Of a stretch of DNA of 32,226 nucleotides, positions 1 to 32,226 are shown in pieces. Origin of the DNA: Bacillota bacterium (GTDB taxonomy: Bacteria; Bacillota; Clostridia; Saccharofermentanales; UBA5734); contig JAWSUP010000003.1 in assembly GCA_033549405.1 (NCBI GenBank), positions 1-32,226 of the forward strand, given 5' to 3'. The stretch's first letter is position 1. The number at the start of each line of letters is the position of its first letter. Below the pieces are notes generated by a model. The model had not been told where the DNA came from and did not search any database. It saw nothing but the letters and a program-made list of their open reading frames with translations. Position numbers and translations under genes: made by a program.

Positions 1-34
1 TCAGAGTCGTCATGCTTTGAGGAATCTGTGCCAT
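1..34 (-). CDS. Possible 5' end of a divergent gene running off the window (MAQIPQSMTTL...)
   Basis: ATG at 34..32 preceded by AGAGGT on the minus strand; only 11 codons visible. Confidence 0.35.
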   Translation of the reverse strand, partial: MAQIPQSMTTL

Positions 35-158
35 TTATACCTCTGACCTGTAACTCAAAAAACACCCGATAACCCCACATCGGCTTTTTCCTGCTGCCGG
101 AATATCCAGAATTCAACAGGCAGCTGTTAAAACACGCCCATGCATTTTCAATCTTATG

Positions 159-167
159 TGATACAAT
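159..167 (+). promoter_or_regulatory. Extended -10 element for murC
   Basis: TGaTACAAT about 20 nt upstream of the start; RBS GGAAAGGA at 173-180. Confidence 0.5.
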
Positions 168-187
168 AAGCCGGAAAGGATGGTATT

Positions 188-1660
188 ATGATCATGACCG
201 ACTGGCAGTCTTTACGAGCAGGTTCTCGTATCTTTTTTGTAGGGATCGGCGGTATCAGCATGAGCGGCCTGGCTGAAATTGCCATGTCCGACGGTTATAT
301 CGTCGCTGGCTCTGACCGCAATCCCGGTCATCGCACCGATCACCTTGAATCTTTGGGCATTACCGTATTCAAAGGCCATCAGCCGGGTTGGATCGATCAG
401 TTCGCTCCGGATCTTGTGGTTCACACCGCCGCAGTTCACTGGGACAACCCGGAACTGATCAGATCGTCTGAACTGGGTATCACCGTAATCGACAGAGCAC
501 GCTTCCTGGGCTGGATCAACCGGTCTTTCGCCCAGGTTATCAATATTTCCGGAACGCACGGCAAGACGACCACAACAGCGATCTGTGCTCTGATCATGAT
601 CGAAGCCGGTATAGATCCAACCGTCCATCTGGGAGCGGAGCTGCGCCAGTTCCATGGAACCGTCCGTACAAGCCGCCAGGGGAAGGTCATGGTCTCAGAG
701 GCCTGTGAGTACATGAACAGTTTCCTGCAGTTCTACTCGACAACGGCAGCTGTCCTCAACATTGATTATGATCATGTCGACTTTTTCTCCAATCTGGATG
801 CAGTCATCCGGTCATTCACCTCATTTTCAGATCTCCTGCCAGATAACGGCATCCTCATCGTTCCAGAAGCCGATCCCAATGTCGCACAGATGCTCAGTCT
901 GCTTGAAGCAAGTCGCCTGCAGAACGGCAGGCCGATGCCGCGTCTTGTGACCTTTGGCATCCGGGATGAGGAAAAACTGCAGACAGCCGAACCAGATACA
1001 CATTCAACGTATGTCTGCCGCAATCTAACATATGAACAGGCAATGCCACGCTTCGACCTTTGGCACGACAATCAGCTTGTCTGCCATGTCAGCCTGCAGG
1101 TTCCAGGACTACATAATGTTCTGAACGCCCTGGCAGCGGTCGCCTGCGCTCATGAAAATGGAGCTGACTTTTCGTCAGTGTCACGTGTGTTGAACAGCTA
1201 TCAGGGTGCGGAGGGCAGGTTCACGAATGTTGGCCGATATCGCGGCGCGCGCGTCATTTCTGACTATGCCCATCATCCGGCGGCTGCCAGGGTGACACTT
1301 GCTGCTGCCGGTCTGCTGCCGCACCGTCATCTCTGGGTCGTCTTTCAACCGCTGACCTTCAGCCGCACGCGGGTCCTGTTCGACGAGTATGTCGCCGCAT
1401 TGAAGGACTGCGAGCAGATCATCTTCTCTGAAATATACAGTGACCGCGAAACCAATCCGGGTGACATCAGTTCACGCATGGTGGCGGACCGCATCAATGA
1501 GCTGGGCGGACAAGCCTGGTTTGGCGAAGATTTCAGTCAGATTCGCACCTGGCTTGACGAACGGGTTCATCCTGATGACATCATATTGGTCATGGGGCCG
1601 GAGAACATCCGGGATTTTGCCGATGAACTGACCGGACGCACAAGCCACCTTGACGACTGA
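188..1660 (+). CDS. murC: UDP-N-acetylmuramate--L-alanine ligase
   Basis: GIGGISMSGLA N-terminal motif, SGTHGKTTT P-loop, EACEY, NIDYDHVD, DYAHHP, VFQP. Confidence 0.95.
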   Translation: MIMTDWQSLRAGSRIFFVGIGGISMSGLAEIAMSDGYIVAGSDRNPGHRTDHLESLGITVFKGHQPGWIDQFAPDLVVHTAAVHWDNPELIRSSELGITVIDRARFLGWINRSFAQVINISGTHGKTTTTAICALIMIEAGIDPTVHLGAELRQFHGTVRTSRQGKVMVSEACEYMNSFLQFYSTTAAVLNIDYDHVDFFSNLDAVIRSFTSFSDLLPDNGILIVPEADPNVAQMLSLLEASRLQNGRPMPRLVTFGIRDEEKLQTAEPDTHSTYVCRNLTYEQAMPRFDLWHDNQLVCHVSLQVPGLHNVLNALAAVACAHENGADFSSVSRVLNSYQGAEGRFTNVGRYRGARVISDYAHHPAAARVTLAAAGLLPHRHLWVVFQPLTFSRTRVLFDEYVAALKDCEQIIFSEIYSDRETNPGDISSRMVADRINELGGQAWFGEDFSQIRTWLDERVHPDDIILVMGPENIRDFADELTGRTSHLDD

Positions 1661-1762
1661 TTCCGGGGAATCCGGGAAGCACAAATACCAGCGGGACTTA
1701 ATGGCCAGAGATAGCTGAGATAAATTGTCCAGGAATTGCCGGTTCAGTTGAACAAAAAAGTG

Positions 1763-1798
1763 AAAAAAGAAGCACCCCGAAGGGGCGCTCTTTTTTTT
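1763..1798. terminator. Bidirectional intrinsic terminator between convergent murC and ftsH
   Basis: A-run, GC stem AGCACCCC-GAA-GGGGCGCT, T8 run. Confidence 0.85.
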
Positions 1799-1819
1799 GA
1801 TCAAATTGTGGGACTATTG

Positions 1820-3814
1820 TTATGTCACATCTGTACTGGCCTTTTCATCACGGCCTGTCAAGGTCGGCCTGGAAAGGTGCTGCGGTTCATCGTTATCCGC
1901 CACAGTCTCACCGGAGGTCGCATCCGGCATCCTGTCTTCCGTTGTCCCTGCGGGAACGGATGGCAGCTGCACTTCTTCGGGCAGCGAATTTGTATATTTC
2001 ACGAATATTTTTTCGAATTCCGCACCTTCTATTTTTTCTTTTTCCAGCAGTGTGTTGGCCAGTGCGTGCAACAGTTCATTTTTTTCTTTCAGGATATTAA
2101 TCACCGCGATGTAGGCATCGTCGATTATTTTTTTGACTTCATCATCGATGATTCCGGCCAGTTTTTCACTGTAATTCTGGACATGCCCATAATCTTTGCC
2201 TAAGAACACTTCGCTCTCATTGCCAAAAACCAGATTGCCCAGCTTATCACTCATGCCATATTTAGTGATCATATCACGGGCGATGCCGTTGCAAGCCTGC
2301 AGGTCATTAGAAGCACCTGTGCTGATCTCGCCGAAGGTCAGCTCTTCAGCAGCCCGACCGCCCAGAGAGATCATGATCTGTGCGACTAATTGCCCGCGGG
2401 TGGCATAGTAGGTGTCTTCATGCGGTTTGTGGGCGGTATAGCCGCCGGCAGCACCGGCAGGGATGATGGATACCCTTTCAACTTTATCTGTCTCAGAGAC
2501 CGTGCGCAGGACGATGGCGTGTCCCGATTCGTGGAATGCAGTCAGCTTGCGCTCTTTTTCGCTGATGATGCGGCTTTTCTTTTCCGGCCCGATCATTATT
2601 TTGAAGACTGCTTCGGAAATGTCCTCATAGACGATCGTCTTGGAGCCCTTGCGGGCTGCCAGTAAAGCTGCTTCATTCAGCAGGTTGGCCAGATCAGCTC
2701 CGGTAAAGCCGGGTGTGATTTTAGCTATTTCCTTAAGTTCGACCGAAGGATCCATCGGCTTGTTGCGCGCGTGCACCTTCAATATCTCTTCGCGGCCCTT
2801 GATATCCGGACGCATAACCGTGATACGACGATCAAAACGACCTGGTCTGAGCAAAGCGGGATCGAGTATGTCCGGTCTGTTTGTAGCGGCCATGATGATC
2901 ACGCCTTCGTTGGGTCCGAAGCCATCCATCTCAACCAGCAGTTGGTTGAGCGTCTGCTCGCGCTCATCGTGGCCACCGCCCATGCCGGCGCCACGGTGAC
3001 GGCCGACAGCATCGATTTCATCGATAAAGACAATACAAGGCGCATTCTTTTTCGCATTCTCGAACAAGTCGCGAACACGAGAAGCACCGACACCGACAAA
3101 CATCTCGACAAAGTCCGAGCCACTGATGGAGAAGAACGGGACACCTGCTTCTCCGGCGACAGCTTTGGCCAGCAGAGTTTTACCGGTACCGGGTGATCCG
3201 ACAAGCAGTATACCGCGCGGGATCTTAGCGCCGAGATCAGCGTACTTCTTGGGGTTCTTCAAAAAATCGACAACTTCGCGCAGCTCTTCTTTTTCTTCAT
3301 CGGCTCCGGCGACATCAGCAAAAGTAATCTTATTTTTAGCCGGATCGTTAAGCTTAGCTCGACTGCGGCCAAAACTCATGGCGCTCTTGCCATCGCCGGC
3401 CTGGCGGGAATAGGTGAACCAGATAAAAGCCCCCATGCCGACAACCATGACCAGAATCAGGATGATATTGAGCCAGCTTGTGATATCGGTTGGTTCATTG
3501 TAGTCATAGTTACTAATTTTCCCGGTCTGCTCCGCTTCAGTCAGAATTGAGTAAAAATCTTCCATCCAGAGCGGCGATATGGACTTGCTGACAGAGCGGG
3601 CTGGACTGGACGTTGTTTTTTCATACCTGATTTCAACGGTATAACCGGTCACGATCACTTCGTTGACCCGACCACTGTTGATTTCGTCGGTCAGTTCAGA
3701 CAGAGTAATCTGCTCAGGTTGCGTCATGCGGGACATAAAGAACGACAAAAATATGATGACAGCCAGCAGGATGATGTAAAAGGACATCCCATTCATGGCA
3801 CGTTTTGGTTTCAT
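1820..3814 (-). CDS. ftsH: ATP-dependent zinc metalloprotease FtsH
   Basis: Two N-terminal TM segments, GSPGTGKT Walker A, FIDEID Walker [25 protein letters not shown] zinc site. Confidence 0.98.
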
Positions 3815-4356
3815 TTTGCGCCTCCTTGACTGTCGTCTCCGAGTATGGATACATCGGGAAGATTTCTGTACCTGCCATCGAAATCAAGGCCATAGCCCAC
3901 GATAAATTCATCAGGTATCTGCATGCCCACATATTCCACTTTGACATTGACCCGCCGTCTTTCCGGTTTGTCGAAAGCAGTGCAGACAGCGATACTGGCT
4001 GGTTTGCGGGTACCGAGTAACTGGCGCAAGTGGTTCAGAGTCAGTCCCGAATCAACAATATCTTCCACGATGATGATGTGTTTCCCTGTGATGTCTGAAT
4101 CCAGGTCTTTGGTTATGCGCACGATACCAGATGAGCGAGTCCCGCTGCCATAGCTGGATACGGATATGAAATCGATCCGGCAGGGTATCGTCAGGTATCG
4201 GGCCAGGTCTGCCATAAAGACATAGGCGCCCTTTAAAACGCCAATCAGGATGACTTCCCTGTCGGTATAGTCGGCTGATATCTGTGCGCCCAGCCGATTG
4301 CACATCGCGTCGATTTCCTCGCGCTTGATCAATACATCCTTAACATATTTCGCCAT
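3811..4356 (-). CDS. hpt: Hypoxanthine phosphoribosyltransferase
   Basis: [20 protein letters not shown] motif, [13 protein letters not shown]; tilS-hpt-ftsH order. Confidence 0.97.
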
Positions 4357-4395
4357 CCGTTCAAGAGCCTCCTCATTTCGGCTTAAGCTAGTATT

Positions 4396-5880
4396 TTACC
4401 TGATATCTGTCGCATCGACCAGTCCACGTGTTACCGTTTTAGGTAGCGATGACAGATGAAGCCGAATTCGCCGGCCATTGCACTCGCCTGACCGGGCCAC
4501 ATAGGCTGCTCCTGAAGCATGTCCCGGCAACCAGGCCACTTCATGACCATCGGCCACAAGAACCATGTGCGATCGTTCTTTAGCAGAAACTTTTCGCTCC
4601 TGCAAGTATTTTTTTAATGGCTTGCCGCCAGAATGTCCCCATGGGTGGATCCGGTCGCCCGGCAGCCTTGTGCGCACAACGCAGTTGCGGATGCGTTCAA
4701 ACCAGAAACACTCCATTGCGCCATTATATACGATCTCACAATCATTCTCAACGAATTCTGCGGATATCTGCAGGTTCAGCGTTTCGATCGACGTCAGGCC
4801 GGGCAGCACAAGCGGCACCGGCTCAAGCATAACAGGACGGTCAAAACGGGATATGCCTTCCTGATTGATCAGTCTGATCTGGTCGTTGGCATAGCTGATC
4901 CGGCGGTGTTCTGGCAGATCCAGAGTCTGGCCGCCGGTAGCCTTTTTTAGCCATATGATGATGCTTTGGATGTGAACCTGTTCCAGATTCTGGCCGTGGC
5001 CGGTGTGCCTTTGCCAGAACTGACGCAGGACACGCACCTGAATGGCCGGATGCAATACAGACAGTATTGATACAACCAGCGCATCACCCCGGTAACACCG
5101 ATCGAACGCTGCCTGTGCTATGGCATCAAGACAGGCCCGGTCAAGTGACAGGTTTTCTGCGGTGCGGCCAAGCAGCGGAACCGGATCATAGCCAAGCGCA
5201 GCCCGCCACTGCGGCAGCAGCTGGTGGCGCAGCCGGTTGCGGATGGTGAACCCTTCGTCGTTCGTTTTATCGTGACGCCATGAGACTTGCTTCTGTTCCA
5301 GCCATGCTTCAATGTCTGCGCGGCGACAGGCCAGCAGCGGACGGATCAATAAGCCATCGGATGGCTGCATGCCGGTCAGTCCGTCGAGTCCTGCACCTCT
5401 GCCCAGATGCATCAACATTGTCTCAGCCTGGTCATCCAGATGATGCGCCAAAGCTATCCGGACCGGGCTCCGGGTTCCGTCCTGCTGTTCGGCCAATTCA
5501 TCAGCCAGCTTTCTGAAGACTTCTCTGCGGACATCCCGCGCAGCCAGCTCCAGACCGATCCGGCGCTCTTGCGCCAGCTGTGCGACCGGTATTTCATGGC
5601 TGTAAAACGGCACAGCCAGTTGCAGGCACCATTCACGGACATAAGCCTGGTCCGCATCGGCATCGGCGCCGCGCAGTCCGTGATGGATATGGACACAGCT
5701 CAGTTGAAAGTTCAAGGTCTGCTGCAGATCGTGCAACAGGAGCAGTAATGCGATCGAATCGGCGCCTCCGGACACAGCGGCCAGGATATGGCTGCCGGGC
5801 GGTATCAGCTGGTTTTGCAGAATCAGGCGACATGCCTGTTCCGGCAGATCCGGAATATGCATTTTTTCTTTTCTGCTCAT
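4396..5880 (-). CDS. tilS: tRNA(Ile)-lysidine synthetase
   Basis: SGGADS PP-loop, AHHLDDQAET, LIRPLL, RNRLRH, C-terminal RLPGDRI..KPLKKYL. Confidence 0.96.
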   Translation of the reverse strand: MSRKEKMHIPDLPEQACRLILQNQLIPPGSHILAAVSGGADSIALLLLLHDLQQTLNFQLSCVHIHHGLRGADADADQAYVREWCLQLAVPFYSHEIPVAQLAQERRIGLELAARDVRREVFRKLADELAEQQDGTRSPVRIALAHHLDDQAETMLMHLGRGAGLDGLTGMQPSDGLLIRPLLACRRADIEAWLEQKQVSWRHDKTNDEGFTIRNRLRHQLLPQWRAALGYDPVPLLGRTAENLSLDRACLDAIAQAAFDRCYRGDALVVSILSVLHPAIQVRVLRQFWQRHTGHGQNLEQVHIQSIIIWLKKATGGQTLDLPEHRRISYANDQIRLINQEGISRFDRPVMLEPVPLVLPGLTSIETLNLQISAEFVENDCEIVYNGAMECFWFERIRNCVVRTRLPGDRIHPWGHSGGKPLKKYLQERKVSAKERSHMVLVADGHEVAWLPGHASGAAYVARSGECNGRRIRLHLSSLPKTVTRGLVDATDIR

Positions 5881-7265
5881 GCTGAATATGGCGGCGGTTC
5901 ACTGGGGATCCGACCGTCTTCTTTCTCAAAAAATAATGTGTATTTCGGCCACCAGCCGAGATGCAGGTTGCCAGTCGCACCCTGCCTGTTCTTGGCGATG
6001 ATCACCTCGGCGTCCTCAGTTTCCAGAGCAGCCTGTTCAGAATTGTAGTATTGCTCACGATACAAAAAGATAACAACATCCGCATCTTGCTCGATCGCAC
6101 CTGAATCGCGCAAATCTGAAAGCAGCGGTTTTTTGTCCGATCTCATCTCACAGGCCCGGCTGAGCTGTGAGAGGGCAATCACGGGAACAGACAGTTCTCT
6201 GGCCATAATTTTCAGCGTCCTCGAAATTTCGGAGATTTCCTGTTGCCTGCTCTCCGCACGACTCTGATTGCTGTTCATCAACTGCAAATAGTCGACAATG
6301 ACCACACCCAGCTTGTTTTCCAGTTTCAGTTGACGGCATTTTGACATCATTTCCATGACGCTGGTGCCTGAGCGGTCATCAATATAGATCGGCGCCGCAT
6401 AGAGCGGTGGCAGTGCTCGGGCAATTTTCTCCCAGTCCTCCGGCTGCAACTCGCCTGTGTTCAACAAGCGGGAATTGACCAGTGACTGGCTGCTGAGCAG
6501 GCGGTTGCTGATTTCTTCTTTGGACATCTCAAGGCTGAAAATTGCTGCAGGAACATGATGCAGTGTGGCAGCCTTCTGGGCAATGTTAAGGGCAAAAGCC
6601 GATTTTCCCATGGCCGGGCGCGCCGCGACGATAACAAGACCACCCGGGCGTAACCCGCCAAGAATCCTGTCCAGCTGGTAGTAGCCAGTCAGAACGACCT
6701 TCTGCCGCGGTTGGCCGCGAGCGATCGCCGCCAGTTCGTTGACTGTGCGGCCCATAATATCTTTGAGGCTCTCAAAGCCGCTGATATCACGGCTTTCCCG
6801 GATTTCATAAATGCGTTTGGCCGCTACATCAAGCAGCATATCGGCATCATCCGGATCGTTGTAACACAGACCGGTGATTTCTTGCATGGCGCCTATCAGG
6901 CGGCGCAGAATCGCTTTCTGCCGCACCAGATCAGCATAATGGGCAGCATTGGATACCAGTGGCGCCGCATCCGGCAGTGAACTGATATAGGAAAGGCCGC
7001 CTGCCTTCTCCAACTGTCCGCGATTTTCCAGCATATCGGTCACGGTAATGATGTCGACCGGTTTGCTGTCCAGATAAAGCGTACAAATCACATCATAGAT
7101 GAGGCGGTGCTGCGGCCGATACAAATCCTCTGTCTTCAGAATAGCCGTAATTTCCGCCAGCGGGCGTTCGCCGGACAGCGCACAGCCGAGTACAGATTGT
7201 TCGGCTTGTTGATTGCTGGGCGGGACCTTGCCTTCGATTGGTCTTTTCAGATCGTCAGGAGACAT
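5877..7265 (-). CDS. dnaB: Replicative DNA helicase (alternative start 7283)
   Basis: AEQSVLG, AARPAMGKS, FSLEM, IVDYLQL, LSQLSR, SDLRDSGAIEQDAD; TAAGGAGG RBS favours ATG 7265. Confidence 0.97.
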   Translation of the reverse strand: MSPDDLKRPIEGKVPPSNQQAEQSVLGCALSGERPLAEITAILKTEDLYRPQHRLIYDVICTLYLDSKPVDIITVTDMLENRGQLEKAGGLSYISSLPDAAPLVSNAAHYADLVRQKAILRRLIGAMQEITGLCYNDPDDADMLLDVAAKRIYEIRESRDISGFESLKDIMGRTVNELAAIARGQPRQKVVLTGYYQLDRILGGLRPGGLVIVAARPAMGKSAFALNIAQKAATLHHVPAAIFSLEMSKEEISNRLLSSQSLVNSRLLNTGELQPEDWEKIARALPPLYAAPIYIDDRSGTSVMEMMSKCRQLKLENKLGVVIVDYLQLMNSNQSRAESRQQEISEISRTLKIMARELSVPVIALSQLSRACEMRSDKKPLLSDLRDSGAIEQDADVVIFLYREQYYNSEQAALETEDAEVIIAKNRQGATGNLHLGWWPKYTLFFEKEDGRIPSEPPPYSA

Positions 7266-7279
7266 GGATGGCCTCCTTA

Positions 7280-7723
7280 TCATTCGGCTGTCAGACGAAT
7301 TTTAATTTTAGCTATAATATCAGCATGAAGCTTGACATCGACATCGTAGTCACCCAGCGTCTTGACCGGACTTTGAATGACGATGCCGCGCTTGTCTACC
7401 TTATGTCCTGCTTTATTCAGGGCATCCGCGATATCCATGGTGGTCAGCGAACCATACAGCCTGCCGCCTTCACCGCATTTGATCGGCATCGTAAAGAGCT
7501 GGCCGTCGATCTTTTCTGCAGTCGTACGCGCCTCTGCCAATTCACGATCATGCCTGGTCTTTTCTGCTGTCTTGCGGGTTTTAACGATATTTAGATTAGC
7601 CGGTGTCGCTTCAAGTGCCAGTTGTTTATGAAACAAAAAATTGCGTGCATATCCATCGTTCACTTTGACAATATCGTCGGGTTTACCCAAACCTTTGACT
7701 TCCTGAAGTAAAATGACTTTCAT
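7280..7723 (-). CDS. rplI: 50S ribosomal protein L9
   Basis: [30 protein letters not shown]. Confidence 0.98.
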
Positions 7724-7790
7724 GGGGTGATCCTCCTGTATCGGACACGGCGCTCAGGCAGATGCGCCGTCCAGTCTCGCTGCTTCTCGT

Positions 7791-7799
7791 ATTGTATCA
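7791..7799 (-). promoter_or_regulatory. Extended -10 for the rplI-dnaB-tilS-hpt-ftsH operon
   Basis: TGaTACAAT on the minus strand just downstream of the rpsR terminator. Confidence 0.55.
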
Positions 7800-7843
7800 T
7801 AAATTGCGGTAAATCTGGCAGTAAAAACCAGTTGAACAACCGT

Positions 7844-7881
7844 AAAAAACCGCGGCCCTTCTTGTTGGAGAAGTGCCGCGG
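7844..7881 (-). terminator. Intrinsic terminator of rpsF-ssb-rpsR
   Basis: CCGCGGCACTTCT-CCAACA-AGAAGGGCCGCGG followed by T6. Confidence 0.8.
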
Positions 7882-7905
7882 CATTCACAGTCCCTCAGGG
7901 CATGC

Positions 7906-8184
7906 CTATTCGCCTGAAAAAGGCAAAAAGGCAATGTGCCTGGCCCGCTTGATGGCGATTGTCAGTTCGCGTTGATGTCTGGCACAATTACCAGACATCC
8001 GCTTGGGCAATATTTTGCCGCGTTCAGATATGAACTTGCGCAGTCTGCCGGTATCCTTAAATTCGATATGCTCAATTTTATCAGCACAGAACGCACAGAC
8101 CTTGCGCCGCGAACGTCTCTGCCGCATCGGTCGGGACCCGTCTCGGTCACCACTGTCCCTGCCGCCACGTCTCATGTCTGCCAT
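7906..8184 (-). CDS. rpsR: 30S ribosomal protein S18 (Zn-binding type)
   Basis: [32 protein letters not shown]; RBS GAAAGGAG before ATG 8184. Confidence 0.98.
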
Positions 8185-8359
8185 GGATTGCTCTCCTTTC
8201 TGAAAATGGGGCAGGCAATAGAGCAAAACAGCTCCTTGCCTTACCGAAAATCATCTGATCAAGGTTAGCAAAGAAATTAACTGGTCTTTTCACCGAAAGA
8301 TTAACAATGCTGGATAATTTTTCGGGGAATCTCTAGAGCAAGTTATCTCTTGGCTATCC

Positions 8360-8815
8360 TCAGATATCAAAAGGCAATGTCGTATCGTCATCGGGCCCCG
8401 GGAAAAAACCTTCTCCGGCAGTTGACTGCCCTGTTCCCTGTCCGGTTCCCTGTCCGGTTCCCTGACCCTGGTTCGATGGTTCGCCACTGCTGTCGCTGCG
8501 TTTAGACTCGGTGAAATAGACTTCATCGGCAATAACTTCCGTCGCGCTGTGCCGCTTCCCTTCCGGGTCGTCCCAACTCCGGGTCTGAATGGTGCCGATA
8601 ACAGCCATCCTGGATCCTTTGCGGAAATACTTGCTGCAGAACTCTGCTTGCTGTCGCCAGGCTACTATGGGAATGAAATCCGCCTGGCGCTCACCGCTCG
8701 CATTCTTGAAGCGGCGATCTACGGCCAGTGTGAATGAACACACCGGTACCTGGTTGGCTGTTGTCCGCAACTCAGGATCTCGCGTTAATCTACCCATCAA
8801 AATTGCTTTGTTCAT
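8360..8815 (-). CDS. ssb: Single-stranded DNA-binding protein
   Basis: MNKAILMGRLTRDPELR, ADFIPIVAW, acidic DDDTTLPF tail. Confidence 0.98.
   Translation of the reverse strand: MNKAILMGRLTRDPELRTTANQVPVCSFTLAVDRRFKNASGERQADFIPIVAWRQQAEFCSKYFRKGSRMAVIGTIQTRSWDDPEGKRHSATEVIADEVYFTESKRSDSSGEPSNQGQGTGQGTGQGTGQSTAGEGFFPGPDDDTTLPFDI
8428..8470 (-). repeat. 12-bp coding tandem repeat (GQGT x3) in the SSB linker
   Basis: Repeated gttccctgtccg units; peptide QGQGTGQGTGQGTGQ. Confidence 0.85.
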
Positions 8816-8840
8816 AACACATGCCTTTCTGACTGTCAGT

Positions 8841-9128
8841 TCAGTCGTCTGTGCGGATTACCAGATACCGCAGGACGCCTTCAGTTATCTTGAGCACACG
8901 CTCAAGCTCCTTCGGGAAATCGGTTTCCGCACTGAAATCGATCAGGACATAATATCCTTCCTTTTGGTCTTTGATTTCATAAGCGAGTCTGCGCCGACCC
9001 CAGACATCGATCTTCTCCACGGTTGCGGCAGACTCGATAAGCGTCTGGATTTTCTCCGTCGTCGCGTTAATCGCTTCTTCTCCGATAACCGGGTTCAGAA
9101 TGTAGATAGCTTCGTATTTTCTGGCCAA
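8841..9128 (-). CDS. rpsF: 30S ribosomal protein S6 (TTG start)
   Basis: RKYEAIYILNP, WGRRRLAYEI, EGYY, VLRYLVIR; GGAGGAGGTG RBS before TTG 9128. Confidence 0.97.
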   Translation of the reverse strand: MARKYEAIYILNPVIGEEAINATTEKIQTLIESAATVEKIDVWGRRRLAYEIKDQKEGYYVLIDFSAETDFPKELERVLKITEGVLRYLVIRTDD

Positions 9129-9135
9129 TTGTATC

Positions 9136-9182
9136 ACCTCCTCCTGGACTGAACGGCTCTGCACAGGGCAGAGCGAGGACAC
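9136..9182 (-). ncRNA. S6:S18 ribosomal protein leader (autoregulatory cis RNA)
   Basis: CCTC-GCTCTGC-CCTGT-GCAGAGC-CG..GAGG: apical hairpin, CCG at its 3' base, lower stem pairing with the RBS; located directly before rpsF. Confidence 0.75.
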
Positions 9183-9212
9183 TATTCACTGTGCAGGCGC
9201 ACAGCACACAAG

Positions 9213-9241
9213 ACTATAGCATGACAGCCGGAATCCGTCAA
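9213..9241 (-). promoter_or_regulatory. Sigma-70/SigA promoter of rpsF
   Basis: TTGACG-17 nt-TATAGT with TG extension. Confidence 0.8.
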
Positions 9242-9316
9242 GCCGATGGCCAGGGTTCAAACCAGAAAATTCGCCAAAAATCGTCGCCCGGTTATACCAA
9301 ACATTGTATATGCAGA

Positions 9317-9811
9317 TCAGCTGTTTGTCTTTTGCCTGCAGTCATCATTTTGCGTCAACCGGACCGACAGAAGCCTGATCAGTTCCGCTATCTCTGTTGC
9401 AGCATCCACGTAACAGGCCGCATCGCCGCCATATGGGTCTTTCACATCAGCTGCTGCTTGACCGGCAGCTTCAGATAGTGTCATAACGCGACCGGCCAAC
9501 TCCGGCAGCATGCGCAAGAGCGAATGCACATGCCGCTCTTCCATGGTCAGAATCAGACTTGCTCCTCTGAGCAGATCTTCTTCTGCCTGTCGGGCAAGGT
9601 GGTCTGACAGGTCAAGTCCGTATGCCTGCCGCATAACATCAATTGCCAGAGGCGACGCAGCCTGGCCGGCATGGGCTGCCAGACCGGCGGAGCGGGCTTC
9701 ATAGCAGCTGTCCTGATTGAGATGGTTGAACAGGGCTTCAGCCATGGGGCTGCGGCAGGTGTTGCCGGTACAGACAAACAAGATGGTTTTTTTGGATGCG
9801 GCGACAGTCAT
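9317..9811 (-). CDS. Low-molecular-weight protein (arginine/tyrosine) phosphatase, YwlE-like
   Basis: FVCTGNTCRSPMAE catalytic loop, DPYGG; follows sua5 as in other Firmicutes. Confidence 0.9.
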   Translation of the reverse strand: MTVAASKKTILFVCTGNTCRSPMAEALFNHLNQDSCYEARSAGLAAHAGQAASPLAIDVMRQAYGLDLSDHLARQAEEDLLRGASLILTMEERHVHSLLRMLPELAGRVMTLSEAAGQAAADVKDPYGGDAACYVDAATEIAELIRLLSVRLTQNDDCRQKTNS

Positions 9812-10959
9812 GTATTCTGCTCCTCGTCAGGGTCAATGTTGGCGCTATCTGCCTGCGCAGCCTTACGCAGACGGTTCATGTAGGCGGTTCCGACCCCATG
9901 GTCCGGTAACCCCTCGACAATGATGACGTCACATGAGATAGCATCGAACGTGCGTAAGGCATCAAATAAAGTCCGTCCGGCCATTGCCGAATCGGGATCG
10001 GGTCCGTAACTCAGGCTGCAGCAGGTTGCCGGCGGCACTTGAGCCGGTCTGCCGGCGGATATGCCGGCGTCCATAAAGTCAGATAAAGGCCTGCAGATCA
10101 GACCGAGCCGGCTGATGGCCTTTTCACAGGCATAAACACCAACCCTGGCATCACGAGACAGCCAGTCCTGCACCAGTTGCGTCATTATGCAACCGACACA
10201 GTCACCTTGTGATTCTTCTGCGATGATCACGCGGGCTTTCGGTGCATAATGGCGATATTTCATGCCTGGAGATCTCGGCCGGCCGATCGGAACCCCCTGC
10301 AGATCTCCATTGCTGTATGCATTTGCTGCTGCAACCGGCTCTATCCCCGTTGCCTTCAGGATATCCGCAGCGGTTATGCTGCCTGGCCGCAAAATGACGG
10401 GTTTATCGCCCGTTATATCTACAACAGTCGATTCCAGCCCATACCGGCAGGTTCCGCCATCTATAAGGAAGGGAATCCGTCCGTCAAAGTCTTCGAGTAC
10501 ATGCCTGGCCCGGGTCGGGCTGGGCCGGCCTGACCGATTGGCAGAGGGGGCGGCGACGGGTATCCCGGCAAGACGCAACAGGCTGAGGGCGACCGGATGG
10601 TCCGGAATGCGGACAGCTACCGTGTCAAGTCCGGCGGTCACGATTGTCGGCACACGTCTCGAACGTGGCAGAACCAGGGTCAGCGGTCCCGGGGAAAAAT
10701 GCAGGAGCAGAGACCGGGCTAATGGCGTCAAGGTCCCGACCAGAGGCTCCAGACCAGAGATGTCTGCGCTATGCACAATCAATGGATTGTCCGGCGGACG
10801 ACCTTTGACCTGGAAGATTCGTGCGACGGCATCCGGATTCAAGGTTGGAAACGCAACCAGCTCACCCCGCCGCAGAGCCAATCCGGCCGGCAGCAGCAGC
10901 CGATCATCCGGCATTTGCGCATCGACACAGATCACGCATGTTTTATAATCAGCACTCAT
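9808..10959 (-). CDS. sua5: L-threonylcarbamoyladenylate synthase (Sua5/YwlC) with an apparent in-frame deletion in a conserved motif
   Basis: KGRPPDNPLIVH, PGPLT, AAPSANRSG, ESTVVD, LRPG, SPGMKYRHYAP, MNRLRKAA; reads AFPT-LNPDAV where homologs have AFPTETVYGLGAxALN. Confidence 0.9.
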   Translation of the reverse strand: MSADYKTCVICVDAQMPDDRLLLPAGLALRRGELVAFPTLNPDAVARIFQVKGRPPDNPLIVHSADISGLEPLVGTLTPLARSLLLHFSPGPLTLVLPRSRRVPTIVTAGLDTVAVRIPDHPVALSLLRLAGIPVAAPSANRSGRPSPTRARHVLEDFDGRIPFLIDGGTCRYGLESTVVDITGDKPVILRPGSITAADILKATGIEPVAAANAYSNGDLQGVPIGRPRSPGMKYRHYAPKARVIIAEESQGDCVGCIMTQLVQDWLSRDARVGVYACEKAISRLGLICRPLSDFMDAGISAGRPAQVPPATCCSLSYGPDPDSAMAGRTLFDALRTFDAISCDVIIVEGLPDHGVGTAYMNRLRKAAQADSANIDPDEEQNT

Positions 10960-12047
10960 GCGGGGTCCTCATCCTGTCCTGTCGCACCTGACTGAAGCTG
11001 GTTGCTTTTTGCTGCTGTCATCAAAGCCTGGATGAATTCATCAAGGTCGCCTGCGAGTACAGCCTCCAGACGATAGAGTGTCAAGCCGATGCGATGATCG
11101 GAGACCCGTCCCTGGTGATAGTTGTATGTTCTGATGCGTTCGCTGCGATCTCCTGTTCCAACTTGACTGCGGCGGTCTTCTGCGATATTGCCTTCCTGGC
11201 GGTTTTGTTCGCGTGCCAGCAGGCGCGATCTGAGCACGGCCATAGCCTGGTCTTTATTTTTATACTGGGATCTTTGATCCTGGCAGATGACGACCAAACC
11301 GGTCGGCTTGTGTGTGATCCGTATGGCGGAATCAGTGCGATTCACGTGTTGTCCGCCTGCGCCGGATGCACGAAACGTGTCGATCTCCAGGTCATTGGGA
11401 TTGATCGTCACTTCCACATCCTCAGCTTCCGGCAGGACTGCCACAGTTACTGTTGAGGTGTGAATCCGACCTCCGGACTCGGTGACCGGCACCCTTTGCA
11501 CCCGATGCACACCGCTTTCGAAGCGCAGTCGACTGTATGCGCCAAAACCTTCAATAAGGAAGACGACTTCTTTGAATCCACCAATTTCCGTTTCATGCAC
11601 ATCGACCAGTTGCACGGTCCAGCCGCGCCGTTCGGCATACTGGCTGTACATGCGGAATAAAACCGCAGCAAACAGGGCGGCCTCTTCGCCGCCGGCGCCA
11701 GCCCGGATTTCCATCACGACATTACGCCGGTCATTCGGATCTTTAGGTGTCATTGCTTCATCAAGCCGCTTTTCTATTTGCATACGCTGCTCAATGAGTA
11801 AAGTCAGCTCATCCCGGACCATTTCGCGAAATTCCCGATCGTTTGTTTCGCTTAACAGCTGCTGATGCTCAGCGATCGATGTGCCCAATGCATCCCAATG
11901 CTGGTAATCCATGACGATCGGAGACAGATCGGCATGTTCCTGTGCCAGGCGTCTATATCGATCCTGGCTGGCCAGGATCGCCGGATCAGCCAGCAGCAGG
12001 TTCAGTTCATCAAGACGGTTTTTCAATTCCTTGAGTTTTTCGTACAT
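10956..12047 (-). CDS. prfA: Peptide chain release factor 1 (alternative start 12065)
   Basis: EIRAGAGGEEA, ESGVHRVQRVPVTE (PxT), GAGGQHVN, RSERIRTYN; TAAGGA RBS before ATG 12047. Confidence 0.97.
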   Translation of the reverse strand: MYEKLKELKNRLDELNLLLADPAILASQDRYRRLAQEHADLSPIVMDYQHWDALGTSIAEHQQLLSETNDREFREMVRDELTLLIEQRMQIEKRLDEAMTPKDPNDRRNVVMEIRAGAGGEEAALFAAVLFRMYSQYAERRGWTVQLVDVHETEIGGFKEVVFLIEGFGAYSRLRFESGVHRVQRVPVTESGGRIHTSTVTVAVLPEAEDVEVTINPNDLEIDTFRASGAGGQHVNRTDSAIRITHKPTGLVVICQDQRSQYKNKDQAMAVLRSRLLAREQNRQEGNIAEDRRSQVGTGDRSERIRTYNYHQGRVSDHRIGLTLYRLEAVLAGDLDEFIQALMTAAKSNQLQSGATGQDEDPA

Positions 12048-12138
12048 CTTGCTATCCTTAAGCATTATTAAGATACAGTTTGATCTTTGGGGCTGTTAAT
12101 CAGTAACTTGCTCTATGAACTCCGTATGGAATTTCCAA

Positions 12139-12786
12139 TCAGCGGGACTTTTCTTTTTTTCTGTTTTCACTTTTTTTCGCCTCTATTTCTGCCGGTTCCT
12201 GATCTTCATTCAGGATCGACAGGATTTTTTCCGCGATCAATATTTTTGTTCTCGCCTCGATGCTCAATTCGAGCGCCATTTCGCGCAGTGCATCGGTCTG
12301 AGCTTTATCATTTATTTCTGTTTTCGTGCTGTCTGGAGTGTTTGATGTAGACAACAGCAGCTGCTTTGTTTCCTCGCGGACCTTCGTGACACTGTCCTGC
12401 AGGCACTGGTGCTGCACCGTCAGAAACTGTGCGTACAGAGCCGAGACGTCATCCGTCTTGCGATACCCCGACAGGAGCCGATTAAGATGCTGCATGGACA
12501 AGACTTGTTTCAGCGTTGCGATCATGATCAGAAGGGCCAGATGAACCGGGCTGTATTTTTTAGACTCTGCACGCGGAATCAGGTCGTCTTTGATGTAGTT
12601 GTTGATCATGGCCGGCGTCAGAAGGCGATCTTGTTCATCACGTCTGTACAAACCCAGTTGCCGGTCAATATAGGTCTGAACCTGATCCATATAAAGACCT
12701 ATATCCGGAAGCAAAGACCAGTCTGCCGGATATTGGCCGTCAATTCCTGTCAACCACTGGTTGAGCACCTCAATTGGCTTTATCAT
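12139..12786 (-). CDS. DUF1836-family putative regulator (alternative start GTG 12795)
   Basis: W..LPDIGLYMDQV, LTPAMINNYIK..LIP...KKY signature. Confidence 0.85.
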   Translation of the reverse strand: MIKPIEVLNQWLTGIDGQYPADWSLLPDIGLYMDQVQTYIDRQLGLYRRDEQDRLLTPAMINNYIKDDLIPRAESKKYSPVHLALLIMIATLKQVLSMQHLNRLLSGYRKTDDVSALYAQFLTVQHQCLQDSVTKVREETKQLLLSTSNTPDSTKTEINDKAQTDALREMALELSIEARTKILIAEKILSILNEDQEPAEIEAKKSENRKKEKSR

Positions 12787-13018
12787 ACTGGTCACGCTCC
12801 TTGTCGGCGATTGATTCCGGCGGTGGCTGGATCGTCTTTACTGCCTTTTCCAGTTTCTGTCTCGGCATGACGATGAAATGCCCGCAGGTCATGCACTTCA
12901 GTCCGATGTCCGCCCCGGCCCGCTCGATCTGCCAGAGCCAACTGCCGCAGGGGTGCTGCTTTTTCATGCGCAGAATCTCACCGCTTTTGAATGGATACAA
13001 ATGATATTGTCCAGGCAT
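12770..13018 (-). CDS. DUF951-family (YyzM-like) small protein
   Basis: MKKQHPCGS..W.I.R.GADI.LKC..CGH..MPR.KLEK. Confidence 0.85.
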   Translation of the reverse strand: MPGQYHLYPFKSGEILRMKKQHPCGSWLWQIERAGADIGLKCMTCGHFIVMPRQKLEKAVKTIQPPPESIADKERDQYDKAN

Positions 13019-13030
13019 TTTCGTCTCCCT

Positions 13031-13933
13031 TCAGTTCTGCGGCCGCCTGCCGGCGCATACGCGCGGATTGCCACCGAAGTCATACTGGGTTGGCAACACA
13101 GAATAGCCATGCCCTTTCAGTATATCAGAAACTGCCTTTGCCTGGTCATAGCCATGTTCGACAAGCAGCCAGCCATCTGAACTCAGATAACTTAGCGCTT
13201 CCCGGGACAGTCGCCTGATAAGCGACAGCCCGTCCGGACCGCCATCCAGCGCAATTCTTGGTTCGAACCGGCTGACTTCTGGCATCAGATGGTCGATTTG
13301 CGCCGATTCGATATACGGCGGATTAGCTACGATCAGATCGAATGGACCGGGTTCATCCGCAGTAAACAGATCAGCCTGTCTGACTGAAACCGAACCTGAC
13401 AGTTTATGCCGAATGATGTTTATGTTGGCCCACTTAAGTGCAGCCGCATCGATGTCAATCAGAGAGAGTCTGACAGGACAACCGCTGTTTCCCAGATGAA
13501 CAGCCAGGCTGATGCCGATGCAGCCAGATCCGGTGCAAGTGTCCAGTATGTTCAGGTCAGCAGATTGTGTTGTGCGCAATGGCCAGATCTCTTCAAGGAT
13601 GATCCGGCGGGCTGTTTCGACTAGAATTTCGCTGTCTGGACGCGGAACTAGGCTGCCTGGACCGACAGCAAATGCCAGACCGGCGAAATGAACCTGGCCG
13701 GTCAGAAACGCAAGTGGTTCGCGACTGGCACGCCGTACAGCAAGGTCGCGCAAGTATCGGGCAGTCGCGGGATCAATCTGGTGTCCGGGATCCGAATACA
13801 AGCGAGAGAATGAAAAACCAAGTGCCGCTGAGAGGATATGCAGCGCTTCCCTGATCGGCTCTTCGATACCGGAATGCGCCAGGATTCCGGCCAGTTCGCT
13901 GCGTAGCTGACCGACTGTCACAGGATTCGGCAT
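13031..13933 (-). CDS. prmC: Release factor glutamine methyltransferase
   Basis: RRASREPL, LVPRPDSE, DTCTGSGCI, NPPY, EP..ALDGGPDGL, EHGYDQ. Confidence 0.95.
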   Translation of the reverse strand: MPNPVTVGQLRSELAGILAHSGIEEPIREALHILSAALGFSFSRLYSDPGHQIDPATARYLRDLAVRRASREPLAFLTGQVHFAGLAFAVGPGSLVPRPDSEILVETARRIILEEIWPLRTTQSADLNILDTCTGSGCIGISLAVHLGNSGCPVRLSLIDIDAAALKWANINIIRHKLSGSVSVRQADLFTADEPGPFDLIVANPPYIESAQIDHLMPEVSRFEPRIALDGGPDGLSLIRRLSREALSYLSSDGWLLVEHGYDQAKAVSDILKGHGYSVLPTQYDFGGNPRVCAGRRPQN

Positions 13934-13939
13934 GAGCGA

Positions 13940-14959
13940 TCACCAGCGGTCGCTGTTTGCCCGCATCGGCCGCACGGCTTCGAGCGCAGCAATGGCGACT
14001 TCAAGCATCGTGTCGTCTGGTTCTGCTGTCGTCAGGCGCTGCAGCCAGAGGCCCGGTTTTGAAATCAACCGGGTGATTCGGTTGTCATATCGACCGGCCA
14101 GACGGATGATTTCATAGGCAATACCAGCGACAAGCGGGACAAGGGCGAAGCGGATCAGCAGATTGATCCAGCGGCCCCACCAGCCGATCAATGAAAAGAT
14201 AATGATGCTGATCAGGATGACCAAGAACAAAAACGCCGTGCCGCAGCGGGGATGAAACCGGCTGTAGCGACGTACATTTTCAACAGTCATAGGCTGTTGC
14301 GCCTCGTAGCAGGCGATCGTCTTGTGTTCAGCGCCGTGGTACATCCAGACGCGCCGCATTTCCTGGAGACGGTTAGCCAGGGCCAGGTAACTGACAAACA
14401 GGGAAATGCGTATCAGTCCTTCCGCCAGATTGGAGGCGATATTACCAAGACCAGTCCATTGGCGGATAAACGATATCAGCAGATTGGGCAGCAGAATAAA
14501 AAGTGCGACACTGAAAAGAATCCCGAACGCTGCAGAACCATACAAGACCAGTTCGCTGTGTCTGCTGAAAAAGCGGTCAACTGCACGGCCGATGCGAACT
14601 TTTAATGACGGTTTCTGTGCCTGTTTGTCCGACAAATCCTGATCATCTGATGCTTCATCAGTATTTTGCTCCGGTTCTTCTGCCAGTTCAGCGGAACGAA
14701 GCAAAGCTTTCGTGCCGCTGACCAGTTGCCGGAATAAGCGAATACAACCGCGGACGAACGGCCAGTTGGCAGCACCGGTGAAACGGGTCATAGGCATTTC
14801 TTCGATCGCGATGGTACCGTCCGGCCGGCGGACAGCCATCGCTTTTTTTTCCGGACCAATCATCATCAGCCCTTCAATCAGGGCCTGTCCGCCTATTGTC
14901 GTTTTGCGGCGACAGGCCAGGGCTTCTAGATCCCGGTTTTCGCTGGTTGTTTTTTTCAT
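13940..14959 (-). CDS. DUF1385-family membrane protein
   Basis: GGQALIEGLMM, PFVRG, YHGAEHK, HPRCGT, PGLWLQRLTT.EP. Confidence 0.92.
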   Translation of the reverse strand: MKKTTSENRDLEALACRRKTTIGGQALIEGLMMIGPEKKAMAVRRPDGTIAIEEMPMTRFTGAANWPFVRGCIRLFRQLVSGTKALLRSAELAEEPEQNTDEASDDQDLSDKQAQKPSLKVRIGRAVDRFFSRHSELVLYGSAAFGILFSVALFILLPNLLISFIRQWTGLGNIASNLAEGLIRISLFVSYLALANRLQEMRRVWMYHGAEHKTIACYEAQQPMTVENVRRYSRFHPRCGTAFLFLVILISIIIFSLIGWWGRWINLLIRFALVPLVAGIAYEIIRLAGRYDNRITRLISKPGLWLQRLTTAEPDDTMLEVAIAALEAVRPMRANSDRW

Positions 14960-14977
14960 TTAGTTATCCTCATATGC

Positions 14978-15008
14978 AAAAAGGAGGTCTGACCAAACCA
15001 AACCTCCT
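14978..15008 (-). terminator. Intrinsic terminator after rpmE
   Basis: AGGAGGTTTG-loop-CAGACCTCCT followed by a T-run. Confidence 0.75.
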
Positions 15009-15018
15009 CCTGACACTG

Positions 15019-15219
15019 TTATTTCTGTTCCATGCGCTTCTTGAATTTATCGACCCGTCCGCCCGTATCGATCAGCTTTTGCCGACCGGTAAAAAACGGA
15101 TGACACTTCGAACAGATATCCACGTTGAGGTTCGCCTTAACAGAACCTGTTTCAAAAGTCTCGCCACAAGCGCACTTAACCGCAGCCTTGACATATTTGG
15201 GATGGATGCCTTCCTTCAT
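15019..15219 (-). CDS. rpmE: 50S ribosomal protein L31 (Zn-binding type)
   Basis: [31 protein letters not shown]. Confidence 0.98.
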
Positions 15220-15307
15220 TTGCTTTCACCTCTCTAAAGATGCGGCGCGTATCCTCGCCGAACGCCACGATACGTATGCCGCACCAGATTCAGACATTGC
15301 GAAGTCG

Positions 15308-15336
15308 ATTCTATTACACTTTGTCGAAATTGTCAA
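15308..15336 (-). promoter_or_regulatory. SigA promoter of rpmE, overlapping the rho stop codon
   Basis: TTGACA-17 nt-TAGAAT. Confidence 0.8.
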
Positions 15337-17837
15337 TCATCATCTCCGCCGCCGCCGGGATTACTGTGCCGCCGGTAGTTGCTGCCGTAGCCGGCACTGT
15401 TGTAGGATCCACCGGCGCTGTTATAGCCGCCGTTCGTGCCGGTGCCGGCAGACTGGCTGCCCGGCCTCGTTCCGCGCATGGCTTCAAAGACATTTTTGTC
15501 GTTGAATGAGACATTGACAGATGAGATAAAGTGCTCATTGTTTTTGGTTTTAAGCAGCAAGTTGATGATGGCCTCTGTCACAGCTGCCGTATCCAGTTGG
15601 CCGAAGGCCTTGCGGATTGTCCAGACGGCATCGAGCTCACGGTTGTTCATCAGCAGCTCTTCACGACGTGTTCCTGATTTATTGATATCAATAGCCGGAA
15701 AAATACGTTTTTCCGAGAGTTTCCTGTCAAGATAAACTTCCATGTTGCCGGTGCCCTTGAATTCCTCAAAGATAACTTCATCCATACGTGATCCGGTCTC
15801 GATCAAGGATGTCGCGATAATGGTCAGACTGCCTCCGTTTTCAATATTGCGGGCAGCGCCGAAGAACCGCTTAGGTCCATAAAGAGCGCCGGGATCAAGA
15901 CCGCCCGACAATGTCCTTCCAGTCGGATTGATGGTCAGGTTGTACGCCCTGGCCAGTCGGGTCATGCTGTCCAGAAGGATCATGACATCCTGCTTCAGCT
16001 CAACCAGGCGCATGGCCCGTTCCAGAACAAGTTCGACTACTTTAGTATGGTTCTCCGGCGTCTTGTCAAATGTCGAATAGACAACTTCGCCGTTGATTGA
16101 TCGCTGCATATCCGTCACTTCTTCCGGACGTTCATCGATCAGAAGGACAATCAACTTGGTATCGGGGTTATTGATACTGACCGCATTGGCTATTTTCTGC
16201 AAGAGGATCGTTTTGCCGGCTTTAGGCGGCGATACAATCATGCCGCGCTGGCCTTTGCCGATAGGTGCGACAAGGTCAATGATGCGGGTTGACAGCTCAT
16301 TGCGTACTGTTTCCAGAATAAAACGTTCATCCGGATAGATCGGCGTCAGTCGGTCAAAATGCGGTCTGCGGATCATCTTCTCTGGCGGCATGCCATTTAC
16401 ATCCTTAATGTAGAGCAGTGCCTGGTAGCGATCGTTCTCGCGCTGAAGTCTGACAGGACCGGTTACGAAATCCCCAGGTCGCAGACCAAACCGACGGATA
16501 TATTGCGGCGGCACATAGATGTCCTTGTTTCCCTGCAGATAGTTGTCTTTACGTAAAAAACCATAACCATCCGGCATGATTTCAAGCACACCACCCTGGA
16601 CCTCGCCAGAATCGATGACCGGCTTTTTCTCTTTTACGCCCTCAGATGCCGGAATTGCCGTCGTGTCCGGCTTATCCTCCTGGTCAACTCCAGATTCTTT
16701 ACCGGTATCTGCCTCAGGCAGTCGAACATCTGTACCTGCTTTCTGGTCTGTTCCGGTTTGCACCGCAACGTGTTCCGGTGCTTCAGGCGATTCGGCCTGA
16801 CCGTCATTTTCACTTATGTCCGTTTGAACATCAATGGGTCGTATTTGTCGCGTCGATATCCTTGATCGTGGAATTCTGGTCATGGACCCGGAAAAATCAG
16901 AATGCGGACGCTTGCCGGGATAATTTGTTGTTGTTGGTTTTTTATTGTCTGCCGGTTCATCTCTTTCAGTAGCTGCTTCGGTTGCTTCCGGTGATGATTC
17001 TTCAATAGCCTCGGGTGCAGCTGGCAACACGGCCGGCTGATCAGGTTCTGACTGCAAATGGCTGGAAACAGCAGGTTCGTTCTCTTGTTCTGCCTGTAAG
17101 CCGGCAGATTCAGCTGTGCTCATTCTATCTGTATCAGCCGCTGCAACTTTTTTTCTCGGTCTGCCTGGACCTTTACGCTTCCTGGCAGTTGTTTTCGTCT
17201 TAGTCGCAGCGACTTCTGGTTTTTCTTCAGCTGCCGTTTCGGAGGATTGTTCTGTAACTGGATCGATCTGCCGGCTAACGAGCGATTCGATCGGTAATGG
17301 TTGCCCGGTTTCTTCTGCTGTCTTCTTGCGACGCCGCGCTGACTTCTTCACACTATCTGAAGCTTGTATACTGGTTGCTTCTACTGCAGAAGACTCCGTT
17401 GTCTGCACTGCCAAAGATGTTTTATCGACTGTTTCGGCAGCTTTGCGCGGCCTTCCGGCAGTCCGTCTTTTTCTGACCGTTACTGCAGTTTCCGGCTGTT
17501 TAGTCGTTCCGTCGTTTTGATTTTCTGCGGACGGGTCACTTTTCTTGCGTCGGCTTGCCGCTGTCCTTGTCTTCTTCACAACAGGAATAGCCGTCTCCGC
17601 TTCGTCTACCGGTTGATCAGCCGGTGCATCTGATATATCCGGCGGCGACGCGGACGGTTCGTCAGCGATCCCGGTTACCGGCTGTGCTGCCTCAACCTTG
17701 GCATTTTCCTGCTCGAGAAACCTGGCGAGTTTAAGCCTGGTCATACTCTGAGCTTGTTCTGCCGTCAGCAAACCCGCGATCTGGGCAATGGCAACCAGAT
17801 CTTCCTTGCTTTTTCCGGCGATCTTGAAAGAAGGCAT
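15333..17837 (-). CDS. rho: Transcription termination factor Rho with long N-terminal insertion and G/S/N/Y-rich tail
   Basis: [66 protein letters not shown]. Confidence 0.98.
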
Positions 17838-17990
17838 GATATCACCTCATATTGACTGCCGTATGGGCAGTTCGAAACGTTGGATTGACAGACTATCCAG
17901 GGTCACACGAACAATTAGATCCAAGTGGTCTGACGAAAATCAGACAAAACGACGTGTGGTAGACAGAATTTGTCATCAGGAATTAACTTA

Positions 17991-18019
17991 ATTATAAAAC
18001 CTGGAAAAAATGGCGTCAA
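17991..18019 (-). promoter_or_regulatory. SigA promoter of rho
   Basis: TTGACG-17 nt-TATAAT; implies a 5' UTR of about 150 nt. Confidence 0.85.
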
Positions 18020-18101
18020 GCCAATGAAGTCCCAAATGTGGATAATTTAGCAAATTACTACAGATCAGCAGTGATGGTCCGGTTCATTTGGGCACAAAGG
18101 C

Positions 18102-18128
18102 AAAACCAGTTGTCACACAACCGGTTTT
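18102..18128 (-). terminator. Probable terminator after the mreB-like gene
   Basis: AAAACCGGTTG-TGTGA-CAACTGGTTTT. Confidence 0.6.
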
Positions 18129-18163
18129 CAAGGCTGAATTGATTGAATAAAAGTGAAATCTGA

Positions 18164-19174
18164 TCAGCTGTCACTGAGGGCGGCAAACTTGTCCATCATA
18201 CCAAGTGCCTTCCCTGTACCGATTGCGACACAGGAAATTGCATCATCTGCGACAACGACATCGATACCGACTTTGGCTGCCAGCATTCTGTCAAGTCCGT
18301 AAAGCAATGCGCCGCCACCTGTCAGCACGATGCCGCGCTGGCTGATATCGGCCATCAGCTCAGGTGGTGTCCGCTCAAGCACTGAATGAACGGCCTCAAA
18401 AATCTGGGCGACCGGTTCTTCCAGAGCTTCAAGCATTTCGGTTGATGTTACGGTAATGGTGGCAGGCAGTCCGGTGATCAGATTGCGGCCGCGCACCTCC
18501 ATCGTCAGCTCTTCATCGCGCGGATAGGCACAACCGATGTTGATTTTGAGTTCTTCCGCTGTCCGTTCGCCGATCAGGATGTTGTGTTTGCGTCGGACAT
18601 GCTTGACAATAGCCTCATCAAACCGGTCACCGGCCACTTTCAATGAATAGTCGACAACAGGCTGGCACAAGGAAATGACAGCAATGTCGCAGGTGCCGCC
18701 ACCGATATCCACAATCATGCTGCCGCACGCCTTGGTGATATCAATACCAGCGCCGATTGCCGCAGCTATCGGTTCGCGGATCAAAAAAACATCTTTGGCG
18801 CCGGCATGTTTACAGGCGTCTTCAACGGCCTTTTGTTCGACAGGTGTGATGACGCTGGGAACACAAACAACAATGGTCGGTTTAAAATAACGTGCAAGCA
18901 CGCCCTTGCAGACGCGCCCGATGAATGCCTTGAGCATGACCTCAGTCACTTTAAAGTCAGAGATGACACCATCGCGCAACGGCCTGATGGCATCAACAAT
19001 ACCCGGTGTTCTGCCAAGCATCAGGCTGGCGCTTTCGCCAACGGCCAGCACTTTGCCGGTTTTTGAATTAATGGCAACAACAGACGGTTCGCGCAAAACG
19101 ACACCGCGGCCGCGTACATAAATTAAAACAGACGCTGTCCCCAGGTCAATGCCAATATCCATGCCTAAGCCCAT
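18164..19174 (-). CDS. mreB: Rod shape-determining actin-like protein, MreB/Mbl family (stand-alone, no mreCD, so Mbl-like)
   Basis: DIGIDLGTA, EPSVVA, RPLRDGVI.DF, EPIAAAIGAG, DIGGGT, GIVLTGGGALL. Confidence 0.92.
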   Translation of the reverse strand: MGLGMDIGIDLGTASVLIYVRGRGVVLREPSVVAINSKTGKVLAVGESASLMLGRTPGIVDAIRPLRDGVISDFKVTEVMLKAFIGRVCKGVLARYFKPTIVVCVPSVITPVEQKAVEDACKHAGAKDVFLIREPIAAAIGAGIDITKACGSMIVDIGGGTCDIAVISLCQPVVDYSLKVAGDRFDEAIVKHVRRKHNILIGERTAEELKINIGCAYPRDEELTMEVRGRNLITGLPATITVTSTEMLEALEEPVAQIFEAVHSVLERTPPELMADISQRGIVLTGGGALLYGLDRMLAAKVGIDVVVADDAISCVAIGTGKALGMMDKFAALSDS

Positions 19175-19267
19175 ATGTAAACCTCTTTCATACTATGATA
19201 TCAGCTTGATTCGCCGTATAAGGGCCTATTGCCCGAGTAATCACAGCAAACCCGGCTCATAAGTTCT

Positions 19268-19296
19268 TTGAGAACACTGCGTTTCAATGATACAAT
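19268..19296 (+). promoter_or_regulatory. SigA promoter driving the structured leader and traX-like gene
   Basis: TTGAGA-17 nt-TACAAT with TG extension. Confidence 0.7.
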
Positions 19297-19316
19297 AGGA
19301 TCAAAAGATAATCAAC

Positions 19317-19466
19317 TAAAGTATCTCAAGAGGTTACTGGCTCTCTTTCCCGAAGGATTGACAAAAAGGGTCAATCCGGGAGGGAACGCCATAGAGCCAG
19401 TTAGCTTTTGAGGTATAAAGTATCTCAAGAGGTTAGGGCATGTTAAAAGATAACTTGCTCTTGAGT
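19317..19466 (+). repeat. 20-bp direct repeat (19317-19336, 19416-19435) heading two tandem hairpins; putative structured leader RNA
   Basis: taaagtatctcaagaggtta occurs twice, 99 bp apart; inverted arms at 19393-19416 and 19451-19465; inner stem GGATTGAC/GTCAATCC. Confidence 0.8.
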
Positions 19467-19481
19467 TGAAGGGACCGGTGC

Positions 19482-20303
19482 ATGCTCAAGCTTATCGCCT
19501 TTCTTCTGATGCTGATAGACCATATTGGTTTTTATTTCGCCGGCAGTCTTCCTGCCGAGCTTGTTATGCTGATGCGCGCGGTAGGCCGGCTGGCCTTCCC
19601 GATTTTTGCCTGGATGGTGGCCCGCGGATATGGACGCACACATAATCAGTTTGTCTATTTCATGCGTATGAGCATTTTTGCCGTCATTTCTGAAGTAATT
19701 ATCAGAAGTGGCCATTCCCTGATCGGCCTGTCGATGAACTGGACCAATGTACTGGTCACCTTTGCGCTGGCCATTGTCGTCTTGTCGGGTTATCAACTGG
19801 CCACACATTCTTTTCTCGACATGATCGCCAGCCTCCGCCCGATCCCGCCAACAAACAACACCGTACCGACACCGCCGCGCTTCGATGTCCGCATTAATCT
19901 GGGCGGCATTGAACTGGATCCACGCATTGGCTTGCCTCTCGGTGTCCTGATGATCTTGCTGGCTTCCGGCGCTGCTGTCTGGCTCAAACCGGACTATGGA
20001 TTGTATGGTATCGCGACTGTTTTGCTTTTCTACATCATCCAAGACCGCGTCGATGAAAAATACCAGTTGAAATGGTCGGTCCAGCTCTTCATTTTGCTGA
20101 ACGCGCTTTTTGTACCGATCCGGATATTTTTGATGCACTGGCCGCTTGACTGGTCGATACTGCAGTGCCTGTCTGTCCTTGCCATCCCTCTGTGTTACCT
20201 GTATGACAAAGACCGCCGGCCATCTCCTGCGTTTAAGTACTTTTTCTATCTGTTCTACCCACTACACATGTTTCTGCTCAGTCTCCTCCGTTATCTGCTC
20301 TGA
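19482..20303 (+). CDS. TraX-family membrane protein (putative acyltransferase)
   Basis: LKLIA...MLIDHIG, GRLAFPIFA...GY..T, NVLVT, DYG..G, KYFFYLFYPLH; no conjugation genes nearby. Confidence 0.85.
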   Translation: MLKLIAFLLMLIDHIGFYFAGSLPAELVMLMRAVGRLAFPIFAWMVARGYGRTHNQFVYFMRMSIFAVISEVIIRSGHSLIGLSMNWTNVLVTFALAIVVLSGYQLATHSFLDMIASLRPIPPTNNTVPTPPRFDVRINLGGIELDPRIGLPLGVLMILLASGAAVWLKPDYGLYGIATVLLFYIIQDRVDEKYQLKWSVQLFILLNALFVPIRIFLMHWPLDWSILQCLSVLAIPLCYLYDKDRRPSPAFKYFFYLFYPLHMFLLSLLRYLL

Positions 20304-20346
20304 TCAGAGTGATTTTTCCTGCGGCAGTGAAAAGCGGATCAGAATC

Positions 20347-20355
20347 TGATAAAAT
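20347..20355 (+). promoter_or_regulatory. Possible internal extended -10 for leuS
   Basis: TGaTAAAAT with GTGAAA 17 nt upstream. Confidence 0.45.
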
Positions 20356-20396
20356 GTTTCAAATACACCAAAGTCCTGTAAAGTGAGGTTATCAAC

Positions 20397-22868
20397 ATGG
20401 CGTACTCAGTGGAAATCGATCGTAAGTGGCAGAAAATCTGGGAAGATAATGGATTGAATCAATTCAATCAGGACAATATAGATCGCAAACTTTACGTTCT
20501 GGAAATGTTTTCCTACCCTTCCGGAGCCAACCTTCACGTCGGCCACTGGTACAACTACTCCCTCTCTGACTCTTGGGCACGCATGAATCGCATGCAGGGC
20601 TACGAAGTTTTCCAGCCGATGGGGTTTGATGCATTTGGTCTGCCGGCAGAAAACTTCGCCATCAAGACGGGTATTCACCCGCAGGATAGCACTCTTTCAA
20701 ATATCAAGACGATGAAGAAGCAGTTGCGTGAGATGGGCGGCATGTTCGATTGGAACTACGAGCTGGCAACCTGCCAGCCGGAGTACTATCGCTGGAACCA
20801 GTGGCTTTTCCTTCAGCTCTACCGCCATGGTCTGGCCTATCGCAAAAATGCGCCGGTCAACTGGTGTCCTCGCTGCAATACAGTGCTGGCCAATGAACAG
20901 GTTATTGATGGCACTTGTGAGCGCTGTGAAACTGAAGTGATGCGCAAGAATCTGACCCAGTGGTTTTTCCGCATTACGGCCTATGCCCAGGAATTGCTGG
21001 ACAGCCTGCCGCAGCTGGATTGGCCTGACAAAACCAAAAAAATCCAGACAAACTGGATCGGCCGTTCCGAAGGTGCAGAACTTTCATTTACAGTCGAAAA
21101 AGACGGCAGTCCACTCATGGAACCAGATGGTCAGCCGCTCAAGCTCTCCGTTTTCACGACGCGGACCGACACCCTGATGGGTGTCACCTATGTCGTTGTG
21201 GCGCCGGAAAGTGAGCTTTGCGACAGATTGACGATTCAGTCCTGCCGGCAGTCTGTCGATGCATATCGTGAACTGACCAGCAAAGTGTCGGAAATCGAAC
21301 GGTTATCGACCGTGCGCGAAAAAACCGGTGTTTTTACCGGTTCATACGCAATTCATCCGATCAGCGGTGAAAAAGTGCCGATATGGACAGCCGATTATGT
21401 TCTGTCCGGATATGGCACTGGCGTGGTCATGGCCGTACCCGGTCATGACGAACGCGACTTTGCGTTTGCCACCCGCTTCAGCTTGCCGATCAAGCGGGTG
21501 ATTCGTTCAGCAGACGGATCTGCAGACGAACTACCCTATGTTGATAAAGGCATCCTGACTGACAGCGGGCCATTCAGCGATCTAACCTCGGACGACGCCA
21601 CAACAGCCATCCTGGCCGAGCTTGGCCCCAAAGGCATGGGCGAACTGAAAATCAACTACAGGCTGCGCGACTGGCTGGTTTCGCGCCAGCGTTACTGGGG
21701 GACCCCGATCCCCATTGTTTATTGCGATCATTGCGGTGTTGTGCCTGTCCCTGAAGATCAACTGCCGGTTGAACTGCCCTATGATGTGGCCTTTACACCC
21801 GACGGCGAGTCACCACTCAGGAAAAGCGACCAATTCATGGAGACGACCTGTCCGGTCTGCCATAAACCTGCCCGGCGTGATCCGGATACCCTGGATACTT
21901 TCGTCTGCTCGAGCTGGTACCAGTTCCGTTACGTCGATAATAAAAACGACCAGGAGCCCTTCAACCGCGACAAAGTTAACCGGATGTGCCCTGTCGATAA
22001 ATACATTGGCGGCGCCGAGCATGCCGCCATGCATTTGCTGTACGCCCGCTTCGTAACGAAAGCATTGCGAGACATGGGTTATCTCGATTTCGACGAGCCG
22101 TTTTTGTCGCTGGTTCACCAGGGCACCATTCTCGGAGCAGATGGTCAGAAGATGTCAAAGTCAAGGGGCAACACCATTTCCCCCGATGACTATATTCTGC
22201 GCCACGGCTCCGACGTGTTTCGCATGTACCTGGGTTTCGGTTTTGCCTATACAGAAGGCGGACCCTGGAATGACGATGGCGTTAAAGCGATTGCCAAATT
22301 CATCTCACGGGTTGAACGCCTGATTGACGATATCAGCGAAAAACCTGTCTCTGCTTCGTGGAAACCGGATCAGGCGGCACGTGACCTGCAATATGTCCGT
22401 CACTACACAATCAAGGCTGTCACGCAGGACGCAGGACGCTTCCAGTTCAACACGTCAATCGCCCGCATGATGGAATTGCAGAACGCCCTGAACCAATATC
22501 AGGCCGACTCGTCTTGCTGCCAGCCAGCCCTGCTGCGTGAAGCGGCAGAAGATCTGATCCTGTTGATGGCGCCTTTCGCACCTCATTTTTGTGAAGAACA
22601 ATGGGAAAAACTTGGCCACACCACCTCAATCTTCAACAGCACCTGGCCAAAATCAGATCCTCAAGCTTTAATACGCGCAACAGTCGAGATCGCAGTTCAG
22701 GTAAATGGAACCATCAAGTATCGACTGGACATACCGACCAATAGTGATCGGGCCCAGGTAGAAAGCATCATTATGGCCGAGCCGCGGACACAGCAGGCTG
22801 TTGGAGACAAGTCGATCGTCAAGTATATATATGTGCCCAATCGCCTTGTCAACCTTGTGATCAGATAA
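20397..22868 (+). CDS. leuS: Leucine--tRNA ligase
   Basis: [34 protein letters not shown] editing motif, [17 protein letters not shown]. Confidence 0.98.
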
Positions 22869-22874
22869 AAAAAG

Positions 22875-23597
22875 ATGGATAAAGGCCTGTTGTATTTCTT
22901 TGCCATAACGGCCGGTCTGATCATCGGCCTGGTCATCTGTCGCCGCTGGCGGCCTTTGCTGGCAGAACGCTGGCGGGGATTGTTTCTGATTGTTCCGGCC
23001 ATCGTCATCTCCGCGCTGCCTTTCATAATCTGGCAATTGCGCCCGGAATGGATCTGGTCTGACGACCGCAGTTACCTGATGAGTCTCATCTTACTGCGGT
23101 CCCTTGTCTGGATATTGATCCTTCTGCTCAACCTGCTGCCGGTTCGCTGGTTTCCCAGACAAAATGGATGTGGCCTGACAGTTCTGCAAAAAATCTTCTT
23201 GCTGCCTGTCATAGCCGGACTGACCGGAGAGGCGATTGTCCTTCTGTTCAACAACGGCATCTGGCCTGTCTCCGACTCACTCTTGACACAGTCGGTCGGG
23301 CCCGCCGTCGCTGCCGGTATCCGCAACAATGCTTACCTCTTTCTTCGGGTTATCGACCAGTCGACCCGCCTGCCCTGGCTGGGTCAGATCTGGTCTTGCC
23401 CCCGGCTCTGCCTCATGAATCTGGCTGTACTACCGACCATCAGCCCCGCAGAGGTGACAACAGCGATCGGTTTATTCGGTATCGGTCTCAGCCAGTATTT
23501 TGCTCCGGATTGCCCTGTCAGCCGGCGCAAAAAGCCCCTTGGCAAAAGCAGATCCAGAAAAATCAAATGCAGAGAATTTACTTTGAAAGGCAAATAA
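22875..23597 (+). CDS. Membrane protein, DUF5317-like
   Basis: Several TM segments; NNGIWPVS and TRLPWLG resemble the NGxMPV and TxLxxLGD motifs. Confidence 0.55.
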   Translation: MDKGLLYFFAITAGLIIGLVICRRWRPLLAERWRGLFLIVPAIVISALPFIIWQLRPEWIWSDDRSYLMSLILLRSLVWILILLLNLLPVRWFPRQNGCGLTVLQKIFLLPVIAGLTGEAIVLLFNNGIWPVSDSLLTQSVGPAVAAGIRNNAYLFLRVIDQSTRLPWLGQIWSCPRLCLMNLAVLPTISPAEVTTAIGLFGIGLSQYFAPDCPVSRRKKPLGKSRSRKIKCREFTLKGK

Positions 23598-23686
23598 TCG
23601 TGTTTTCATGAGAACGGTTGTGATAAAATACACAGAAGCATTGTGCAATATGGCTGGTATCCAGCCACTCATAAGGGGGCAGTTAT

Positions 23687-24580
23687 ATGGGCAGGGGGAA
23701 ATTTTTCAGTAGATCAGACGGAACTTATCTTAAGAAAATTGATCCGTTTATGCGTTTTTTTCCATATATTATGAAAGGGCGCAACGAATCTGCGATCTAT
23801 TTCCGCCAGCAGATTGATATCACTGAACTCAAAGCCTGGCTTAACGAAAGGAACCGAGCTGCAGCTGCATCCGGGGAAGGTGTCAAGTCAACATTGTTTC
23901 ACGCCGTGCTGGCAGCCCTGGTGAAGATTGTCAACGAACGTCCGCAGATCAATCGCTTCGTCATCGGCCGCCGGGTCTATCAGCGCCATGAATTGATCTG
24001 TGCTTTTGTCATTAAGCGCGAGTTTAAAGATGACAGCAACGAAGAAATAGCTGTTATGAAATTTTCACCTGACGAAACTTTAACATCGATCTCGCAACGC
24101 ATCCAGGACGAAGTCAAAAGTGTCAGGCAAAAAGCTAAAGAGGACGAGCTAACGCGACACGGCATTGTCAACTGGTTTAATTATCTGATGAATAGCCCAC
24201 GAATTCTGTTGCGCGGTCTGGTCCGATTTCTGGCCTGGCTGGACTATCATGGCTGGCTGCCCCGGTTTGTCATCGAACTCGACCCCATGCACAGCAGCGT
24301 GTTTGTCTCAAATCTTGGCAGCCTGGGGATCGACGCACCGTTCCACCATTTGTATGAATGGGGCACAACATCCATTTTCATGACCATTGGCGTTGCTGAA
24401 AAAGTTCCAGCTGTCGCATCTGACGGGTCAATTGCGGTTCGTGATGTCGTCAACATCGCTTTTACCATCGATGAGCGCATCAGCGACGGTTATTATTTTG
24501 CCCGCTCGATGAAGCGTTTCCGCTATTTTCTGGAAAAGCCCGAAGAGTTGGAAAAGGCGGCCAAAATTCCTGACAAATAA
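23687..24580 (+). CDS. Stand-alone 2-oxoacid dehydrogenase E2 catalytic-domain-like (CAT-fold) acyltransferase
   Basis: RPQINRF, VSNLGSLG, TIDERISDG (cf. DHRxxDG); no lipoyl domain. Confidence 0.8.
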   Translation: MGRGKFFSRSDGTYLKKIDPFMRFFPYIMKGRNESAIYFRQQIDITELKAWLNERNRAAAASGEGVKSTLFHAVLAALVKIVNERPQINRFVIGRRVYQRHELICAFVIKREFKDDSNEEIAVMKFSPDETLTSISQRIQDEVKSVRQKAKEDELTRHGIVNWFNYLMNSPRILLRGLVRFLAWLDYHGWLPRFVIELDPMHSSVFVSNLGSLGIDAPFHHLYEWGTTSIFMTIGVAEKVPAVASDGSIAVRDVVNIAFTIDERISDGYYFARSMKRFRYFLEKPEELEKAAKIPDK

Positions 24581-24655
24581 GTCAGATCATGGGTCGAAAG
24601 CTGAGGTTTATTTCCAGATAATTATTGATTGGTTCACTTTTTGTAACTTATAACG

Positions 24656-24684
24656 TTGTCCGAAGGCGTGTTCTGCGTTACAAT
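24656..24684 (+). promoter_or_regulatory. SigA promoter of the DUF1858 gene
   Basis: TTGTCC-17 nt-TACAAT. Confidence 0.65.
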
Positions 24685-24731
24685 AGTCAGAAGAAATAAA
24701 CAGATCTCACGATCTGCCAGGAGGAATACAC

Positions 24732-24953
24732 ATGGTCATTACAAAAGATATGATTATCGGCGAAGTATTAAATATTGACAGGGGAACCATACCGATTTTT
24801 TTCCGCAATGGCCTGCATTGCCTTGGCTGTGCCATGGCATCAGGTGAAACCATTGAAGAAGCTTGTGCGGTACACGGTCTTGACTGCGACTTGCTGCTTG
24901 ATGAACTGAACAGTTTTTTTGAAGTCAAAGATTTGCCTCAGGCTGACGTTTGA
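24732..24953 (+). CDS. DUF1858-domain small protein
   Basis: ITKDMIIGEV, GLHCLGC, ETIEEACAVHG.D; AGGAGG RBS. Confidence 0.9.
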   Translation: MVITKDMIIGEVLNIDRGTIPIFFRNGLHCLGCAMASGETIEEACAVHGLDCDLLLDELNSFFEVKDLPQADV

Positions 24954-24988
24954 CCAATATCAGCTTGGGTTTTCCCGGTTGAAGATCT

Positions 24989-25017
24989 GCGGGCGTCCCA
25001 TGGCGCTCGCTTTTTTT
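24989..25017 (+). terminator. Intrinsic terminator after DUF1858
   Basis: GCGGGCGT-CCCAT-GGCGCTCGC hairpin followed by T7. Confidence 0.75.
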
Positions 25018-25018
25018 A

Positions 25019-25693
25019 TCAGTGACCGCTGTGGTGGTGCCTTCTTTGTGACTCTTTGATCCGACGTGCATGTTTTTTAGTCATCTTCTGATCTTTTTTT
25101 AGATCGGCAACCTGCACCTCAGTTGATTGATTGCGTCTAATGGCTGTCAGAACAAAGTAACCGCCAACAGGTTTGACCATCACTCCGCCAAACAGGCTGG
25201 CCAGCTTATTGCGGTACCAATCCAGTCGCTTCACGACCAGGCATAGCCTTCCGTTTGTCTCCAGCTGCCGATAACTTTGTTCGATCAGGCGACGCGCGAC
25301 AGAGAAATCCGTGTGATAGGGCGGATTGCACAGGATAAGCGAAAAGGTCAGGCCGAGAGCTGCCGCGGGACCGTCACCCAGGACAATGGTGACATCGCCG
25401 CAGTCATTCTGTTCGGCATTGTGACGGGCAGCTGCCACAGCGACGGGATCAATGTCGACCATCACGACAGACCGTGCGCCAAGCTTTTTGGCAACAGCCA
25501 GGCCGATCAACCCATATCCGCAACCAAGATCAAGCACGCGGTCCTCAGGCATCAGTTCTATTTGTTGCAGCAAAGCCATTGTTCCGGCATCCGGCCCGCG
25601 TGGTGAAAAAAGGGCCGGATATGTCGTCAGACTGAGACGATGCTGCCAGATTTCCACTTCGAATTGCACGGATAATCGCACGACCTTTCGCAA
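25019..25693 (-). CDS. Class I SAM methyltransferase, RsmC/MTS-like (start uncertain)
   Basis: LFSP...DAGT, VLDLGCGYG, DID, NPPYH. Confidence 0.88.
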   Translation of the reverse strand: MRKVVRLSVQFEVEIWQHRLSLTTYPALFSPRGPDAGTMALLQQIELMPEDRVLDLGCGYGLIGLAVAKKLGARSVVMVDIDPVAVAAARHNAEQNDCGDVTIVLGDGPAAALGLTFSLILCNPPYHTDFSVARRLIEQSYRQLETNGRLCLVVKRLDWYRNKLASLFGGVMVKPVGGYFVLTAIRRNQSTEVQVADLKKDQKMTKKHARRIKESQRRHHHSGH

Positions 25694-25704
25694 AGGATGT
25701 TGAA

Positions 25705-25713
25705 ATTATACCA
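25705..25713 (-). promoter_or_regulatory. Extended -10 for the methyltransferase
   Basis: TGgTATAAT on the minus strand. Confidence 0.6.
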
Positions 25714-25797
25714 TACGCACTTATTGTGTTTGATCAGAACATCATTGTAAAATGATCTTATGGACTGTGTTGCGATAAATTGACGGGAGATAGCTCT

Positions 25798-26673
25798 GTG
25801 AACAAACCATCCTGGTCCGGTCCGGTGGCAATCCTGGCTGCCGCGCTACTTTGGAGCACCGCCGGTCTTCTGATCAAATATATCCCCTAGCATCCGATGG
25901 CGATTGCATCAAGCCGCAGCCTTTTAGCGGCTATTGTGTTTATTTTCTATTTTCGCAGGCGCATCTGGGTGAGGATCAACTGGATAACCTGGCTGTCTGG
26001 TCTGGCACTTGTCCTGACCCAGTCATTTTTCGTGATCGCCAACAAACTGACTACGGCGACCAATGCCATCATGCTGCAGTACACCACCCCGATCTTCATT
26101 GTGATCATCGGTGCCATGTTTTTCAAAATCAAGCCGGCGCGCAAAGAAGTTATCGTCATGATCTGGGCATTGGCTGGAATCGTTCTCTTCTTTTTTGACA
26201 ACCTGAGTCTTGGCAACCAGTTGGGAAATGCGCTTGCGGTCTTCACCGGCCTGACATTTGCCGGAGTTTTCGTGCTTAACAGCCGACCTGAATGTAATGT
26301 TCCGACAGCTCTCTTCATTGGACAGGCCGGCACCTTTCTGATCGGTCTGCCATTTCTGTTGTTTCTGGACCGTTCTGAAATGACAGTCCTGCCGATCCTG
26401 TCGATCTTCCTGTTAGGACTATTTCAGCTTGGTTTGTCCTATATCCTGTTTCAATACGGCATTCGCCTGACCCGACCGCTCAAAGCCAGCCTGCTCTCGA
26501 TGATCGAGCCCATTATGAACCCGGTCTGGGTCTTCCTGCTTCTGCGCGAGAAACCAGGCCCACCGGCACTTCTGGGCGCCTGTGTTGTCATCTCAGCGAT
26601 CCTGTACCTGAATATAGGCAAGATGAAACAGGTCGGCACTGTTCTCCCGACAGCAAAAACACCCGAAATCTGA
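25798..26673 (+). pseudogene. EamA/DMT-family transporter interrupted by an in-frame TAG at 25888-25890 (residual ORF 25897-26673)
   Basis: GGGAG RBS, then GTG 25798 gives MNKPSWSGPVAILAAALLWSTAGLLIKYIP*HPMAIA in frame with the EamA body (ANKLTTATNAI.LQYT.P, ASLLSMIEP..NP.W). Confidence 0.75.
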
Positions 26674-26677
26674 ACGA

Positions 26678-26703
26678 TTGAACAAATTCGTTCAGTTTAC
26701 GTC
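26678..26703 (+). promoter_or_regulatory. Putative ECF-sigma promoter upstream of the serpin
   Basis: TTGAAC-16 nt-CGTC, matching the AAC-N16-CGT pattern. Confidence 0.45.
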
Positions 26704-26764
26704 AAAAGTACATGAGAGCAATCACCGGACTCTTATTCATGTCCAATGTCAGGAGGATTCGATC

Positions 26765-28072
26765 ATGAGAAAAAGATTTATCTATTTATTGACCGGCCTG
26801 GTTTGCATCGGCCTCATACTATCAGGCTGTTCATTCTCGCTGTCGATAGGCAAAGACCCGACAACAGTCACCGCAAACGGCAAAAATGTCGACCTGATGG
26901 CAGATGTCAAAGCGCAGCCCTGGTCTGAAGCACCCAAGATACCGGATCTGGCATGGCTAAAGGGCATCAGCCGGTTTTCCGCCCAACTATTGCAGGAATC
27001 AATAAAAAACAGCGGCAATGTTATGATATCACCCGCATCTGTCTTTCTGGCCCTGGCTATGACGGTCAACGGGGCAGACAGCACAACCAAGGATGCCATG
27101 CTGTCTGTTCTGGCCGATCAGAACATAACCGTCGACCAGATCAATCAGATCAGTCGCGACTGGATGGCGCTTCTGGTAAAATCTGAACCCAAAACCCAGG
27201 TATCTGTTGCCAATTCAATCTGGTTCAGGGACGGGTTTGTGCCATACAAGCCATTCTTACAGAGTAATGCCGATTTTTTCAAGGCCGGCGCCAGGCAACT
27301 TGATTTTGCAGATGAGAAGGCGCCCGATATCATCAATGCCTGGGTCAAGGATGAAACCAATGATCTGATCGAAAAGATCGTCGAAAAGATCAGCCCGAGC
27401 ACGGTCATGTACCTGATCAATGCCATTTATTTCAAAGCTGACTGGATGACGCCTTTCGAAAAAAATGAAACCCGTGAACAGGAATTCAATACGCCTGCCG
27501 GAGTTGTTAAAGTCGATTTCATGCATCGGACTGGTCCTATGCAGTATTTCGTCGGTCAGCAAGTCAGCGGCGTTGCCCTTCCCTACCACAATGAGCAGTT
27601 TGCCTATTTCGCCATTTTGCCAGATGAGAGCATTGATCCGCGCACTTGGCTGAACAGCCAGGAACCCGCAGATCTTTTTGCAACCATCTCTGCCATGATG
27701 GCCCAGAAGGCCAACACGTCCATCATGCTGGCGCTGCCTCGTTATGAAGTCAGTTTCGAAGACAGTCTCATCAATGAGCTGGAGACAATGGGCATGGGCA
27801 TCGCTTTTAACGGATCCAGGGCTGATTTTTCACGACTGAACGAGTCGCGTACAAAAGGTTTGTTTATCAGTGAAGTCAAACACAAGACCGTCATTCGCGT
27901 CGATGAAAAAGGGACAGAAGCGGCAGCCGTCACATCTGTAGCCATCGACGAAAGCGCGAACTGGGCCGACATCGAGCTCAATTTTGACCGGCCGTTCATC
28001 TATGGCATCATGGATCTGAAAACGAATCTGCCCCTGTTCGTCGGGATTCTTGAAGATCCGACAGGCGATTAA
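26765..28072 (+). CDS. Serpin-family lipoprotein
   Basis: AGGAGG RBS; signal peptide with lipobox LSGC; NVMISPAS, VANSIW, INAWV..TN..I, LINAIYFKADW, EKGTEAAAVT hinge, FDRPF. Confidence 0.93.
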   Translation: MRKRFIYLLTGLVCIGLILSGCSFSLSIGKDPTTVTANGKNVDLMADVKAQPWSEAPKIPDLAWLKGISRFSAQLLQESIKNSGNVMISPASVFLALAMTVNGADSTTKDAMLSVLADQNITVDQINQISRDWMALLVKSEPKTQVSVANSIWFRDGFVPYKPFLQSNADFFKAGARQLDFADEKAPDIINAWVKDETNDLIEKIVEKISPSTVMYLINAIYFKADWMTPFEKNETREQEFNTPAGVVKVDFMHRTGPMQYFVGQQVSGVALPYHNEQFAYFAILPDESIDPRTWLNSQEPADLFATISAMMAQKANTSIMLALPRYEVSFEDSLINELETMGMGIAFNGSRADFSRLNESRTKGLFISEVKHKTVIRVDEKGTEAAAVTSVAIDESANWADIELNFDRPFIYGIMDLKTNLPLFVGILEDPTGD

Positions 28073-28089
28073 GCAGCTTCATACAGCCA

Positions 28090-28359
28090 CTAAGGCCTAC
28101 AGAGGCTGCAGGGCGAATAACCGGCATCCAGGGCTTCTGATCTGGATTTAAAAGCGATCCTGTTCTTTGGATCCGGCAAAACGTGGCATGTCGGCAGGTG
28201 CAGTTTCATATTGCCGATATTCCCGATATACCGATCCTCATGAATGATGTCGACTTCTTCCTCTGCAGCTTTTTTCCTGCACTGCGAAAGTGCCAGAATA
28301 ACCAACCCGGCTGAGATACCGCAGATGGCCAGTAATGAACCCATGAATTTATTACGCAT
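28090..28359 (-). CDS. Small membrane-anchored protein with an Ada-like metal-binding domain
   Basis: N-terminal hydrophobic helix; YIGN..KLH.PTC...F.SR.EA..AGY.PC..C.P. Confidence 0.75.
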   Translation of the reverse strand: MRNKFMGSLLAICGISAGLVILALSQCRKKAAEEEVDIIHEDRYIGNIGNMKLHLPTCHVLPDPKNRIAFKSRSEALDAGYSPCSLCRP

Positions 28360-28584
28360 CTTCTCTTCCCTCATACATATGAATTGCTTTACAATAATAA
28401 AGCAGGCAGATACGGTTGCGTCCAAATCCTGGTCGGATCCTGGGATCTTTTCCCTGCTGTCATCATATCATGCCTGATCGGCCGATACAAACCAGCTAAT
28501 AACGTAATAACGTTCAATTCAACGGACCGGCTTATAGCCGCGTTGTGGCTTGGCCTTCCTTGGCCTTCGTTCCCGCAGTTAACC

Positions 28585-28613
28585 TTGTAGATTGTGGAAG
28601 ACAATGGTACGAT
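28585..28613 (+). promoter_or_regulatory. Probable SigA promoter of the GTPase gene
   Basis: TTGTAG-17 nt-TACGAT with TG extension. Confidence 0.5.
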
Positions 28614-28700
28614 CATGGTGCGGGTGTTTGCGCAGGTTTAGGGAATGAAGTCATAATTTGCAGGATTTGCCCTGCCCGATTGATCAGAGAGGGCTACAGG

Positions 28701-29831
28701 ATGAAACACGCGGAAGACATTTTTGGCCAGTTTTTCGACAGGATTATGGAAGAGGAGAAAAACATGCAGACGGCAAACCTGATGGTTGTCGGAAAAACCG
28801 GTGTAGGCAAAAGTACCCTGATCAACAGCGTTTTCCGGGAGGACATCGCTGATACGGGTATCGGCACGCCGGTAACCCAGCATCTGCGGCGAATCACCAA
28901 AAGCGGCGTTCCTCTGACAATCTACGATACAAAAGGCCTTGAGCTGGATAAAGAGATTCAGCAGGCTATCGAAAAAGAGATTCTGAGCGAAATCGACCGG
29001 CTGAACAGATTAAATGACAAGGATAACTTCATTCACATGATCTGGTACTGCATCAACAGTGCATCCAGACGGATTGAGGAATTCGAAATCGAGTGGATTC
29101 GGACGTTTTCTGAGAAAATTCCTGTCATTGTCGTGCTGACACAATCGTTTGGCAAAGACTATAAAACTCTGGAAAAGTTTATCCAGGATTTGAACCTGCC
29201 GGTAAAGGGTGTGCGGTCGGTTTTGGCGCGCGATCTGGAGATCAGCGATGAATTTGTCCTGCCGGCCTTCGGCCTGATGGAACTGGTCGATATGACCTTC
29301 GATTGTCTGCCGGATGCGGTTCATGCTGCGTTCATCAACGCACAAAAAGTCAACATCGAAAGGAAACTCGAGTCCGCCAACAGGGCGATCCTTCCTTTTG
29401 TCACGGCTGCTTTTGCAGAGGGGTTCAATCCGCTCCTCTTTGCAGATGCTGCACTGCTGGTGCCAACCCAGTTGGGCATGCTCGCCAGACTGACGGTTTT
29501 GTTTGGTATTCCGATCAACAAATCTTTCTTAACGGCTCTTTTGTCAGGTGTTCTGGGTACTGGCGGCGCCACAGCGATCGGTCGAACCATTGTCGCCAAC
29601 ATTTTCAAGTTTGTGCCCGGCGTCGGAACACTGGCCGGCGGCGCTATCAGCGGGACAACCGCCGCCATCATTACGGCTGCCCTTGGTTTGTCCTACAACC
29701 AGGTCATGGTTACTGCTGCCCGGAAAATATATGCGGGTAAGGTCGTCACCGAAAAAGAGATGATCGAACTGATGAAGCAATCGTTTGGCGACCAGCTGAA
29801 AAAGGGCAAGAATATACTGAAAGATGATTGA
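28701..29831 (+). CDS. GTPase (MMR_HSR1/Era-like G domain) with C-terminal DUF697-like membrane region
   Basis: GKTGVGKS, G.PVT, DTKG, IHMIWYC, LTQ; NPL..ADA.LL.P.Q..M and G/A-rich helices; GAGAGG RBS before ATG 28701. Confidence 0.85.
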   Translation: MKHAEDIFGQFFDRIMEEEKNMQTANLMVVGKTGVGKSTLINSVFREDIADTGIGTPVTQHLRRITKSGVPLTIYDTKGLELDKEIQQAIEKEILSEIDRLNRLNDKDNFIHMIWYCINSASRRIEEFEIEWIRTFSEKIPVIVVLTQSFGKDYKTLEKFIQDLNLPVKGVRSVLARDLEISDEFVLPAFGLMELVDMTFDCLPDAVHAAFINAQKVNIERKLESANRAILPFVTAAFAEGFNPLLFADAALLVPTQLGMLARLTVLFGIPINKSFLTALLSGVLGTGGATAIGRTIVANIFKFVPGVGTLAGGAISGTTAAIITAALGLSYNQVMVTAARKIYAGKVVTEKEMIELMKQSFGDQLKKGKNILKDD

Positions 29832-29893
29832 CTCGCTTACACGCATGAGATCAAGGGTCGGAAGGCTGCAATATCAATATCTTAAATTAGGAA

Positions 29894-30180
29894 ATCGGGT
29901 AGGGCCCCTGCCGTTAATCAGTCGGGGGACCTTCCACACCACCATGCATACCGTTCGGTACGTTGCGGTTCCAAAACTTTACACATTCCTTTACAGAAAA
30001 CAACCAGCTAAAGTCAGATATCCTGCTTTCTTCAACAGCTCGTTTGGGATAGCTCTTGTAAGAATCCAGCTCCCGGCAACATGCCAGTAGCCGAGTCTCG
30101 AATTAGCCCATTCCTATGCTTTTTGCTCCGTTATTTATGCATTCTTTAGGTTCGCGTCTTGACCGCAAGCGCAACCTTCT
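29894..30180 (-). mobile_element. 5'-truncated, decayed group IIC intron remnant (maturase C-terminus, domains V and VI)
   Basis: Minus-strand peptide ..EQKA*EWANSRLGYWHVAGSWILTRAIPNELLKKAGYLTL; DV GAACCGCAACGTACCGAACGGTATGCATGGTGGT; DVI hairpin ending CCTACCCGAT. Confidence 0.88.
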
Positions 30181-30364
30181 GGTCAAGATGCTGGACCGGA
30201 TCTTCTTGAACCCAGCAGCTAAGATCAAAAACGTCCCGGCACCGGCTGAAGCGAAGCAGTCCAATTCGGGGGTGGCTCAATTCAAACGGCTGCGCGATGA
30301 GCGGCTGGCTCGAGAGCAGAGCAACCAGATGGAAGATCTGCTGCGGCGCGGGCGGCCTGAATGA
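30180..30364 (+). pseudogene. Possible orphan 3' fragment of a gene, ending just before the hairpin repeat
   Basis: GC-rich open frame (..AQFKRLRDERLAREQSNQMEDLLRRGRPE*) whose upstream part is intron-derived DNA; no family recognised. Confidence 0.3.
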
Positions 30365-30365
30365 T

Positions 30366-30412
30366 AACGAGGGGATCTGTACCAGAGCGGTATGGATCCC
30401 CTGCTCTGGTTT
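30366..30412 (+). repeat. Hairpin repeat copy 1 (terminator-like or possible recombination site)
   Basis: AGGGGATCTGTACC-AGAGC-GGTATGGATCCCCT, 14-bp stem with two G-T pairs; repeated at 32086. Confidence 0.88.
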
Positions 30413-30540
30413 CTCGAAACATTTTATTAATATACTTACTATATAAAAAACAATGTAATTTAGACAATTATTTAAGTATTACATCCCAAAATGCAGTATA
30501 CTAATATCAGATTTGATTTTTTTCAGGGGGGGTACCAAAC

Positions 30541-31494
30541 ATGAAGCGGCTTCTTTTCATATTATGTCTTATTGCTTTGCTTTCAATGACAACATCATGT
30601 TTTATGCCTATTAATACAAACAGCGGCGCAACGGTTAATAACGATAAAAGTTCCGGCGTAACAACCAAAACCGAATCAAATTCAAACCAGACAACATCTA
30701 CAAATAAGGTTACGACCACTAATACAACCTCAAAGCAAGAATCTGAGGCAAGCGTTGAAGAACAAATACTTATTGATCAGGATGGTATTGTAATAAAACT
30801 AAAATCACTTTCATCTGACCCCTTTTGGGGACCTTCGTTAAAGTTGCTTATTGAGAACAACCGGAAGAACTCTGTTATGATACAAACTCGAAACTCGACT
30901 GTAAATGGTGTTATGATGGAAGCAATGTTTTCGTGCGATATTGCTCCAAATAAAAAGGCGAATGAAGAGATTGTGTTTATGTCATCTGATCTTGAGGTTG
31001 CAAATATTGAGGTAATTAGGGAGATCGAGTTTTATTTTACGGTTTCTGATGCAAGTTCTTGGGAAGACATATTTGACTCTGATACTATTTATATTAAAAC
31101 ATCAGCGTTTGATACACATGTTCAAACATATGATGACAGTGGTTTTATTGCTCTTGATCAGCGTGATATCAAGTTAGTAATAAAACGATTGGATAGTGAA
31201 GATAGTTTTTGGGGTGCTGAGATTTATGTGTATCTAGAAAACAATAGCAAGCAAAACATTACTGTACAAATTGAAGACTGCTCAATTAACGGATTCATGA
31301 TCGATCCAATGTTTTCGTGCGATGTTTTGGCTGGGAAGAAAGCCTTTGACACTATAACATTAATGGAATCTGATTTAGAAGAAAACGAAATCGAAAGCAT
31401 CGATGAGATCGAATTATATTTTAATGTTTTTAACGCTGACACATGGGATGATATTTTCCAATCTGATATTGTTAAAATATCATTCAGCGAATAG
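30541..31494 (+). CDS. Hypothetical acidic lipoprotein with an S/T-rich linker and two tandem homologous domains
   Basis: Signal peptide ending TTSC; FWG..ENN..NG..MFSCD..KKA..SDLE..W.DIF.SD occurs twice; AT-rich. Confidence 0.85.
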   Translation: MKRLLFILCLIALLSMTTSCFMPINTNSGATVNNDKSSGVTTKTESNSNQTTSTNKVTTTNTTSKQESEASVEEQILIDQDGIVIKLKSLSSDPFWGPSLKLLIENNRKNSVMIQTRNSTVNGVMMEAMFSCDIAPNKKANEEIVFMSSDLEVANIEVIREIEFYFTVSDASSWEDIFDSDTIYIKTSAFDTHVQTYDDSGFIALDQRDIKLVIKRLDSEDSFWGAEIYVYLENNSKQNITVQIEDCSINGFMIDPMFSCDVLAGKKAFDTITLMESDLEENEIESIDEIELYFNVFNADTWDDIFQSDIVKISFSE

Positions 31495-31508
31495 GAGACA
31501 TAATTATT

Positions 31509-32078
31509 ATGTATTGCTCTAATTGCGGAACGAAATTTGAAGGTAAATTTTGTCCTGAATGTGGAACTCCAGCGGTGACTCAATCTTCAGGTTCACAGGA
31601 TGTTATTTACCAGCAACCTGCCCAACAGCAAATAAATCACCAACAGCCAATTCCGCTTCAACCCCTATACCTATCAATAAATCAAAACATTGTGCCGACA
31701 GCGCCACCAAAGCAAACAGGTATTAGTGTAACTAAAACAATAATTGGTATTATTTGCCTGATTATTTTTATTATAATTTTCTTGCAGTCTTGTGCCGTCG
31801 GGTGTGTTAATCTATTTGAAGAAAACACAGAAGATACAACTGCTGGTGTTGGTTTATTTGTCGCATTTTTCTATCTTGTTATTGGAATTGTGTCTACAGC
31901 TGGGCGGAGCAACCGCGGAGCGTCTTTGGCAGTTTCTATTATCAGTGCTATTACAGCTATTATTGGATTCAGTACATCGGGAACCTACGTTGATTTAATT
32001 GTATGGTCAAGCCTTTCAGTAATACTGGCAGTATTATACTTAATCTTTTTCATATTTCAGAAATCAGCCAACAGATAA
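31509..32078 (+). CDS. Zinc-ribbon-domain membrane protein
   Basis: MYCSNCG..GKFCPECG, Q/P-rich linker, about 4 TM helices; AGGAG RBS overlapping the upstream stop. Confidence 0.85.
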   Translation: MYCSNCGTKFEGKFCPECGTPAVTQSSGSQDVIYQQPAQQQINHQQPIPLQPLYLSINQNIVPTAPPKQTGISVTKTIIGIICLIIFIIIFLQSCAVGCVNLFEENTEDTTAGVGLFVAFFYLVIGIVSTAGRSNRGASLAVSIISAITAIIGFSTSGTYVDLIVWSSLSVILAVLYLIFFIFQKSANR

Positions 32079-32085
32079 TCTACTC

Positions 32086-32134
32086 AACAAGGGAAATCTG
32101 TACCAAAGCGGTATGGATCCCCTGCTTTTGATTT
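32086..32134 (+). repeat. Hairpin repeat copy 2
   Basis: aacaagggaaatctgtaccaaagcggtatggatcccctgcttttgattt. Confidence 0.88.
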
Positions 32135-32226
32135 ACTGATATAATACTTAGCAACATGAGCCTAATTCATTAGGTGATAGTATAGATAAGGATTGATTAG
32201 GATATGCCTATGCGCTATACTGATTG

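Follow-up and report, generated by a model that had tools for sequence, protein, structure and literature searches.

The window analysed here, a 32,226-nt stretch of a contig from a Bacillota bacterium, ends in two AT-rich genes that are bracketed by two copies of one hairpin repeat, which raises the question of how these genes came to lie between them. The first-pass annotation had offered several answers, from an integron-like or REP-type cassette array and thus an undescribed system to an integration that duplicated a terminator. The features of this contig end are compiled in Table 1. While the remainder of the contig carries housekeeping genes, the order beyond the last core gene is an intron remnant, ORF82, repeat copy 1, the two cargo genes, repeat copy 2 and an IS-like element.

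Table 1. Coordinates of the features at the end of the contig, given as positions of the window.
Feature	Position	Strand	Characteristics
Group II intron 3' remnant, 5'-truncated and decayed (maturase ORF end and domains V-VI)	29890..30140	-	similarity to relatives
ORF82, 3' remnant of a small-terminase-like (P27-type terS) gene	30116..30364	+	homologous sequence from ~30141
Hairpin repeat copy 1	30366..30412	+	stem 30370-30383 / 30389-30402, loop AGAGC
AT-rich spacer upstream of the lipoprotein gene	30413..30540	+	GC 0.26; G-rich ribosome-binding site before ATG
Lipoprotein, 317 aa	30541..31494	+	signal peptide with Cys, low-complexity linker, two tandem Ig-like beta-sandwich domains
Zn-ribbon plus four-helix membrane protein, 189 aa	31509..32078	+	weak Pfam zinc-ribbon matches
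Hairpin repeat copy 2	32086..32133	+	interrupted stem 32090-32123, T-rich tail
AT-rich flank, 39 nt, between copy 2 and the multi-copy element	32134..32172		GC 0.28
First 54 nt of a multi-copy (IS-like) element; contig ends there	32173..32226	+	repeated contig ends

A repeat search recovered one two-copy direct-repeat family (30375-30412 and 32096-32133, 89 % identity over 38 nt), whose spacing of 1721 nt bears out the pair of direct repeats annotated at about 1.72 kb distance. By gapped local alignment, 30366-30405 pairs with 32086-32126 and weaker similarity continues to ~30412/32133; the core common to both copies measures 31 nt with one mismatch, and their longest exact run is 20 nt. Only three exact 20-mers recur in the whole 32-kb window, this repeat among them, and its recurrence is not a product of chance. 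Every difference of copy 2 from copy 1 is a G/C to A/T exchange or an added A. Similarity beyond the repeat is not significant on the downstream side, where 48 of 500 shuffles reach the score, nor on the upstream side, where 200 of 500 do.

Both BLAST and a covariance model of the hairpin found exactly two copies in the 4.45-Mb assembly. The repeat is absent from 60 relatives with up to 3 mismatches allowed, its 24-nt core has zero exact matches in the collections genome_contigs, metagenome_contigs and viral_contigs, and no Rfam family matched at either copy. REP and BIME elements occur in tens to hundreds of dispersed intergenic copies in a genome and its close relatives, a pattern that 2 copies in 4.45 Mb and 0 in 60 relatives do not show. 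A count of only two copies had been named beforehand as the finding that would speak against an array, and two is the count obtained, as far as a fragmented assembly allows. Across 100 other genomes, the covariance model yielded one true homologue, located in a genome of the same genus (G002). Seven of its matches were inspected (C18 and L118-L123), and six of them, all but L121, turned out to be generic terminators without sequence homology; two further matches were weaker (L124, E 0.34; L125, E 0.68). A BLAST-type family search with 30111-30425 missed the G002 site and returned chance matches in G034 and G466, the latter inside a coding sequence and without a stem.

Copy 1 forms a perfect 14-bp stem with two G-U pairs and a 5-nt loop (-24.4 kcal/mol, z -3.5). 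The stem of about 14 bp annotated for each copy therefore holds for copy 1 only, as copy 2 is weaker with 9 + 4 pairs and an internal loop (-17.1 kcal/mol). The same division applies to the claim that G-T pairs favour folding of the + strand, which is true of copy 1 (-24.4 on the + versus -20.8 on the - strand) but not of copy 2, where the strands are equal (-17.1 versus -17.0). The stem of copy 1 begins 5 nt past the TGA at 30362-30364, and copy 2 begins 8 nt past the TAA at 32076-32078; the repeats thus do lie shortly behind + strand stop codons as described, but ORF82, in front of copy 1, is what remains of a gene and not an intact one. Taking a rho-independent terminator as a G+C-rich stem-loop directly before a U-tract and past a stop codon, copy 1 has a strong stem with a poor T-tract and is still flagged as terminator-like by a consensus scan, while copy 2 combines its weaker stem with a TTTTGATTT tail. 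Both copies would act, at most, as transcription stops for the preceding gene.

At the 3' edge of copy 1 the GC content drops from 0.576 in ORF82 to 0.258 in the spacer, and the two cargo genes follow with 0.35 and 0.38 at a genome mean of 0.513, so that the low-GC DNA is bracketed exactly by the two repeats. The sharp AT-rich turn reported in the first-pass annotation is confirmed after copy 1, but only 93 nt are available to judge its continuation past copy 2; the multi-copy element takes up 54 of them, with the other 39 nt showing a GC content of 0.28. A composition jump that falls on a repeat, with the foreign part forming the last 1.8 kb of a contig, might also arise if a low-GC tail from another organism were joined via the shared hairpin during metagenome assembly, and the genome is indeed a 611-contig MAG with an estimated contamination of 4.78 %. 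We nevertheless give such an artefact next to no credence: a chimeric join at the repeat would leave one copy instead of two, and the exact run of 20 nt stands against contig-end overlaps of 52-54 nt, making the repeat shorter than the overlaps the assembler used. In addition, the contig end enters a multi-copy element common to four other contigs of the bin, and AT-rich islands are common in this genome, in which 88 windows of 1.5 kb fall below a GC content of 0.38. Contigs C489, C168, C193 and C522 end in the same 54 nt of that element, each time beside a different flank, and the assembly contains 37 such groups of contigs with a common end. The interior of the element is missing from the assembly, and it was found neither in the 60 relatives nor in metagenome_contigs.

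On the other side of the module, the intron remnant matches multi-copy sequences in relatives, and its counterparts in two of them (G018 and G019) are placed where an RT/maturase ORF ends and match Rfam RF00029. The window copy itself has no Rfam match at E<=10, which is why we regard it as decayed. In a three-way alignment the intron homology stops at ~29893, and a 99 %-identical strain contig in the sequencing run X1 departs from the window at 29894 and ends 12 nt later. Three sequencing runs from groundwater and volcano metagenomes contain small shares of the window; they cover 29500-29971 plus the poorly matching short pieces 30572-30605 and 31192-31247. The repeats lie outside this coverage, in which neither a joint nor a strain with a precise empty site at the locus appeared.

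A phmmer search with ORF82 against 1.84 billion representative proteins gave 6 matches including ORF82 itself. P0126 shares 67 % identity with it, and P0128-P0130 can be aligned over their C-terminal motif; P0128 and P0130 match phrog_83, the terminase small subunit, and P0128 also weakly matches PF05119, while ORF82 itself matches no Pfam and no PHROG family. Because ORF82 is terS-like and the Zn-ribbon protein matches phrog_9418 (residues 73-187, E 1.6e-22), we consider the surroundings of the repeats phage-derived. A search with P0126 across 400 genomes of the class found one distant intact terS, in the intact prophage L194, where the homologous gene overlaps the start of terL without a hairpin between them. 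When the ORF82 protein was searched against five genomes of the same genus, only the remnant in G002 was real and the other matches were due to chance. The match in G007 lies inside an ordinary chromosomal ORF of 157 aa, which we take, judging from its sequence, to be a folate-pathway (HPPK-like) gene.

In G002, the ORF82 3' end and the hairpin are found at an unrelated locus beside gdh, followed by a T7 run. As this hairpin carries no cargo, it represents an unoccupied version of the site. The homology links 30297-30402 of the window to L121:1436-1539 of G002 with 0 of 1000 shuffles reaching the score, comprises copy 1 plus 70 nt upstream, and extends no further than the 3' edge of the hairpin. 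About 89 of its 106 columns are identical by our count, compared to 73 % for the neighbouring GTPase gene. Since the G002 locus is unrelated and its flanks are absent from the source genome, the unit of ORF82 end and hairpin travels with mobile DNA. The hairpin of G002 is degraded, at -11.7 kcal/mol and z +0.8, and precedes the T7 run; its stem changes are non-compensatory, so that covariation gives no support to a conserved fold. In the 5' arm and loop, copy 1 is the closer of the two to G002, and in the T-rich tail and flank it is copy 2 that looks closer. Such an apparently hybrid likeness is what an attL and attR pair would show, but for the flank it lacks significance, as 178 of 1000 shuffles score as high. 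An empty site was also sought by synteny, but the neighbours that the GTPase gene has in 8 relatives are spread over different contigs of the present assembly, so none can be inferred in this way.

The hairpins could belong to an active cassette system, be it integron-like with attC sites, made of pdif-type modules or derived from IS200/IS605 as a PATE. Modules of the pdif type would be moved via a host recombinase, and a HUH transposase acting in trans would recognise the two subterminal hairpins of a PATE in single-stranded DNA. A gene-sized unit lies between direct hairpin repeats here and, as with integron cassettes, ends in an imperfect palindrome whose G-T-bearing strand folds better, at least in copy 1. 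The palindrome of 33 nt, however, is devoid of R''/R' boxes, and within 60 nt of the copies we found a single RYYYAAC (32082) and zero GTTRRRY motifs, in agreement with the annotated lack of canonical attC boxes and with no attC box pair to be assembled from them. Two copies make no array; the contig carries no integron integrase or attI, ends 93 nt past copy 2, and encodes no recombinase by Pfam scan, which extends what had been stated for the window, whose own scanned ORFs likewise include none. The inverted arms of 12-14 bp around a spacer of 5-7 nt would resemble the core sites of recombinases, and the genome has Y1 transposases at 3 loci and 15 matches to tyrosine recombinases; contigs C165, C254, C494, C170 and C203 encode tyrosine recombinases. 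Against this, the loops differ between the copies, the stem is weakened in copy 2 and broken in G002 with no compensatory changes, and the module has no terminal inverted repeats. The G002 homology, moreover, has the wrong polarity for the left end of an element, since it covers sequence outside copy 1, on its left, and goes no further than the hairpin.

The assembly lacks the interiors of multi-copy elements, and a partner element could be hidden in them. A PATE should have hairpins matching those of an autonomous IS with a Y1 (HUH) transposase in the genome; three Y1_Tnp loci exist, but in the assembly without these interiors neither BLAST nor the covariance model revealed a further hairpin copy. 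Across the 10 viral loci examined, relatives of the lipoprotein are not bracketed by repeats apart from a single 18-nt match. With two copies in the genome and none in the 60 relatives or the three collections, we consider an active cassette system of any of these kinds very improbable, and on the same evidence the proposal of an undescribed system finds no support. It would likewise be highly unlikely for the hairpin to be the core site of an undescribed trans-acting recombinase that loads and unloads surface-protein cargo behind the last gene of a phage satellite in a groundwater Clostridia lineage. For such a recombinase, G002 would be the empty site and the window the loaded one, with further units beyond the IS that were lost to assembly and to composition-based binning.

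The cargo itself points to prophages. The two halves of the lipoprotein are 45 % identical to each other (E 2e-33), and its AlphaFold model (pLDDT 84.3) predicts a fold resembling tandem beta-sandwich proteins and phage DUF4352 proteins. All of its 415 relatives are unnamed or called hypothetical or lipoprotein. A single-sequence search of the viral contigs with the lipoprotein returned nothing, so an alignment search was needed, which located the family on 28 viral contigs. Of 10 viral loci inspected, 6 have the family member immediately before a tyrosine integrase, at the end of the prophage, and ImmA/IrrE or HTH genes precede it in three integrase loci (L165, L169 and L174). The Zn-ribbon protein is rare, with only 3 relatives in a set of 5.8 billion proteins. 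In L037, the gene of a 46 %-identical relative comes last in an AT-rich element that has an integrase and adjoins a tRNA-Ser, the order being primase-like gene, tyrosine integrase, DUF4352 lipoprotein, Zn-ribbon protein and tRNA-Ser. With the Zn-ribbon gene being the last before the tRNA-Ser, copy 2 therefore occupies the position of that element's att site. The L037 lipoprotein was ruled out as a homologue of the window lipoprotein (E 0.09). The best relatives of the two cargo proteins, 61 % and 65 % identical, apparently lie together on one contig of 2330 nt.

Our tentative reading, held at a little under even confidence, is that the diverged copies of one terminator-type hairpin are the two joints of a horizontally acquired insert, i.e. 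a CIME-type remnant. It agrees with the suggested integration that duplicated a terminator, which fits repeats flanking foreign low-GC cargo. In the resident state, the 3' end of the small-terminase-like gene would have been followed by its hairpin, a sequence that would itself have belonged to the decayed remains of a phage or satellite past the last core gene. An AT-rich element carrying prophage-type cargo from an integrase- or att-adjacent position would then have integrated at the hairpin, most likely by a tyrosine integrase that took the hairpin as its core site, whereby the core would have been duplicated with copy 1 as attL and copy 2 as attR. Subsequent loss of the integrase and the rest of the element would have left the 1.7-kb integrase-less remnant. 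We infer the integrase step, the later deletion and any terminator activity; observed are the repeat with its hairpin, the jump in composition, neighbours of phage type, a hairpin without cargo in G002, and related cargo that lies beside an integrase or att site. Several findings speak against an att pair: a Pfam scan of the contig ORFs detected no integrase between the repeats or elsewhere on the contig, none of the 15 Phage_integrase matches elsewhere in the genome is linkable to the hairpin site, and the DNA past copy 2 is AT-rich and not host-like, with 39 nt visible before the IS-like element. The single core mismatch between the copies, furthermore, sits in the loop, which would be the crossover spacer.

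According to PMC5704250, CIMEs are a described class of decayed integrative elements that have lost the integrase and kept attL and attR. The locus resembles them in being a short foreign segment of low GC content between direct repeats of about 40-47 nt, in which recombination, integration and transfer genes are absent and only the lipoprotein and the Zn-ribbon membrane protein are encoded. Decayed mobile DNA lies next to it, and the type of cargo is integrase- or att-adjacent in intact elements. It differs in that the hairpin stands behind a gene remnant and is not the 3' end of a tRNA or protein gene, and in that the candidate remnant comes with no identified cognate integrase or intact sister element and with 39 nt of visible far flank. 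For the empty attB, there is the unoccupied hairpin of G002 at another locus, while the strain contig of run X1 ends 12 nt past 29894.

The insertion may also have taken place without site-specific integration, the hairpin being a shared terminator at the boundary of phage or satellite modules of which one copy was left on each side. The cargo would then have been gained together with its own terminator copy, by homologous or illegitimate recombination within a terminator shared by related elements, as in a moron-type exchange. Phage morons are independent promoter-gene-terminator units of deviant GC content according to PMC3594210, and the GC content of the cargo (0.35-0.38 against 0.576 in ORF82 and 0.513 in the genome) fits this definition, as would the terminator-like hairpin of copy 2 with its T-rich tail. 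The membrane or surface products and the phage-derived surroundings are further points of likeness. A terminator role would be suggested by the 5-8 nt distance to the stops, the G-U pairs on the + strand, the T-rich tail of copy 2 and the T7 run in G002. Homology among copy 1, copy 2 and G002 always breaks at the hairpin, with three sequences following it and two preceding it. The consensus scan, however, detected no + strand sigma-70-like promoter in the 128-nt spacer 30413-30540, no intact phage or otherwise recognisable prophage genome surrounds the cargo, which has only the terS-like remnant before it and the IS-like element after it, and a terminator repeated on both sides lies outside the moron definition. 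Neither a donor nor a sister element with the hairpin was found in the 60 relatives or the three collections searched, the hairpin is also absent from the intact prophage L194 with its overlapping terS and terL, and the origin of the first duplication is merely pushed back. We regard an exchange of this kind as unlikely, if worth serious consideration.

By analogy, the lipoprotein and the Zn-ribbon protein may be a candidate superinfection-exclusion pair. Ltp, an exclusion lipoprotein, is a small helical protein, whereas the window lipoprotein is predicted to consist of two beta-sandwich domains. Lipoproteins of the Ltp type belong to the prophage lysogeny module and are expressed from the prophage, as described in PMC3952083, and the family described here shares the placement in an integrase-adjacent lysogeny module in those 6 of 10 viral loci. 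The two have no sequence relationship, and it is position that suggests the function in our case.

In our reading the locus is an ordinary scar of gene gain, neither a new cassette system nor a new mechanism, and would be of greater importance only if the hairpin were a dedicated, repeatedly used recombination site. The cargo may be of modest interest to phage biologists for a large uncharacterised lipoprotein family that is often integrase-adjacent and is paired here with a rare Zn-ribbon protein. If our reading as a CIME-type remnant is true, the locus would exemplify a common pattern in which surface genes of prophage origin lodge at chromosomal terminator hairpins and the duplicated hairpin is the scar, and hairpin pairs would be useful as an annotation rule because they mark foreign cargo.

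The window spans all of contig C3, one of the 611 contigs in a metagenome-assembled genome of 4.45 Mb, and a repeat search returned a single two-copy family in it, 38 nt long at 89% identity with a spacing of 1721 nt, in keeping with the direct repeats about 1.72 kb apart that the first-pass annotation had described; gapped local alignment widened the pair. Beyond these limits the similarity between the copies does not exceed the control, the observed score being reached in 200 of 500 shuffles upstream and in 48 of 500 downstream. The hairpin repeat is among only three exact 20-mers that recur in the whole window, which excludes a chance origin. In copy 1 the stem is perfect over 14 bp, two of the pairs being G-U (-24.4 kcal/mol, z -3.5), and folding is better on the + than on the - strand. 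The previously described stem of about 14 bp and the + strand preference ascribed to its G-T pairs thus hold for copy 1, but not for copy 2, whose stem is interrupted (9 + 4 bp, -17.1 kcal/mol). No Rfam family matches either copy. The 82-codon ORF82 has its stop 5 nt ahead of the copy 1 stem, and the second cargo gene has its stop 8 nt ahead of copy 2, within the 10 bp or so noted earlier. The reported AT-rich turn after copy 1, lasting past copy 2, was also recovered: against a genome mean of 0.513, the GC content is 0.576 for ORF82, 0.258 for the spacer 3' of copy 1, 0.35 and 0.38 for the two cargo genes and 0.28 for the 39 nt past copy 2. The hairpin pair is real, and its explanation is ordinary: an instance of an already known phenomenon.

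Features of the window around the hairpin pair
Feature	Position	Strand	Remark
Housekeeping region	1-29831		MurC-like ligase, FtsH, TilS, DnaB, SSB, RF1, Rho, MreB, LeuRS, others; then EamA transporter, serpin, GTPase
Serpin gene	26678-28072		full-length bacterial serpin (PF00079, E 1e-92), N-terminal lipoprotein-like signal
Small Ada-type Zn-binding protein gene	28090-28425	-	serpin neighbour
Septin/DUF697-type GTPase gene	28698-29831		serpin neighbour; surrounding gene order not kept even inside the genus
Group II intron 3' end, decayed	29890-30140	-	matches multi-copy sequences in relatives
ORF82	30116-30364	+	terS-like 3' remnant; handful of relatives
Hairpin copy 1	30366-30412	+	repeat search 30375-30412; gapped alignment 30366-30405
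Lipoprotein gene	30541-31494	+	first cargo gene, 317 aa
Zn-ribbon membrane protein gene	31509-32078	+	second cargo gene, 189 aa
Hairpin copy 2	32086-32133	+	repeat search 32096-32133; gapped alignment 32086-32126
IS-like element, start	32173-32226		multi-copy; breaks the assembly

A search for a 31-nt core that allowed up to 3 mismatches gave two occurrences in the genome and zero for the reversed control, and the proposed search along contig and genome, carried out with blastn-short, gave no further match longer than 17 nt. These are two copies within assembled DNA, as the MAG is fragmented and lacks repeat interiors, binning may have dropped contigs of AT-rich islands, and the contig stops 93 nt past copy 2. 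At the same mismatch limit, the hairpin core was found in none of 60 relatives drawn from the host's genus, family and order, and a 24-nt core had zero exact matches in genome_contigs, metagenome_contigs and viral_contigs. A covariance model built from both copies and run over 101 genomes gave matches with E <= 1 in nine of them, own genome included; among seven matches looked at, the only true homologue lies on contig C87 of the same-genus genome G002. The other inspected matches were ruled out as homologues and are generic terminators. An active cassette system, be it integron-like as first proposed, pdif-like or PATE-like, is very improbable here: the assembled genome holds only two hairpin copies, their stems are decaying, attC boxes are absent, as correctly reported, the module has no terminal inverted repeats, and the homology to G002 runs outward from the hairpin, not inward. 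Three Y1 transposase loci and 15 matches to tyrosine recombinases do exist in the genome, none of them tied to the hairpin, and no recombinase is among the window ORFs scanned against Pfam, just as the first-pass annotation had stated.

All DNA past the GTPase gene is mobile or foreign. Sequences matching the intron remnant in two relatives' genomes (G018 and G019) are located where an RT/maturase ORF ends and match Rfam RF00029. The three-way alignment of the remnant ends at ~29893, and a 99%-identical strain contig from a groundwater metagenome run departs from the window exactly at 29894, the intron 3' boundary, so that the strains differ from there on. Past this point the strain contig continues for 12 nt, which on the minus strand read like a terminator end (a G-run, then a T-run), the type of site targeted by class C group II introns. 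The remnant is 5'-truncated and adjoins ORF82. The relatives of ORF82 comprise one at 67% identity and three small phage proteins aligning via a C-terminal motif, two of which match PHROG 83 (terminase small subunit); one intact prophage has its terS homologue overlapping terL, and no hairpin separates the two genes. These matches identify ORF82, by sequence comparison, as the 3' remnant of a terS-like gene.

On the other side, the sequence from 32173 is identical to the ends of four further contigs (C489, C168, C193, C522) with unrelated flanks. The assembly shows at least five junctions of the IS-like element starting here but none of its interior, and the element was not found in the 60 relatives or in metagenome_contigs. 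Shared contig ends form 37 groups in this assembly, the largest with 16 ends, and the window contig stops in such a group on both sides, so that the position of the element next to copy 2 is not special. The groups indicate that the genome is very heavily loaded with recently expanded insertion sequences, which accounts for the contig number; same-genus relatives have smaller genomes, of 1.7-3.4 Mb. That the pair arose as an assembly chimera is hardly credible, because a chimera would yield one hairpin copy and not two, and the longest exact run common to the copies is 20 nt, compared with overlaps of 52-54 nt at contig ends.

At the G002 locus, gdh (-) is followed by a spacer of ~140 nt, a 70-nt stretch of homology to the ORF82 end, and then the hairpin with a T7 run behind it. 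It aligns to window positions 30297-30402 with about 89 of 106 columns identical by manual count, a score reached in 0 of 1000 shuffles, while the core GTPase gene that neighbours this region in the window shares only 73% identity between the two genomes. The homology ends at the hairpin 3' edge, and the G002 flanks on either side are absent from the host genome; the terS-like 3' end plus hairpin is thus, as judged from sequence, a fragment of mobile DNA found at different loci in the two genomes, with G002 carrying the version without cargo. Copy 1 is nearer to G002 than copy 2 in the 5' arm and loop, and copy 2 is more G002-like in the T-rich tail and the first ~28 nt of flank, the flank part alone being not significant (178 of 1000 shuffles). 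Non-compensatory changes have degraded the G002 hairpin (-11.7 kcal/mol, z +0.8), and covariation thus lends no support to a selected structure.

The Zn-ribbon membrane protein is rare, with three relatives, and its membrane domain matches phrog_9418 (E 1.6e-22). In species genomes, besides two relatives at 25-27%, there is one close full-length relative (46% identity), on a Saccharofermentans MAG chromosome. An AT-rich element (locus L037) has this close relative as its last gene, in the order primase-like gene, tyrosine integrase, DUF4352 lipoprotein, Zn-ribbon protein, followed by tRNA-Ser; the lipoprotein of the element is not homologous to that of the window, yet belongs to the same structural class. 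A 42-nt direct repeat at 95% identity (L037 6830-6871 and 6926-6967) duplicates the 5' part of tRNA-Ser(GGA) 96 nt away, possibly the scar of an earlier integration beside this integrase-bearing element.

The data fit a prophage-type, integrase-adjacent cargo inserted once at the terminator-like hairpin of an older remnant, of a phage or a satellite. Insertion of the cargo would have duplicated this hairpin at both joints, which agrees with the alternative of the first-pass annotation that an integration had duplicated a terminator. Site-specific integration with later loss of the integrase part would leave a CIME-like remnant, in the definition excerpted from PMC5704250. We tentatively favour this course, because copy 2 is placed exactly where the L037 element has its att site, the repeats bracket foreign DNA precisely, G002 holds an unoccupied hairpin, and each copy seems to mix a resident with an AT-shifted version. 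The main rival, which we consider rather unlikely, is a moron-type exchange by recombination inside a shared terminator; in the moron definition excerpted from PMC3594210, GC content and terminator agree with the locus, but promoter and phage context do not. The present data fit both the CIME-like remnant and the moron-type exchange and do not separate them.

The cargo lipoprotein combines a Cys-containing signal peptide with a linker rich in Thr, Ser and Asn, its sequence is internally duplicated (45% identity, E 2e-33), and none of its 415 relatives in the protein collection bears an informative name. Its model shows two tandem beta-sandwich domains (pLDDT 84.3); similar structures are tandem Ig-like/FnIII-like proteins from the PDB and, on the viral side, models of DUF4352 phage proteins. 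Both cargo genes lack paralogues in the host genome. The lipoprotein family is present on 28 viral contigs, and in six of the ten loci examined, chosen by longest matches, the gene immediately precedes a tyrosine integrase close to the end of the contig, and is itself preceded in three (L165, L169, L174) by ImmA/IrrE or HTH regulator genes. The remaining four show an endolysin-like neighbour, a P63C-domain neighbour, no informative neighbour, and a gene that is part of a longer ORF. Bracketing repeats were not found in the ten loci, with one 18-nt match across all. The six IMG/VR loci (L165, L169-L171, L173, L174) encode two-Ig-domain lipoproteins without Pfam match directly upstream of a lysogeny-module integrase. 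Ltp-type lipoproteins belong to lysogeny modules according to excerpts of PMC3952083, and by its position and by analogy with these, a role of the cargo in superinfection exclusion is plausible. The two-Ig-domain lipoproteins, a large family, are candidates for a factor widespread among Clostridia prophages that would act in superinfection exclusion or surface modification.
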